From positions 832,001-896,000 of the forward strand of contig CAXXFF010000001.1 of assembly GCA_963676835.2 (NCBI GenBank): 64,000 nt of DNA, read 5' to 3'. Origin of the DNA: Marispirochaeta sp. (GTDB taxonomy: Bacteria; Spirochaetota; Spirochaetia; JC444; Marispirochaetaceae). Below the pieces are notes generated by a model. That model was not told the DNA's origin. It saw only the letters and a program-made list of their open reading frames with translations, and made no database searches. The first letter of the stretch is position 1; every line of letters starts with the position of its first letter. Made by a program: the position numbers and the translations under genes. This document shows positions 1 to 64,000 of the stretch, piece by piece.

Positions 1-1169
1 CCGGACTCAACCTCCCCCAAAAGATGGTCACTAAAACAGGACAGCGGATCCACTCTTAACCAGTCATTAGAATCACTGAAATACTCATACACCTCCAGAT
101 GTGCATGAAATGGCACATCATCTCCCAAAACTCCGACATACGCCAGGGGGGTACCAGCAGTAACCATCTGAGGGTGAGTAGGATCAGGATATTCTGAGAA
201 TGCAGAAAATTCCCCAAATACCGAATATTCACCATTGTAAGGAAGATTGGAAATATAACTGTTTCCCTTGTCTCCAAGGTGGGCAAAAAGATACACCCGT
301 CCATCTGTAGGACTATCGGGTCGAGTAATCAGCACCCCAATTAAGCCATAGTATTTTCCACTATAGCTTCCAATAGAGTTATCTGAGTCTAATTCTCCCT
401 GCATATCTCGAAGAAACAATTCAGAGGAAGTAGCCCATTCTTCTTCATCGTTTGATGGATTCCAGACATAAAATAGTCCATCCTCTGGTGCAAGAATCTT
501 AACTTCCCGATTTTCACCATTCGTAGGAGCAATGGATGTAGACCAGCGAGATAAATCAACACCGGTATGGTAACTGAGAGAGTGGTTTGCAGCATTATCA
601 GACCCTCTGTTTCTCCAGCCACTCAACTGCGTTACCAATGCAGGTATTTTCTGCAATGTATCCCCGGAGCCTGTACCGAGAAGAGCCTGATCAGCTCGAT
701 AGCTGAACGAAGTAGCCGGCAATTCGCGATGGTAGTACTGATTTTTTTCTATTTCTGAACTTACTATAACCTTCCCAGAAACCAAATTCTCTACAATCTT
801 CTTATTTTGATCAACTATAGTTACATCCGAGTTTTCATGCTCGACTTTTACAACACCCCGCGGCACCTCCGTCGCCGGCGGATAATAACTCCTCAATTTA
901 ACCTTATACTCATCCAGCAACTCCCACCCCGGCTTCTCCCCCGCCGCGCTCAGCTCCCCGGTCGCACTCTTCTTCAAGAGCCGCCGGGCATGGTATTTAC
1001 CCGGTTCCAGGCTGAAGCCGCCGAAGCCCCCTGCGGGGTTGCCCCAGGTTGCAAGGCTCACCTGACGCAGGCTGCGGTTTACGGATATCAGGTAGATGCT
1101 GTTCATGTAGTCCTGGGTGGTGGCGCTGCTGTCGAGACAATTATTTTTTAAAGGTTTTTCGCTTCTCAT
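1..1169 (-). CDS. M23 (LytM-like) metallopeptidase-domain protein; runs off the left edge, possibly 5'-truncated; absent from the ORF track
   Basis: Manual translation shows a stop-free minus frame from ATG 1169 to the edge. It contains VTQLSGWR..YHTGVDL (HxxxD, His at 567-569), YLFAHL and VTAGTPLAYVG..PFHAHLEVY..VDPL (HxH at 99-107). Confidence 0.8.
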   Translation of the reverse strand, partial: MRSEKPLKNNCLDSSATTQDYMNSIYLISVNRSLRQVSLATWGNPAGGFGGFSLEPGKYHARRLLKKSATGELSAAGEKPGWELLDEYKVKLRSYYPPATEVPRGVVKVEHENSDVTIVDQNKKIVENLVSGKVIVSSEIEKNQYYHRELPATSFSYRADQALLGTGSGDTLQKIPALVTQLSGWRNRGSDNAANHSLSYHTGVDLSRWSTSIAPTNGENREVKILAPEDGLFYVWNPSNDEEEWATSSELFLRDMQGELDSDNSIGSYSGKYYGLIGVLITRPDSPTDGRVYLFAHLGDKGNSYISNLPYNGEYSVFGEFSAFSEYPDPTHPQMVTAGTPLAYVGVLGDDVPFHAHLEVYEYFSDSNDWLRVDPLSCFSDHLLGEVES

Positions 1170-1221
1170 TTTTTCATTGCTTTTTTTAATTAGATATCTC
1201 AAGACAAAGTAAAAGTTTTTC

Positions 1222-1539
1222 TTATAAGAACAAGCTCAAGTAGGGAAACTGGCTCTCCTGATTATTATACCACCTGCTTTTTTCTGCAAAATTAACCACC
1301 TTTCCAGTGGCCAGATAATATAAATGCTCCGGTGCGATATCCAGTTCACCATCCCCCCAAACAAGAGTTCCAAACTCTACCCGGTAGGACAGGAAATACT
1401 CTTTATCTGCAAATCTTTCAAATACATTGTTCTGGTTTAAATACGAAGACAAATCTACAAAACCGGAATTACCATCATTGAAAGAAAGCTTCAGCCTGTA
1501 ATTATCTATATACTCTGCAGTCTTGATCTCAAAATACAT
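1222..1539 (-). CDS. DUF2442-family protein, putative antitoxin (DhiA-like)
   Basis: YRLKLSFNDG..VDL..F..VEFGTLVW..LDIAPEHLY pattern; GGAG RBS; directly downstream of a DUF4160 remnant. Confidence 0.8.
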   Translation of the reverse strand: MYFEIKTAEYIDNYRLKLSFNDGNSGFVDLSSYLNQNNVFERFADKEYFLSYRVEFGTLVWGDGELDIAPEHLYYLATGKVVNFAEKSRWYNNQESQFPYLSLFL

Positions 1540-1548
1540 CTCTGTCTC

Positions 1549-1808
1549 CTATTGAAGCGGCTCTATTTTAAAAAGCTCTTGTTTCTACTCGACCCGGTTC
1601 CATTCCTCCAGAAGTTCATCTTTATGGATTACAGCCCATTCAACTACAAGAGCAAGCGCTTTGGGAGAAAGGGAACACTGAAGGACACGAAGATCATTAA
1701 TAGCGATAAGCGCTGATGCTCATTGTAATAAGCATGAAAACGCGGAGGATTATGTTCATCATAAAACATTCGTATAAATATTCCGTAGAAAACATTTATC
1801 GTCGGCAT
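1549..1808 (-). pseudogene. DUF4160-family toxin (DhiT-like) pseudogene
   Basis: MPTINVFYGIFIRMFYDEHNPPRFHAYYNEH, then a 1-nt frameshift near 1716, continuing SALIAINDLRVLQCSLSPKALALVVEWAVIHKDELLEEWNRVE*KQELFKIEPLQ. The premature TAG is at 1585-1587. Confidence 0.85.
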
Positions 1809-1867
1809 AATATGAATATATCATCTGAGACAGAATATGTCTCTTTATGTTTTCCTTCCATTTGCTG

Positions 1868-1944
1868 CTTTCGACTGCGGCTTCCTTCGACACCGCTCAG
1901 GCACCATTGGTGCGACGCGGGGTGCGGGTCCTTCGACTACGCTC
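1868..1944. repeat. Three degenerate CTTCGAC-N4-GCTC REP-like units plus a small hairpin
   Basis: CTTTCGACTGCGGCT (1868), CCTTCGACACCGCTCAGG (1884), CCTTCGACTACGCTC (1930); GCACCATTGGTGC hairpin at 1901-1913. Confidence 0.5.
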
Positions 1945-1961
1945 TAACACATAAAAACTCT

Positions 1962-2651
1962 TCACCCCGAAACTCCAAGCAGGACTGGCAAAATATCCTG
2001 CGCCGGGCCCGTATAGGATTCATCAAAATACTGTTCATAATCATTATGATCCATGTTTATCATGATTCTGTAGGAATTCTCAAACTGTGCGGCCCGGAGG
2101 AATGTGGAAAGGGATGTAACTTTGCCGGAGGTTCCTATCACAAGAAACAGATCACAGCCCCGCATTGCACGCTTTGCCCGATACTCGCTGTCAAAATGGG
2201 GAGATTCATTGAACAGGGTAACCCCCGGCCGCAGGCCGCTGCCGCATTCGGGACATATTATTCCGGGATAATCTGCCTGACTAAAGGTACATTCTGTGCA
2301 AAGAACACTGTGGATATTGTCATGATACTCTATTACATTAGCGGAGCCCGCCTTCTGATGAAAGCCGTCAATATTCTGGGTAATTATGGTACCCCCCACT
2401 CTACTCAACAGATCATGAATGGAATTCGGCTTTGCTGCTTCAATTACAGTTTTTAACTTATTGATAATTTCCCAGGACTCTTCAGGGTACTTATTAAAGC
2501 TGTCTGCACTCATGTATTTCTGGACATCAACAGTATTCCAGTATCCGTCATCGCCGCGAAAGGTCGGAACACCGGAAGGAGCAGAAACACCTGCGCCGGT
2601 AAAAACCACAATATTGTTATATCTGTTTAAATCAAGCTTTTTAACCTGCAC
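1962..2651 (-). CDS. cobB: Sir2/CobB family NAD-dependent protein deacylase
   Basis: TGAGVSAPSGVPTFRG, ITQNIDGFH, catalytic His (EYHD), CTEC/CPEC zinc site, LRPGV, IGTSG. Confidence 0.88.
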   Translation of the reverse strand: MQVKKLDLNRYNNIVVFTGAGVSAPSGVPTFRGDDGYWNTVDVQKYMSADSFNKYPEESWEIINKLKTVIEAAKPNSIHDLLSRVGGTIITQNIDGFHQKAGSANVIEYHDNIHSVLCTECTFSQADYPGIICPECGSGLRPGVTLFNESPHFDSEYRAKRAMRGCDLFLVIGTSGKVTSLSTFLRAAQFENSYRIMINMDHNDYEQYFDESYTGPAQDILPVLLGVSG

Positions 2652-2790
2652 GGCAACTCCAGACTGTTTTTACATAGAGGTTTTTTACCTTTCTATTATC
2701 GCAGAATACCCTGTTATCTTTTTTCTGTCATTTCTTTTCTTTTTTCAAAGAAACTGTGAAGCATTGTTAAGATTCTGCAGTTTCAATTAG

Positions 2791-5031
2791 ATGATGAAAC
2801 TATATGCGTATCGCAACTATATTTGTGCTCTTTCCATAATTCTCCCGGTGTGGCTTTCTGCCGCACCGTCCCTGGACCGTCTGACCTTCCGCAACCAGCC
2901 GGTCACCGACATTCTCATGGCCCTGGCAGACATAGGCAATATCTCCATAATCCCCGACGAAACCGTCGAAGGCAGCGCAACCTACCAGTTCAACACCCTG
3001 GATTTTACCACCGCACTGCAGGTATTCCTCACCACCTACAAACTCTACAGCGAAGAACGGAACGGTGTGCTTTATGTGTCACGTATTCACTCTGCATATG
3101 ACAGCGCTGCAGGACAGGTTTCCTTGCATGGGGAGGATGTGGAACTGCGCCTTCTGGTGCGTGCCCTCTCCCGGGCAATGGGCAAAACCATCCTCTTCGA
3201 TGCCCTGCCCAATGAACGAATCAGTGTGCATATCGATTCCCTTCCGCCGGAAAAGGCTCTGGAAGTGCTAACCGCCCGGCTTTCGAACCACCAGTTGGAA
3301 GCAAAGGATGACTTTTTCTACATCCGCCGGCAGGAGAGCCAGACGGGAAGCACTCCCAGAAGAGGCAGCCTGGTGCAGCAGAACGCTGACGGCAGCTATA
3401 CAGTGGATCTTGAGCGGGTCCGCTTCCGGGACATTCTTGCGGAGTTGTTTACCGCTCAGAACAAAGAGTACAGCCTGCTCATGCGGGGGGATTCGGTGCT
3501 GGAGGAGCTGCGCTTTGCGGACAAATCCTTTGACGAATTGCTTGGCCTTGTTCTGGAGCAGGCAAACGGCGACTATCAGATTGCGGGAAACATCTACTAT
3601 ATATTTGAAATCCAGCGGAGGGATGTGCTTAAACGACTGAAGGCTACCGTCACCATCCCCCTAAACCATATTCCTGCCCAGTCTGTTGCCGGGCTTCTGC
3701 CCTCCGATTTGAGCAGTGCCAACCTGATGAAGGTGGATGCCGAATCCAACACCATTATTTTACGGGGAAGTCCTGCGGAGACAGGTCCGTTGGAAGAGTT
3801 TATCCGCTCCCTGGACAAGCCCCTTGAAAACCTTGCCTACCGGCGCTACGACCTGGGCTATGTGGATGTTACCAGCGCCCTGAATCTGCTGCCTGCCCGG
3901 TTCAGCTCTCTGGGGCCCAAGGTTATCAACGATACCAACTCCTTTGTTGTTGCCGTAAGTCCGAATCAGGAAAAGGAGCTGACTGTTTTTCTCTCCACCC
4001 TGGATGTCCCCGCAGGGCAGTATCCGGTACACCTGAAGTTTATTACCTCCGAAACCCTGCTGAAATCCCTGCCCCCGGCGGCAGCAAAGGAGGAGATTGT
4101 CTCCACCGTGGACCCCACCCTGATCTTCTACACCGGCCCGGAAAACCGCAGGGAGCAGTTTTTAGAACAGCTTGCCCTTATAGACCAGCCGGTGCCCCAG
4201 ATTCGCTACGACCTTCTGGTAATTCAGTATCAGAACGGCGAGAGCCTCAACTGGAGTTCCAACTACGAAAACAAGGTATCAGAGGAGGGCCAGGAGACTA
4301 CTTTCCTGGGCTCCATCGGCTCCCTTTTAAGCCTTAATTTCGACATTGTCTCCAACTTCGGCTACCTCTTTGCGGTGGATCTTAGCCTGGACTTGAGTGA
4401 AACAAAGGCCACTATCATGGCGGACACCACCCTCAACGGACTTTCCGGGGAGGACCTCAAGTTTCAGAACACCAACACCTACCGCTACCGGGACTACGAA
4501 ATAGATGCGGATACCGGGGAAATACAGTCCACCGGGGTTACCCGGGAACTCACCTCGGGGCTCATAATAACCCTCAACGGCTGGGTCTCCGGGGACGGCA
4601 TGATTACCATGGACATTGCCGCCACCGTAAGCCGCCAGGGCTCCGAGTCATCCACCACCAATCCGCCTACCACCACGGAAAAGGTGGTCTCCACCCATGT
4701 GCGAACTCCTTCGGGAAAGCCGGTGGTCATCGGCGGGCTTATTCAGCAGGATGAGGATGTTTCCATAAGCAAAACTCCCTTTTTAGGCGACATTCCCCTT
4801 ATAGGGCGACTGTTTCAGAGCCGCACCGAAAGCACCGACACCACCGAGATGGTTATCTATGTGGTACCCCACGTAGAGCATCCGGAAAAAGAGAAGGTGA
4901 GCTCCATGGAGGAGGCCCGCCGCCTCTATGCCAAATATCTGCTTCCCGAAGAAGAGCAGAACAGAGACCAGAACAGAGAAAAGAATACAGAGACAGAAGA
5001 TAGAGCAGCAATAAAAGAGGCAGCGGAATGA
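2791..5031 (+). CDS. gspD: Type II secretion secretin
   Basis: Signal peptide, repeated N-domains, C-terminal secretin signature VIGGLI..PFLGDIPLIGRLF..EMVIYVVPHV. Confidence 0.92.
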   Translation: MMKLYAYRNYICALSIILPVWLSAAPSLDRLTFRNQPVTDILMALADIGNISIIPDETVEGSATYQFNTLDFTTALQVFLTTYKLYSEERNGVLYVSRIHSAYDSAAGQVSLHGEDVELRLLVRALSRAMGKTILFDALPNERISVHIDSLPPEKALEVLTARLSNHQLEAKDDFFYIRRQESQTGSTPRRGSLVQQNADGSYTVDLERVRFRDILAELFTAQNKEYSLLMRGDSVLEELRFADKSFDELLGLVLEQANGDYQIAGNIYYIFEIQRRDVLKRLKATVTIPLNHIPAQSVAGLLPSDLSSANLMKVDAESNTIILRGSPAETGPLEEFIRSLDKPLENLAYRRYDLGYVDVTSALNLLPARFSSLGPKVINDTNSFVVAVSPNQEKELTVFLSTLDVPAGQYPVHLKFITSETLLKSLPPAAAKEEIVSTVDPTLIFYTGPENRREQFLEQLALIDQPVPQIRYDLLVIQYQNGESLNWSSNYENKVSEEGQETTFLGSIGSLLSLNFDIVSNFGYLFAVDLSLDLSETKATIMADTTLNGLSGEDLKFQNTNTYRYRDYEIDADTGEIQSTGVTRELTSGLIITLNGWVSGDGMITMDIAATVSRQGSESSTTNPPTTTEKVVSTHVRTPSGKPVVIGGLIQQDEDVSISKTPFLGDIPLIGRLFQSRTESTDTTEMVIYVVPHVEHPEKEKVSSMEEARRLYAKYLLPEEEQNRDQNREKNTETEDRAAIKEAAE

Positions 5032-6422
5032 GAACTGCCGACTTACAGAGTTTCGCCCCCCTTCCCGAAGGGCCGGATCAGTATTCCACCTCTTTTATTC
5101 AGGCCAACAAGGTCCTCAAGCTGAAAGAGACAGCAGAACAGGTAACTGCCGGAGCCGTTGAACCTGCGGAAACTCTGACGAAGCTGCTGGAAGATTTTCA
5201 TGGAAAAAGAGTAGAGATTCTGCTCCTGGACTCCGCGGAGTTTTCCGCCTTCCTGGGACGACGCCTGGGAGGAGACTCTTCTGGCAGTGGCCCCACCGAT
5301 GCCTCCGGCCTGGATCTTGAAGCCCTTGCCTCGGATGCGCCGGTAATTAATCTGGTAAACAGTATCTGCATCGACGCCATTCGGGCGGGTGCTTCGGATA
5401 TTCACCTGGAGGCCTTTGCGGAGGAGACGGCAGTCCGCTTCCGCATCGACGGGGTGCTGCAGACCTCCCGGACTCTACCAGCAGAGCGTTTTCCCGCCCT
5501 GGCCTCCCGTATAAAGGTAATGGCCGGGCTGAACCTTATGGAACGGCGGCGCCCCCAGGACGGCCGCATAAGCGTAAACCTGGCCGGCCGCAGCATGGAT
5601 ATGCGGGTCTCCTGCGTGCCCACCTCTGCGGCACCGGGAGCAGAATCAATCGTTCTAAGACTCTTCAATAACGAAAACAGCACTTTTACCCTGGAGGACC
5701 TGGGCCTGCCGGAAGACTGCAGCACCGGCATAGAGGAGCTGCTTGCCTCCCCCCACGGTATGATTCTGGTTACCGGGCCAACGGGTTCGGGCAAAACAAC
5801 CACCCTCAATGCCATGGTGCGCCGCCTGGACCGCAGCCGGGACAAGATTATTACCCTGGAAGATCCGGTGGAGTACCGCATAAAGGGTATAACCCAGATA
5901 CAGACGGACGAAAAAATCGGCCTCAGCTTCAGCAGCCTCCTGCGCCGGATTCTGCGTCAGGACCCCAATGTGATTTTAGTAGGAGAAATACGGGACGCGG
6001 AAACCGCGGAACTGGCGGTGCGGGCGGCCCTGACGGGCCACCTGGTTCTCTCCAGTCTGCACACCAACGATGCAGTCTCTGCGGTAAGCCGCCTGGAAGA
6101 CCTGGGTGTTGAACCCTTTCTTATTGCCGCGGTACTTCGGGGGGTTATCGCGCAGCGCCTGACCCGCAGGCTGTGTTCCGCCTGCGCAGGAGAAGGCTGC
6201 GGGGAGTGCGGAAACATGGGCTATAAGGGCCGAATGGCTGCGGTGGAGTTTTTCTCCCTCGATGAGGAGCTTGCAAAAATGGTCAGCACCGGTGCCGATG
6301 AGACAGAACTTAAGGATTACCTAGCAGACCGGGGAATGATCAGCCTCAAGGAGCGGGGGCTGGATATTGCGGCTTCCGGGCTCTCGAGCTTTCAGGAGCT
6401 CAAACGGGCGGGAGTGCTCTGA
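5028..6422 (+). CDS. gspE: GspE/PulE secretion ATPase
   Basis: ASDIHLE, RRPQDGR, GPTGSGKTTT, TLEDPVE, LRQDPNVILVGEIRD, TGHLVLSSLHTN, CxxC..CxxC. Confidence 0.95.
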   Translation: MRTADLQSFAPLPEGPDQYSTSFIQANKVLKLKETAEQVTAGAVEPAETLTKLLEDFHGKRVEILLLDSAEFSAFLGRRLGGDSSGSGPTDASGLDLEALASDAPVINLVNSICIDAIRAGASDIHLEAFAEETAVRFRIDGVLQTSRTLPAERFPALASRIKVMAGLNLMERRRPQDGRISVNLAGRSMDMRVSCVPTSAAPGAESIVLRLFNNENSTFTLEDLGLPEDCSTGIEELLASPHGMILVTGPTGSGKTTTLNAMVRRLDRSRDKIITLEDPVEYRIKGITQIQTDEKIGLSFSSLLRRILRQDPNVILVGEIRDAETAELAVRAALTGHLVLSSLHTNDAVSAVSRLEDLGVEPFLIAAVLRGVIAQRLTRRLCSACAGEGCGECGNMGYKGRMAAVEFFSLDEELAKMVSTGADETELKDYLADRGMISLKERGLDIAASGLSSFQELKRAGVL

Positions 6423-6424
6423 TA

Positions 6425-7642
6425 ATGCCAGTCTACCAGACCCGCTCTGCCGACCCGCTGGGAAAGCGACTTACCCGCACCATAGCCGCGGAATCCCGAA
6501 CCGCAGCGGCAGCCCTTGCAACTGAGGACGGCTCTATGCTGATCTCTTTGAAAGAGATCGTCTCCGCAAGGGGCAAAAAGCCTTCAGCCGCCTTTGTGCT
6601 TGAACTTACCCAGACCCTGGCGCTGCTGTCACAGTCCGGGCTTGATATACGGGAAAGCCTGGAGATTGCGGGTACTCTTTTTCCAGAAGGACGCTCCGGA
6701 GGGAAAAGGAAAAGAGAAGGGAAAAAGCGAAACGGACGAACCGTTGCAGCCCTCGCATCCGCACTGGACCGGGGAGACTCATTCTCTACTGCGGCAGAAG
6801 CGGAAAACTTTCCCCCAATCTACTCGGGACTGATAAAAATCGGCGAACGCACAGGTTCTATGTCGGTAATTTTGCCCGCCATGGCCTCCTATCTGAAAAG
6901 CCGCAAAGAGATGAAGGATAAACTGCTCAATGCCATGCTCTACCCCTCTCTGGTATTAAGTGCGGTACTTATCGGTATTCTTGTTCTGATGATTGTTGTG
7001 GTGCCGAAGATGGGAGAGATTCTATCAGGCTTCGGCAGTTCACCTGAAATGACAGGGGCTATGGAACTGCGCATGCACGCGAGCATGCTCATCGGCGGCA
7101 TTGCCGCAGGCGGTCTCATTCTCTCCATGATACTGTTTATACTGCTTCGCCGTACATCACGGCAGTTCAGACTGAAAAGCGACGGAATACTGGTAACCCT
7201 GCCCCTCCTTGGACCGCTTATCACCCTGCAGGAGACGGTTAATATTGTCTTTGCTCTGGAAGTACTCACCGGTGCGGGGATCAGCCTGGAGGATGCCCTG
7301 GAACAGGCGTCACCGGTTACCAGGAACCTGTCACTCTCAAATGGACTGCTTGAGGCCCGGGAGAAAATCATCCAGGGGCACCGGCCTTCCGAAGCCTTCC
7401 GTGCCGCCGGGGTATTTCCCCTGCGGCTGGTACGCTGGCTGGCCCTGGGAGAGCGGACAGGCCGGGTGGAAGAGGTATTTTCCGGCCTGAAAACCTGGTA
7501 CCAGGGAGAGTTCGAAACCCTGCTTGTCCGCATTACCGGCCTTGCGGAACCTGCAATGATCATAATCACCGGCCTGCTGCTTTTGGCGGGCATAATCATC
7601 TTTGTCCTGCCCCTGCTTTCGGGGTTCGGAAATCTTTTTTGA
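6425..7642 (+). CDS. gspF: GspF inner-membrane platform protein
   Basis: Two GERTG motifs, AMLYP, LAEP, three TM segments; follows gspE. Confidence 0.92.
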   Translation: MPVYQTRSADPLGKRLTRTIAAESRTAAAALATEDGSMLISLKEIVSARGKKPSAAFVLELTQTLALLSQSGLDIRESLEIAGTLFPEGRSGGKRKREGKKRNGRTVAALASALDRGDSFSTAAEAENFPPIYSGLIKIGERTGSMSVILPAMASYLKSRKEMKDKLLNAMLYPSLVLSAVLIGILVLMIVVVPKMGEILSGFGSSPEMTGAMELRMHASMLIGGIAAGGLILSMILFILLRRTSRQFRLKSDGILVTLPLLGPLITLQETVNIVFALEVLTGAGISLEDALEQASPVTRNLSLSNGLLEAREKIIQGHRPSEAFRAAGVFPLRLVRWLALGERTGRVEEVFSGLKTWYQGEFETLLVRITGLAEPAMIIITGLLLLAGIIIFVLPLLSGFGNLF

Positions 7643-7650
7643 GGAACAGA

Positions 7651-8157
7651 ATGAAAAACCTGAAGAATCTGCATAATCTGTATAAAGAGAAGAACATGTC
7701 TGCAAAGGCAGTCAAAGTTGTAAAAGAACCGAAAAAAGGCGAAGAGGGCTGGACCTTTATAGAGACCATTATAGTCCTTGCCATAGTACTGACCCTCTCC
7801 ACCACCGTGGGATTTATGGGGTACCGCTACATCGGCAAGGCAAAAACCGCGGCAGCCCGCAACCAGATAGAAGCGGTCAATCTGGCCCTGAACGCCTATC
7901 TCTTTGACTGCGGCAGATATCCCACCGCCGACCAGGGGCTTGAGGCATTGTACGCAAAACCCTCATCGTCCCCTATCCCCGACGGCTGGGCCGGCCCCTA
8001 CATGGAAAAGAAGGTGGTTAATGATCCCTGGGGCTCTCCCTATATCTATATCGTTCCGGGCCCCGACGGCCTGCCCTACGGTATCAGCAGCTATGGTTCC
8101 GACGGCGCAGAGGGAGGAGACGGCGAAGACCGGGACATTAGCAGCTGGAGCAATTGA
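7651..8157 (+). CDS. gspG: Major pseudopilin GspG
   Basis: G/WTFIE prepilin site, ALNAY..D.GRYPT..QGL.AL, W.GPY, DPWG.PY.Y, SYG.DG..GG.GED.DI.SW. Start set at the ATG after the GAGG RBS. Confidence 0.93.
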   Translation: MKNLKNLHNLYKEKNMSAKAVKVVKEPKKGEEGWTFIETIIVLAIVLTLSTTVGFMGYRYIGKAKTAAARNQIEAVNLALNAYLFDCGRYPTADQGLEALYAKPSSSPIPDGWAGPYMEKKVVNDPWGSPYIYIVPGPDGLPYGISSYGSDGAEGGDGEDRDISSWSN

Positions 8158-8351
8158 TGCGCGGTGATGACGGCTATGCGCTTTTGGAAGTACTGATCGC
8201 GCTGCTCATGCTCACCCTGATTGCAGGATCCGCCGGAGGCCTTCTCAGCCGGAGCATGAAGGAGACCGCCGCAGGACCGGAACTCCTCAGAGGAGAAATT
8301 GAAACCCGCAATGAGATTTCCCGGGGAAGCTCCGGCAACCAGGACCTGTGA
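8154..8351 (+). CDS. Short minor pseudopilin (GspI-like)
   Basis: G/YALLEVLIALLML prepilin motif with Glu+5; overlaps the gspG stop. Confidence 0.75.
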   Translation: MMRGDDGYALLEVLIALLMLTLIAGSAGGLLSRSMKETAAGPELLRGEIETRNEISRGSSGNQDL

Positions 8352-8405
8352 GAATGATAAATGAGCAGGAAAGAAAAAATAAAAGTAAAAAACCGGAATG
8401 AGTGA

Positions 8406-9017
8406 GTGAAAACAAGGAAGATGATCGGATTTCAAATCATACAAAGTTTAAGAGCATTACTCAGATCTAAAACAACCAGGACCAATAAGGCAAAAGTAGA
8501 AAGCGAGGCAGGCTTCAGCTATATGGAAACCCTCATTGCCCTGCTGATACTCACCGTTCTTGCCTCCGGGTCCGCCTTCTTTGCGGCCGCCCTGTTCAGA
8601 GCCCCGGGAAGAATCCTCGAATCATCCCGGGAATCAGCAGCCCTTGCCCTTCTCGATACAGAGTTCCGCAGGGCATGCGGCGGAGTGGCCCTGCCCTGGT
8701 GGCAGACTGAAGTTACCGCCGAAATCCTGACCATCGCTCCCGAAGAGGTAAAGGTCCGGGCTCTCTCACCGGCAGAGAATGATGAAATCCAGCTGCAGAT
8801 GACCCTTTCCCGGACAGACAGGAGCAGGCAGCTTATTATTCAAACCGCCGGAGAAGAACGAACTTACCCCATTCCGGAAGCCTTTGTTCCCAGGTTTGCC
8901 CCCGGCGAATCCGGTACAGCTGAAGGAGTGGTATTGCTTCTGGAATCCCCGGATGAAAATGTCTCCATTACCGGCCGCTGGAGAAGCAGATCTATCTTCG
9001 GAGGCCATGATGGCTGA
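8406..9017 (+). CDS. Minor pseudopilin (GspJ-like)
   Basis: G/FSYMETLIALLIL prepilin motif; operon position. Start uncertain. Confidence 0.75.
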   Translation: MKTRKMIGFQIIQSLRALLRSKTTRTNKAKVESEAGFSYMETLIALLILTVLASGSAFFAAALFRAPGRILESSRESAALALLDTEFRRACGGVALPWWQTEVTAEILTIAPEEVKVRALSPAENDEIQLQMTLSRTDRSRQLIIQTAGEERTYPIPEAFVPRFAPGESGTAEGVVLLLESPDENVSITGRWRSRSIFGGHDG

Positions 9018-10143
9018 ACCGACTGAATGCAGGAACCGGACGGGTAGCAAAAAAAATACAGCCTGTAAAAAAGAAGAAGGGGCCATAACTCTGACGGCGA
9101 TACTGGTTCTGGCCTTCGCCTGCTTTCTGACCATCTCTGCAGCAGCCATTGCCATGGCCCAGAAAAATCAGCTCCGCGCCTTTAAGCGTACAACCGCAAG
9201 GGTTCAGGAACTGACAGAAGCCGCTGACATGGTGCTTGCCCTTCTATCAGAAGAAGAACCGGATGCCCCGGACTGGCGGGGGAGCTCCTTTTTTTCAGCA
9301 ATTGCAGAAATCGAAAACGAAACAGGCTTTAGCATCGTGGTTGAGGACCTTTCCAGCAGGTTCAACCTCAATTCCCTGAACAAAAAGATGATCACTGAAA
9401 CACAGATACAGAACTCTATGCTGCCCGGAACCGGTGCCGATGCCTTTCAGCAGGACCGCTCAGACCGGGGATTCGGCCTGAGCCCCCTGCCCAGGTGGGA
9501 GGATTTTTTTACCCGGGAGTTTCTCGAAAACTATGCAGCCTGTACCGGCGGATGGAATATAAATACCGCCGATGAGTTTTCCCTGGAGGCGGTATTTGCA
9601 GAAGTTACCGGTGATGAAACTGCGGCAGAGCTGTTCCACGAAAAGATCAGGGAAAAACGCAAAAGCCTTGAGCTGATACCAGCTGAAAAGCTTGAAGAGT
9701 TTATCGGCATACAGTACTTCTCCGGGGTGTACCCGGTAATACACGCCTTTCCCGAATTCAATGTGCACTTCGCCCCGGAGTGGGTGTTAAAGCAGATACT
9801 TGCCTACCCGGCATACAAGGTGGCCGATCCCGCAGCAACTGCAGAAATGCTGATCTCATTAAGAGACAGCCGGGGGCTCAGCCGTGAGGAGATTATCAGC
9901 CTCATTCCCATACAGCCCGACCCCGATGAAACAACAGCAGAAAAACGGCCGAAAGAGGAGAATCGCCTTTTCGCCTGGCTGGGAAACACCACCCTATTCT
10001 GGCGCATCACCGTACAAAGCAAAGAGAATGAAAATAGTGAAAAGATAATGATACGGGAAATTGCCCTTATTCCGGACTCCCGGGGAATGTCCGGGGCACA
10101 CAACCGGGAATACCGGATCATAAACGAGGAGCTCCCATGGTAA
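9010..10143 (+). CDS. gspK: GspK-like minor pseudopilin
   Basis: G/AITLTAILVL leader without Glu+5, EDLSSRFNLN, NINTA and NVHFAP motifs; GGAGG before ATG 9010. Confidence 0.8.
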   Translation: MAEPTECRNRTGSKKNTACKKEEGAITLTAILVLAFACFLTISAAAIAMAQKNQLRAFKRTTARVQELTEAADMVLALLSEEEPDAPDWRGSSFFSAIAEIENETGFSIVVEDLSSRFNLNSLNKKMITETQIQNSMLPGTGADAFQQDRSDRGFGLSPLPRWEDFFTREFLENYAACTGGWNINTADEFSLEAVFAEVTGDETAAELFHEKIREKRKSLELIPAEKLEEFIGIQYFSGVYPVIHAFPEFNVHFAPEWVLKQILAYPAYKVADPAATAEMLISLRDSRGLSREEIISLIPIQPDPDETTAEKRPKEENRLFAWLGNTTLFWRITVQSKENENSEKIMIREIALIPDSRGMSGAHNREYRIINEELPW

Positions 10144-11171
10144 ATATAGCAATGCCTCCAGGCACTGCCCTCTTTCCCCGGGATAAGTGCCGCTTTTACC
10201 TGCTGAGTTTTCCCGGACTCAAAAAGAAGGAGGCAGCTGCAGCCCTTGAGTTCCGCCTCCCCTCGGTCTACCCCGGCTCCATGGACACTATCTATTGGGA
10301 TTTCCGTATTCTACATTCAGGCAAAAAGTGGACGAACCAGACGGATCTGCTGGTACTGGTGACAGAAAAGGCGGCTCTTGAAGAGTTCCGCATGGCTAAT
10401 CCCGGTAAAACAGCCTATGTGCCCCTCTTCCACCTGCTGGATATTGATCATCTTAATCCTGGAGAACACTTCAGCCTGATCAGCGGTTCCGGTATTCGCG
10501 ACACCCTGGAATGCACCTCCGACGGGCATTGGGAGTTCCGGAGAGAAAAAACCGGCACTTCCAGGGCTGTCCGGGAGTGGATTTTGAACCCGCTCCCTCA
10601 GGGAAAAGCAGTTCAACGGGGCTACCGTGGAGCATTCATTTCATTTTTTTCTGATGGCAAGAGGAAATCACCACCGGCCTGGCTGAAAGCAGGCTTTGTT
10701 TTTCTCATACTGCTTATGGCAGGAAGCATCTATGGTCACAGAGTTCTTGCATCCATGGAAAACCGGTCCCGGGAACTCTCCCGCGCAATCGGTCTTCAGG
10801 GTGAACGGATAAACCGGAGATCCATGCTGGTATCGGAAATTGAATCACTTGAAAACAAAATCACCTTTCTTCAGCGGAACCCGTCAACTGATCCCTGGCT
10901 TTTTCTCAACACCATAACACCCCTCCTTCCGGAACAGACCGGAATTATTGCTCTCTCCGCCACGGAGAATCTTTTCAGCCTCGAACTCGCCGGGCCCAAT
11001 GCCCTGAAGCTTGGAGAGGCTTTAAGCCGAAACCCCGATTTTGCAGAAACTGAACTTCAGGAAATACGGGTCTCCACCCCAGGCGAAAAGCCGCGGTACC
11101 GTATTATCTGCCGATTTATCCCCGGTAAGAATTCATCCGGATTCTCATTACCTGAAGGAGACACGGAATGA
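10137..11171 (+). CDS. GspL/PilN-like assembly protein
   Basis: Cytoplasmic N-domain, one TM, coiled coil and a small C-domain; position after gspK. Confidence 0.55.
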   Translation: MVNIAMPPGTALFPRDKCRFYLLSFPGLKKKEAAAALEFRLPSVYPGSMDTIYWDFRILHSGKKWTNQTDLLVLVTEKAALEEFRMANPGKTAYVPLFHLLDIDHLNPGEHFSLISGSGIRDTLECTSDGHWEFRREKTGTSRAVREWILNPLPQGKAVQRGYRGAFISFFSDGKRKSPPAWLKAGFVFLILLMAGSIYGHRVLASMENRSRELSRAIGLQGERINRRSMLVSEIESLENKITFLQRNPSTDPWLFLNTITPLLPEQTGIIALSATENLFSLELAGPNALKLGEALSRNPDFAETELQEIRVSTPGEKPRYRIICRFIPGKNSSGFSLPEGDTE

Positions 11172-11767
11172 GAATCTCATCCATCAGATTATCCCCCAGG
11201 GAAATAAAACTCCTGACTGTTTTGCTGATCACCCTCCTGGGAGCAGCCTCTGTTCTTTCCGTTTCCAGATGGATTGAGAAGTATACCTCCCTGAACGGGG
11301 AAATAGAACAAAAAACGGCACTGCTTGAAAAAGCACCTTCTTTTACAGCTGCAAATAGAAATGCCAGCCCGGAGATTGAAGGCCTTGAAAGCCTTCAAAG
11401 AGAGGCAGATCTTTTGAGAGAACGGCTTGAGGGCTTTACGGTTGAGGAAAGCTCCGGCAGCTACGGCTTCGGAGAAGAGCTGCTCGAAATTACAGGCAGG
11501 CACTTCATCACCGTAAGACGTTACCGGCCCCTGTCCGACTCGGGCTTCACCTTTATCGGCAGCGGAACCCCGGAAAATGTAATCCGCCTTCTGGGCGATA
11601 TCTCACACGACCACCCTGCCTGGCAGTTTTCCGGTCTCCGCTTAACCGGCAGCAGCCGGCCCGGAGAACTTGATATGCAGTTTGACCTTGAAAATCTTTC
11701 TCTCATAGAAACCGAAGAAAAGAAGGTTGAGGTGAAGCAAAAGGTGGAGGTAAGAAAAGTCCAATGA
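11168..11767 (+). CDS. GspM/PilO-like assembly protein
   Basis: LSPRE before an N-terminal TM, then a coiled coil; ATGA overlap with the previous gene. Confidence 0.6.
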   Translation: MRISSIRLSPREIKLLTVLLITLLGAASVLSVSRWIEKYTSLNGEIEQKTALLEKAPSFTAANRNASPEIEGLESLQREADLLRERLEGFTVEESSGSYGFGEELLEITGRHFITVRRYRPLSDSGFTFIGSGTPENVIRLLGDISHDHPAWQFSGLRLTGSSRPGELDMQFDLENLSLIETEEKKVEVKQKVEVRKVQ

Positions 11768-12267
11768 AAAAAATATCCCTCTTCGCCACCATGCTTTTCA
11801 CCGCATTATTCCTGATCTCCGCAGCTGTTATTCCGCTGCCGAAAGCCGCAGAATCCCAGGGAGCCTTGCGGAATACACGGAATACTTTCACACCGGAAAA
11901 ACAATCTATCATTACGGTGTCGGAACACCCGGACCTTACAACCGCTTCATTGCCGGAAGTTGCCGGGCTGTTTGTGGTAAAAACAAAGCCCCAGTTCCCG
12001 GTCCCAGCGGTAATGCAGACTGAAGCCCCTCCGGAGGTTCCGGAATCTCTGCCGGAAGCGAAGCTTTCCTCTCTACCCGCGCTTCCCGCGGTCCGCTACC
12101 TGGGAGAAGCGGTAATAGGGGGGCAAACCATTGTTTTCTGCATGACCGGATCCCCGGAAAGGCTGCTGCGTCTGCCTGATACTGAGGAAGAGTTTATTCT
12201 GACAGAAAACAGCCCTAAGACATTAACCATCGAATATAACGGAAGGAGTATCCATGTTCCAAAATAG
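11764..12267 (+). CDS. Membrane-anchored Pro-rich protein, possibly GspC/PilP-like
   Basis: N-terminal hydrophobic segment, Pro-rich linker, beta-rich C-domain (RYLG..); translationally coupled in the operon. Confidence 0.45.
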   Translation: MKKISLFATMLFTALFLISAAVIPLPKAAESQGALRNTRNTFTPEKQSIITVSEHPDLTTASLPEVAGLFVVKTKPQFPVPAVMQTEAPPEVPESLPEAKLSSLPALPAVRYLGEAVIGGQTIVFCMTGSPERLLRLPDTEEEFILTENSPKTLTIEYNGRSIHVPK

Positions 12268-12787
12268 ATTTATCACATCTGCAGTCCTGCTGATAGCATT
12301 CGCCCTGCTTGCCGCCTCCTGTTCATCCGCGCCGGACACCCGGCCGTCGGGCAAAAATCCCCTTACCGGGATGGTCTACGACAATGAAGGCCGCCCCGTG
12401 CAGGGAGCCCGGGTAAGCATCGACGGTAAGGAGGCAGCCCTCACCGACCTGAACGGGCGTTTTGTTACCCCGCCCCTCGATCCGGGCCCGCACTCTCTTT
12501 CCCTGAACAAACCGGGCTACGAGCAAACGAATACTACAGTAGATTTCACCTCTGCCCTGGAGGTTCTTTACACCAGGATGGCTTCATTTGAGTCACTGAT
12601 GAAAGAAGCGGAAGAATTTCTGGATGCAGGTAAATCAGCGGAAGCCCTCAGCCTGCTGAAACGGGCAGAGGGAATCTATCCTGAAGATCCGGCGCTGACA
12701 GTGCTCTTTCTGGTCTGCTACAAAGACTTGGAGGATACGGAGATAGCTGCGGAGTACCGTATGAAAGTGGAAACACTGGGGCTGTAG
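12254..12787 (+). CDS. Lipoprotein with carboxypeptidase-regulatory-like beta domain and TPR-like helices
   Basis: LAASC lipobox; GMVYD..G.PV.GA.V..TD.NG.F..L.PG..KPGY; C-terminal helical hairpin (A..L.RA..IYP.D). Confidence 0.75.
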   Translation: MFQNRFITSAVLLIAFALLAASCSSAPDTRPSGKNPLTGMVYDNEGRPVQGARVSIDGKEAALTDLNGRFVTPPLDPGPHSLSLNKPGYEQTNTTVDFTSALEVLYTRMASFESLMKEAEEFLDAGKSAEALSLLKRAEGIYPEDPALTVLFLVCYKDLEDTEIAAEYRMKVETLGL

Positions 12788-12903
12788 CCTGTCAGACAAA
12801 AATATTAATTCTTGTTCCACACCAGCGAGTGATAGTAGGATTCCTCTCTATTTCTTTTTTAAAGACTTTTTAGTATTATCATTTATAAGTAGAAGGAGGC
12901 TGA

Positions 12904-13101
12904 ATGGACATTCAAACTCTAAATCCCCGGTATATAACAGATAAAACAGGTAAGAAAACTGAAATCATCCTTACAATCGAAGTGTTTAATCAATTAATTG
13001 AAGATATCGAAGATCTTTCAACAATTGCAGAGCGGAAAGATGAAACCAGGATTTCCCATGAAGAATTTAAAAAACAATTAACAACAGATGGCCTTATATA
13101 A
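12904..13101 (+). CDS. Putative type II antitoxin
   Basis: 65 aa, acidic (EDIEDL..ERKDE..ISHEE), AGGAGG RBS; its end overlaps the start of a RelE-like gene. Confidence 0.75.
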   Translation: MDIQTLNPRYITDKTGKKTEIILTIEVFNQLIEDIEDLSTIAERKDETRISHEEFKKQLTTDGLI

Positions 13102-13501
13102 TATACAGGCACTTCTAAAAACGTAGTATTTTTGCCATAGCCTAGGAGGATAGATTTTATAGCGCCCGCAAACTCTTGTGGTAACAAGAGTTGAGGACCG
13201 CGGGAAATCTTGACGACGCAGGATATGGAGAAAAGAGTAGTTTTTAGAGGTGGCCATACAGTGGAAAAACTCAGCACAATAAGAAGTTCGTAAACTTGAG
13301 AAAAAAGACCGGACTGCGATTATCCATGCAGTTGAAGAACTGGCAGAAGATCCACGCAGGAACGGTGTGATTAAACTAACCGGTTCAATATCTGCCTATC
13401 GATACCGGGTCGGCAATTATCGTGTTATTTTTGAAATTTTTGATAATATTCTGTCAATAGAAATTGTACGAGTCAAACACAGAAGGGATGCTTACAGGTA
13501 A
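13088..13501 (+). pseudogene. relE: RelE/ParE-family toxin pseudogene (MITE insertion plus nonsense codon)
   Basis: Removing the insert gives MALYNIQWKNSAQ*EVRKLEKKDRTAIIHAVEELAEDPRRNGVIKLTGSISAYRYRVGNYRVIFEI..VRVKHRRDAYR. The TAA is at 13280-13282. Confidence 0.88.
13108..13255. mobile_element. 148-bp MITE-like non-autonomous element
   Basis: Imperfect TIRs GGCACTTCTAAAAAC / GTTTTTAGAGGTGGCC; flanking direct repeat ATACA (13103-13107 and 13256-13260); precise removal restores the relE frame. Confidence 0.85.
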
Positions 13502-13640
13502 ATGTTACACAGCTCTTATCTGTCCATAAACAAGCTAGTGCATAACCTGCACGTTGAACATCACCCCGATTTTCTCTAATATCTACACAACTAACTACGG
13601 CTTACCCCGAAGAACCATACACATGCAGATAACGAGACCC

Positions 13641-14987
13641 ATGGCAGACAGAAAAACCCTTATCCTCAGCGGACATATACCAACAAGCCTCATCCGCATA
13701 ACCATTCCTTCCATAATTGGAATGTTCGGTATGATGATCTTCAACATTGTAGATACCTACTTTGTGGGAAAACTCGGTGCCATTGAGCTTGCGGCAATAT
13801 CTTTCACCTTTCCGGTGGTCATGGTCATCAGCAGTCTGGTTTTCGGTATCGGCGTCGCCGCCATGGCACTCTTCTCCCGGGCCGCTGGTCAGCAGAACTT
13901 TCAGGAAGAGCAGATGCTTGCTACCTCTACCCTTACCCTGGGAATTTCAATCTCCGCCGTTATGGGTCTCATAGGATATTTCAGCATCGATCCCATTTTC
14001 CGCCTTCTCGGTGCAGATGATACTCTCATGCCCCACATTACCGCCTACATGCGGGTCTGGTTCATGGGAGCGGCGTTTATGGTTATCCCCATGCTGGGAG
14101 ATTCAATACTCCGGGGTCTCGGCGACACCTTTACCCCGGCCTTTGTAATGATGACCTCAGCCATGCTCAACGTCTTTATGGACCCCCTGCTGATTTTCGG
14201 TATCGGTCCTTTTCCAGCCTTAGGGGTACAGGGTGCTGCCATTGCCACGGTGGCGTCCCGGGCTGTGTCTGCCATTATCTCCATCCTTATTCAGGCCTTC
14301 CGGGAACGGCTTTTGACCATTAACGGCATGTCCGTCCGTAAAGCCTGGATCTACTGGAAGCGGCTGCTTCATATAGGACTGCCCAATTCGGCAGTCCGGG
14401 CCATCAGCCCCCTGGGAACCGCGGTCTTTACTTCAATACTGGCCCGGTATGGACATGAAGTAGTTGCCGGCTATGGTGTTGCAGCCAAGCTTGAAAGTGT
14501 TTTTCTGGCCATCATCAACGCCTTTTCCATTACCGCCACCGTATTTGTGGGGCAGAATCTGGGAGCGGGGAACGGCAAAAGAGTACGCACAGGCATACGC
14601 TTTATGAACCTTATTCTTATGGGCCTCGGTCTGGCCGTGGCTGCTGCCTTTTTCTTTGCCGGTAATTCTCTGGCGGGCCTGTTTAATGAGGACCCCACTG
14701 TCCGACAGACTACCGCCCTCTATCTGCGCATAGTCCCCGTGGGTTACGGATTTCTGGCATTCACCCAGATAGGAGCTTCCATCCTCAATGTGTATCATCG
14801 CCCGTTCCTTGCAGGCGGACTCTCCCTGGTGCAGATAGCCGGTATAGGAGTACCTTCGGCATATCTCTTCTCATTCCTCATGGGTGTACACGGTGTCTTT
14901 ATTGCCATCCTTGCAAGCTTTGTTCTTACCGGAATAATCACCCTGCTGGTACAGCGGCAGCAGACAGCAATCCATGTGCCTGTCTAA
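13641..14987 (+). CDS. MATE family efflux transporter
   Basis: NIVDTYFVGKLG, LRGLGDT, DPLLIFG..LGVQGAAIAT, GQNLGAG; about 12 TM. Start uncertain. Confidence 0.93.
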   Translation: MADRKTLILSGHIPTSLIRITIPSIIGMFGMMIFNIVDTYFVGKLGAIELAAISFTFPVVMVISSLVFGIGVAAMALFSRAAGQQNFQEEQMLATSTLTLGISISAVMGLIGYFSIDPIFRLLGADDTLMPHITAYMRVWFMGAAFMVIPMLGDSILRGLGDTFTPAFVMMTSAMLNVFMDPLLIFGIGPFPALGVQGAAIATVASRAVSAIISILIQAFRERLLTINGMSVRKAWIYWKRLLHIGLPNSAVRAISPLGTAVFTSILARYGHEVVAGYGVAAKLESVFLAIINAFSITATVFVGQNLGAGNGKRVRTGIRFMNLILMGLGLAVAAAFFFAGNSLAGLFNEDPTVRQTTALYLRIVPVGYGFLAFTQIGASILNVYHRPFLAGGLSLVQIAGIGVPSAYLFSFLMGVHGVFIAILASFVLTGIITLLVQRQQTAIHVPV

Positions 14988-15232
14988 GCAGACTGTTGTA
15001 AACTGAACGCGAACCCCTTCCCTAAAAATCAGGTATTCTGCCATCTGCCCTTCCGCGGGAAGCCCCGCAATTTTTGATTACAGGCTATATATCCATGAGT
15101 AGTATACTGCGGGTGAAACATCCTCTGTTTCTGCCCTTATACAGGAAAATATTCCTTCCCACCCTGGTTGCTGTCCCGTAACTGATTCTCTATGTTAAAA
15201 AACAGTTAAACTACACTATTCTACTTTACTAT

Positions 15233-15250
15233 TATTATACATGTAGAATA
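15233..15250. promoter_or_regulatory. Candidate PadR operator
   Basis: 18-bp palindrome TATTATACATGTAGAATA (one mismatched pair) 25 bp upstream of padR; an extra half-site TATTCTAC at 15217. Confidence 0.45.
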
Positions 15251-15275
15251 TACTGCATTCAAACAGGAGGAGCAT

Positions 15276-15833
15276 ATGTCCTTAAAGCACGGACTACTGG
15301 GAATTCTTCATCACGGCCCCATGGCCGGGTACGATCTTAACCAGATATTCAACCAGTCCCTCAATTTTTTCTGGGCCGCCGAAACCAGCCAGATATACCG
15401 TGAGCTGAACAGTATGGAAAAGCAGGGCTGGCTCAGCTCTGAAATAGTGCTCCAGACAGAGAAGCCAAACCGGAAGGTCTACTCCCTTACCGACAGCGGA
15501 AGGGAAGAGTTTATCCGCTGGCTGTCCACGGATGATCTGGAAAGCAGCATGAAAGTACGCCACAGCTTTATCATGCGTATCTTTTTCTCCGGCAGACGGC
15601 CCATGGAAGCTACCATCGACAGCCTTAAAGCATATCAGGCTCATCTCGAAGCAGCTGCAAAAGCAATGGAATCGGTAGAAAGCAGTATAAGCAGATATGA
15701 GCAGGGTCCCGCGGGCAGCCGGGAGTCCCTTTTCTGGCGACTTACCGCCGACTACGGCCGGCGCAGCAACCGAATGGCCCGGGAATGGGCGGAGAATGCA
15801 ATCAACTTACTGAAAGGAGAAAACCATGAGTAA
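15276..15833 (+). CDS. PadR family transcriptional regulator
   Basis: LLGIL..GPMAGYDL..FW.A..SQIYREL..PNRKVYSLT..G.EEF.RWL. Confidence 0.93.
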   Translation: MSLKHGLLGILHHGPMAGYDLNQIFNQSLNFFWAAETSQIYRELNSMEKQGWLSSEIVLQTEKPNRKVYSLTDSGREEFIRWLSTDDLESSMKVRHSFIMRIFFSGRRPMEATIDSLKAYQAHLEAAAKAMESVESSISRYEQGPAGSRESLFWRLTADYGRRSNRMAREWAENAINLLKGENHE

Positions 15834-17460
15834 ACAGATTCTTGTGTTAAACGGAAGCCCCCGGGGAGAAAACAGCAGTACCATGCAGATCACCCGCCGC
15901 TTTCTCGACGGCTATGTTAAAGAACAGGATGCGGTAATAGATACGGTGAATATTACCAGAAGCCGAATAGAACATTGTACCGGCTGTTTTACCTGCTGGA
16001 CAAAAACCCCGGGGAAATGCATTTTCCGGGATGATATGGATGAACTCCTGGAAAAATACAGGGCAGCCGATCTCATTGTCTGGAGTTTTCCCCTCTACTA
16101 TTTCGGCATGCCGTCTAAAATAAAGGCCTTTATGGACCGGATGCTTCCCATGAACCTGCCCTTTCTTAACGATGGAGAGGGGGAACATCGCATACATCCG
16201 CCCCGCTACGATGTCTCCCACCTGAAATTTGTACTTATTTCCACCTGCGGATACCACTCCCGGGAACATAACTATGATGCTCTTATAAAGCAGTTTGATA
16301 TTCTCTACCATGGGAGACTGGAATCAATTATCTGTCCCGAAGGGGGCATCCTGAACGTTCCCCAGATGCAGAGCGCAGTCGAACCCTACCTTGCCGCAGC
16401 GGAAAAGGCAGGCAGAGAGCATGCTCAAACCGGCAGTTTTGCTGATACCACCCGGGAACAGTTGAACAGCCTGATTGTACCCCCCGAGGTTTATACCGAG
16501 CTGGCCAACGAAAGCTGGGAAATCAGCGGCGAAGAGTCCAGTTCCGTCCCGGGGGCTTTCTCCGACCCCAGTGCCCGCCTTATGAAACAGATGCGGGCCG
16601 TCTGCCGTCCCGGGGAAGCAGGAGAGACTCCTGTAGTACTTGAGATCGACTTCACCGATATAGGAAAAACCTGGCAGTTCAGTATCGGTGAAGGAAGCTG
16701 CGAATTGGCGGAAGGCAGCGGCAAGCCCTTTACCACCCGAATTGAGACTCCCTTCAGTCTCTGGCAGGAAATTTCCAACGGGAAGGCAGATGGTACAGAA
16801 GCCATGATGCAGGGAAAATACCGGGTGCAGTGAGACTTCTCCTTTATGATGAAAATGGAAAAGGTTTTCGACGGCTCTTCAGCGAAACCGGAAAACACAG
16901 AGAAGCCGGCGGAGGCTAAGAAATCGAGTATGCTGGTTCTACTGGCTCCATGGCTTGCTCAGTGGATCCTTTTTCCCATGAAACCGACGGTGGGTGCCGG
17001 GATTTCAGTGCTGCTTGCAACGGCGGTATTCCTTCTTGCCGGCAGGTTCCGCATAACCCGGGATGAACGGACAGGATCATTCGCAGCAAGTATCATCGGT
17101 CTGCTTGTGCTCTACGGCCTGATCAGCCCCACCCGGGCAATCACCCTTTCCTATGTCTCATTCGGACTTCTCTGGCTCCAGTCCCTGCGCCATAAAGTTC
17201 CCCTTACCGCATGGTATTCATCTGCGGAATACGGAGGTGACAAGGCTTTTTCCAATGCTCTGTTTCTGGCTACAAACCGCATCCTTACCGCAGCCTGGGG
17301 TATCCTGTACTTGTGTATGGCAGGAGGTGCAATCCTGCTTATGCAGAGTCCTACAGCTTCATTCACCGGCCTGATCACCACCCTGGGGCCAGCCTGTATG
17401 GGAATATTCACCGCCTGGTTCTCCCGCTGGTATCCCGCAAGAATTGCGTCGGGAAAGTAA
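15826..17460 (+). pseudogene. Iron-sulfur flavoprotein / SCP2 / membrane-domain fusion split by an in-frame TGA
   Basis: NGSPR, CTGCFTCWTKTPGKC, FPLY, SCP2-like domain ending GKYRVQ*DFSFMMKM. ORFs 15826-16833 and 16846-17460 share one frame. Confidence 0.75.
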
Positions 17461-17628
17461 CAGACAGAGGAAGGGGCAGACCTCTGGTCAGACCAAACAT
17501 TACGGGTATATACTGCCCCCTATGAAACTCCGCGGCGGATAACAGTTCTCAACCTCACTCCCTGCCCGGACCGTTCGGTCCGGTACTGTATATTCAGCAG
17601 CAACACCTGCATCAATTGAGAGAACACC

Positions 17629-19269
17629 ATGAAAAGCCGTGAATTTATCCCTAAATCAATACAAGTCCTTAAAGAAGGATTAACCCGGAAAGATCTGCTC
17701 CGGGAACTCTCCTCAGGAATTATCGTTGGAATTGTCGCCCTGCCCCTGGCTGTAGCCTTTGCAATAGCGTCGGGAGTTTCCCCGGAGAAAGGTATTATCA
17801 CCGCAGTCATTGCGGGATTCATTATTTCCGCCTTCGGAGGCAGCCGGGTTCAGATCGGCGGCCCTACCGGAGCCTTTATTGTAATTGTTGCCGGCATCAT
17901 TAGCCGCTACGGAATTGACGGGCTTTTGACGGCAACCCTCATGGCGGGAGTTATGCTCATCCTGATGGGACTTTTCCGTCTGGGCACCCTTATCCGCTAT
18001 ATTCCCCAGACTCTTATTACCGGCTTCACCTCCGGTATCGCAGTCATTATATTCTCCACCCAGATCCGGGACTTTTTCGGTCTTACCATGTCTGAGGTCC
18101 CGGATAAATTCCTCGCTAAATGGCAGGCCTATTTTCTCCACTTCTCCAGTATTAATGTCTGGGCCCTTGCCATTGGACTACTGAGTATCGCCATAATATT
18201 AATTGTTCCACGCTGTACCCACAGAGTCCCCGGTGCGTTTGTCGCCATAGTTATTACAACCCTGCTTGCACAGACTGCCGGTCTGCCGGTTGAAACCATC
18301 AGCAGCCGCTTCGGGTCAATTTCCGGCTCGATTCCCGCACCCGTTCTGCCTGATCTTTCGCTGGGGAGCATACATGCCATGCTGCTGCCGGCCTTCTCCA
18401 TAGCCCTTCTGGGAGCCCTTGAATCCCTCCTCTCCGCACTGGTCGCCGATGGTGTAATCGGAGGCAGACACCGTTCCAATATAGAACTCATAGCCCAGGG
18501 GCTGGCTAACACCCTCTCCCCGCTTTTCGGTGGAATACCCGCAACGGGAGCAATCGCCCGGACCATGACCAATATAAAACTGGGGGGCCGCACTCCTTTT
18601 GCAGGAATATTTCATGCTCTAACTCTGGCGCTTATCTTTTTTGTCGCAATGCCGCTGGTCTCCATGGTCCCCCTTGCCGCCCTGGCGGGGATTCTTATAG
18701 TTGTTGCCTGGAATATGAGCGAGTACAAGAACTTTATCCTTTCTCTCAGAATCAACATATACGAGACAGCAGTACTGCTTACTACCTTTCTGCTCACCCT
18801 CTTTACTGATCTGACCATTGCAATTCCCATAGGCTTCGGTCTTGCCCTGCTTCTTTTCATGAAGCGTATGGCCGATGCGGTGGATATCAACCCTCTGGTG
18901 CGGACCAAAGAGTCGGAACTTCTTCTATCCGGAGAAATTCCAGAGGATATTCAGATCTTCGAGATAAACGGGCCTCTCTTTTTCGGTTCCGCCGGAGCCT
19001 TTGCTACGGTACACAGCTTTATTGCAGATCATCACCGGGTTATTATATTCAGGCTCCGCTACGTACCCATCATAGATACCTCCGGCCTCAAACGTTTTGA
19101 AGAGATTGTACACAGCCTGGAAAGATCCGGAACAAGGGTCCTCGTTTCCGGAGCAAACGAAAAAATAGCTGCAAAGCTGATAAAAACATTAATATGTTCC
19201 AGTGAGTCACTTTTTGAAAATTTTGATGACGCTTTAGCAAATGCAAAAAGTTATGTAATATCTGGGTAG
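17629..19269 (+). CDS. SulP family anion permease with STAS domain
   Basis: VALPLAVAFAIASG, GGSRVQIGGPTGA, ELIAQGLAN, PATGAIART, NGPLFFG, IDTSG. Confidence 0.95.
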   Translation: MKSREFIPKSIQVLKEGLTRKDLLRELSSGIIVGIVALPLAVAFAIASGVSPEKGIITAVIAGFIISAFGGSRVQIGGPTGAFIVIVAGIISRYGIDGLLTATLMAGVMLILMGLFRLGTLIRYIPQTLITGFTSGIAVIIFSTQIRDFFGLTMSEVPDKFLAKWQAYFLHFSSINVWALAIGLLSIAIILIVPRCTHRVPGAFVAIVITTLLAQTAGLPVETISSRFGSISGSIPAPVLPDLSLGSIHAMLLPAFSIALLGALESLLSALVADGVIGGRHRSNIELIAQGLANTLSPLFGGIPATGAIARTMTNIKLGGRTPFAGIFHALTLALIFFVAMPLVSMVPLAALAGILIVVAWNMSEYKNFILSLRINIYETAVLLTTFLLTLFTDLTIAIPIGFGLALLLFMKRMADAVDINPLVRTKESELLLSGEIPEDIQIFEINGPLFFGSAGAFATVHSFIADHHRVIIFRLRYVPIIDTSGLKRFEEIVHSLERSGTRVLVSGANEKIAAKLIKTLICSSESLFENFDDALANAKSYVISG

Positions 19270-19371
19270 AAACGCGCCCGAGAGGGTGTATTTATTAGAC
19301 CATTCCTGCTATACTGCTCCGGCGGTACAGGTACGTCCGAAACACAGATAGAAAATGAGGAGTAATTTCCG

Positions 19372-20823
19372 ATGTCAATCAAACTTGATCTCAGCAATCT
19401 CGATACTGTTTTTCCTGAAAACTTCACCGAAGAACAGAAGGCAAAAGCAAAAACACTTTTTCTGAAAACCCTCGCCAAAGAGGTTCACGGCTTCTACGGC
19501 GGTAAAATGCAGACCGTTCCCCGCTGCGGCCTTTACGGCTTCAACTGGTTCAACGTCTGGTACACTCCGGGTGTTTCCCAGGTCTCTGTATCCATCAGAG
19601 AAGACAACAATGCATCTTTTTCACTCTCCAGCAGGGGCAACACCGTAGCAGTTGTCTCAGACTCAACCCGTGTTCTCGGCGATGGAGACTGTACTCCTCC
19701 CGGCGGCCTGGGAGTAATGGAAGGAAAAGCCCTGCTGATGAAATATCTGGCGGGAGTAGACGGTACCGCCCTCTGCATAGATTCCAAAAATAAAGAGGGA
19801 AAAAACGATCCCGATAAGATCATCGATTTTGTAAAGATGGTTCAGCACTCCTTCGGTGCCATCAACCTGGAAGATATCAGCCAGCCCAACTGTTTTAAAG
19901 TACTGGATGAACTGCGGGAAAGCTGCGATATCCCCGTATGGCACGATGATGCCCAGGGAACCGCCTGTGTTACCCTGGCAGGGCTTCTCAACGGCCTTAA
20001 GCTTGCAGGCAAAAAGCTGAGCGATGCAAAGATTGTTCTCCTCGGTGCCGGCGCGTCCAACACCACCATTGCCCGGCTGATCCTTGCCGACGGCGGAAAC
20101 CCCGACAAGATGTATGTATTCGATTCCAAAGGCGGACTTCATGCCGACCGGGAAGATATAAAGAATGATCCCCGGCACTACCGCAAATGGGAGATCTGTT
20201 CAAAGACCAACCCCGAAAAGGTAAAAACAATTGAGGAAGCCATGAAGGGTGCAGACGTTCTGGTTGCCCTCTCCACCCCCGGCCCGGATACGGTAAAACG
20301 GGAGTGGATCCGCGCCATGGCAGACAAGTCTGTGGTATTTGCCTGTGCCAACCCTGTTCCGGAAATCTGGCCCTATGCGGCAAAAGAAGAAGGTGCATTC
20401 ATTGTTGCCACTGGACGGGGCGACTTCCCCAACCAGGTTAACAACTCCATCTGTTTCCCCGGAATCCTCAAAGGCGCCCTGCTTGTACGGGCAAAGAAGA
20501 TTACCGACGGTATGGCAATCCGGGCATCTCACTCCATTGCGGACTTCGCCGAAGCCCGGGGAATCGATGAGAACAACATTATTGCCAAGATGGATGAAAC
20601 CGATGTTTTTGCCCAGCAGGCTGCTGACGTTGCCATGCAGGCAATCAAAGAGGGCGTTGCCCGGGTTGAACTGACCTGGGATGAAGTTTATCAGCAGACA
20701 AAAGCGGACATTGCCGCTTCCAGGGGACTCTACGACACCATGGCTGCAAACGGCCATATCGCAGAGCCTCCCCAGGAAATGCTGGACAAGGCTCTTGCTT
20801 CAGCCATCGATGCGGTAAAATAA
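19372..20823 (+). CDS. NAD(P)-dependent malic enzyme
   Basis: YTPGV, VMEGKA, INLEDI, WHDDAQGTA, GAGAS, ANPVPEI, ATGRGDFPNQVNN. Confidence 0.95.
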   Translation: MSIKLDLSNLDTVFPENFTEEQKAKAKTLFLKTLAKEVHGFYGGKMQTVPRCGLYGFNWFNVWYTPGVSQVSVSIREDNNASFSLSSRGNTVAVVSDSTRVLGDGDCTPPGGLGVMEGKALLMKYLAGVDGTALCIDSKNKEGKNDPDKIIDFVKMVQHSFGAINLEDISQPNCFKVLDELRESCDIPVWHDDAQGTACVTLAGLLNGLKLAGKKLSDAKIVLLGAGASNTTIARLILADGGNPDKMYVFDSKGGLHADREDIKNDPRHYRKWEICSKTNPEKVKTIEEAMKGADVLVALSTPGPDTVKREWIRAMADKSVVFACANPVPEIWPYAAKEEGAFIVATGRGDFPNQVNNSICFPGILKGALLVRAKKITDGMAIRASHSIADFAEARGIDENNIIAKMDETDVFAQQAADVAMQAIKEGVARVELTWDEVYQQTKADIAASRGLYDTMAANGHIAEPPQEMLDKALASAIDAVK

Positions 20824-20845
20824 GAACTTAAGAATTAATAATCAG

Positions 20846-20876
20846 AAGACCGGGTGAAATATCCCGGTCTTTTTTT
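20846..20876 (+). terminator. Rho-independent terminator
   Basis: AAGACCGGG-loop-CCCGGTCTT followed by a T-run, between convergent genes. Confidence 0.85.
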
Positions 20877-20885
20877 ATCTAACCG

Positions 20886-21668
20886 TCACGGCTCTACCGA
20901 GAGGTACGAACGGACACCCCACCACATGTAGCCCGCAAGAAGCAGATAAAACACAAGTCCCTTGCCGGCAAAATAGACGGGAATCCACATAATAATGCCC
21001 TCAATAACCATGGAGGGAACCATTGCAAAAAGTGCCACCGTTAACAGATCAAAGTATTCACCTCTGCGTCCTGTGATTTTGCAGAAGAAAAATGCAAGCC
21101 CCAGGGCTGCCAGCATCTGGACTATACGGAAAAGAAAAATTCCTGCCGTGGTAACTATAAACACAAGGGGATACAGCAGAGGAAGCATCCGGTCGATCCA
21201 GTTCTTCATGGAAAGAGGATCAAGCATCATATAATCTGTATCAGACAGATCAAAACGCCGGATCGAACTCCCCGGACCGCTGTCGAACATGGCGAAATGG
21301 TCTTTCCCCATGTAGGCCCAGGCGCCGGACTCCTCCAGGCTGTTCACCGTACCGGTGGTATCAAGGACAAACACCAGACGGTCGCCCATGGAAAGCCGAA
21401 ACGGCTGTGCCGCACTGGACTCAACCTTTCCATTGATAACCTCCATAACAGGCAGCTGATAAACCAGGGGGTCAACATAGTTTTTCTTGATGGACATAAC
21501 CGAGCTGACCATACTGATATACCCCGGAAGTGCCAGGACAGACGTTAACAGAGCCAGGAGAAAAAAGACCCGGCGGGGACGGATTGCACCGATCCGATAG
21601 GGTTCTGCTGCGTAAAAACTCCTGATACCGGCGGTAAAAAAATCTTTGATTGTGAAATTATCTATCAT
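20886..21668 (-). CDS. DUF1189-like membrane protein
   Basis: One TM, periplasmic domain (LP..I.NG..QPF..F.LDTTG), then several TMs. Confidence 0.6.
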   Translation of the reverse strand: MIDNFTIKDFFTAGIRSFYAAEPYRIGAIRPRRVFFLLALLTSVLALPGYISMVSSVMSIKKNYVDPLVYQLPVMEVINGKVESSAAQPFRLSMGDRLVFVLDTTGTVNSLEESGAWAYMGKDHFAMFDSGPGSSIRRFDLSDTDYMMLDPLSMKNWIDRMLPLLYPLVFIVTTAGIFLFRIVQMLAALGLAFFFCKITGRRGEYFDLLTVALFAMVPSMVIEGIIMWIPVYFAGKGLVFYLLLAGYMWWGVRSYLSVEP

Positions 21669-21829
21669 TCGGATTCCAGTCTACTCTTTCTTGAAACAGA
21701 TCTTCAACTCCCGCAGAAGCAGCAAAGGCAGCATAACAAACAGGGGCCGCAAAAACTGCTGTTAAAGAGGAACAGGTGTGGTACTATCCAGAGATACAAA
21801 TTATTAACCTTAAAAACGGAGACAGTACA

Positions 21830-22924
21830 ATGCTGGCACTCATGAAAAGAATTTCTCTTGTTCTTATGCTTATCACTGTATTCGGGGGACTCATATCCGC
21901 CGAATCAGATGTGAACGACAAAGCTTACCGTGAAGAGTTTTCCATGCTGGTTCCCATCGGCTTTTACACCAGCGACACAGGAATCGCCGGCGGAGGCCTT
22001 TATCAGCGGCTTTTTCCCTGGGGCCTGGATGTGCAGGCAATCGGTTTCTATACCCAGAAAAACCAGGTGAACTGTTTCTACACCCTCGATTACACAGCAC
22101 CTTCCAGCTCATGGTGGCTGCGGAACGGAGGAGGCGTAACCTATTATCCTCAGTCATTCTACGGCGCAGGTCCGGAAACATCCCTGGATGACGAAGAAAA
22201 ATATACCTCCATCGGTTTCAACCAGAGCCTGAAGGCCTACTACCGCCTCCTTCCTGCATTCTATGCGGGACCCGCGGTAAAATACCGTCTCCGCAACATT
22301 GCCGATCCGGACAGCGGAGGCTTGATTGACCAGGATCTTGTAACCGGAAGCGAAGGATATCAGGTACTCCGCGCAGGTGCCGGGCTCGGAACCGGACGTG
22401 ACCCTTTGACTGTTGCTGAAGGAATGACTCTTGCCTACGAGGCGGAATTCTACTATCTCACCACAATTTCCGGTGACAGTGCCTCAGCAGCAGAAACAGT
22501 AAGTGATCTGCGCTGGTATTATGTTTTTCCCGGGGCGGTTCACAGCTGGGAATCGCATCAGCTGGCTGTTCAGCAGATCCTGACTGTCAGCTCCGGAGAG
22601 ATGCCTTTTGCTGAAATGCCCTCCATCGGCGGTGCAGATGAAATGCGCGGATACGCAGCCGACCGTTTCAGGGATAACTGTGCTGCCTTTATCCAGGCAG
22701 ACTACCGCTTCCCCATCTATAAACGCTTCCGTGGTGCAGTCTTCGGCGGCCTCGGAAATGTTGGTGAAGATATTACAGCTCTTGGAGAATCCGATCTGAA
22801 ACTTGCCTGGGGCGCCGGACTCCGCTACCAGGCAGGGCCAACCTCGGATACTTCATTCCGACTGGATTTTGCCTGGACCGGCGAAGGCAGCGGTCTCTAT
22901 TTCACCTTCGGCGAGGCTTTTTAA
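21830..22924 (+). CDS. Omp85/BamA-TamA-like beta-barrel lacking POTRA domains
   Basis: Signal peptide, MRGY..RFRD (L6 motif), G.GLRY, RLDFA, C-terminal FGEAF. Confidence 0.85.
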   Translation: MLALMKRISLVLMLITVFGGLISAESDVNDKAYREEFSMLVPIGFYTSDTGIAGGGLYQRLFPWGLDVQAIGFYTQKNQVNCFYTLDYTAPSSSWWLRNGGGVTYYPQSFYGAGPETSLDDEEKYTSIGFNQSLKAYYRLLPAFYAGPAVKYRLRNIADPDSGGLIDQDLVTGSEGYQVLRAGAGLGTGRDPLTVAEGMTLAYEAEFYYLTTISGDSASAAETVSDLRWYYVFPGAVHSWESHQLAVQQILTVSSGEMPFAEMPSIGGADEMRGYAADRFRDNCAAFIQADYRFPIYKRFRGAVFGGLGNVGEDITALGESDLKLAWGAGLRYQAGPTSDTSFRLDFAWTGEGSGLYFTFGEAF

Positions 22925-22994
22925 AGCGAAGTAGTAACGAAAGGACACCTCTAAAAAAAGCATCCCGGATATAAAAATAGATGATACACAGGGA

Positions 22995-23891
22995 CTAAGC
23001 AGGAATAAGAGGGCTGTTTACCAGCTCTCTGGTATCGATATCCTCGGTAACATCAAACACAGGGCCCTTACTGTCCCGGAAAGAGACAGCCTGGTTCTCC
23101 AGCAGCTTTTCAAGATCTTTTCCGGAAAAGCCATCGGAGGCAAGCAGGCTGCCAAGGGGATCAGACTCGGGCTGGATATTGAGCCAGACAACCCGCTCCC
23201 GCAGACCTTCAACAGGCCCCGCTGAGGCATGGATGCCGTTCTTCCCCATCGAAGGGCTTACATCAAGTCCAAGCTCCTGCCACTTTTCCAGCAGAGTCCT
23301 GCGGAGTGACCCCTCAACTGCCTGAGCCGGATCAGTGGCCCCGATGAGGTTATGCCTGAAATCAAACCAGGAGAGAACATCCGGATCAAACTGTACATCG
23401 AACCACATAACCTCCAGTCCCGGAGCGGTAAAAAGCTCCTTCATGGCCGGGTAAAAGCCGTTGAGAATATAGAGTTCCGGGTTCTCAATGCGGCTCACAT
23501 AGAGACCGGATGCAAGTTTAGTATTCTGCCCGCTCCTCCACAGGCTGTTCAAGCGTGACACTGAATCCCCTTTCAGATGCTCAAGGGCCTCATGGGCGTT
23601 CACCAGCCGTCCGCTACCGCGGACATCACTGAGGGACACCCCGTATTCTGACTCAAAAGCCGCCTCTTCCTGAGGGGTAAACTGAAAATCCCTGCCGGCA
23701 ATGTCCACTGCAGAATGGGAGATTGCAAAATAGTGTCGGTCTATTATTTTGCGACGGTTCATCTCATCAGAGCCGAGAGTCCCGCTTGCTATTATCTCAA
23801 TACCCTTCTCCTCCAGGGTATCCCGGATCAGTTTGACCGCTTCAGTCCGCAGAGCCTGGGGTTTTATAAATATCAGCGCCTGATTCAGCAT
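22995..23891 (-). CDS. Atypical nucleoside-diphosphate-kinase-like protein
   Basis: FIKP, HY, FR..LIGATDP..A..GSLR, NGIHAS (catalytic His) and E.; about twice the normal NDK length. Confidence 0.75.
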   Translation of the reverse strand: MLNQALIFIKPQALRTEAVKLIRDTLEEKGIEIIASGTLGSDEMNRRKIIDRHYFAISHSAVDIAGRDFQFTPQEEAAFESEYGVSLSDVRGSGRLVNAHEALEHLKGDSVSRLNSLWRSGQNTKLASGLYVSRIENPELYILNGFYPAMKELFTAPGLEVMWFDVQFDPDVLSWFDFRHNLIGATDPAQAVEGSLRRTLLEKWQELGLDVSPSMGKNGIHASAGPVEGLRERVVWLNIQPESDPLGSLLASDGFSGKDLEKLLENQAVSFRDSKGPVFDVTEDIDTRELVNSPLIPA

Positions 23892-24445
23892 ACAAGACCT
23901 CCCATAAAATACCGTTCAAAAGGTTCAAATCCTGCCCCCTCCGGCTGCTTCAGAAACAGGAGGTTCAGTTCGTTCAGTTTTCTCTTAATGGGTGTCATAA
24001 AGAGCAGCTCCTTCTCAGAGTAATCTCTTAAGACCTCCCCGGGAGTACGGTCCGGAAAGTTCATTTCACACCAGTCAACGGTTTTCTCAGACTCTTCGTC
24101 AGAAAGCCTCAGGCCATCGGCATTCCACTCTTCGGTAATCCACAGCTGGGGAAAACCGAAAGCCCTGCAGATGACCGGTCTTTCGTTATAAACCGAACAG
24201 GCATGATCTTTAAGAAAAGGACACTGCTTCAGTCCGGAAACATTCCCCGAAAACGAATAATGCAGCCCCAGGTCTTCGGCCATCACATAAATCTCCAACG
24301 GCAGCAGCGCAAGGTGAATACAGCATTTGGAACAGCCTTTCCGGCAGCTCATTCCGGAGGCATGGAGCGGAGCCAGCCTTTCAAGCTGATTCTCCAGTTC
24401 ATATCGCAGATTACGGTAAGAGCTGATAATTTCAGTCATATTCAT
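23885..24445 (-). CDS. YkgJ family cysteine-cluster protein
   Basis: CRKGCSKCC, CPFL, CSVYNERPVICRAFG. Confidence 0.88.
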   Translation of the reverse strand: MNMTEIISSYRNLRYELENQLERLAPLHASGMSCRKGCSKCCIHLALLPLEIYVMAEDLGLHYSFSGNVSGLKQCPFLKDHACSVYNERPVICRAFGFPQLWITEEWNADGLRLSDEESEKTVDWCEMNFPDRTPGEVLRDYSEKELLFMTPIKRKLNELNLLFLKQPEGAGFEPFERYFMGGLVC

Positions 24446-24548
24446 CTTTTTTAGTCTACTTATCCAGGCTTAAGCTGGCAAGGGCAGCAAAATTATACGA
24501 AGCTTATGGCAGGACTTGACAGGAGAAGGCCTAATCGATATATTTTTA

Positions 24549-24566
24549 TCGTTATTAATTTATCGA
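24549..24566. promoter_or_regulatory. Candidate Rex operator
   Basis: 18-bp imperfect palindrome TCGTTA-TTAATT-TATCGA, similar to TTGTTA-N6-TAACAA, about 50 bp upstream of rex. Confidence 0.45.
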
Positions 24567-24615
24567 TTTGTTTATGTGCTATACTTACGATAATATAAGC
24601 ACGGAGGTATACCAC

Positions 24616-25287
24616 ATGGATACATCGATTCAGTCCGTTCCATACCCGACAATTAAGCGCTACCCCGCTTATCTGCAGGTATTGAAAGAACTGAGAGCAG
24701 CAGGAATGAGCACCGTGTCCGCACGGGATATTGCCGAAAGGCTTGGGCTTAATCAGGTACAGGTTCGCAAGGACCTGGGTTACAGCGCCATAATCGGCCG
24801 GCCCAAGGTTGGCTACGACATTGAAGAGCTGACCGATGCACTGCACCTTCTGCTTGGCTGGCAGGATCCGAAAGAGGCCTTTCTGGTCGGCGCAGGGGCC
24901 CTTGGATCCGCATTGCTGGGATACCGGGGGTTTCAGGAATACGGTCTGGATATTGTTGCCGCTTTCGACAGTGAAGAGTCGAAGTTCGGTACAAAAATCC
25001 ATGGAAAGCAGGTCTTTCCTCTCTCCCGTCTTCCGGAACTGACCGAACGGATGCGGGTGATGATTGCTGTTCTGACAGTCCCTGAGCATGCTGCCCAGGA
25101 CTGCGCAGATCTACTGGTTAAATCCGGTATTCGGGGAATCTGGAACTTTTCCCCCTGTAAAATACAAGTTCCGGATAATGTTGTTCTTCAGCGGGAAGAA
25201 TTGTCCGCAGGGCTGGCCGTGCTGTCCGTCAAGCTCTCGGAGATGCTGAAGCACGAAAAGCAGGGACCGACGGGGAAACGCTCATAA
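24616..25287 (+). CDS. rex: Redox-sensing transcriptional repressor Rex
   Basis: PTIKRYP.Y, QVRKDL, G....GY, VGAGALG.ALL.Y, IWNF.P; GGAGG RBS. Confidence 0.95.
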   Translation: MDTSIQSVPYPTIKRYPAYLQVLKELRAAGMSTVSARDIAERLGLNQVQVRKDLGYSAIIGRPKVGYDIEELTDALHLLLGWQDPKEAFLVGAGALGSALLGYRGFQEYGLDIVAAFDSEESKFGTKIHGKQVFPLSRLPELTERMRVMIAVLTVPEHAAQDCADLLVKSGIRGIWNFSPCKIQVPDNVVLQREELSAGLAVLSVKLSEMLKHEKQGPTGKRS

Positions 25288-25338
25288 GGGCTGCCCCGCC
25301 GGTGCTGCACGGCAGATGCCGGCGGGAGGAGTCAGTAC

Positions 25339-25602
25339 ATGAAACCTGTTATTGAAATCTGCATGGGAAGCTCCTGCTTCTCCCGGGGCAATGCCCAGTC
25401 GCTGGACAGGGTTGAAAGCTTCCTGCGAAAACAGGGCATTACAGAAAAAGTTGAGTTAAAGGGCCGGCTCTGCACCGGCAACTGTGCGGAAGGCCCCTGC
25501 CTGACAATCAATGAGAATTTGTATACAGAGGTTCACCCCAACGCGGTGGAAGACCTCCTCCGGCATCACGTAGCTGCGTGGAAAGAGGAGGGGCTGCTAT
25601 GA
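25339..25602 (+). CDS. NuoE-like thioredoxin-fold [2Fe-2S] protein (HfsA-like)
   Basis: ICMGSSCFSRG..LCTGNCAEGP. Confidence 0.88.
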   Translation: MKPVIEICMGSSCFSRGNAQSLDRVESFLRKQGITEKVELKGRLCTGNCAEGPCLTINENLYTEVHPNAVEDLLRHHVAAWKEEGLL

Positions 25603-27299
25603 CTCCTGTTATCTTTACCGAGAAAACCCAGTGCCGCGACTGTTATAAATGCGTCCGCCACTGTCCGGTAAAAGCTATCCGGGTGGTTGAATCAAGTGCC
25701 ACAGTAGATCAGGATCTCTGTATCTTCTGCGGGCGCTGTGTTGATGTCTGCCCGGCGGGAGCAAAGAAAGTCCGTGATGATATTCCCCGGGCAAAACAGC
25801 TCCTTCAGATAAAAGAGCAGGTTTATGTCTCCCTGGCTCCGTCATACCCGGCGGTATTTCCCGATGAAGGAAAATCCTTTCTCGCAGGACTCAGTACAAA
25901 AGGAATAGCAGGAATCTCCGAAACAGCCCTGGGTGCGGAAGCAGTAACAAGGGAGCAGCGGAAGATTCTTGATGAAGGGTCCGGACTGCAGATATCTTCA
26001 GCCTGCCCGACGGTACGGCTCATGGCAAAACGCTATTTCCCCGAAGCGGAAAAAGCTGTCAGCACTGTCCCATCACCCATGGTTGCCCATGCAAGAATGC
26101 TTCGCCGCTGGTTCGGCAAAGAGATAGGAATAATCTTTATAGGCCCCTGTATCTCCAAGAAAACCGAAGCGGACACCTATCCGGAGCTGATCGATGTGGC
26201 CCTCACCTTCAGTGAAGCCGCAGACTGGCTGGGCGAAGAGATACTGTCCGGGGAGAGCACAGCATGTGAATTTGTACCTTTCCAGGCGGGGAAGGCCTCC
26301 CTTTTTCCGGTAGACGGAGGGATGATCCGGGCAATGGAAAAAAAACCCGAAGACCGCTACCGCAGTTTTCACCAGTCCGGTCCGGCACAGGTACTGGACA
26401 CTCTGAAACGTGCGGGAGAGATGAAGGAGAGCAACTTTTTTCTGGAACTTCTCTCCTGTGAAGGAGGCTGCATAAACGGTCCCGGAATCAGACGGAATCT
26501 CCCCTCTATCCAGAGACAGGCCATAGTGCTGAACACCTGGGAACAGCGCGAAGCATGCAGCGCACTTGAATATACCGCGGAGGATGTGGGAGACAAACCC
26601 TGGCAGGAAATTCTTCCCGCCCCGGCACCGCCTTCAGAGATGACCATAGAAGAGACGCTGAAACTTCTTGGAAAAAGAACACTGGAAGATTTCAAGGACT
26701 GCGGGGGCTGCGGCTACCCCACCTGCAGAGAGTTTGCCATCGGCTATATTCAGGGGAAGGCGGAAAAAGAGATGTGCGTTACAGAAATGCGCAAAATAGC
26801 CCAGAACAAGATTTCAGCCCTTCTCCATACCATACCCATGGGTGTTGTTATTGTAGATCACGATATGCGCATTGTTGAATGCAACCGCCATTTTCTGTCT
26901 CTTTTTGCTGATATTCCCTTCGATGCCGACCAGGGCACCCTGAAGCGGGCAGAGGGCACACGGATTGCCGCATTCCTGGAAGAGTATGACCTGTTCGGGA
27001 AACTCCTTACCCGTAAGGAGAGCCAGGAGCGGATAATTCAGAAAGAGGGAAAAGTAATGCGGGGCAACTTCTTCCAGATCCAGGAAGGCCGCTTTGTCGG
27101 AGCCGTATTCCAGGATATTACAGCCCCCTCGGTAAAACGGGAAATGGTGGTAAAAAAGGCAGAAGAGGTAATCCGCAAAAACCTGGAGAGTGTACAGCAG
27201 ATTGCAGGCCTGCTTGGAGAAAACGCCGCCGAGACCGAAATAATCCTCAACTCGCTTATCAATGCCTTTGAACCCGGAGAACTTCGTCGGAATGAATGA
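25599..27299 (+). CDS. Sensory (group C) [FeFe]-hydrogenase with PAS domain (HfsB/HydS-like)
   Basis: Two [4Fe-4S] motifs; H-cluster motifs SSACP, GPCISKKTE, ELLSCEGGCINGPG; CGGCGYPTC Fe-S motif; C-terminal PAS. Confidence 0.92.
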   Translation: MTPVIFTEKTQCRDCYKCVRHCPVKAIRVVESSATVDQDLCIFCGRCVDVCPAGAKKVRDDIPRAKQLLQIKEQVYVSLAPSYPAVFPDEGKSFLAGLSTKGIAGISETALGAEAVTREQRKILDEGSGLQISSACPTVRLMAKRYFPEAEKAVSTVPSPMVAHARMLRRWFGKEIGIIFIGPCISKKTEADTYPELIDVALTFSEAADWLGEEILSGESTACEFVPFQAGKASLFPVDGGMIRAMEKKPEDRYRSFHQSGPAQVLDTLKRAGEMKESNFFLELLSCEGGCINGPGIRRNLPSIQRQAIVLNTWEQREACSALEYTAEDVGDKPWQEILPAPAPPSEMTIEETLKLLGKRTLEDFKDCGGCGYPTCREFAIGYIQGKAEKEMCVTEMRKIAQNKISALLHTIPMGVVIVDHDMRIVECNRHFLSLFADIPFDADQGTLKRAEGTRIAAFLEEYDLFGKLLTRKESQERIIQKEGKVMRGNFFQIQEGRFVGAVFQDITAPSVKREMVVKKAEEVIRKNLESVQQIAGLLGENAAETEIILNSLINAFEPGELRRNE

Positions 27300-28485
27300 T
27301 CCCAACGGCCGCTTCGTAGAAGCAGATTACTACCAGCTGTATAAACACAAGAACAAGATCGGCGGAGACGTGTTCCTCCTCTCAAAACGCGAAGAAGACG
27401 GAAGAATAATCTGCGTGCTTTCTGACGGTCTCGGTTCCGGGGTAAAGGCCAATGTTCTGGCAAACCTGACTGCCACCATGGCCCTGAAATACATAGGAGC
27501 GAAGCTGGATGTCCAGAGGGCCGCGGAAATTATTACCAGTACCCTGCCTGTCTGCAGGGAACGTAAAATAAGCTACGCCACTTTTTCTATAGTGGATATT
27601 CAGCCCGACGGCACAACCCAGATTATCGAGTATGATAATCCCTCTTTTCTCTGCTACCGCCGGGATAAAAAGATGGAAATCGAAAGAAGGACAATTCAAT
27701 TGCCCAAAAGATTTGAATACAAGGATGAATTCCTTCACTATTCTGAAATACATCTGCAGGTAGAGGACCGTCTGGTTTTCTTCTCAGACGGGGTAACCCA
27801 GAGCGGCATGGGCTCACGTTCACACCCGCTGGGACTCAGGGACAGCGGCGTAGATGCGGCTGCCCGGGAGTTTATCAGCGATGATGCATCTATCTCCGCC
27901 CGGGATCTGGCTCGAAAGATAACCGTATTCTGTCAGCAGCTTGACGGTTATGCCCCCAAGGATGACATCACCTGCGGTGTTGTCTATTTCCGCCAGCCCC
28001 GGGAAGCCATTGTAGCAACAGGGCCTCCAATGGATCCCGAAAAGGATAAGGATCTGGGCAACAGGGTAAGGAACTTTACCGGCAAGAAGATTATCTGCGG
28101 AGGTACAACCGCAAAGCTGCTCTCCCGGGAGCTTGGAAAGGATGTTACCGTAGACCTGAGCACCAGAGACCGGAAGATACCCCCGGCAGCCAGAATGGAA
28201 GGCATAGACCTGGTCACCGAGGGAATGCTCACCCTGACGGAAGCCGCAAGGATGCTGGAAACGTCTAGCGTCCCGGACCTGGCAGGCGGCAATGCGGCGG
28301 TACAGCTCTGCAGAAACCTGCTGGAAAGTGACAGGGTCTACTTTCTTGTGGGGACTAAGATCAATGAAGCACATCAGGATCCCGGTATGCCCGTGGAGAT
28401 AGGCATCCGCAGGACCCTGGTAAAACGTATATGTGAAATTCTTGAAAAACAGTATCTGAAATCAGCCCAAGTTGAGTTTATTTAG
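27292..28485 (+). CDS. SpoIIE/PP2C-family phosphatase (HfsC-like)
   Basis: GD, LSDGLGSGVKAN, SYATF, FSDGVTQ, DDITC, CGGTTA. Confidence 0.92.
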   Translation: MNDPNGRFVEADYYQLYKHKNKIGGDVFLLSKREEDGRIICVLSDGLGSGVKANVLANLTATMALKYIGAKLDVQRAAEIITSTLPVCRERKISYATFSIVDIQPDGTTQIIEYDNPSFLCYRRDKKMEIERRTIQLPKRFEYKDEFLHYSEIHLQVEDRLVFFSDGVTQSGMGSRSHPLGLRDSGVDAAAREFISDDASISARDLARKITVFCQQLDGYAPKDDITCGVVYFRQPREAIVATGPPMDPEKDKDLGNRVRNFTGKKIICGGTTAKLLSRELGKDVTVDLSTRDRKIPPAARMEGIDLVTEGMLTLTEAARMLETSSVPDLAGGNAAVQLCRNLLESDRVYFLVGTKINEAHQDPGMPVEIGIRRTLVKRICEILEKQYLKSAQVEFI

Positions 28486-28495
28486 GAGGAAGACC

Positions 28496-28756
28496 ATGAA
28501 GGATTCCCTGGTTGTAAAAATTTGTACTGGAACCGCTTGTTATGTACAGGGCGGATCATTTCTCCTGGATCTGGAAGACCAGCTTACCCCGGAAGAGCGG
28601 GCGCGGGTCGAGGTTCAGGGAGTAGGATGCCTCGGCTACTGCGGCGGCGTTGAAAATGCCCGCCCTCCATTCGCGGTAATAGGTGAAAAACTGATGGGTG
28701 GAATAGACCTGAATGCACTGACCCTGGCGGTCAGAAGCGAACTGAACAAGGACTGA
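28496..28756 (+). CDS. Second NuoE-like [2Fe-2S] protein
   Basis: ICTGTACYVQGG..CLGYC..PPFA; AGGAGG RBS. Confidence 0.85.
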   Translation: MKDSLVVKICTGTACYVQGGSFLLDLEDQLTPEERARVEVQGVGCLGYCGGVENARPPFAVIGEKLMGGIDLNALTLAVRSELNKD

Positions 28757-28760
28757 CAAT

Positions 28761-30242
28761 ATGAACAATAATGCTGTATTTGTACGAATTCAGCTGGCTA
28801 AACGCTTTCTGCAGGAGGCTTTCGCCGGTACCCTGAAAAAAGCCATAGACAAAATTCCCGTGGAAATGGTTCCCAAAAGGAGTTCATCCTTCCGCTGCTG
28901 CGTGTATAAGGACAGGGCAATCCTGAGGTACCGGCTCATGGCCCTTCTGGGCGGATCTGTTGAAGCAGAAGAGGATGAAACCCGGCGGCTTGCAGAATAT
29001 GTCGATGACGCAGAAACCAGAGGAGGAGCCCCGGAAGGCCAGGTCCTGACCCTTATTGATACCGCCTGCCACTCCTGCCCTTCCGGCCGGCATACGGTTA
29101 CCAATCTCTGCCGGGGCTGTCTTGCCCAGAAATGTTTTGCCGTCTGCCCCAGGGATGCTGTCAGTTTTGTAGACGGAAAAGCAGTAATCGATAACGAGAA
29201 ATGCGTCAACTGCGGCAAGTGCAAGGAAGCATGCCCCTACAATGCAGTTGTCTACACCCCTGTTCCCTGCGAACAGGCGTGCCCTGTGGGAGCAATAAAG
29301 AAGACTCCCCAAGGCTATGCTGCAATCGATTATGACAAATGTATCTCCTGCGGACAGTGCAGCATGAGCTGTCCCTTCGGCGCGGTTATGGAGCGAAGTC
29401 ACCTATACAATATAGCCACCGAAATGAAACGACCGGATGAGGAAAAACCGGTAGCCCTGGTGGCACCCGCTGCGGCAGGACAGTTTCCCGGCAGTTTCCG
29501 CCAGCTTACCACTGCCCTGAAAAAAGCAGGCTTTGCCGCTGTGGTTGAAGTAGCCTACGGCGCGATCACTACTGTGGCAGAGGAGTCACAGGAGCTGAAG
29601 GAACACCTTGAAAAGGGAAAACCCCTGGCAACCTCCTGCTGCCCGGCATACACGGAAGCAGTGCGGATACATGTTCAGGAGTTCCAGCCCTTCGTCTCCA
29701 CCGCCCAGACCCCCATGGCAGCAACTGCGGCCTATGCGAAGAATGAGTGGCCTGACAGGAAAACCGTTTTCATCGGCCCCTGTATAGCAAAAAGGGTGGA
29801 GGCACGACGGGACAAATCCGCCGACTATGTTATGACCTTTGAGGAACTGGCATCCATGTTCCTGGCTCTGGATATCGATGTGGCGGAATGCGGAGAAACC
29901 GCTCCTGACAACCCGGTGGTAGAAGCTCCTGAACGATTCTTTGCCCGGTCCGGCGGCGTAACTGCAGCGGTACTGCGGACCTTCGCAGAAGAGAAAGGCA
30001 TTGATCCGGAGATTATGCAGGTTGATGGCCTGGACAAGAAGGCCATGACAAAGATGAAACTTGCGGCAACGGGAAAAATCAAGATGGATTTTGCGGAAGT
30101 AATGTGCTGCCCCGGCGGCTGTATCTGCGGCCCGGGCACTGTAGCGAATCCGAGAATCAGCGGTAAGCGGCTGGAGGAGTACGCCAACTCCGACTCAGTC
30201 AGGGAAGCTGAGGAAAAAGCGGAAGCGGAAAAAGCAGGCTAA
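28761..30242 (+). CDS. Monomeric (group B) [FeFe]-hydrogenase (HfsD-like)
   Basis: RCCVYKDRA, several 4Fe-4S motifs, [30 protein letters not shown]. Confidence 0.92.
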
Positions 30243-31162
30243 GCCCCTTCAATCTGCTCCTCCATATAGGCAATTATCTCGCCGGCCAGGTCCCGGCGGG
30301 ATACAGCCTCGATACCTTCAAGGCCTGGTGAAGAATTGACCTCAATTACCGCCGGGCCTTTGACTGTCCTCAGAAGGTCCACCCCGGCAACCCGGAGGCC
30401 CAGCGCCTGGACTGCTCTGATGGCAGCCTCTTCTTCTGCGCTCGAGATTTTTGTTTCAGAGGCGGTACCTCCCCGGTGAAGGTTTGAACGGAAATCTCCG
30501 GCTTCTCCTTTTCGTATCATACTGGCAGCCACCCTGTTCCCGATAACCAGACAGCGGATATCAGTACCGGAAGACTCCTCAATATACTCCTGAACAAGGA
30601 TATCAGCCTTAATACCGCGAAAGCCTTCGATAACACTTCTCGCAGCCGGCCTGGTCTCGGCAAGCACCACACCTATTCCCTGGGTTCCCTCAAGAATCTT
30701 TACTACAAGGGGTGTTCCCCCTACCATATCAATAAGGTCTTCCGTATAGCGGGTGGAATGGGCAAAGGCGGTTACCGGTATGCCGATCCCCTGTTTGGAG
30801 AGCAGCTGCAGACAGCGAAGTTTATCCCTGGACCGGGAAACCGGTTCTGATTCATTGAGACAGTAGACACCCATCATCTCGAACTGCCGCACCACGGCGG
30901 TGCCGTAAAAGGTGATGGAAGCACCTATTCTCGGAATCACCGCGTTGAAATAGTCGAGATTTTCCCCCCGGTAGTGTATCTCCGGCTCTCCGGAGGCAAT
31001 ACTCATATAGCATTCCAGGGGATTGATAATCCTTACCTGGTGGCCCCTCTCTTCAGCTTTTTCCTGAAGACGTTTTGTTGTGTAAAGATAGCTACGCTGA
31101 GAAAGCAGCAGGATGTTCACCGGTGTGCAGGCCTCCATACCTGGAAAGAGGCATCTCTGCAC
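30239..31162 (-). CDS. rimK: RimK alpha-L-glutamate ligase
   Basis: [47 protein letters not shown]. True start probably 31138 or 31120. Confidence 0.95.
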
Positions 31163-31267
31163 TGAGCTGCCCCTGTGAAACTGGATAGCCTATTCATAGC
31201 CGGAAAGTCAAGAGACAGGGAAAGCAAAGAGAAATGGAAAGGAGGAAATCTGCCGGTAAAGTGCCTG

Positions 31268-33052
31268 TCAGGTACGCGAAACTGCAGGGAGAAAAATCGA
31301 AAAGGATGATCCCCTGCCGGGCAGACTTTCCACAGTAACCCTGCCGCCATGGACCTGGATTATATGTTTAACAATGGCAAGCCCCAGTCCGGTACCGCCG
31401 GTCTCCCGGCTGCGGGCTTTATCTACCCGGTAGAAACGCTCAAAAATCCTGGGCAGATCCTCTTCGGGAATCCCCACACCGCTGTCGGAAACAGTAAGTT
31501 TCGCCTCCCCCTTTTCAGCCTCCAGAGAAGCGGAAAAACCTTTTCCCGGATCACTGTACTTGACCGCGTTATCCATCAGATTGAATACAGCCTGCTCCAG
31601 GAGGCCCGAATTACCCCGTACATAAACAGGACCGCTGCTGTTCAGCTTCAGTCCCATATTTTTATCTTCCGCCGCAGGGCGAACCTTCTCTGCAGCGGCC
31701 TGAACAATATCCCGGAGATCAACCATGGCCTGGACCATGGTAATTGACCGCTCATCCAGGCGGGAAAGCTGAAGCAGATCCTCAATGATGGCATGCATGG
31801 AATCTGCCTGCTTCTGGATGATACCCAGAAACCGGTTAAGCAGTTCGGGATCTTCGGAAGCTCCGTCCATCAGGGTTTCCACAAAGCCCTTGATGGAAGT
31901 AATGGGAGTTTTAAGCTCATGAGAGACATTGGAAACAAAATCCCTGCGTATTGCTTCACTCCGGCGGATTTCACTTATATCGGTAAAGACAAGAACCGCC
32001 CGGGCAAGGTTTTCATCCCGGTCACCTTCCCCCAGAGGGGCTCCATGCACCTGAAGATAGAGCACCCTGTTACCTTCGCTTATGTGAAAGGTAAGCTCTT
32101 CGGTCAGATCCACCCCGCCGGAAAGAAGCTCCTCGGCAAACTCATGGAGTTTAAGATTACGCACCGCCTTAAGCAGGGGATGCCCTATCATCTCTTCCCG
32201 CTGCAGTTGAAAAATAGACTCCGCAGCTCTGTTGGTTTCGAGGACCCGCAAACCGTTGTCCAGGACTACCACCGCTTCGCTCATACCGGAGAGAACCAGC
32301 TGGTACTCATCACGCTGACGCTGGATGGATTCAATACGCCCCGCCAGCCGGCCGGCCATTATGTTAAGGGTCTGCCCCAGAACACGCATCTCTTCCGGCG
32401 TACTGACATCGGACCGGGCATCAAGATCACCCTTTCCCAGGTCTTCAGCAACGGCGACAAGCTTCTGCAGGGGTTTGCGTATCCATTGACCGGTACTGGC
32501 AGCTGCATACACTGCAAAGGAGAAAAAGAGGATCCCCAGCAGGAGCAATGTTCTTGAAGTGCTGGATATAACAGTGTCGATTGTGCTTATGGAACGGCTG
32601 GTGCGGATATAGCCCGTTTCTCCGGGCAGCTCCTGCCTTTTGGCCAGATACATAAGCCGGTACCCCAGGGAAGACGAATGCCTTACAGACGTTCCCTTCC
32701 CGAGCTGCCGGGCCTGAACAACCTCCGGGCGGTCACCATGGTTATTCATATCTGCCACCTGAGCCAGGCTGTCTCCGAGAACCCGCCCGTCCGCAGCGAT
32801 AATTGTTATTCTGGTTTCTCCGGAAGCACCGGCATGCTTGCAGAATCCGTCATAATCAAACTCATCATTACCGTTCATATAAATTAGCAGATTACTTACC
32901 AGCGTGGCAGTTTCACCAAGCTCATTTTCAATCTGGGCGAAAATGGAATAGGTGAAATAACGCATTACCCCGAAGAGAAATATCGCGACAATAGTAATGA
33001 GTACAAGCAGATAGAGTAAAAATCCGCGGAACATATTACTGCGCTTAAGCAT
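31268..33052 (-). CDS. PhoR-like sensor histidine kinase (HAMP-PAS-HisKA-HATPase)
   Basis: NH..RPEV, FVSNVSHELKTP, NAVKY, D.G.GI, FERFYRVDKARSRETGGTGLGL. Confidence 0.93.
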   Translation of the reverse strand: MLKRSNMFRGFLLYLLVLITIVAIFLFGVMRYFTYSIFAQIENELGETATLVSNLLIYMNGNDEFDYDGFCKHAGASGETRITIIAADGRVLGDSLAQVADMNNHGDRPEVVQARQLGKGTSVRHSSSLGYRLMYLAKRQELPGETGYIRTSRSISTIDTVISSTSRTLLLLGILFFSFAVYAAASTGQWIRKPLQKLVAVAEDLGKGDLDARSDVSTPEEMRVLGQTLNIMAGRLAGRIESIQRQRDEYQLVLSGMSEAVVVLDNGLRVLETNRAAESIFQLQREEMIGHPLLKAVRNLKLHEFAEELLSGGVDLTEELTFHISEGNRVLYLQVHGAPLGEGDRDENLARAVLVFTDISEIRRSEAIRRDFVSNVSHELKTPITSIKGFVETLMDGASEDPELLNRFLGIIQKQADSMHAIIEDLLQLSRLDERSITMVQAMVDLRDIVQAAAEKVRPAAEDKNMGLKLNSSGPVYVRGNSGLLEQAVFNLMDNAVKYSDPGKGFSASLEAEKGEAKLTVSDSGVGIPEEDLPRIFERFYRVDKARSRETGGTGLGLAIVKHIIQVHGGRVTVESLPGRGSSFSIFLPAVSRT

Positions 33053-33229
33053 GGCTGTTTACCTCGATTTTCGAGTCTGACTGGCCACAGTGTAGCAGAA
33101 ATCGGGGGTTAAATGGTGAAAAGCATGTTAGATATAGTTGTCCCCCTTCTGCATATTTATTAGACTTGATTTGTTAATCAAGTTTCCTGTACAGGATTCA
33201 TATCCCTTCGCCTTTCAAGGAGGCAGCAT

Positions 33230-34039
33230 ATCAAAAAGATAAAATTTATAGCGCTCATAGCGCTGGTACTTATGTTGGGCAGTTGTTTCAGTACAAACTG
33301 GCTCATCATGGTAAAAAAAGACGGTTCCGGCACAATTACCATGGACTTCACCATGGATCAGTCTGTAATGGGCATGATGCAGGGAATGGGCGGCGGCGGT
33401 GATGCCCCGGCACAGACAGGCGCCGATCTTATCAATGCCGATGATCTCAGCCGGCTGGCAAGAGCCATGGGAGAAGGTGTCCGCTATGTCTCTGCAGAAC
33501 CCGCCGATAAAGGTGGAAACATCGGCTATAAAGCAACATTTGCCTTCGATGACATAAGCAAGGTTCATATAGACCCCATGCTCGGAGCGCCTTCAGACGG
33601 CGATGAGTCAGAAGAGGTCGAAGCGGATGATGTAATCAGCTTTGCTTTCAAAAAAGGCTCACGTCCCCAGCTGACAATTATTACAGATCAGTCCGAAAAT
33701 AATTCGGATACCGAAGATTACAGCGATACCGAGTCCGAGGCTCAGAGCCCCGAAGAAGCAGCGGCTATGGCCAATATGATGAAGCCTTTCCTTGGAAGCA
33801 TGTCATTTTCAGTACTGGTAAAAGTTGACGGTGCCATCAGCAGCACCAATGCAAGCTATGTAAATGGCAGTACCGTAACCATGATGGATTTTGATATGGG
33901 GAAAATTATCGACAACAACGACCTTTTTACCAAGGTTATGGCCGATAACTCCATGGAGGATGAAGAGGTTCGGAAGGAACTGGCAAAGAACGGCGTTCTT
34001 ATCGAGCTTCAGGAAAAAGTCACCGTAGACTTCCGCTGA
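33230..34039 (+). CDS. Lipoprotein with an apparent ATC start codon; paralog of the next gene
   Basis: AGGAGG (33218-33223), 6 nt, then ATC opens (M)KKIKFIALIALVLMLGSC; VKKDGSGT motif. Confidence 0.75.
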   Translation: MKKIKFIALIALVLMLGSCFSTNWLIMVKKDGSGTITMDFTMDQSVMGMMQGMGGGGDAPAQTGADLINADDLSRLARAMGEGVRYVSAEPADKGGNIGYKATFAFDDISKVHIDPMLGAPSDGDESEEVEADDVISFAFKKGSRPQLTIITDQSENNSDTEDYSDTESEAQSPEEAAAMANMMKPFLGSMSFSVLVKVDGAISSTNASYVNGSTVTMMDFDMGKIIDNNDLFTKVMADNSMEDEEVRKELAKNGVLIELQEKVTVDFR

Positions 34040-34046
34040 TAATTCA

Positions 34047-34077
34047 AACAAACCGCCGGGGATTCCGGCGGTTTGTT
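34047..34077 (+). terminator. Perfect 13-bp stem-loop, probable terminator
   Basis: AACAAACCGCCGG-GGATT-CCGGCGGTTTGTT directly after the stop codon. Confidence 0.75.
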
Positions 34078-34136
34078 ATTTCATGTGCTATTTTCTCATG
34101 CATAAATAAACCCAATTCAATACAGGAAAGTATTAA

Positions 34137-34937
34137 ATGAACCGAAAACCACGTATACTGCTGACTATTCTGACATGTTCTACCCTTCTTCTCAGCAGTT
34201 GCTTTACCAGCAAAATGACAGTACTTGTTGAAAAAGACGGCTCGGGAACCATTGCTCTGGAATTCAATATGAACAAGGAACAGATGATTGAATTTGGAAA
34301 AGTCAGCGGAGATCTTCCCAGTGATGATGAACTGAAGAGTTCAACCATGTTTTACGAAAAGGACCTTGTGGTTCTGGCGGAATCCTTCGGTGAAGGGGTA
34401 ACTTTTGAATCATTCAGTTTATTACCCGACGAAGATGACAGTATCGGCTATAATGCGGTCTATAAATTTACAGATATAAGCAAAGTGCGGATAAAGAACT
34501 TCCTGACCATACCCGACCTGGATGCGGGGGACATCAAGAATCAGGGAATTACCTTTGCATCCAGCCAGACCGCGGAAGGTCGAGTTGTTAAAATATTCCC
34601 CCAGCTTTTTCAAAAAGATGCACCACAGACGGGAATGCAGGAAAATATTGAGGAACAGATCAACCAGTTACACCCCATGTTGGCCCCATTCACCCGTAAC
34701 ATGAATATATCCGTAAGGGTAGAGTTCGCAGAACCTGTTATAGAAACGAACGCAAGCTTTCCCGGTGATCACTCAATCACGCTTCTGGAACTCAATCTGG
34801 ATGATGAAGAGATTTCAGTGCAGGATTTGACAACAATTCTGCTGTTTATGGATAAATCCACGATTATTTCTCCCGATGATGTGACAAGTGCGGGAATGAA
34901 TCTTGAAACCAAAGACAAGTTGACTGTAGTTTACTAA
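34137..34937 (+). CDS. Lipoprotein, tandem paralog
   Basis: LLSSC lipobox; shares CF..V.KDGSGTI, GEGV, IGY.A...F.DISKV and TNAS with 33230-34039. Confidence 0.85.
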   Translation: MNRKPRILLTILTCSTLLLSSCFTSKMTVLVEKDGSGTIALEFNMNKEQMIEFGKVSGDLPSDDELKSSTMFYEKDLVVLAESFGEGVTFESFSLLPDEDDSIGYNAVYKFTDISKVRIKNFLTIPDLDAGDIKNQGITFASSQTAEGRVVKIFPQLFQKDAPQTGMQENIEEQINQLHPMLAPFTRNMNISVRVEFAEPVIETNASFPGDHSITLLELNLDDEEISVQDLTTILLFMDKSTIISPDDVTSAGMNLETKDKLTVVY

Positions 34938-36007
34938 GGTCCCATTGAATTTCTGGTCAGGCTGCCGAGCTGTCCGCAAGCGGCCTGAATTGAATCGCCT
35001 CTGGTATCCCGGATTCTACAGTACTGCCCCAGTTCGAGCAGCTGTGAAGCAAACAGATCTACCTGGTCCCGGGAAGGACGCCTGTAGCGTCCGTCAGTTC
35101 CGGGATTGCAGGGAATAATATTTACACAGCTCTGCATACCCATAAGATAATCAACCAGCTGCCGGGCATCTTCGGGGGAATCATTCACCCCCGGAATAAG
35201 AGTATACTCCATGAATATCCTGTCACGCCCCCTGGCAAGGGGATACTCCTTCATTGCCTGCTTTAGCTCTTCAAGAGGCCATATGCGGTTTATGGGCATA
35301 ATGTCACAGCGCTTCTGGTTGTCAGCAGAATGAAGACTCACCGCAAGAGAGAGCCTCTTCAGGTCCGGACTCTTCCATGCTCTGATATGGGAAGCCAGTT
35401 CTCTTATTCCCGGCACATGTCCCGCGGTTGATACAGTCATGGAGGAGACAGGAATATTGCAACCTCTCTGATCGCTGATAATCTCTATTGCCTTAATGAC
35501 ATTTTCAAGGTTATCAAAGGGCTCCCCCATCCCCATAAAAACCAGGTTGGATACTGTGATTCCAAGATAGAAACGTACCGCCATAAGCTGCCCGACAATC
35601 TCACCTGCTGTAAGATTTCTGATAAGCCCGAGGCTGCCGGTTTCACAGAAAGTACACCCCCGGGCACAGCCGGCCTGGGTGGAAACACAGATGCTGGCAT
35701 AGCGGGTCATAAAGAGCACCACCGTTTCTATTAAAACACCGTCCGGAAACTGCAGCAGAATCTTGATACTGGAACTGTCCCGCTGCATATCCTTTACAAC
35801 GGGAATACGGCAGTCAAAATCCTGTCTTACCTTCAGCGCCAGTCCGGGATTTGCATGAAACTCCTTCAGATCCCCGCAAAAGCCGGTACCCCGGCTGTAG
35901 AGAGAACGGAAAAAAGGAACAGCATGGTATGTCCCCTTTCCATAGCGGCTGGAAAAAAGACCGGTAAGATCTACACAGCTGTATGAGAAGGGGTCGAAAG
36001 GAGCCAC
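34934..36007 (-). CDS. rlmN: RlmN/Cfr-family radical SAM RNA methyltransferase
   Basis: IETV, CVSTQAGCARGCTFC, MGMGEP, SLHS, EY.LI.GVND, AACGQL. Confidence 0.85.
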   Translation of the reverse strand: MAPFDPFSYSCVDLTGLFSSRYGKGTYHAVPFFRSLYSRGTGFCGDLKEFHANPGLALKVRQDFDCRIPVVKDMQRDSSSIKILLQFPDGVLIETVVLFMTRYASICVSTQAGCARGCTFCETGSLGLIRNLTAGEIVGQLMAVRFYLGITVSNLVFMGMGEPFDNLENVIKAIEIISDQRGCNIPVSSMTVSTAGHVPGIRELASHIRAWKSPDLKRLSLAVSLHSADNQKRCDIMPINRIWPLEELKQAMKEYPLARGRDRIFMEYTLIPGVNDSPEDARQLVDYLMGMQSCVNIIPCNPGTDGRYRRPSRDQVDLFASQLLELGQYCRIRDTRGDSIQAACGQLGSLTRNSMGP

Positions 36008-36015
36008 CCTGGGAT

Positions 36016-36435
36016 TCAGGCGTTTTTCGCTTCAGAGAGAGCTGCAGCAGCCTCCCAGCCGGAAAGAATCTCCCGGGGAATGGGAGAAGGCCTGCCGGCT
36101 GAGTTTACCATGGCAAAATCAACAGTAGCCTCGACCAGAACCGTATCACCATTGAGAATCCGCTGAAAAACCCTTCCCTTTACCTTTCCCAGGGAGATAC
36201 ATTCTGTGGCGATATTCAGGCGGTCATTCATATACGCAGGCTTAAGATAGCGGATATCGATATGGGACACATAAAGGCCGTTACCGGCCTCCAGATAGGC
36301 ATCGTAATTGAACCCACTGTCATACAGAAACTGGTGGCGGGCATACTCAAGATAATTCAGGTATACAGCATTATTCACATGTCCGTACTGATCCAGCTCA
36401 TAGGACCGTACCACTATTTCGCAGTTATAAATCAT
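36016..36435 (-). CDS. Acyl-CoA thioesterase (YbgC/FadM hotdog fold)
   Basis: VRSYELDQYGHVNNAVYLNYLEYAR. Confidence 0.92.
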   Translation of the reverse strand: MIYNCEIVVRSYELDQYGHVNNAVYLNYLEYARHQFLYDSGFNYDAYLEAGNGLYVSHIDIRYLKPAYMNDRLNIATECISLGKVKGRVFQRILNGDTVLVEATVDFAMVNSAGRPSPIPREILSGWEAAAALSEAKNA

Positions 36436-36447
36436 GCAAGAATCCTA

Positions 36448-37677
36448 TCAGAGAGCATCCCTGTACTCAAGATTCCCTCCGACAGGAAACAGCTCTCCAA
36501 TGGCAGTGCGGAGTTCATCCTTCACCAATGGGGAGAAAGGCACACTCTGCTCCATTTCCTGTATTACCTGTGCGGTTTCACGGTTAAGATAGCCAACGTT
36601 CCGGCGGAAAAGTTCCTGCATCTCCCGCTGAAAATAGCGGTGATAGCTGACAACCCCATGGGGCATGAATCCCCGCTTCAGCTTATGAGGACTGCCGGCA
36701 CCGGGATCAAAATACTTTACCCCTTGTTCTATCATCCACTGTATTGGAGCGTAATAACAGAGATTAAAATGGAGATTGGGAATATCCTCATCTGCACCCC
36801 AGTAACGACCGAAAATCCACTCCCCGCCGAATAGACACATGGACATTGCTGCCGCATCTTCCGGGGCTCCTCCTTCCGGTACAGCCGCAAAGATTACCGT
36901 ATTATCCGCAAAATAATCCGGCAGCATAAGAAAGAATTCACGGTTGAGAAAACGGGCCGCCCAGGGACCAAAGCGGGAATTGGTCCTGAGATAAAAACGG
37001 TACATCCTCTCCATGACAGCCCCGGAGAGCTCTTTTCCGGTAATAATCCGTATATCCAGCCGCTGCTTTTCCAGCGACGCCCATTCCCGCCGTACATTAC
37101 GCCGCTGGTTCTTTCCCAGATCCGAGAGGTAGTCTGCAAAATCACGGTACCCCCGGTTAATCATAAGAAAGCTCTGATTCAGCCAGGGAGTATAGTCCTC
37201 CAGCGCCCTGTGCAATCCGGGGTCTGCAAACAGAAAGGATGAGCTGTATATCCCCGCCCTTTGAGCATAGGATTGAAAGTCTTCTGCTAAAAAGCTGCAG
37301 AGAGCACTCTCCGCTTCAGGACTGTCGGTAAAGAGAGAATAGAAGCCCGATGGAGTTGCCGGAACCGTTCCGATAATCTTCGGATAATAGGGAATATCGA
37401 ATCGGGCAGCCAGATCCGCCCAGGCAAAATCGTAGACAAACTCCCCGCTTGAATGAGTTTTTCCATACAGAGGCAGTACTCCGGCAAGTTCCTCTCCTCT
37501 TTTCAGGGTTAAATGCAGGGGAACCCATCCATTGTCCGCACTGATCGACCCCGATTCTTCAAGAAGCATAAGCCATTCCCAGAGATACAGAGGAGTCCTG
37601 TTGCCCGATACCAGCCTGTTCCAATCCTTCCGGTCCAGACTCTTGAGATTTTCTCCCATTGAAAGGGTAAAATTCAT
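36448..37677 (-). CDS. FemAB-like GNAT protein (DUF482 type)
   Basis: K.HS.GEFVYDFAWA, YYPK, GRYWG, LHFNLCYY, FDPGAG..HK..RGF. Start set at MNFTLS. Confidence 0.88.
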   Translation of the reverse strand: MNFTLSMGENLKSLDRKDWNRLVSGNRTPLYLWEWLMLLEESGSISADNGWVPLHLTLKRGEELAGVLPLYGKTHSSGEFVYDFAWADLAARFDIPYYPKIIGTVPATPSGFYSLFTDSPEAESALCSFLAEDFQSYAQRAGIYSSSFLFADPGLHRALEDYTPWLNQSFLMINRGYRDFADYLSDLGKNQRRNVRREWASLEKQRLDIRIITGKELSGAVMERMYRFYLRTNSRFGPWAARFLNREFFLMLPDYFADNTVIFAAVPEGGAPEDAAAMSMCLFGGEWIFGRYWGADEDIPNLHFNLCYYAPIQWMIEQGVKYFDPGAGSPHKLKRGFMPHGVVSYHRYFQREMQELFRRNVGYLNRETAQVIQEMEQSVPFSPLVKDELRTAIGELFPVGGNLEYRDAL

Positions 37678-37753
37678 ATCCCTAAAATACTCATTACCAT
37701 TGCCCCTTGCTATACCGAATAAAATCTTTACCATTTAAGAATGAGGTGGGGCT

Positions 37754-38404
37754 ATGAAAAGAACTGTACTGATGTCTATTTTTCTTATGATCTGTATTAT
37801 TTCCGGGATTACAGCCCAGGAAGTGGGAGGAAGCATTTCTTTTTTTGTTCCCCTTTCCTTAATGCAGGACGGAAAAGGCAGCGTAACCTTTGAAAAGGGT
37901 CTGGAGACAAGTCTGGGGCTGGGAGGTATCTTCAGTATCCCCATAGGCTTTGTCTATAACAGGGTGGACGGTTTTCAGGTTTCGGATGACACCCTCGGAA
38001 ATCCTGATTCACCATGGTTTTACGGAGACTGTCTTATGCCCTATGTAATGCTGAAAACCCACCTTCCTCTGGGACCGCTCTATCTTGAACTCTTCGGCGG
38101 TGCCGCTGCCAACTGGAGCTTTGTCCTGAACCCCAGGGTTGATATAATGGAAAAGGATGTTCCAGGGGTAGATGACATTGATGATATTGAATATTCCCCG
38201 GTCTGGGGCTTCGGATATCTGGCAGGCGCCGCAGCAGGCGTCCAGCTGGGCAGGATTTCCGTGGACCTAGGTGCCACCTGGAGAGATATCCGTCATACCA
38301 TGGGAATATCCTTCGACGCCGATGGATCTCCTGCACAGTATTCAGACGCACAGCTTCTCCTGCGGGGAATATCCATAGCCCTTTCCGGAGGCTACAGCCT
38401 TTGA
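37754..38404 (+). CDS. Putative small outer-membrane beta-barrel protein
   Basis: Signal peptide, amphipathic Gly/aromatic strands, C-terminal GYSL. Confidence 0.55.
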   Translation: MKRTVLMSIFLMICIISGITAQEVGGSISFFVPLSLMQDGKGSVTFEKGLETSLGLGGIFSIPIGFVYNRVDGFQVSDDTLGNPDSPWFYGDCLMPYVMLKTHLPLGPLYLELFGGAAANWSFVLNPRVDIMEKDVPGVDDIDDIEYSPVWGFGYLAGAAAGVQLGRISVDLGATWRDIRHTMGISFDADGSPAQYSDAQLLLRGISIALSGGYSL

Positions 38405-39123
38405 CGCACCTTTGCGGTATATAAGCGTGTAAAGATAAAAATCCAAACAGTCTGAACCGCAAATCCCCCGCCCGCCCAGGCCGTCCAGGGTTCTCCCTGC
38501 ATCAGCCTGACAAAGGCAAGGGGAGCCCAGAAAGGAGGAAAGATACCTGCAGCAAACATCAGGGGACTTTTAATAAAGTAACCCGCAGCCGGCGCAGCAA
38601 ACAAAATGCCGCTTAATTTTGCCAGGGCCATGGCCTCTACCTTGTTCCCTGCAAATGTGACCAGAAAAAGTGCCAACCCCGGAGCAGACAATGCATAGAG
38701 CAGTGAGAGGCTTACAAGAGGCAGTAAGGGCGCCGACATTCCTCCCTGTAACAGCGGAAGCATTCCAGACAGGGGGAGTGAGATCACTGTGGGGATGAGC
38801 ATGCGGCAGAATAGATACCGGCCAGACGGTATTGGCAGTACAGTCGTATAGCGGAGAATCCCGCCGTCCCTGTCATCAAGCATCCTCAGTCCGGCAACCA
38901 TCCCGTTCAGAAGCGGTGGGACCATCATCATAAAACCGGTAATAAAATAATGATATGGCGCCAGATCAAAGGCAAACCGTCGCTTAAGGATTTCACCTGC
39001 AAAAGGAACGCCGGCCCTGAGAATTACACCAATAAGAAAAGGGAGAACCAGCAGAAACAACAGTTCAGGCTCCCTGAACAAATTTCTCACTTCCCCTCGA
39101 AGAAGAACTGCTTCCTGCTTCAC
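38392..39123 (-). CDS. ABC-2 type exporter permease
   Basis: About 6 TM, LDDRDGG, A.NKVEAMA.AK; in an operon with an ABC ATPase. Confidence 0.85.
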   Translation of the reverse strand: MKQEAVLLRGEVRNLFREPELLFLLVLPFLIGVILRAGVPFAGEILKRRFAFDLAPYHYFITGFMMMVPPLLNGMVAGLRMLDDRDGGILRYTTVLPIPSGRYLFCRMLIPTVISLPLSGMLPLLQGGMSAPLLPLVSLSLLYALSAPGLALFLVTFAGNKVEAMALAKLSGILFAAPAAGYFIKSPLMFAAGIFPPFWAPLAFVRLMQGEPWTAWAGGGFAVQTVWIFIFTRLYTAKVRQRL

Positions 39124-39824
39124 ACTCCCTCCACAAGACGTTTTCTGAAATCCACAGAGGCCAGCCAGGAAAATATCCCCAGCCAGATGGTGGAATTGAG
39201 CACTATCACGGTTGCGGGAACACCCCCACCGGGACTTAAAGAGCCCGTCGCCCTGTCCATGAGCATCAGGCCCCCTGCACCGGGCAGGACGAGAAAAAGA
39301 GTATTACTGCCAAGGCCAAGATAGCGTATCAGCGGTAAACCCGATGGCAGGGTCAACAACCCGGCAATAATTATAAAACGTGCCAGGTTTCCGGTTCTGG
39401 TCATTACACTTGTACCGAGAAAGGTGAAGGTTGCAGCGCAGATAAAAGCCCCGGCAGCAACGGCAGGAAATGAAACCTGAAAACCTCCACCGCTAACGAC
39501 AACAAGAAGTGCAAAAAAAGTTGACACCGCAGAAAGAGTCAGGGTTCGCCTCAGGGTGAAACTGAAAGAGCTCAGAGGCAGGATCCCGACAGCTTTAATG
39601 GTCCCGCTCTGTTTTTCGAGATGCAGAGCGGCGCCGGTAAATATACAGCCCAGCATTGAAATGTCACTGTACGCCAGGGAAACCGAAACAAGTATGCGTA
39701 TAGATCCTGGTGGCAGAGTAAAAATCACAGAGCAGTAAATGAGTGAAACAAAAGCATAGGCCTGAATAAATCCATATCGGAACAGAAACAGCAGATCATA
39801 CCTGTAAGAAGAGAATGTTTTCAT
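39120..39824 (-). CDS. ABC-2 type exporter permease
   Basis: About 6 TM, D.S.LG..F.GA...LEK..GT. Confidence 0.85.
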   Translation of the reverse strand: MKTFSSYRYDLLFLFRYGFIQAYAFVSLIYCSVIFTLPPGSIRILVSVSLAYSDISMLGCIFTGAALHLEKQSGTIKAVGILPLSSFSFTLRRTLTLSAVSTFFALLVVVSGGGFQVSFPAVAAGAFICAATFTFLGTSVMTRTGNLARFIIIAGLLTLPSGLPLIRYLGLGSNTLFLVLPGAGGLMLMDRATGSLSPGGGVPATVIVLNSTIWLGIFSWLASVDFRKRLVEGV

Positions 39825-40693
39825 TTGAGTTTTGTACCGGTTATATCCAGAAAAACATCCCCCAGACTGGCTTCCTGGGAATGGACACGCTGGAGCTCTC
39901 CCTGCTCAAGACTCTTCAGCAAATCAAGAAAAGAGCGGTTGAGGCCGAGGCCATCCAGAGGAAAAACATCCGCCATCTTTACTCCTTGCTGTCGGTATTC
40001 AACTTCAAGTTTACGGGTGCCGTACTCTTTTTTAAGATTTTCCGGAGAGTCAACTCTGCTGATATCACCATTGACCATAAATGCGAGCCTGTCGCAAAGC
40101 CCGTCTGCAACAGTCATATTATGGGTGGTAAGAAAAATGGTTCGTCCCTGTTTCTTCAAATCCAGTATCAGCTCCATAACCATCCGGGTATAGGCCGGGT
40201 CAAGACCGGAAGTCGGTTCATCAAGGAATAAAAGATCCGGATTGTGAAGTATTGCCCGGGCCAGATTAAGCCTGGTTCGCATTCCTTTAGAGTAGGTAGA
40301 AACCCTGCGGTCAACATCGCTCTCTAATCCCAGTCTTTCCAGTATGAGATCAACATCCTTAAGCTTACCTCCATAAAAACCACCGAAATAGTGTAGATTC
40401 TCACGGGCGGTAAACTTCTCATACAGGTTTGGCACTTCAAAGGCAACGCCTATGCGTTCAAAGAGGGATCTTTTCCACAGGGATATCTCTTTTCCAAAAA
40501 CCTCGTACTTTCCACTGAAAACACTGATAAGTTTTATAAGTATCTTTTGAGTAGTACTTTTTCCGGCACCGCTTGGTCCGAGAAACCCGAATATTTCTCC
40601 CTGATCAACAGTAAAGCTGAAACCCTTAAGAGTATCCGTATCGTTCCCGGGATAGCGGTACGACAGATCACTGACGGAAAGAATATTACCCAT
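39821..40693 (-). CDS. ABC exporter ATP-binding protein
   Basis: GPSGAGKST, YSKGM, LFLDEPTSGLDP, TTH. Confidence 0.95.
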   Translation of the reverse strand: MGNILSVSDLSYRYPGNDTDTLKGFSFTVDQGEIFGFLGPSGAGKSTTQKILIKLISVFSGKYEVFGKEISLWKRSLFERIGVAFEVPNLYEKFTARENLHYFGGFYGGKLKDVDLILERLGLESDVDRRVSTYSKGMRTRLNLARAILHNPDLLFLDEPTSGLDPAYTRMVMELILDLKKQGRTIFLTTHNMTVADGLCDRLAFMVNGDISRVDSPENLKKEYGTRKLEVEYRQQGVKMADVFPLDGLGLNRSFLDLLKSLEQGELQRVHSQEASLGDVFLDITGTKLK

Positions 40694-41279
40694 GGCCCAT
40701 CAACCCCTTTGCTACAGAAGAAATCATCAACTCCATAACTTCATCGAAGCTTTCCACCCCGATGCTGTCACGCTGGAAGCTCAAGACCATAATAGCGCGA
40801 AAAAGACCGGCAACAAGGGACGGATCAATGTCCGGAAAGCTGCCTTTATCCTGCCAGGAACTGATCAGGGAGACCATACGTTGTGTATCCGCCTGTTGAT
40901 GGGCCGCAATCCTCTCCTGAGAGAGTTTTCTAACCAGTTGCGGAAACTCCTCAAGCTCATATAAACGCATAGCCACGGAACTATCACGAAAAGCCCGAAA
41001 AGCATTGAGCAGAATGCTCTTTAATTGTAGATCTGTCCGCGGCGGGTCTTCGTCTTCAGACATTTGCTTGTCCCGGATTTTTTCCTCTTCCTCAAGAACA
41101 GCAAAACAAAGATCTTCTTTGGACTGAAAAAACCGGTAGAAGCTTCCTTTTGCAATACCGCTTTCCCTGGCGATATCCTCCACCCTGCTTCTGCGTAACC
41201 CGAATGAGGAAAAATGCTTTTTTCCAATAAGAATAAGTTCTCTCTTTATTCTGTCTGCTTCATCAGAGGTAAATGCCAT
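40686..41279 (-). CDS. TetR/AcrR family regulator
   Basis: F...G.....VEDIARESGIAKGSFYRFFQSKEDL. Confidence 0.95.
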   Translation of the reverse strand: MAFTSDEADRIKRELILIGKKHFSSFGLRRSRVEDIARESGIAKGSFYRFFQSKEDLCFAVLEEEEKIRDKQMSEDEDPPRTDLQLKSILLNAFRAFRDSSVAMRLYELEEFPQLVRKLSQERIAAHQQADTQRMVSLISSWQDKGSFPDIDPSLVAGLFRAIMVLSFQRDSIGVESFDEVMELMISSVAKGLMGHG

Positions 41280-41288
41280 ACATACTCC

Positions 41289-41313
41289 ATGACTTATTTT
41301 GTCACTCAGTCAT
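41289..41313. promoter_or_regulatory. Candidate TetR operator
   Basis: ATGACT-N13-AGTCAT with an overlapping TGAC-N7-GTCA, adjoining the tetR RBS. Confidence 0.55.
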
Positions 41314-41323
41314 ATCATATCAC

Positions 41324-41352
41324 AAAAGAAGGCTCCCAGATAGTGGGAGCCT
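41324..41352 (-). terminator. Terminator of yajC-secD-secF
   Basis: AGGCTCCCA / TGGGAGCCT stem followed by TCTTTT on the minus strand. Confidence 0.7.
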
Positions 41353-41374
41353 CTAAAAATTCTGATTTACAGAA

Positions 41375-42706
41375 CTATTTTTTGGTTTTTCGCTTACCGC
41401 CGCGTTTTTTTCGCTCTACCACAGGGATTTCAGCTTTTTTTACCACGGTACTGTCAGCAGAATCTTCTGCTGTCTCTTTTTTGGCGGCCTTTGAAGATGC
41501 ACCGTACTTCTCTTCATCCCGGGACTGTCTGCGCTTTGCTGCGATGGAAGACCAGAGCAGAAGCACGGGAGAGGCTACAAAGATAGAAGAGTAGGTTCCC
41601 ACCAGGATTCCGATTATCAGGTTCAGAGCAAAAAGCTTTATGGAGCCGCTTGCAAAGATATAGATTGCCAGAACTGCCAGCAGAGTGGTGATTGATGTAA
41701 TCAGGGTTCTGCTCAGAGACTGGGTAATACTGGTGTTGACCACCTCCGGAAGCTTGGAGTCCTTCATAAGCTCCCGGTTTTCACGGATACGGTCAAAGAT
41801 AACGATGGTGTCGTTCAGCGAGTAACCGATAATGGTCAGAACCGCTGCTATGGTTGCAGTTGATACCTCAAACTGGAACGTACCGATAATCCCCAGCATA
41901 AAGGCAACGTCATGCACCAGTGCAAGGATTGCTGAAACAGCATAGGCCAGCTGGAAACGGAACCAGATATATACCAGGATCAGAACCAGAGCAATAAGGG
42001 TAAGGGTAAATGACTGACGCCCGAGGTTCTGGGAAAACTTGGGTCCTACATAATCAGTCTGCTTTACAATAACCTGATCAGCACCGTATTTGGCCCCCAG
42101 GCGATCCTCGATGGTTTTCGCCATGGTTGCGGAAAAATCGGCATCCTCACCTGGATCTTCAACCCGGATAAGAAACTCCTGATCCTCAGGAGCACCGACA
42201 ACCTGAATCATGGTGGATCCAAGTCCATCAAGCAGACCGCGGACCTCTTCGATATCGATACCGGCAGATGCAGGGGACATGTTGACCACCGCTGCCTGCT
42301 CGGAAAGATTTATCGTATAGTTGAGACTCAGCAGCTTTTCAGATTCCGTCTGGCCGCTTACAGCAAGTTCAACATTAACGCCGTCCACAGCACTGAGTGC
42401 AGCCGCAACCGCTCTCAGAAGAGGATACTCGGTATAGGAGATCTCGGTGATGCTGACACCTGCAGAGTTCCGGACCTCAACACTTATGCCGGTGGCAGCT
42501 ACATTGAACAGAACATCATCTTCGCCGTCATAACTTACATTCATGGCTACCGGGGCAATCTGAACCCGCTGGTTGATACCGGCGTTAAAATCGATACCCA
42601 GGTCGAATCCGCCCTGAACGACAGTTCCCACGATTCCGCCGATTATGACAAGCAGAGATACAAATACAAGAAAACGGAGTTTGGTGAATTGAATTACGCG
42701 CTTCAT
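41375..42706 (-). CDS. secF: Protein translocase subunit SecF
   Basis: LGIDF.AG, VGP, YIWFRF, HDV, IGYSLNDTIVIFDRIREN, GTYSSIFVASP. Confidence 0.97.
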   Translation of the reverse strand: MKRVIQFTKLRFLVFVSLLVIIGGIVGTVVQGGFDLGIDFNAGINQRVQIAPVAMNVSYDGEDDVLFNVAATGISVEVRNSAGVSITEISYTEYPLLRAVAAALSAVDGVNVELAVSGQTESEKLLSLNYTINLSEQAAVVNMSPASAGIDIEEVRGLLDGLGSTMIQVVGAPEDQEFLIRVEDPGEDADFSATMAKTIEDRLGAKYGADQVIVKQTDYVGPKFSQNLGRQSFTLTLIALVLILVYIWFRFQLAYAVSAILALVHDVAFMLGIIGTFQFEVSTATIAAVLTIIGYSLNDTIVIFDRIRENRELMKDSKLPEVVNTSITQSLSRTLITSITTLLAVLAIYIFASGSIKLFALNLIIGILVGTYSSIFVASPVLLLWSSIAAKRRQSRDEEKYGASSKAAKKETAEDSADSTVVKKAEIPVVERKKRGGKRKTKK

Positions 42707-44430
42707 TACTTCCTCCAGCTGATGCTCAGCTTCTTCATTTTCAGCGTTTGAAGACTGAAGTCAAAAACAAGGCGTGAAACGAAGAGTGCGGTAAACATGG
42801 ATGATACAATTCCAACAGCCAGAGTATAGGCAAATCCCTTGATGGGACCGGACCCAAGCTGACTCAGGAATATGGCGGCAATAAAGGTCGTAATATTGGC
42901 ATCCATAACTGTCCAGAATGCCTTGCGGAATCCTGACTTGACTGCAGCATCGGCACTCTTACCAAGCCGGTACTCTTCCTTGATACGCTCAAAGATAATT
43001 ACGTTGGCATCCACCGCCATACCGACGGTCAGAATAAGACCGGCAATACTGGTTAGGGTAAGGGTAAGATGAAATGCCGACAGAATCGCCACAATGAACA
43101 CCAGGTTCAGAGCCAGAGCCAGGTCGGAAATAAGACCGGCACCTTTATAGTAGATAAGCATAAAGATTATTACCGCAAGAAAACCGATAGTAATGGCTGT
43201 AAGGCCTTCGGCAATTGAATCCTCTCCAAGGGCTGCACCGATGGACTGCTGATTATCAATTACCAGGTCTACCGGCATGGCCGCAGTTCGCAGTACGAGG
43301 GCGAGATTATTTGCCTCATCCCGGTCGAAACCGGTCATCTGAACGCTGTTTCTGATAGGCTCGGAAATACGGGCCATGGCTTTAACCTTGTTATCCAGAA
43401 CGATAGCCAGGGTTTTTCCCTCGTTCGCGGAAGTAAGCTTGAAGAAGATATCTCCGCCTTCACTGTCGAGCTGGAAATTGATTACCGGTTTGCCGGTAAT
43501 ACTGTGGGAACCGACGGTGGCAGCCTGTATATGCCCGCCATCAAGGCCGACCTCTTTTTCCAGGACCACATAACGCTGGAGCTGGTCAATTCCGTAACTG
43601 TCCTTAACGTAGTAGCCTTCGGTTATATACCCTGCAGGAACAATATCTGCTCCGCGGATAGTACCGTCAGCATTGACAATTGCCTGAGGATTGTTACTCA
43701 GGTAACTCTGAACGGTTTCACTTATATCCTGTTCAACAATATGAAAGTTCAGACTTCCTTTACCCATGAGAAAGGAGTGAACCCTGTCAGGATCATCGGC
43801 ACCGGGAACCTCAATGGCAATCTGAGAATCTCCCTGCTTACGGATAGAGGGCTCGGTAAGACCGAAATTATCTATACGGTTGGTAAGGATCTCCATTGCC
43901 CGGTCAACGGCCTCACTCATTTCGGCAGTTGAGGGGGTGTGCTCAAGGCGCTCGGCAAGGCTCTCGGCATCTGCGGTAAGAAGTACCCGCATACCGCCGG
44001 AAAGGTCGAGTCCCAGCTGCATAATATTATTGCCCCGGGCCTTGATGGCAAGGAGATCTTCCCGGTAATAGTCTTCTATAACCGAAAAGAACTCGTTTTC
44101 TCCGGAGAAACCGGCCAGAACTGCTTCTACAGTCCAAACCTTGGGTATATCTTTTTTCTCGAGTTTATAGTTTTCCTTGGCTTTGTCAGCGAGAAAACCG
44201 TACTCCCCGGGAAGCTCCTCAGAAGGAGAAGAAGCAATTTTTGCTTTCAGCTCCGCGGCAATTTCCGCGGCCTTTGTTTTGGCATACACCTGGATCTGTT
44301 CACGAGACCCGGAAGCAAGATCAATTTTCTGATCTGGAATTAGAAAGTACCACTCGAAAGTTGGGTACAGAAATGCTCCCGATATCGCCAGCACCAGGAG
44401 TACGATGAAGAATCGGAATCGTTTGCTCAT
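42706..44430 (-). CDS. secD: Protein translocase subunit SecD
   Basis: LGLDLSGG, RID.FGLTEP, AIVLD, GMAVDANVIIFERIKEE, DANITT, GPIKGFA. Confidence 0.97.
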   Translation of the reverse strand: MSKRFRFFIVLLVLAISGAFLYPTFEWYFLIPDQKIDLASGSREQIQVYAKTKAAEIAAELKAKIASSPSEELPGEYGFLADKAKENYKLEKKDIPKVWTVEAVLAGFSGENEFFSVIEDYYREDLLAIKARGNNIMQLGLDLSGGMRVLLTADAESLAERLEHTPSTAEMSEAVDRAMEILTNRIDNFGLTEPSIRKQGDSQIAIEVPGADDPDRVHSFLMGKGSLNFHIVEQDISETVQSYLSNNPQAIVNADGTIRGADIVPAGYITEGYYVKDSYGIDQLQRYVVLEKEVGLDGGHIQAATVGSHSITGKPVINFQLDSEGGDIFFKLTSANEGKTLAIVLDNKVKAMARISEPIRNSVQMTGFDRDEANNLALVLRTAAMPVDLVIDNQQSIGAALGEDSIAEGLTAITIGFLAVIIFMLIYYKGAGLISDLALALNLVFIVAILSAFHLTLTLTSIAGLILTVGMAVDANVIIFERIKEEYRLGKSADAAVKSGFRKAFWTVMDANITTFIAAIFLSQLGSGPIKGFAYTLAVGIVSSMFTALFVSRLVFDFSLQTLKMKKLSISWRK

Positions 44431-44494
44431 GTTTTACTCCGGATGGAATTTGTATTTTAGGTAAGGCTGTAGAAAAACGTCCTTACATCAATCC

Positions 44495-44854
44495 TTATTT
44501 GGACTCGTCAGTTTCTTTCTCTTTAGACTCTTTAGATTCTTTAGCAACAGTAAGAACAGAAGAGATAGCGCTCTTGGAGAACTCAAGCTTGGTGTTGTCA
44601 TCAACTTTCATGACCACAACGTCTTCCTTGACAGACTGAATAACTCCGCGAATACCGCCTATGCTGACAACCCGGTCACCCTTCTTAAGGGCTTCGAGCA
44701 TCTTTTTCGCCTCTTTTTGCCGCTTGTTCTGGGGCCGTATAATAAGAAAATAGAAAATCAGGATGACCAGACCGAAAGTTACACCTGTGGTCATCATCTG
44801 CCCCGCACCGCCAGCTGACTGGGCGACAGGCAATAATGCAGAAAGCATATCCAT
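44495..44854 (-). CDS. yajC: Preprotein translocase subunit YajC
   Basis: FYFLIIRPQ.KRQKE..L.KGD.V..IGGI.G. Confidence 0.97.
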   Translation of the reverse strand: MDMLSALLPVAQSAGGAGQMMTTGVTFGLVILIFYFLIIRPQNKRQKEAKKMLEALKKGDRVVSIGGIRGVIQSVKEDVVVMKVDDNTKLEFSKSAISSVLTVAKESKESKEKETDESK

Positions 44855-45011
44855 TATTATCTCATACCTCTATTATCATGGGATTGCAAAAACGTAACAT
44901 GAATAAGTAAGTGCGGTCAAGGTAAAAGAGTTTTGTCAGGTCCGGGAACAGACCTGCAGAATAAGGGTACAATCTCTTATATTGACAACTTTTATATTCT
45001 TCAGTTTTTGA

Positions 45012-45308
45012 TTATTTAAGAATCCGCGGCTTCACATCATCGGCAACAGAGCGTACCAGTCCGAAAACCCGTTCGAGCTGCTCCGGATTCTCAAAAGAGG
45101 TGCCGGCGGCACTGTTGTACTCCACAAGGACAAGTTCTGCCTCATCGCGGTTTTCCGATTCATAGGCTGATGCCAGGGCCTGTTTATAGAGTCCAGCCTT
45201 GAGAAGTCCGGCAGTATCCAGAGCTCCGTTCTGTGAGAGAGCTTTACCGTCAACAATTGCAGAATTCCCCGAATAGCCGATAGTAAAAATTTTTTCTCCC
45301 CGTTTCAT
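45012..45308 (-). CDS. Hypothetical protein
   Basis: 98-aa ORF with a GGAG-containing RBS filling the gap between groEL and yajC. Confidence 0.65.
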   Translation of the reverse strand: MKRGEKIFTIGYSGNSAIVDGKALSQNGALDTAGLLKAGLYKQALASAYESENRDEAELVLVEYNSAAGTSFENPEQLERVFGLVRSVADDVKPRILK

Positions 45309-45342
45309 TGCCTTCCTCCCTTTTCTGTTCCAGTCTATACAT

Positions 45343-45371
45343 AAAAAACGGCCCCGCCAACAGGGGGGCCG
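45343..45371 (-). terminator. groEL terminator
   Basis: CGGCCCC / GGGGCCG stem with a T6 tract on the minus strand. Confidence 0.8.
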
Positions 45372-45409
45372 CAGAATAGAAAAATTAACGTATCAGGCAG
45401 AGCCCGGGC

Positions 45410-47101
<1,692 letters not shown>

Positions 47102-47227
47102 TTATTTGCGTCGGAATTGCATAGAAGATACAAATTCTCAATGCTTTCATCAACCAATACCCCCTAATATTTACCCTTTTTTTCCCTATCCCTTGACTTA
47201 TTTCAGCCTTTAAGGACAGATAAAGAT

Positions 47228-48862
47228 GTGAAGATGGGGTTTTTATTCTCCTGTGCCATAATTCTCCGCATTGACGGCAGTGCTGCCTCACAGAGCGGAT
47301 ACGCGGAAAGCATCAAGTCCGCCGCCGACACCGGGGGCATTCCATTAATATGGAACCTGTCGGATGACCTGGCCGGGAATACCGGAATCAATGATTTTCT
47401 CAGCAGCGGCAGATCAGGCCTGCCCCACCCTTTTCTCAGCGAAGAGGAATTGAAAGCAGAAATCCATCTTGCACATTCAGACACAGAAACGGAAACTTAT
47501 CCCTGGCTGCTTCCGCACATGCCCGACCTCTGCCGCGGCAATATACGAAGTATCTATAATAAAAGAAGCAGGCTTCTGCTGACCCGGAAAGACCAGGTCT
47601 GGATTATCCAGGGATCAGAAAGCAGAACCCTTCCCCTGCTGGAACTGGACGGAATGTCAAATGATGTATGGGAGAAAAAGTCTCTGAAGCAGTGCTTCAG
47701 GGATCTGCGCAAAAAGGCCCGGCAGGCGGAGAGTCCAGGAGTTATCCTGATTGATAATCCCGCCGAAGCCATGGCGGAGGAAATCTTTTCACTCCTTGCC
47801 GCCGCGGTCACATCACTGCATATCAAGCCCACGGACCTGTCCGGGCTGCTGAGTTCTCAAGGGCCGGAACAGCCTGGCGTGCCTCCAGCCCTGCCGTCTT
47901 TTCTTGAATCCACCGGCCTGCTCCGGGATCCTGTCAGCCGGCAGCAGCGTTCAGTTCCCTGGACCCTTCCTGATGAAACCAGACTGAAACGTTTGAGTGG
48001 AGACAGGCTGAAAGATTTCCCGTCAGAGGCTGATATACACGTAACTCATCGGGATCTGATCGCAAATATGCCCGGGGAAGTCTATATGTATGAAGGAGAG
48101 ACCGGGGCAGTTTTCAATAAGGGGGATCTGGCAAGTCTTTACCTGGATAAAAAGCGCCCCATCGTCAATGGTGCTGCCAGGGCATTTATACAATGCAGCA
48201 GAAGAGAATTACCCCGGCAGAGCGGCTCCTGCACCGTCCGGAGAATCGGAACCTTTTCCTTCGATGATTATCCCGCCCGGGGGCTCAGGGATTCACTCTC
48301 ATTTACCTCATCATCCTTCAGCTCTCCCGCCCGGATACACAGGGATTTCTTTTTTGTCTCCGGAGATACCAGACTTTGTATCTCCTTCTTTATTGAATAT
48401 CCCGGCATTGAAGATCCCGATGTGGTGGTTGAGTCCTTCGGGTTCATGGAAATACCCCTTGCAAAGGCTGCAGGAAAAAACAGCTACAGTGTGGAAACCC
48501 GCTACCCTGATGGAACAAAAGGCAGCTGCAGATTTACCGAACCCGGGGAATATCTGCTTACCGGCAGCAGTTTCACGTTTCCATCCGGCAGTGGTTCACT
48601 CACCCTCAGCTACAGCGAAAACAGTCAGTCCGTGCAGGAACTTCAGGTCTCTTTACGCAGGGGAAAGCTCTATCTCAACCCCCGGGGCAGCTATGCACCG
48701 GTGTTGGGTACTGCCCTTTCCGGGTTGAGGGAACAGTTCAGTATTGTCCTAGATCTGGAAAACAATGTGAAAAAGAGAGAAGAAACCGGACTTTCCAGCC
48801 TAAAACCCTATGTAGAGGCACACCGTATTTTCAAAGCTGTTCTTCAGACTCATAGGCAGTAA
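47228..48862 (+). CDS. Hypothetical protein
   Basis: 544-aa ORF with an alpha/beta N-part and a beta-rich C-part; no confident family. Confidence 0.65.
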   Translation: MKMGFLFSCAIILRIDGSAASQSGYAESIKSAADTGGIPLIWNLSDDLAGNTGINDFLSSGRSGLPHPFLSEEELKAEIHLAHSDTETETYPWLLPHMPDLCRGNIRSIYNKRSRLLLTRKDQVWIIQGSESRTLPLLELDGMSNDVWEKKSLKQCFRDLRKKARQAESPGVILIDNPAEAMAEEIFSLLAAAVTSLHIKPTDLSGLLSSQGPEQPGVPPALPSFLESTGLLRDPVSRQQRSVPWTLPDETRLKRLSGDRLKDFPSEADIHVTHRDLIANMPGEVYMYEGETGAVFNKGDLASLYLDKKRPIVNGAARAFIQCSRRELPRQSGSCTVRRIGTFSFDDYPARGLRDSLSFTSSSFSSPARIHRDFFFVSGDTRLCISFFIEYPGIEDPDVVVESFGFMEIPLAKAAGKNSYSVETRYPDGTKGSCRFTEPGEYLLTGSSFTFPSGSGSLTLSYSENSQSVQELQVSLRRGKLYLNPRGSYAPVLGTALSGLREQFSIVLDLENNVKKREETGLSSLKPYVEAHRIFKAVLQTHRQ

Positions 48863-49589
48863 TTTCTCCTGCATACAGGGGCTGCAGCCCCTTCCCCGGA
48901 ACCTCAAGCAGAAGTGCTCCATCACCGTCGAGTCCGGCCAGCCGGGCACTATACTCCTGCCAATGGTCGACGGAACCCGCTGCCACCCGGACGGATTCTC
49001 CCAGACCATAAAGCCTCATTTCGACCTCATCCTTCCACTCACCAAGAGAAAGTCCCTGATAGAGCCGCGGGAGGAGCAGCTCAAGCATGTTCTCCGGTAA
49101 AATGCGTTTACCGGTAATATCCTTCATTGAGGCCGGAGCTCGTCGAAAAGAATCCCCCCCTGGAGGCAGAAGATTCAGGCCCATACCGGCAAGGAACCAG
49201 TCCCCCCTGCCCTGACAGAGGATCCCCGCAATCTTTCCGCCTTCAAATAGAAGATCATTGGGCCATTTGATGCGGGGATGCAGACCGAAGTCCTCCTCCA
49301 GACAGAGCGCGAGCCCCAGACCGAAACGCAGCGAAAGACCGGAAGGCGAGCCGAACAGATCATCTTTATGCAGAAGCAGGGTAAACAGCAGATTTTCCCC
49401 GGGTGCCGAAACCCAGATACGCTCAGCTCCCCGCCCTCTGCCGCCGCTCTGAAATGCAGCGGTAATAACCGTCCCGGATACAGGGTTCTCCCGGATCAGC
49501 GCGGCCGCCTCATCCATGGTGGATACCGTCTCTTTGAGAAAATAGACCGGGGCATTGAAAAACGGGTTGGGAACAGGTAATTTCTTCAT
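48831..49589 (-). CDS. birA: Biotin--protein ligase (no DNA-binding domain)
   Basis: STMD, Q..GRGR..R.W.S, IKWPNDL, KIAGIL, GMGLN. Confidence 0.95.
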   Translation of the reverse strand: MKKLPVPNPFFNAPVYFLKETVSTMDEAAALIRENPVSGTVITAAFQSGGRGRGAERIWVSAPGENLLFTLLLHKDDLFGSPSGLSLRFGLGLALCLEEDFGLHPRIKWPNDLLFEGGKIAGILCQGRGDWFLAGMGLNLLPPGGDSFRRAPASMKDITGKRILPENMLELLLPRLYQGLSLGEWKDEVEMRLYGLGESVRVAAGSVDHWQEYSARLAGLDGDGALLLEVPGKGLQPLYAGEITAYESEEQL

Positions 49590-49636
49590 AGGGGCTTCTT
49601 ATTATAGAAGCTTCAATACCCCTTATGTAAAGAGGG

Positions 49637-49665
49637 GTAACAGTTTTCCGTCTTCCGGTTGTTAC
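49637..49665 (+). promoter_or_regulatory. Candidate ECF-type promoter
   Basis: GTAAC-N16-GTTGTT upstream of the ECF sigma gene; also forms a GTAACA/TGTTAC inverted repeat. Confidence 0.4.
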
Positions 49666-49692
49666 ATACATTGAGAATACAGAACAGCCGTC

Positions 49693-50199
49693 GTGAAGAC
49701 GGGAACAGGGATATTAAATGTGGCAGTTGATGTAGAAAACCTGTACAGCACCTACGGTCCTATGGTGCTGAGACGGTGCAGATCTCTTCTGAGAGATGAA
49801 GAAGCAGCGCTGGATGCAATGCAGGACACCTTTATCCAGGTACTCAGAAAAAAGAAAGAGCTCGATGCCAGAGCTCCTTCAAGTCTGCTCTATACAATCG
49901 CCACAAACATCTGTCTCAATACCATGCGGAAACACAAACGGACTCCGTTTCTCATGGATGACGAAATCCTCGCCCAGGTTGCCGGTTCAGACGATCCGGA
50001 ATCCCTGGCCCTGGCCTCCCATTTTCTCGACCGGCTGTTCCGTACCGAAAAAGAGTCGACCCGTACTATCGCGGTGCTGCACTACGTTGACAGACTGACC
50101 CTTGAAGAGACCGCGGACAAGGTAGGCCTGTCCGTGTCGGGAGTACGCAAGCGGTTGCGGTCACTGCGGAGCAGGGGACTGGCCCTTAAGGAGGTATAA
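49693..50199 (+). CDS. ECF sigma-70 factor
   Basis: Regions 2 and 4 only: LY..Y...V.RRC..LL.DEE.A.DA.QDTF, LYTIATN.CLN, LTLEETA..VGLSVSGVRKRL. Confidence 0.93.
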   Translation: MKTGTGILNVAVDVENLYSTYGPMVLRRCRSLLRDEEAALDAMQDTFIQVLRKKKELDARAPSSLLYTIATNICLNTMRKHKRTPFLMDDEILAQVAGSDDPESLALASHFLDRLFRTEKESTRTIAVLHYVDRLTLEETADKVGLSVSGVRKRLRSLRSRGLALKEV

Positions 50200-50203
50200 A
50201 TCC

Positions 50204-51013
50204 ATGAGCAGAATAATTCCGGATATATTAATAGAACAGGCAGCCCTGGGAGAACTTTCTCAGGAAAAAATGGACGAGCTGAGGAAAGAGTGTGACCTTG
50301 ATGCCCTGATTGCGGAAATTCAGGCTTCAAACAGGGAAATTCTGAATAAGTATCCACCGGCAGAGATAGCCGGGAGAATAAAGAGTGGCGGACAAATACA
50401 GTTAGAGAAAAAAAGGCCCCCTGCAGCAGAAGAAAAAAAGCCCCGACGCATACTTCAGGGGGTATTCCGGGTAGGCCTCCCCATGGCTGCTGCAGCCGCT
50501 CTTTTTATCGCCGTTGGACTTCCTGCCATGCGAAGCGGCGGCAGTCTCAGCGATGATGCCGGAGCCATGGGTGTGCGCCTTAAAGGGCAGGAGCCGGAAA
50601 TAAAGGTCTACCGCCAGACATCCGGCGGAGCGGAAGAGCTGCAGAACGAGGATACTGTCCACGAAAATGACCTGCTCCAGGTAAGCTACATAGCCGCAGG
50701 ATCCAAATACGGCGTTATCCTTTCCATAGACGGCAGCGGGGCAGTTACTCTCCACCATCCCGGCGGGGTGATCGGGGATCAGCAGCTGGCAAAGGGCGGC
50801 GAGTATGCCCTCCCGTTCAGCTATCAGCTTGATGATGCGCCCCGGTTTGAACGCTTCTATTTTATCAGCGGCAGCGAGGAGATCCCCATGGATCTGCTGA
50901 TGAGTGAGGCAGAGCGGGTAGCCATGAGCCGCACCGGGCTCTGGGCCGAGACCTTTCACCTGCCGGACCAGTTCCGCCAGGAATCCCTTCTTCTGCTGAA
51001 GGGCAGCCGCTGA
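50204..51013 (+). CDS. Putative single-pass anti-sigma factor with DUF4384-like periplasmic domain
   Basis: Helical N-domain (EQAALGEL), TM helix, GVRLKG, then D.LQVSY..YGVILSIDGSG.VTLHHP..LPFSYQLDDAP.FERF; 4 bp after the sigma gene. Confidence 0.75.
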   Translation: MSRIIPDILIEQAALGELSQEKMDELRKECDLDALIAEIQASNREILNKYPPAEIAGRIKSGGQIQLEKKRPPAAEEKKPRRILQGVFRVGLPMAAAAALFIAVGLPAMRSGGSLSDDAGAMGVRLKGQEPEIKVYRQTSGGAEELQNEDTVHENDLLQVSYIAAGSKYGVILSIDGSGAVTLHHPGGVIGDQQLAKGGEYALPFSYQLDDAPRFERFYFISGSEEIPMDLLMSEAERVAMSRTGLWAETFHLPDQFRQESLLLLKGSR

Positions 51014-51031
51014 AAAAGGCGGGGAGATGAT

Positions 51032-53350
51032 ATGAAAAAGATACTTTGCCTTAGCGCAATAATTTTACTGTTTTCCGGCGCACACCTTTTCAGTGCCGAC
51101 CAGCCAGCCCTGCGGCGGTTCGCCCTGTTTATCGGTTCCAACAATGGAGGCAGCGAGCGGCAGCATCTGCTCTATGCGGAAAAAGATGCTGCAACCCTGG
51201 CAGGAGTTCTGACAGAAGTGGGCGGCATTGCCCCTTACGACTCGGTACTGCTCTCGGATCCGGCAAAAACAGATGTTGACGGTGCATTCGCATCTTTCAG
51301 AGAACGTATTGAAGCGGTTAAGTCCGGTGTAAAACGGATAGAGTTTATTCTTTACTATTCCGGTCATTCAGATGATGAAGGCCTGCTACTGGGGGAAGAG
51401 AAGTATCTCTACTCGGATCTGAGAAATAGTATAAACTCCGTGGATGCGGATGTACATATTGCCATTCTCGACTCCTGTTCCTCCGGAGCATTTACCCGGC
51501 TGAAAGGGGGAACCCGCAAGAGCCCCTTTCTGGTGGATGAATCGGTGGAGACATCGGGACATGCATTTCTTACATCCAGTTCTGAAGACGAAGCAGCCCA
51601 GGAGTCGGACTCCATCGGGGGCTCATTCTTTACCCACTACCTGGTCTCCGCCCTGAGAGGCGCCGCTGACTCAAGTCAGGATTCAAAGGTAACCCTCAAT
51701 GAAGCCTACAGCTATGCTTCCAACGAAACCCTGGCCAGAACCGAAAACAGTCAGGCAGGCCCCCAGCATCCGTCATACGATATAAAACTGACCGGTTCGG
51801 GAGACCTTGTTCTTACGGACCTGCGATCCACCGATGCGGTGGTGGAACTAGATGCAGCCATCGACGGCCGGCTCTTCCTGCGGGACAGTCAGGGCCGGCT
51901 GGTTGCGGAAATGCGCAAGCTTAAAGGAATTCCCATGGCACTGGCACTTCCTGCGGGCCTCTATTCTGCAACCCTCCAGACAGACAGCCGGCTGATGCAG
52001 GCGGATCTTCTGGTCAGAAGTTCCTATAAGGCTATGGTCTCACCCGCAGATTTTACTCCCCTGGACAGGGAAGGTACCCGCAGCCGGGGAAATCGCGAGT
52101 TCCCCTACTACACCCCCGGCCTGCCTTCAGACCCCCCGTCGGGAATTATCGGAGAAATACGCAGCGATCTCTACAACTCCCTGAACTGGGATCTTAACCG
52201 GGATCCGTCAGAACTTAAGCACCTCAATAACTGCTTCAGCCTGATTACCCCCCCGTCCATGGCCACCGACACGGTTATCCATAATTTCGGCCTCTATCTG
52301 GTGGGGACCAGCTACCGCCTCGAAGGCTTCGGACTGGGTATAGCAGGCATGCAGGTACAGGACATGCATGGTGCCCAGCTCAGCTCGGTCTTTTCCATAA
52401 CCGGCGGGGACTCACTCGGCTTTGCCGGTGCGGGTGTGTTCACCATAACCGGCGGCGATATGATCGGTGCAGCCAGTTCCGGCGTATTCAACATTGCCGG
52501 AGGAGATGCCTCCTTTTTCCAGGGAGCAGGGCTTTTCAACCTGGCCGAGGGAGAACTGACAGGGGTTCAGTCAGCCGGACTTTTCAACATAAGCGGTGAC
52601 GGAGTACGAGGTGTACAGGCTGCAGGGCTTTTCAATATCAACAACAACGATACATCCGGTGTACAGGCGGCGGGGCTTTTCAATGTCAGCTCCGGCCAGA
52701 CCTCGGGGGTTCAGGCTTCGGGAATGCTGAATATCGCGGAAGAGACCTCGGGAGTTCAGATTGGTGCAATCAACATTGCGGAGAATATCAGCGGGATTCA
52801 GGCAGGGGTTATCAATATTTCCGAAAATATGGACGGCCTGGCTCTTGGACTGATAAATATCTCATCCAACGGTCTGCACAATATGTCCGGCTGGACAGAT
52901 GATGCAGACTACCTCTACTTCGGGTACCAGTTAGGCGCCGGTGTAAGCTATACGGTTTTTTACGGCGGAGCACCCATGGACGGCGGGACAGAGGCGGGGC
53001 TTGTTTCCGGCCTTGGACTGGGCTTGCATCTTCCGCTGGGAACATTATATGCGGATATTGATCTTTCTGCGAAGATGGAGGTTCCCGGAGAGAGCGGAAC
53101 AGAGCAGGCAGGACAGTTTTACAACTATTCCGAAGAGAAGATTATCTGGCCGTCCCTGCGGGCATCCCTGGGCATGGAACTCTTCGGCGGTCTGGCTGTT
53201 TTCGGGGGAGTTACCCTGGAAGGATATATCCCGGAGGTCACCAACTTTTCGGAAACCTTTCACAGCGGATCAAGCAGCACGGTGCCTCTCTTTGACAGCG
53301 GCACCGACATGGAAATATTTCCGAAAATGTTTTTCGGTATCAGAGTTTAA
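51032..53350 (+). CDS. Exported caspase-family (C14) protease with 15-aa repeats and a C-terminal beta-barrel-like region
   Basis: Sec signal peptide, RFALFIG.N, YYSGH(112), LDSC(149), FFTHYLVSALRGAAD..D..VTLNEAY; G.Q.AGLFN repeats at 52370-52865; amphipathic C-terminus ending FFGIRV. Confidence 0.88.
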   Translation: MKKILCLSAIILLFSGAHLFSADQPALRRFALFIGSNNGGSERQHLLYAEKDAATLAGVLTEVGGIAPYDSVLLSDPAKTDVDGAFASFRERIEAVKSGVKRIEFILYYSGHSDDEGLLLGEEKYLYSDLRNSINSVDADVHIAILDSCSSGAFTRLKGGTRKSPFLVDESVETSGHAFLTSSSEDEAAQESDSIGGSFFTHYLVSALRGAADSSQDSKVTLNEAYSYASNETLARTENSQAGPQHPSYDIKLTGSGDLVLTDLRSTDAVVELDAAIDGRLFLRDSQGRLVAEMRKLKGIPMALALPAGLYSATLQTDSRLMQADLLVRSSYKAMVSPADFTPLDREGTRSRGNREFPYYTPGLPSDPPSGIIGEIRSDLYNSLNWDLNRDPSELKHLNNCFSLITPPSMATDTVIHNFGLYLVGTSYRLEGFGLGIAGMQVQDMHGAQLSSVFSITGGDSLGFAGAGVFTITGGDMIGAASSGVFNIAGGDASFFQGAGLFNLAEGELTGVQSAGLFNISGDGVRGVQAAGLFNINNNDTSGVQAAGLFNVSSGQTSGVQASGMLNIAEETSGVQIGAINIAENISGIQAGVINISENMDGLALGLINISSNGLHNMSGWTDDADYLYFGYQLGAGVSYTVFYGGAPMDGGTEAGLVSGLGLGLHLPLGTLYADIDLSAKMEVPGESGTEQAGQFYNYSEEKIIWPSLRASLGMELFGGLAVFGGVTLEGYIPEVTNFSETFHSGSSSTVPLFDSGTDMEIFPKMFFGIRV

Positions 53351-53378
53351 GCATCAGAGTTTAAGCATCAGAGTTTAA
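53339..53378. repeat. 14-bp tandem repeat, about 2.9 copies
   Basis: ATCAGAGTTTAA(GC) at 53339, 53353 and 53367. Confidence 0.95.
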
Positions 53379-54468
53379 TAAGCCCACCGCCAAGGACAAG
53401 ATCGTCCCGGTAGACCACCGCTGACTGTCCCGGAGTAAGCGCTTCGGGACGGATCAGTTCCACCGCTGCCGTTCCGTCTGCAGCGGGAATAATCCGGCAT
53501 TCCACCGGCCTGCTGTTATAGCGGATCTTTACTTCACCCTCTATCTGTTCCGGTAGATCCCGGAAAAACCAGTTGCACTCACGGAGTCCGAAGCGGGTGC
53601 CCCCCAGTTCATCCTTCCGCCCGACTACAACCCTGTTTGTTTCCGCTTCAGTGCGGATCACAAACCAGGGCCCGTTACCCAGACCGAGGCCCTGACGCTG
53701 CCCGACGGTATAGCCGATATAGCCGTTATGACTCCCCAGTACGGTACCTGCGGTATCAACAATATCTCCGGGCTGATTGCCCCGGGGGTTTCCGGTAAAG
53801 GATGCAATGAAATCGGTATATTTACCGGGGATAAAACAGGCATCCTGGCTCTCTCTGGCCGAGGCGGAAGGCAGATCATGTTCCACTGCAATCTTTACTA
53901 CTTCGGTTTTCTCAAGATCCCCCAGGGGAAATACAAGATTGGGAAGCATCTCTTTGCGGATCTGATAGAGCATATAGCTCTGATCCTTTCTGGGATCCCG
54001 GCCTTTCATCAGAAAAATCCCATCTTCGGTTTCGGCTGTTCGTACATAGTGACCGGTAGCCATGCGCAGAGATTCTCCGGGAGCAAGAAACTCCTTCGCC
54101 TTCAGTACTTCCACCAGTCGCTGATAAAAGAGAGAAAAGCGCATCCGCTGATTACAGCGGACACAGGGGTTCGGAGTCTCTCCGGCAAGATAGGTATCCA
54201 CAAAGTCATTGATAACAAGCCTGGCAAAATCGTCCACCAGATCTTCCTGATAATACGCAATGCCAAGACGTTCCGCAGTCATTCGGGCCCGGTCCAGCAG
54301 CTCCGGCGAACAGCAGTCACCGTTGGGATAGATATAGTGGCTTACCCCGGCAAGCCTGTCGGTTTTTCCACTGAGCAGAAAAGCGGCTACCGAGGAATCA
54401 ACACCTCCGGAGAGCCCTACTGCAACGGGTTTACCGTCTAAATTTGAAAGGGGATTAATATAAGTCAT
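53368..54468 (-). CDS. mnmA: tRNA 2-thiouridylase MnmA
   Basis: SGGVDS, GETPNPCVRCN, ATGHY, KDQSY.L, ESQD.CF, YTVGQRQG, TPGQ. Confidence 0.97.
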   Translation of the reverse strand: MTYINPLSNLDGKPVAVGLSGGVDSSVAAFLLSGKTDRLAGVSHYIYPNGDCCSPELLDRARMTAERLGIAYYQEDLVDDFARLVINDFVDTYLAGETPNPCVRCNQRMRFSLFYQRLVEVLKAKEFLAPGESLRMATGHYVRTAETEDGIFLMKGRDPRKDQSYMLYQIRKEMLPNLVFPLGDLEKTEVVKIAVEHDLPSASARESQDACFIPGKYTDFIASFTGNPRGNQPGDIVDTAGTVLGSHNGYIGYTVGQRQGLGLGNGPWFVIRTEAETNRVVVGRKDELGGTRFGLRECNWFFRDLPEQIEGEVKIRYNSRPVECRIIPAADGTAAVELIRPEALTPGQSAVVYRDDLVLGGGLIKL

Positions 54469-54517
54469 ATAGTAAGGAATTTAACGGAAAACAGTCATAG
54501 AGTATAGATGTCGACAC

Positions 54518-55879
54518 TCAGCCATCATTGAGTTCCACTTTGTTTTTTTCTCTGTCCAGATAGAATGTTCCCCTGGGAACAGAGGAAGTTATTCTGCGGA
54601 TAACCTGGCAGATCTCCAGGGTAACCCCGGGAAAGACAGTATCCCGGGAGATAATTTTCGCCTCGGCATTAGCCCGGATTCCCCGAAGATCATCTTCTGC
54701 AGCAGCTCTAATCTCTTCCATGGCAGAAGCGGTACGGTGAATCAGCTTATCCAGGTCGCCCTGACTGCCGGAAGAGATAACTGCAGCCTTCTGCATGGCC
54801 TCAAGGGTATCTGCTTTAAGCTGCAAAGCCTGAAGAACCCTCTTCCGTTCCCGGTAGCTCCGCAGTTTACGAAAATCGGTACCTGCGGATATGCTTGTTT
54901 TCTGTCCGGCGGAATTTCCAAGCTGTCTGGCATCAACCCCGGCAAGGGCATGTACATCGGCATTGAATATCCTGCCTTTTTCTCCGCATATTACCTTGCC
55001 CAGACTGTAGACGGCACTGTGCAGGATGCCGCCATCGACAGAGAGGGAACCGCGGCACTCGAGATGCACATTTTCAACAAACCTGGCAGTGATATTTCCT
55101 CCAACCTTAAGCTGCCCTTTTCCCCGTCCCAGAAGACCGCCTTCAACAAAAAGATCACCTTTAATGCGGATATCACTCACCGCCAGGGGCACGGTGGAAT
55201 GGAGATCCCCGCCGCAGCTTAAAGAAAAACCGTCGCCGATTTCGCCGGTAAGCAGAATATCGCCGGGATAGCGTATATTCCCGGTACTGAAATCAACCCC
55301 GGAAATCTCAAGTACGGGGCTTATACTGAAGCGGACCCCTTCAAAAACAAACCGTCCCCCTATGGAGGCCTTAATATAGTCACCTTCCCGGTAGGTATTT
55401 TCTCCCGGCTCAAAGGGAATACGTTTCTTGATTCCCGCAGCTACAGCTTCTCCGGTGACTGTTTCCCCGGGAATTCCTTCTTCCGCCGGTTTAAAACGGG
55501 CCAGCGACTCCCCTTGAGATACAATAATGAAGGGACTGGCTTCGTGAAAATCAACCCGACCGCCCTTCTCTTTACCGTAAAGCCTGGTGTGAAACAGTTT
55601 CTGAGCCAGCTTCAGGTATGCCGGATCGGCATCTTCCGGCGCCCGTCCCCGGGCTATACAGTATTCACCTGAAGGATGATCTTTCCTATTACACTCCCCC
55701 ACAGCAAGTTTCAGCTGGTCATAATCAATCCCTGAGACAACACCTGCCTGCGAAAGGATAGCCTCCGCCTCTTCCAGCTCCAGACAGGCTCCTCTGCCGT
55801 GGGGAGAAAGGAAAATACCATGGGCTTCCATTTTATTTTCTGAGATTTTAACCTGTATATACGAGTCGCGGTTTTCCAT
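54518..55879 (-). CDS. FapA (DUF342) family protein
   Basis: IARG..P, G.VDF.E, G.PG.TVTG, VDFSTGNI, FPGV. Start set at MENRDS. Confidence 0.88.
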   Translation of the reverse strand: MENRDSYIQVKISENKMEAHGIFLSPHGRGACLELEEAEAILSQAGVVSGIDYDQLKLAVGECNRKDHPSGEYCIARGRAPEDADPAYLKLAQKLFHTRLYGKEKGGRVDFHEASPFIIVSQGESLARFKPAEEGIPGETVTGEAVAAGIKKRIPFEPGENTYREGDYIKASIGGRFVFEGVRFSISPVLEISGVDFSTGNIRYPGDILLTGEIGDGFSLSCGGDLHSTVPLAVSDIRIKGDLFVEGGLLGRGKGQLKVGGNITARFVENVHLECRGSLSVDGGILHSAVYSLGKVICGEKGRIFNADVHALAGVDARQLGNSAGQKTSISAGTDFRKLRSYRERKRVLQALQLKADTLEAMQKAAVISSGSQGDLDKLIHRTASAMEEIRAAAEDDLRGIRANAEAKIISRDTVFPGVTLEICQVIRRITSSVPRGTFYLDREKNKVELNDG

Positions 55880-55983
55880 CAGCACTACTGCAGTTTCATC
55901 CTCTGTATGTATATCGGCCGGAAGAGCTAAAAATAACCCTTTTGTAATAATTTCGCCGAAACTGCTTGCCAAAACCGCCAGTT

Positions 55984-56022
55984 TATGCAATTTTATACAT
56001 TCATACGGAATAAATATACAGA
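55984..56022 (+). promoter_or_regulatory. Tandem ARG boxes
   Basis: TATGCAATTTTATACATT and ACGGAATAAATATACAGA, 18 bp each and 3 bp apart, directly upstream of argR. Confidence 0.8.
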
Positions 56023-56032
56023 AGAGTGCGGG

Positions 56033-56503
56033 ATGAAATTACGCGATGACAGACTCCGGATGATAGTCCGGATTATTAAAGACAATCGTATCTCCAGTCA
56101 GGAAGCACTGCTTACAGAGCTGGAAAAAGAGGGGATAAACGTCACCCAGGCGACCCTCTCCCGGGATCTGAAACTTCTGAAGGTCGGTAAGGTCTCCGAC
56201 GGCTGGAACGGGTACTACTACACCATGCCCGAGAGCGAGGTATCCCCGGATACCCAGAGAGCTTACATTCAGGATCTGCAGAGAGGCTTTCTCTCTCTGG
56301 ATTTTTCCGGCAACATGGGGGTAATCAAGACCCTGCAGGGACATGCGGACAGCGTGGCATTTGCCATAGACCGCTTTAATCTTGACTGCATCCTGGGAAC
56401 CATTGCCGGTGACGACACTATCTTTCTGGTCCTGAAAGATGATAAGGGTCCCGACGACCTTATTACCCACCTGAGCGAACTTATGCCGGACCTGGAACTT
56501 TAA
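56033..56503 (+). CDS. argR: Arginine repressor
   Basis: SQE.L, VTQATLSRDL, GTIAGDDT. Confidence 0.97.
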   Translation: MKLRDDRLRMIVRIIKDNRISSQEALLTELEKEGINVTQATLSRDLKLLKVGKVSDGWNGYYYTMPESEVSPDTQRAYIQDLQRGFLSLDFSGNMGVIKTLQGHADSVAFAIDRFNLDCILGTIAGDDTIFLVLKDDKGPDDLITHLSELMPDLEL

Positions 56504-56512
56504 ATATCAAGG

Positions 56513-57538
56513 ATGCACCCAATGAAAGCAGCAATACTCGGAGCCACCGGATACACCGGCATGATTCTCAGCCGGCTTCTCAGCAACCATAAGGATATAG
56601 ACCTGATTCTTCCGGTTTCATCTTCCCGGGCAGGCAAGGCAATTGCCGAATTTGATAATGGTTTTGTTGAGCCTGAGAAACTGCTCCGTCCGGAATATCT
56701 CTCCTTAAATGAGATGGCATCAGAAAATCCCGAAGTCATCTTCGCCTGCCTGCCCCATCTGGCCTCCGCCGAAATCTGTGCTCCTTTTGTGGGAAAGAGC
56801 GTGGTGATCGACCTTTCAGCTGATTTCCGCATATCCGATGCTGAGCTTTTTGAATCAGCCTACGGAGTAAAAATGCCTTCAGCTCCGGCGAAACCTGTAT
56901 ACGGTCTTCCCGAGTTTTACGCTGATGCTGTAAAAACCGCCGATCTTATTGCCAACCCGGGCTGCTACCCCACCGCCACAATGCTGCCCCTGCTTCCCCT
57001 GCTGAAAGCCGGTGTTACCGCAGGGCCGGCCATTGTCAATGCTATTTCAGGTATTTCCGGCGCCGGCCGCAAGGCCGTTGACAATAACCTTTTCTGCGAA
57101 AGAAGCGAGAATGCCGGGGCCTACAATCCGGGAAGAACCCACCGTCACTGGTCGGAAATGACTGACCAGGCCCGGCAGAACGGCTCGGAGACAATGATAT
57201 ACTTTACTCCCCATCTTGCCCCCCTGCGCCGGGGAATGTCGGTGAGTACCACCATTGATACTGCCGGAATCGATGCAGCAGCGGTTGCAGAGATCTACAG
57301 CAAAACCTTTGCCGATACCCCTTTTGTAAGGATTCTCGACAAACGTCTGCCCCAGACGCGGGAAGTGTGCGGCTCAAACCGCTGCGATATCTCTTTCCGC
57401 ATGGACGGCAGCAGGCTTTTTCTGTTCTCGTGTATCGACAACCTGGTCAAGGGTGCCTCGGGACAGGCAGTGCAGAACATGAATATCCGCTTCGGCTTTA
57501 ACGAAACCGAAGGGCTGGAACTATCGGGACTTGTATAG
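56513..57538 (+). CDS. argC: N-acetyl-gamma-glutamyl-phosphate reductase
   Basis: GATGYTG, DLSADFR, ANPGCYPT, SGAGR, DNLVKGASGQA. Confidence 0.97.
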   Translation: MHPMKAAILGATGYTGMILSRLLSNHKDIDLILPVSSSRAGKAIAEFDNGFVEPEKLLRPEYLSLNEMASENPEVIFACLPHLASAEICAPFVGKSVVIDLSADFRISDAELFESAYGVKMPSAPAKPVYGLPEFYADAVKTADLIANPGCYPTATMLPLLPLLKAGVTAGPAIVNAISGISGAGRKAVDNNLFCERSENAGAYNPGRTHRHWSEMTDQARQNGSETMIYFTPHLAPLRRGMSVSTTIDTAGIDAAAVAEIYSKTFADTPFVRILDKRLPQTREVCGSNRCDISFRMDGSRLFLFSCIDNLVKGASGQAVQNMNIRFGFNETEGLELSGLV

Positions 57539-58306
57539 ATGAGTGAACTTTGTGTCGTTAAAATAGGTGGCCGCCCTCTGGCGGACGAAGAGAGCCTCAA
57601 GCTTCTCTGCAGCGAGCTTAAAGCCGCAGCGGAAGAGACCCCTCTGGCGATTGTCCACGGCGGCGGAAGCGAGGTAAGCAGAATCTCCCGCATATTCGGG
57701 CTGGAACCGGTCTTCATCGACGGCAAACGGCAGACCAGTCCGGAAGAGATGGATGTTGTGGAGATGGTGCTGGCGGGACGGATGAACACCCTGCTGGTGC
57801 GCTCCCTCAACATCGAAGGCTTGAAGGCAGTGGGACTCTCCGGCTGCGATGCAGGCCTCATAACAGGAGAAGCCCTTTCCGGGGAAAGCCGTACCGGCCG
57901 AATTATCAGTGCGGAAGGAAAGCTTCTGGCCGACCTTATGCAGACAGGTTATCTGCCGGTCTGCTCTTCGGTGGCAATGGACACTGCAGGGGGAGCTCTG
58001 AATATTAATGCCGACGAGGCGGCTCTTGAACTGGCCGTCTCTGTTGATGCAGCCCGGCTGATCTACCTGTCGGATGTACCGGGGATTCAGCTCAAGGGCA
58101 GCATAATCCCCAGGCTCAACAAGGAAGAGGCTGAGGCGGAAATTTCCGGAGGAGAAATCTCCGGAGGCATGATCCCCAAGGTACGCTCCTCCTTTGAAGG
58201 GCTGGAACGGGGAATCGGAGAAATTATTATCGGCGGATGTGAAAAACCCGGCGATTTAAAGGCGCTTCTTGCCGGCGCAGGAACCCATCTGCATCTGCAG
58301 AAATGA
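57539..58306 (+). CDS. argB: Acetylglutamate kinase
   Basis: VKIGG, VHGGG, NINAD, GGMIPK. Confidence 0.96.
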   Translation: MSELCVVKIGGRPLADEESLKLLCSELKAAAEETPLAIVHGGGSEVSRISRIFGLEPVFIDGKRQTSPEEMDVVEMVLAGRMNTLLVRSLNIEGLKAVGLSGCDAGLITGEALSGESRTGRIISAEGKLLADLMQTGYLPVCSSVAMDTAGGALNINADEAALELAVSVDAARLIYLSDVPGIQLKGSIIPRLNKEEAEAEISGGEISGGMIPKVRSSFEGLERGIGEIIIGGCEKPGDLKALLAGAGTHLHLQK

Positions 58307-58319
58307 AACAGGAGAAAGT

Positions 58320-59549
58320 ATGGCTAAAATACCCATGAACAAGAGTTTTCAATTTGCCCACAACCCGCCCCTCCCCAACACCTATGCCCGTTCCCTTCTT
58401 CTGATTGATCACGGCAAAGGCTCCTGGCTGTTCGATGCAGACGGAAACAAGTATCTCGATTTCGGCTCAGGAATTGCAGTAAACTCCCTCGGTCACGGCC
58501 GGGAGGATCTTGCGGAGATTGCCGCAGAACAGATGAAAAAGGTTGTACATGTATCCAACCTCTACACCACAGAGCCCACCCTGCAGTGTGCAGGCCGGTT
58601 GGTTAATATGGGAGATTTTGATGCGGTTTACTTCGGGAACTCCGGAACAGAAGCGGTAGAAGCCGCTCTGAAGTTCGCAAGACTCTATGCCATGCGGACA
58701 AAAGGTGAAGGACACCACAAGATAGCCAGTTTTTCAGGCGCCTTTCACGGACGGACCCTGGGAGCCCTCTCGGCCACCCCCACTGCGGCATATCAGGACC
58801 CCTTCAAACCCCTTGTGCCTGGATACGTAACCCTTCCCTATAACGATACGGCTGCCCTTGAGGAGACCCTCGACGACAGCTTTGCGGCGGTTATTGTAGA
58901 ACCCCTTCAGGGAGAAGGCGGTCTTAAAAATGTGACCCCTGAGTTTGCATCCGCCCTGAATAAAATCTGCCGCAAGTATGACATCGCCCTCATTGCCGAT
59001 GAAGTACAGACCGGCTTGAGCAGAACCGGAGAGATCCTCGCCTCTTCATGGGCGGGGCTCGAGCCCGACATGGTAACCCTGGCAAAACCTCTTGCAGGCG
59101 GACTGCCTCTCTCTGCGGTACTGATCCCGGAGAGAATCAACAATCAGATAAAGGTCGGGGATCATGCATCCACCTTTGGAGGCGGTCCGGTAACCACCGC
59201 AGTTGCGGCAGCAGTACTGGACAAGCTGTGCGACTACTCCTTTATTCTGGAAGTTCAGAAAAAAGGAGCACACCTTGCGTCCAGATTGGCTGCCATGTGT
59301 GAAAAATATCCTCAGGCCAAAAGCGTCAGAGGGAAAGGACTTCTTGCAGGACTTGAGATGAACTACAGCGGTGACGACCTGAAGGCAAAAATGGGCGCCC
59401 TGCTGACCAAACTGCAGAAGAAAGGGCTTCTTGCCCTGCGCTCGGGTACAAATATCCTGCGGATTGCACCTCCGCTGGTAATAGAGATTTCAGAAATTGA
59501 TGAAGGCTGCGATATTATCGAAGCAGTCCTTGCAGAAGAGAACGCTTAA
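58320..59549 (+). CDS. argD: Acetylornithine aminotransferase
   Basis: GIAVNSLGH, NSGTEA, FHGRT, EPLQGEGG, DEVQTG, LAKPLAGG, HASTFGG. Confidence 0.95.
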   Translation: MAKIPMNKSFQFAHNPPLPNTYARSLLLIDHGKGSWLFDADGNKYLDFGSGIAVNSLGHGREDLAEIAAEQMKKVVHVSNLYTTEPTLQCAGRLVNMGDFDAVYFGNSGTEAVEAALKFARLYAMRTKGEGHHKIASFSGAFHGRTLGALSATPTAAYQDPFKPLVPGYVTLPYNDTAALEETLDDSFAAVIVEPLQGEGGLKNVTPEFASALNKICRKYDIALIADEVQTGLSRTGEILASSWAGLEPDMVTLAKPLAGGLPLSAVLIPERINNQIKVGDHASTFGGGPVTTAVAAAVLDKLCDYSFILEVQKKGAHLASRLAAMCEKYPQAKSVRGKGLLAGLEMNYSGDDLKAKMGALLTKLQKKGLLALRSGTNILRIAPPLVIEISEIDEGCDIIEAVLAEENA

Positions 59550-59565
59550 GAAGAAGGAGACTCGT

Positions 59566-60846
59566 ATGATTAAGCACAAACGGGAAATAAAAAAGATCGT
59601 CCTTGCCTACTCCGGCGGACTGGATACATCCATAATCATCCCATGGCTGAAAGAGCACTACAACAATGCCGAGATTGTCGGTATCTGTACTAACGTAGGT
59701 CAGGATGAAGACTGGGACGGCATGGAGAAGAAGGCCCTCGCATCGGGTGCTTCCAAACTCTACATAAAGGATATCCGGGAAGAGTTTGCCCGGGATTTCC
59801 TCTTCCGCATTGTACGGGCCGGCGCACGCTATGAAGGGAAATACCTTCTGGGAACCTCCATTGCACGTCCCCTTCAGGCAAAATGCCAGGTAGAGGTTGC
59901 ACTGCAGGAAGATGCCGACGCGGTAGCCCACGGCTGTACCGGAAAAGGCAACGACCAGGTACGCTTCGAGCTTACCTACAAGGCGCTGGCGCCCCAGCTT
60001 GAGGTAATCGCTCCCTGGAGAGTCTGGGATATCCGCAGCCGTGAAGATGCCATTGAGTATGCGGAAGAACGGGGAATCAACCTGGGAACCATCAGCAAGA
60101 AGAACATCTACTCCAGAGACTGGAATATCTGGCATATGAGTCACGAGGGAGGCGACCTGGAAGATCCCTGGAACCGGCCCAAAAACGAAATGTTCCAGCT
60201 CACCAAGTCTCCCATGGATGCCCCCGACGAAGAGACCGAAATCACCATCGACTTTGTTAAGGGTTTCCCTGTGGGCATCAACGGCAAAAAGATGTCAGCC
60301 CTGGAACTGCTCACCGAACTGAATAAACTGGGTGCTGCCAACGGAATAGGACGCACCGACTGTGTCGAAACCCGCGTTGTGGGCATGAAGAGCCGCGGCG
60401 TCTACGAAACTCCTGCAGGTGAAATTCTTATGACCGCCCTTGCAGAACTGGAGATGATGACCATGGACTTCAACACCCTGGGCTTCAAGCGCAGCATGAG
60501 CCACCAGTATGCGGACATTGTGTATGCCGGAAAATGGTACACCACCTTCAGGGAATCCATGGATGCATTTATGGATAAGGCCTATCAGTATGTAACCGGA
60601 GCAGTTCGACTTGTGCTCTACAAAGGCAATGTAATTATCGCCGGACGTAAATCTGCCAACTCTTTGTACATAGAAGACCTTGCATCCTTCGGTGAGAGCT
60701 CTTATGATCATGGTGATGCCACGGGCTTTATCAACCTTTACGGACTTGCCACCGGGGTTGAGGCCATGGTACATAAAAGAATAGATGCCGAGGAGGGACA
60801 GGCGCCGGACATGAAGCATGTGGCGGCTACCTTCCACGACAAATAG
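59566..60846 (+). CDS. argG: Argininosuccinate synthase
   Basis: AYSGGLDTS, HGCTGKGNDQVRFE, GMKSRGVYETP. Confidence 0.98.
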   Translation: MIKHKREIKKIVLAYSGGLDTSIIIPWLKEHYNNAEIVGICTNVGQDEDWDGMEKKALASGASKLYIKDIREEFARDFLFRIVRAGARYEGKYLLGTSIARPLQAKCQVEVALQEDADAVAHGCTGKGNDQVRFELTYKALAPQLEVIAPWRVWDIRSREDAIEYAEERGINLGTISKKNIYSRDWNIWHMSHEGGDLEDPWNRPKNEMFQLTKSPMDAPDEETEITIDFVKGFPVGINGKKMSALELLTELNKLGAANGIGRTDCVETRVVGMKSRGVYETPAGEILMTALAELEMMTMDFNTLGFKRSMSHQYADIVYAGKWYTTFRESMDAFMDKAYQYVTGAVRLVLYKGNVIIAGRKSANSLYIEDLASFGESSYDHGDATGFINLYGLATGVEAMVHKRIDAEEGQAPDMKHVAATFHDK

Positions 60847-60875
60847 AAAGAACATAAACCATTAAGGAGCAGCCG

Positions 60876-62474
60876 GTGAAATACGCGGATCTGGATCGTA
60901 CCGAATCGTACACACGATTGAAGGAGCATTACGAAAAAAACCAGGAGGCGGTAAACCTTGCCGGCCTGCTCAGTGAAGAACGGATAAAACGCTGCCGGAT
61001 CAGCTCCGGCGGCGGTCTTACCTACAGTTATGCCGCTAAAGCGGTGGACGACGCTGCCCTGGCCATTCTGGCCGACCTCGCCGCCGAGTGCGGCTGTATA
61101 GAAAAATACAAAGCAATTGCCTCAGGCGAAATAATGAACACCGGCGAGAAGCGTAAGGTAATGCACCACCTGATGCGCGGGGAACTTGCAGGAAAGGTTA
61201 CCGACGACGGAAAAGATCTGGGAGCTTTCTACCGGGAACAGCAGGAAAAAATTGCCCGCTTCAGCAGCGATGTCCATGAAGGAAAAATTACCGGGTCCAC
61301 CGGCAAGGCCTTCAAACGGGTGGTACAGATCGGAATCGGCGGTTCCGACCTGGGTCCCAGAGCGCTCTACCTGGCACTGAAAAACTGGTACCGCAAAGAG
61401 TACGGCGCCCTGAAAATGGATGCCCGTTTTATCTCCAATGTTGACCCTGATGATGCCGAAGAGGTTCTGGCCGATATAAACCCGGAAGAGACCCTCTTTA
61501 TTCTGGTCTCCAAAAGCGGCACCACCCAGGAAACCCTTACCAACCAGGCCCTGGTGGCGGATATCATGCTTTCCCGCGGAATTTCCGGCCTTGTTCCGGC
61601 CCAGCACATTGTAGCTGTCACATCCGAAACCAGTCCCATGGCTGCAAACAGCGATTTTCTCGCTTCATTTTTTATTGATGATTATATCGGCGGACGCTAT
61701 TCGGCGACCAGCGCAGTAGGCGGAGCTGTCCTCAGCCTTGCCTTCGGGCCTGAAGTTTTCAGCCGTATTCTAAAAGGTGCCCATGAGGCCGATAAGTCAT
61801 CCCTCAATGAGGACATTTATAAGAATGCCTCTCTTATGGATGCGCTCATAGGCGTATGGGAACGCAATATCCTCAAGTTTCCCGTAACTGCGGTTCTACC
61901 CTACAGCCAGGCCCTGCACAGGTTTCCGGCACACCTGCAGCAGCTTGATATGGAATCAAACGGCAAACAGGTTAACCGGGAGGGAACAGCCCTCGCCTAC
62001 TCCACCGGGCCGGTTATCTTCGGCGAACCGGGAACAAACGGACAGCACTCATTCTTCCAGCTGCTGCACCAGGGTACCGACCGGATACCTCTGCAGTTTA
62101 TCGGCTTTCAGGAATCCCAGTCCGGAAAAGACATTGATTTTGAGGGTTCCAGCAGTCAGCAGAAGCTCAAAGCCAATCTTACAGCCCAGATAGTTGCCTT
62201 TGCCCTGGGTAAAAAAGATGAAAACCCCAATAAAAACTTCCCGGGACAACGGCCTTCAAGCCTCATATACGGCGACCGTCTCGGGCCTGAAGCCCTGGGA
62301 GCCCTGCTGGCACACTATGAAAACAAGGTAATGTTTCAGGGGCTAATCTGGAATATCAACTCCTTTGATCAGGAAGGAGTACAGCTGGGAAAGGTGCTTA
62401 CCGGCAAGGTTCTGGGTGATCCTGCCCAGCGGGATAAAGTACTGAACACCTATGCAGGACTGCTGAACCTGTAG
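60876..62474 (+). CDS. pgi: Glucose-6-phosphate isomerase
   Basis: IGIGGSDLGP, SKSGTT.ET, GGRYS, MESNGK, GTNGQH, FDQEGV.LGK. Confidence 0.98.
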   Translation: MKYADLDRTESYTRLKEHYEKNQEAVNLAGLLSEERIKRCRISSGGGLTYSYAAKAVDDAALAILADLAAECGCIEKYKAIASGEIMNTGEKRKVMHHLMRGELAGKVTDDGKDLGAFYREQQEKIARFSSDVHEGKITGSTGKAFKRVVQIGIGGSDLGPRALYLALKNWYRKEYGALKMDARFISNVDPDDAEEVLADINPEETLFILVSKSGTTQETLTNQALVADIMLSRGISGLVPAQHIVAVTSETSPMAANSDFLASFFIDDYIGGRYSATSAVGGAVLSLAFGPEVFSRILKGAHEADKSSLNEDIYKNASLMDALIGVWERNILKFPVTAVLPYSQALHRFPAHLQQLDMESNGKQVNREGTALAYSTGPVIFGEPGTNGQHSFFQLLHQGTDRIPLQFIGFQESQSGKDIDFEGSSSQQKLKANLTAQIVAFALGKKDENPNKNFPGQRPSSLIYGDRLGPEALGALLAHYENKVMFQGLIWNINSFDQEGVQLGKVLTGKVLGDPAQRDKVLNTYAGLLNL

Positions 62475-62519
62475 GCGACAGGCATCCAGACAGAAGGCAC
62501 CTATGCCGATAATGGCAGT

Positions 62520-62975
62520 ATGCAGCGCCTTCTGATATTTACTTTATTACTGATTCTACTCCTGCAGGCTTCCCTCTTTTCCGGCGAAACCGGGGATGAA
62601 CTCTCTCTGGCTGCAGTTCTTGAATCCCTCTCCCTAAAAGGTACTCCGTATATTTTAGGCGGTACCGGCCCCAGAGGGATGGACTGTTCCGGCCTGGTCT
62701 ACCACATCTACTCACCAGTGGTTAACAGTCTCCCAAGGCGTGCCATTGATCAATACAAATTCGGAAACCCCGTGGCAAAAGGCAGTGAGGAACCCGGAGA
62801 TCTGGTCTTCTTTAATACTGAAGGATGGACTGTTACGCACGTGGGTATATACCTGGGAGACAACCGCTTTGTTCACGCCGCATCGGGAACAAAGACCAAT
62901 GGCATAGTAGTCTCTTCTCTCCTGACTCCCTATTACAGTCAGCGCTATGTAGGCGCCCGGCGGGTTATCCCATAA
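62520..62975 (+). CDS. NlpC/P60 (C40) peptidase
   Basis: Signal peptide, PY.LGG..P.GMDCSG, PGDLVFF, HVGIY, FVHA. Confidence 0.95.
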   Translation: MQRLLIFTLLLILLLQASLFSGETGDELSLAAVLESLSLKGTPYILGGTGPRGMDCSGLVYHIYSPVVNSLPRRAIDQYKFGNPVAKGSEEPGDLVFFNTEGWTVTHVGIYLGDNRFVHAASGTKTNGIVVSSLLTPYYSQRYVGARRVIP

Positions 62976-63111
62976 GAGCCCATTAATAAAAGTGACCCCC
63001 CGGAAAAAGGAGTAAAGCCGGGAGGCCAAAAAGGAGGTCAATGAAAAAGAAAACTCTCTAACCTACAAACCTCTCCCGGATACAAAGGTTACATTATCTG
63101 ACAAAAAAACC

Positions 63112-64000
63112 TTATATACTGTCTATTCTTCCCGGTGTACAGAATGCCTGCTGTCCCTCAAACTCACCGGTGCAGCTGAACAAGCCGGAAAGTTTCGGCG
63201 ACAGCTCCCCATGAAGAGTTCCGGACACCGCAACACTGCCGGGCTGGGCATGCTTCTTCTCCAGATGACTGGCATAATTAATAACTTCAGAGACTATTGA
63301 ACCGGTCTCCATCTGAAATTTTATCTTTCCCGTATCAAGACCTATTCTGAGTGCAACAGGCTCTTTAAGCAGCACATCCTCATGCAGCTGGAAAAGAGGA
63401 ATGCTGCGCTGTATTTCCAGCCCGCAGAATACTGCCCGGTCCTGGTGCCCTTTAAAGGTAAAAGCAATAAGACCTCCATCCCCGGCAAAATTCCAGATCC
63501 TTCCGTCATAGCGGGCAATCCGCTCTTCCAGATATCGGCGAAGATGAAAATAGACCTTTTCCATGGTTCGATTACCGTATTTTTTTACCAGCTTTGAATT
63601 ATCCACCACGTCAAGACTCATGACAGTTATGGGATACTGCCGGCCGTTATTCAGGCTGCCCCAATTTACCTGATCCTCTATTTCCTTCCGCAGGGTTACC
63701 ACTTTTCTGCGTTTGAAATCGTAGATTCTTCCACTGTTGGCAAATTCCCTCAGGAAGAGCTCAAGACCTTCAATCCGCAGCTGCCGGCCTTTTATGGTCT
63801 GGTCATCCAGGCTGACAACAAGCTCGATAAGCCGTTCAACCTGGTTTTTGGCTATACACTCCTCCACCAGCGCCGAGGCACATTTCCGCGGGGAAAGGGT
63901 AAAATGCGTTTCTGTATTAGTTAAATCGTGACTGTTATACTGTTTGAACAGCAGCTTGCCCAATTCATCAATTTCATCGGGTTTGAAATTCTGTGCAATA
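63112..64000 (-). CDS. Class III nucleotide cyclase-domain protein; 5' end beyond the window
   Basis: SLDVVDNS, FAGDG, LRIGLDTG, VINYASHLE. The frame stays open to the edge (IAQNFKPDEIDELG). Confidence 0.85.
   Translation of the reverse strand, partial: IAQNFKPDEIDELGKLLFKQYNSHDLTNTETHFTLSPRKCASALVEECIAKNQVERLIELVVSLDDQTIKGRQLRIEGLELFLREFANSGRIYDFKRRKVVTLRKEIEDQVNWGSLNNGRQYPITVMSLDVVDNSKLVKKYGNRTMEKVYFHLRRYLEERIARYDGRIWNFAGDGGLIAFTFKGHQDRAVFCGLEIQRSIPLFQLHEDVLLKEPVALRIGLDTGKIKFQMETGSIVSEVINYASHLEKKHAQPGSVAVSGTLHGELSPKLSGLFSCTGEFEGQQAFCTPGRIDSI

Follow-up and report, generated by a model that had tools for sequence, protein, structure and literature searches.

We analysed a window of 64,000 nucleotides from Marispirochaeta sp. 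and found three ORFs on its + strand, at 49693-50199, 50204-51013 and 51032-53350, with intergenic gaps of 4 and 18 bp. A sequence-only reading had described a tightly linked trio coding for an ECF sigma factor, a single-pass protein whose periplasmic part is a beta domain, and a protein bearing a signal peptide and an intact H112/C149 caspase dyad; the ORF coordinates agree with that layout and the three identities were upheld. All features given below lie on the + strand. The first gene (49693..50199, 168 aa as listed) matched Pfam Sigma70_r2 (1.1e-13), Sigma70_r4_2 (2.9e-5) and TIGR02937 (7.1e-18). Its product consists of sigma2 and sigma4 domains only, which places it among the ECF (group 4) sigma factors. 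The true start may be 49720, as judged from a matching start codon in two same-genus homologs. ECF25 is a group with DUF4384 anti-sigma factors and ECF216 is a myxobacterial group; in the accessible part of the classification (Casas-Pastor 2021) a caspase context features in neither description. In the window the cassette is surrounded by housekeeping genes and its GC content is ordinary.

The middle gene (50204..51013) encodes a predicted single-pass anti-sigma factor of the ActD family, 269 aa long. It comprises a cytoplasmic helical domain (residues 1-69, 50204..50410), which is a zinc-less form of the zinc-finger anti-sigma domain, a predicted transmembrane helix (residues 90-108, 50471..50527, mean KD 1.98) and a periplasmic Ig-like, DUF4384-like beta sandwich (residues 128-269, 50585..51010). 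In the AlphaFold2 model, helices span residues 7-69 and the sandwich 132-266. The assignment of the membrane helix rests on hydropathy, because pLDDT was below 50 across most of residues 85-122. Among 80 homologs, the top-ranking ones out of at least 523, the helix reached KD >= 1.6 in 80/80, and K/R were richer before it than after it in 71/80. With its gene at position +1, one predicted helix and an N-terminus predicted to lie inside, the protein is built like an anti-sigma factor that is bound to the membrane.

The window protein itself gave no Pfam match to DUF4384 (PF14326). At E <= 0.01 the family was hit by 9 of 115 homologs and, among distant paralogues, by 8 of 13, and the Ig-like fold fits it. 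Foldseek returned no match to the model at E <= 0.001, and the best match of our widest structural search was an S-layer Ig domain (Z 9.3), a common fold. In a profile comparison, the anti-sigma profile matched that of paralogues carrying an H-x3-C-x2-C motif (probability 99.9 over 242 columns), and the profile of these paralogues in turn found 3hug_B, ChrR, DdvA and RsiW. Through these paralogues, full-length homology to zinc-finger anti-sigma factors agrees with the role assigned earlier to the middle protein. The zinc ligands themselves are absent from the window protein and from 140/140 close representatives, a point against the switch model discussed below, and are kept in 12/13 distant paralogues. 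Homology and gene position together suggest that the protein would bind the sigma factor.

The third gene (51032..53350) encodes an exported caspase-family (C14) protease of 772 aa with a predicted outer-membrane anchor. A signal peptide at about residues 1-22 (51032..51097) was assigned by hydropathy and inspection by eye; it has no lipobox, and lipoprotein anchoring was rejected on that ground. The caspase fold occupies residues 24-266 (51101..51829), with a Pfam Peptidase_C14 match at residues 28-251 (1.9e-12). The dyad H112 (51365-51367) and C149 (51476-51478), previously called intact, proved invariant in 114/114 and 69/69 aligned homologs. D52, S110 and D147 are likewise invariant among aligned homologs, and they align with the positions that select a basic P1 residue in TbMCA2 (D95, S156, D211) and MALT1 (D365, D462) (PMC4357240). 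We therefore predict an acidic S1 pocket with Arg/Lys-type specificity. A small beta domain at about residues 267-340 (51830..52051) is present in all family members.

Beyond a linker, residues 394-612 (52211..52867) form a beta-helix stalk of LA_2272-type repeats (NF047436, above cut-off), with 3p4g as structural match (Z 20.1, rmsd 2.9, 222 aligned). The repeats noted before are thus present, though not with a 15-aa period: the spacing is 16 residues over six intervals and then 14 over three. Residues 613-772 (52868..53347), earlier called barrel-like, were modelled as an eight-stranded outer-membrane beta-barrel of about 160 residues, matching OprF (Z 14.4, rmsd 3.3, 123 aligned), OmpA (12.6), PagL (12.5), NspA (12.3) and OmpW (12.0).

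Linkage and spread of the cassette

The gene-neighbourhood check proposed with the sequence-only reading came out in favour of the trio. From at least 523 matches we took the top 80 as our locus set, which is therefore weighted towards close relatives. Within it, the trio was complete at 66 of the 76 loci having both flanks; the caspase lay downstream of the anti-sigma gene at 75 of 79 loci with downstream DNA, the sigma gene lay upstream at 71 of 77, and 4 of 76 loci had sigma and anti-sigma genes without a caspase. Where the cassette is split, both halves were found in 3/3 myxobacterial genomes tested. Among distant paralogue loci, 13 of the 14 fetched carried the full trio. The family is large: at E <= 1e-30 the anti-sigma profile matched 2,321 clusters (50% identity), and with the limit set to E <= 0.001 it matched 7,959. 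The cassette, a probable three-gene switch, is widespread in double-membrane bacteria. Among 8,000 longer candidates we came across one apparent anti-sigma/caspase fusion (823 aa), which was dismissed as a frameshift artefact given its internal signal peptide and garbled junction.

Promoter and predicted regulon

A predicted sigma promoter (-35 GTAACA, 17-base spacer, -10 TGTT) lies at 49637..49663. The site is an inverted repeat, so that the same motif can be read on the - strand, facing a divergent biotin-ligase gene. A sigma-70 promoter scan found no site ahead of the operon. The computed motif, GTRACA-N17-TGTT, was present upstream of 57 of 69 sigma genes (among the best 80 of at least 523 loci), against 0.05 expected from shuffles, and before 6/6 sigma-less anti-sigma/caspase loci with upstream DNA. 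We counted 84 sites in 20 cassette genomes versus 15 in 41 cassette-less ones, a comparison in which related genomes are not independent; within the genus, genomes with the cassette had 6, 7 and 5 sites and those without it 0, 0 and 0. An exact match was missing from one cassette genome (G044) and present in 9 of the 41 cassette-less genomes. The motif also precedes conserved envelope genes, and the predicted regulon holds outer-membrane proteins, lipoproteins and a chaperone. Among the neighbours of the 80 loci (best of at least 523), regulon members other than the caspase differ from locus to locus.

A motif common to the protease and the anti-sigma factor

Among the observations that go beyond the earlier reading are the acidic S1 pocket and an R-x-K-G motif common to the anti-sigma factor and the protease. 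In the anti-sigma factor it is R125-L-K127-G128 (50576..50587), 18 residues outside the membrane helix and a candidate site-1 cut (K|G). In the protease it is T155-R-L-K158-G159 (51494..51508), at the start of the disordered loop that follows the catalytic Cys and a candidate self-cleavage site. R352-G353 (52085..52090), in the disordered linker before the anchor, is a candidate release site. In the predicted models all three lie in or beside disordered segments, with pLDDT below 50 at protease residues 159-172 and 347-358.

These positions are strongly conserved. The anti-sigma K-G was found at 80/80 loci (best 80 of at least 523), and further representatives had K in 140/140, G in 139/140 and R in 131/140, while the linker beside the invariant pair is variable (mean top-residue frequency 0.16). 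The post-Cys K-G of the protease was present at 73/73 loci of the same best-80 set and in 114/114 aligned homologs; residues 352-353 were [RK]G at 69/69 loci, with R in 113, K in 1 and G in 114 of 114 homologs. Distant paralogues retain the motif in 13/13 anti-sigma factors and 12/13 proteases. When all 203,520 five-column profile pairs were compared, anti-sigma 124-128 against protease 155-159 ranked first (15.9, next 12.8), and R-x-K-G occurs by chance in 0.9% of random 41-residue windows. The other 7 caspase domains of the genome have R-G after the Cys and none has K-G. A general structural need of DUF4384 for K-G was rejected, as R-x-K-G preceded the domain in 0/30 cases outside such cassettes, with K-G there in at most 1.

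The common motif looks like a cut site, and the matching candidate sites together with the Arg/Lys-type pocket make a site-1 role of the protease likely. Conservation of a motif could also reflect docking or inhibition and need not mark a bond that is cut; in MALT1 the equivalent loop is kept uncut. K127-G128 immediately precedes strand one of the beta domain, so it may instead have a family-specific structural role. That the third candidate site is R-G in the close family, against K-G at the other two, counts against the cleavage model. Complex prediction with protease residues 23-345 and anti-sigma residues 113-269 (paired alignments of 69 rows, omitting locus L088, whose protease start was mis-picked) gave scores of 0.08 and 0.15, where the mark was 0.32, with no controls folded, and carries no weight on either side.

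Discussion

Computation gave us the anatomy and linkage of the cassette, the dyad and S1 pocket, the common motif, the promoter with its targets, and an RseP-type M50 protease gene, which is near-universal and was also present in 14/14 control genomes. From these we infer sigma binding, each cleavage and its place in the order, release from the outer membrane and the RseP step. Our preferred reading, to which we give a probability of roughly 60%, is that the caspase processes itself and makes the site-1 cut at the candidate site K127-G128, after which RseP frees the sigma factor; judged from the sequences, the protease is probably what frees the sigma factor and so switches on cell-envelope genes. 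At rest, the anti-sigma factor would hold the sigma factor at the inner membrane and the protease would be kept apart at the outer membrane as an inactive precursor. A trigger probably tied to the state of the outer membrane would lead to a self-cut at K158|G159, much as orthocaspase MaOC1 activates itself after Arg219. A protease anchored in the outer membrane would have difficulty reaching a site that lies only 18 residues from the inner one, and we therefore invoke a release step, in which a further self-cut at R352|G353 would detach the protease from stalk and barrel. The released enzyme would cut the anti-sigma factor at K127|G128, removing the DUF4384-like lid and leaving an 18-residue stub open to RseP. 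Once free, the sigma factor would use GTRACA-N17-TGTT promoters to transcribe envelope genes as well as the operon that encodes it.

The protease could instead be an output of the system, a rather unlikely alternative. The sigma factor would be freed by some other route, the caspase would be a regulon member processing envelope proteins at K/R-G, and cutting of the anti-sigma factor would provide feedback or amplification. The protease gene indeed falls under the predicted sigma promoter, even at loci where the sigma gene is elsewhere, and the four loci with sigma and anti-sigma genes only are in keeping with this. Many non-cassette DUF4384 proteins also have a C-terminal R-G beside R-G-type caspases, which may mark a general processing system. 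However, the caspase stays linked in 75 of the 79 loci and in 13 paralogous cassettes while other regulon members vary, and the K-G variant is common only to protease and anti-sigma factor.

We consider it unlikely that R-x-K-G of the anti-sigma factor is a pseudo-substrate or docking latch that restrains or activates the protease, in the way PCi acts on PCaspase, with binding rather than a cut at K127 freeing the sigma factor. Mimicry of the enzyme's own post-Cys loop would suit a substrate and an inhibitor alike, DUF4384 often occurs in fusion with proteases, and PCi, from a sigma-linked operon, is both cut by PCaspase and inhibits it (10.1101/2023.06.23.546230). The accessible part of the same work nevertheless describes PCi as CI-2-like, which is another fold, and the motif here lies in the short stretch that joins the membrane helix to a bulky domain, the usual site-1 place of single-pass anti-sigma factors.

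The sequence-only reading had the repeats sense a ligand. As outward-facing receptors, or as part of a passenger displayed whole on the surface in autotransporter fashion, they would let binding cluster the caspase domains. We find this quite improbable. The order of signal peptide, protease, beta-helix and barrel is that of autotransporter proteases, the beta-helix resembles those of adhesins and two-partner-secretion proteins, and NCBIfam labels the repeat "surface repeat". Yet type Va translocators have 12 strands and about 250-300 aa, whereas the barrel here, with its 8 strands and ~160 residues, is an OmpA-type anchor without an autotransporter Pfam match, and autotransporter export was rejected. 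Parts N-terminal to barrels of the OmpA/OprF/NspA type usually lie in the periplasm, which places the repeats there too, and a surface protease would be out of reach of the anti-sigma factor. Moreover, 11 of 63 complete proteases lack repeats and bear three other barrel types, which speaks against an obligatory sensor. Ligand sensing through the repeats is thus not borne out, and they look like a dispensable stalk rather than a sensor; sensing by the outer loops of the barrel is possible and compatible with the cleavage model. It is very improbable that the cassette serves defence or cell death in the manner of craspase, PCaspase or DdvS/DdvA, with killing, or protection against phage, brought about by the caspase or the regulon: the characterised caspase-fold and sigma systems compared here are all anti-phage as far as the consulted parts of their descriptions go, but no defence gene recurs among the neighbours of the 80 loci (best of at least 523), the predicted targets are envelope proteins and the window cassette sits amid housekeeping genes of ordinary GC content.

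Returning to the self-processing caspase, we tentatively suggest that it could be a spatial switch across the periplasm, parked at the outer membrane out of reach of the anti-sigma factor. If the outer membrane is damaged, if barrel assembly fails or if the outer loops of the barrel receive a cue, it might cut the R-x-K-G code in itself, then in the anti-sigma factor, and so turn on the envelope regulon. In myxobacteria, duplication of the cassette and exchange of its barrels may have given rise to several channels, one of them formed by ActD and its caspase neighbour and feeding the timing of the C-signal in fruiting-body development.

Judged by homology, Myxococcus ActD and the product of the following gene are members of the anti-sigma/caspase family. 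The homolog at locus L066, named ActD by NCBI/UniRef, is 33% identical to the window anti-sigma factor over its whole length (E 9e-44), and the next gene encodes a caspase of the same family, 37% identical to the window protease. The sigma promoter motif stands just before actD; the genes further upstream encode a GGDEF protein, a sigma-54 activator and an epimerase-GNAT protein. Unlike the window trio, the act locus has no sigma gene, which is elsewhere in the genome. The act operon, according to its published description, comprises five genes that are transcribed together and control C-signal feedback, and Gronewold and Kaiser reportedly saw in 2001 that CsgA production was delayed in an actD mutant. 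Our literature search found no mechanism paper naming MXAN_3216/3217 or ActD, the main text of a 2026 transposon screen of M. xanthus development contains neither "caspase" nor "actD", and no molecular explanation of the last act operon genes was found in the accessible literature.

If the preferred reading is true, an outer-membrane-anchored caspase-family enzyme would join the short list of site-1 proteases. Exported bacterial caspases, a large class that has lacked an assigned function ever since it was first catalogued (PMC3501461, consulted in part), would also gain a concrete job outside death and defence. Point mutants can put the cassette to the test at its predicted cut sites, promoter and targets, and M. 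xanthus, which is open to genetic work, has members of the family, including the one in the developmental act operon.

Comparison with known systems

In the FecA/FecR/FecI system a barrel in the outer membrane, whose N-terminal effector domain lies in the periplasm, is coupled to an anti-sigma factor and an ECF sigma factor. The protease resembles FecA in being a barrel protein with such a domain, but its barrel is 8-stranded and not a TonB-dependent transporter, the effector is a protease and not an STN domain, and there is no FecR domain. Further comparisons draw on parts of the cited sources; PMC7889975 and PMC12288465 held nothing relevant. The RseA/DegS/RseP sigma-E pathway, as generally known and partly covered in PMC10028731, is similar in its ECF sigma factor, single-pass anti-sigma factor, site-1 cut followed by RseP (predicted here), autoregulation and a regulon that includes outer-membrane proteins, lipoproteins and a chaperone (also predicted here). 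DegS, however, is an inner-membrane PDZ serine protease, whereas the site-1 candidate here is an operon-encoded caspase-fold cysteine protease with an outer-membrane anchor, and the periplasmic domain and promoter differ from those of RseA and sigma-E.

In the type III-E craspase system (Csx29/Csx30/CASP-sigma) a caspase-fold protease cuts an anti-sigma factor and lifts sigma inhibition, and some Csx30 C-terminal domains belong to DUF4384, which the periplasmic domain here resembles; that system is cytoplasmic, RNA-triggered, of the CHAT family and CRISPR-linked (PMC10028731; 10.1101/2022.08.17.504292). The SAVED-CHAT/PCaspase/PCc-sigma/PCi system of Haliangium ochraceum likewise encodes a cleavage-activated C14 caspase together with a sigma factor and a protein cut by the caspase, but it is a cytoplasmic, cA3-triggered cascade with broad toxic proteolysis in which the sigma factor itself is cut (10.1101/2023.06.23.546230). 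We found no cas, cyclase or SAVED gene recurring among the cassette neighbours (selected neighbours were Pfam-scanned), and the protease has a predicted signal peptide.

Operons of a metacaspase and a sigma-70 factor were already noted in 2012, without a mechanism: four in M. xanthus and others in Anaeromyxobacter, Haliangium, Sorangium, Ralstonia and Fibrobacter (PMC3501461). These are very likely the same cassettes; the part of that source consulted suggests a role in cell death and leaves anti-sigma factor, barrel, cut site, promoter and mechanism undescribed. DdvS/DdvA of Myxococcus xanthus also combines an ECF sigma factor with a zinc-finger-type anti-sigma factor that is an RseP substrate once truncated, and a periplasmic caspase-fold domain facing the linker by the membrane helix has been proposed there to make the site-1 cut (PMC11506125). 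DdvA carries its own TPR-CHAT part within the inner-membrane protein, while the anti-sigma factor here has 269 aa with an Ig-like domain and its candidate protease is a separate C14 enzyme with an outer-membrane barrel. DdvS regulates genes of CBASS and CRISPR (PMC11506125), unlike the envelope regulon predicted here.

The three-gene locus and its conservation

The three tightly linked genes proposed in the sequence-only reading were confirmed. All lie on the + strand with gaps of 4 and 18 bp, and they encode an ECF sigma factor (49693-50199; the proposed identity is borne out by Pfam and NCBIfam matches), a predicted anti-sigma factor (50204-51013) and an exported caspase-fold protease with a barrel (51032-53350). 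They are flanked by a divergent biotin ligase gene on one side and a convergent gene of the tRNA methyltransferase family on the other, in surroundings of housekeeping genes with ordinary GC content. Both the caspase gene and the convergent gene have their stop codon within a tandem repeat of a 14-base unit (2.9 perfect copies, 53339-53378), and the sites predicted for the window include no terminator-like site between these two. No credible Pfam or NCBIfam match was found for a 544-codon + strand frame (47228-48862) between groEL and the biotin ligase gene.

Across species genomes, at least 523 relatives of the middle gene were detected, and the analysis covered the best 80. These belonged to Spirochaetota, Myxococcota, Aminicenantia, Fermentibacteria, Chitinispirillaceae and others, and the closest named relative among these 80 fetched loci was Candidatus Marispirochaeta associata, which places the host among spirochaetes of that kin. 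Both neighbours were present at 66 of the 80 (counting L076, a few bases beyond the distance cut-off; 65 without it). The sigma was absent from 6 loci and the caspase from 4, and 4 were too near a contig edge to judge. The full trio was also present in 13 of 14 distant matches fetched, the remaining one having a different anti-sigma type and no caspase. In Spirochaetia, 20 of 61 genomes carry the cassette, each in single copy. Three myxobacterial genomes searched whole contained both halves of the split cassette in each case, with 6 to 8 matches per genome. Loci from Archangium (L050) and Myxococcus (L066) are syntenic, with an epimerase gene upstream and a TPR gene downstream; the former keeps sigma and anti-sigma and the latter anti-sigma and caspase, as if one ancestral trio had lost different genes.

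In the Myxococcus locus the anti-sigma homolog, named ActD in NCBI and UniRef, lies 3' of GGDEF, sigma-54 activator and epimerase-GNAT genes; a caspase of the cassette family comes directly after it. Identity to the proteins of the window is 33% for the anti-sigma and 37% for the caspase. The act operon has been described as actABCD and also as five co-transcribed genes governing positive feedback in C-signalling; by inference, the fifth of these would be the caspase. Gronewold and Kaiser are said to have reported in 2001 that the rise of CsgA is delayed in an actD mutant.

The middle protein is a predicted anti-sigma factor

A structure model and hydropathy of the gene 2 product placed helices at residues 7-69 and an Ig-like sandwich at 128-269, with a hydrophobic segment (90-108) between them, in agreement with the single-pass protein with a beta domain suggested earlier. 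The membrane helix rests on hydropathy, since the model gives residues 85-122 low confidence. In the suggested DUF4384 search the window copy had no Pfam match, and 9 of 115 homologs matched the family.

The profile of the gene 2 family aligned with that of its distant paralogues over 242 columns (probability 99.9). H-x3-C-x2-C was present in 12 of 13 of these paralogues, whose profile finds the anti-sigma domains of 3hug_B, ChrR, DdvA and RsiW. The zinc ligands were kept in none of 140 close-family anti-sigmas; judging by the alignments, this family has lost them. From homology and gene position, the middle protein is predicted to bind the gene 1 sigma as its anti-sigma factor.

A shared promoter motif and a predicted envelope regulon

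The motif GT(A/G)AC(A/G)-N17-TGTT was found upstream of 57 of 69 sigma genes (0.05 in shuffles) and of all 6 sigma-less anti-sigma/caspase loci with upstream DNA. In the window, the sigma promoter predicted from the motif match (49637-49663, + strand) lies in a perfect inverted repeat, GTAACA-N17-TGTTAC (49637-49665), which gives the motif again on the - strand, there facing the divergent biotin ligase gene at a distance of 48 bases. The RND site of another locus, L109, can likewise be read both ways (1428 and 1456). The promoter in the window could drive both directions. Nine loci (L022, L031, L053, L088, L012, L015, L024, L026, L087) have a second, divergent motif copy just 5' of the sigma gene, facing the gene of a small exported protein (about 180-215 aa) that has no Pfam match.

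A stricter pattern gave 84 sites in 20 cassette genomes (19 with at least one) versus 15 in 41 cassette-less genomes (9 with at least one) and, within the genus, 6, 7 and 5 sites with the cassette versus 0, 0 and 0 without it, the kin in both comparisons not being independent. The reversed pattern gave 17 and 28 sites in the same 20 and 41 genomes. In the own genome 9 motif sites scored at least 17, versus 2 in shuffles. A site was taken as shared when one or both of two other genomes of the genus also had it. Shared sites lie upstream of an RND efflux adaptor and AcrB pump, an exported DUF2807 protein, an operon for an LPP20 lipoprotein and a POTRA/Omp85-like protein. An Hsp20 gene has a shared site too, weaker in the own genome; that upstream of a flavodoxin gene falls inside an open frame, and several other matches, inside long genes, may be chance. 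At other loci, the motif was upstream of TonB-dependent receptors (5/8) and small exported proteins (9/10). Because shared and other-locus sites precede these genes, the predicted regulon is an envelope one, which suggests the state of the outer membrane as a likely cue. The protease could simply be an output of this regulon, which we consider unlikely.

The protease and the anti-sigma share an R-x-K-G motif

In the gene 3 product a signal peptide is followed by a caspase fold (24-266), a small beta domain and a beta-helix (394-612); the protein ends in an eight-stranded barrel (613-772), in line with the barrel-like C-terminus first noticed. The Peptidase_C14 search was positive (Pfam E 1.9e-12), and the fold resembled metacaspase 4 (Z 20.6, rmsd 3.0, 208 aligned). 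The His112/Cys149 dyad is indeed intact, both residues being invariant among aligned homologs. The family also keeps D52, S110 and D147; according to PMC4357240, the residues giving TbMCA2 and MALT1 their basic-P1 preference align with or share these positions.

We found K158-G159 of the protease in T-R-L-K-G, nine residues past the catalytic Cys at the beginning of a disordered loop, and K127-G128 of the anti-sigma in V-R-L-K-G, eighteen residues beyond the membrane helix. K-G was present at 73 of 73 protease sites (R-x-K-G at 69) and at 80 of 80 anti-sigma sites (R-x-K-G at 78). Among 140 further anti-sigma representatives K was kept in 140, G in 139 and R in 131; the linker before K-G had a mean top-residue frequency of 0.16. 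When all five-column windows of the two family profiles were compared pairwise between the families, this pair ranked 1 of 203,520. Distant paralogues had K-G in 13/13 anti-sigmas and 12/13 proteases; the exception is L105, where the protease has G-I-K-S-G and its anti-sigma G-V-K-G. The disordered linker ahead of the beta-helix stalk holds a third site, R352-G353 ([RK]G in 69/69).

As controls, the own genome's other seven caspase domains carry R-G after the Cys and none K-G. Before DUF4384 domains outside cassettes (the top 30 of 77 matches, several of them in genomes that are related), R-x-K-G occurred in 0/30 and K-G in at most 1/30, versus R-x-K-G in 3/3 cassette domains compared alongside. 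T/S/N-R-G was often seen near the C-terminal end of non-cassette domains (L129-L133, L138-L140, L143, L150), with a caspase gene nearby at five of the 30 loci; the combination of DUF4384 and a basic-Gly motif may represent a general substrate module of caspases. An exported-protein island in the own genome (L114 and L115, C2:1229000-1258000) contains another five caspase domains, which are combined with WD40, Ig or FGE-sulfatase parts and have R-G after the catalytic Cys. It also holds a papain-like protease along with vWA-PEGA, Sel1 and a weak match to DUF4384.

The three sites are candidates for self-activation (K158-G159), release (R352-G353) and site-1 cleavage (K127-G128). The orthocaspase MaOC1, according to a review, self-activates after Arg219. 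R-x-K-G might instead be an inhibitory latch: a docking or inhibitory role is equally consistent with motif conservation, and MALT1 needs no cut in the corresponding loop. We regard a latch as quite unlikely.

Tail architecture and topology of the protease

The expected signal peptide was seen, as a hydrophobic segment, in each of the 73 proteases whose start could be read, and a lipobox in none of them. Fold comparison of the modelled barrel gave OprF, OmpA, PagL, NspA and OmpW (Z 12.0-14.4). The repeats exist, though with a period of 16 and then 14 residues, not 15. The sequence-only reading had made them the ligand-sensing part of an outer-membrane receptor, a step that the tails speak against. 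Among 63 complete proteases, 52 have a helix-barrel tail as in the window; in the other 11 the constant part is joined straight to one of three other tails (152, 196 or 293 residues) without repeats, which are thus dispensable. Moreover, both ends of a barrel with an even strand number face the periplasm, which places the beta-helix and the protease domain there. A surface receptor is therefore very improbable. The 293-residue repeat-less tail of the L042 caspase holds T-R-I-K-G, and the post-Cys site of that caspase has lost the Arg (T-S-V-K-G). At L082 (8780-9364), a 195-aa exported protein 3' of sigma and anti-sigma matches the barrel only, without a caspase domain.

Proposed mechanism and relation to known systems

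We put at roughly 0.6 the probability that the protease is the site-1 enzyme of the anti-sigma. It would be activated by cutting itself, then be freed from its outer-membrane anchor and take off the periplasmic lid (the DUF4384-like domain) of the anti-sigma; RseP would cut the lid-less protein and the sigma would be released. With stalk-less members in the family, it is hard to avoid the idea that the protease is released, or else captured on its way to the outer membrane. An RseP-type gene is present in the own genome and likewise in 14 of 14 control genomes. To a defence or death module we give hardly any credence.

The literature searched, which left most subscription papers outside its scope, described neither the mechanism of the cassette nor its motif or promoter. 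Operons pairing sigma-70 and metacaspase genes were recorded in myxobacteria in 2012, with no mechanism in the portion of PMC3501461 available. The trio appears, from its sequences, to be a real and widespread trans-envelope switch, as predicted. Its predicted cut sites and promoter, together with the ActD link, open the function of exported bacterial caspases to direct testing. The predicted switch belongs within regulated intramembrane proteolysis, as a variant and not a new category. DdvA has its own periplasmic CHAT domain, for which a site-1 cut is proposed but not shown (PMC11506125), and PCaspase is cytoplasmic and toxic (10.1101/2023.06.23.546230). Craspase cleaves the anti-sigma Csx30, whose C-terminal domain is a DUF4384 in some versions (PMC10028731; 10.1101/2022.08.17.504292).
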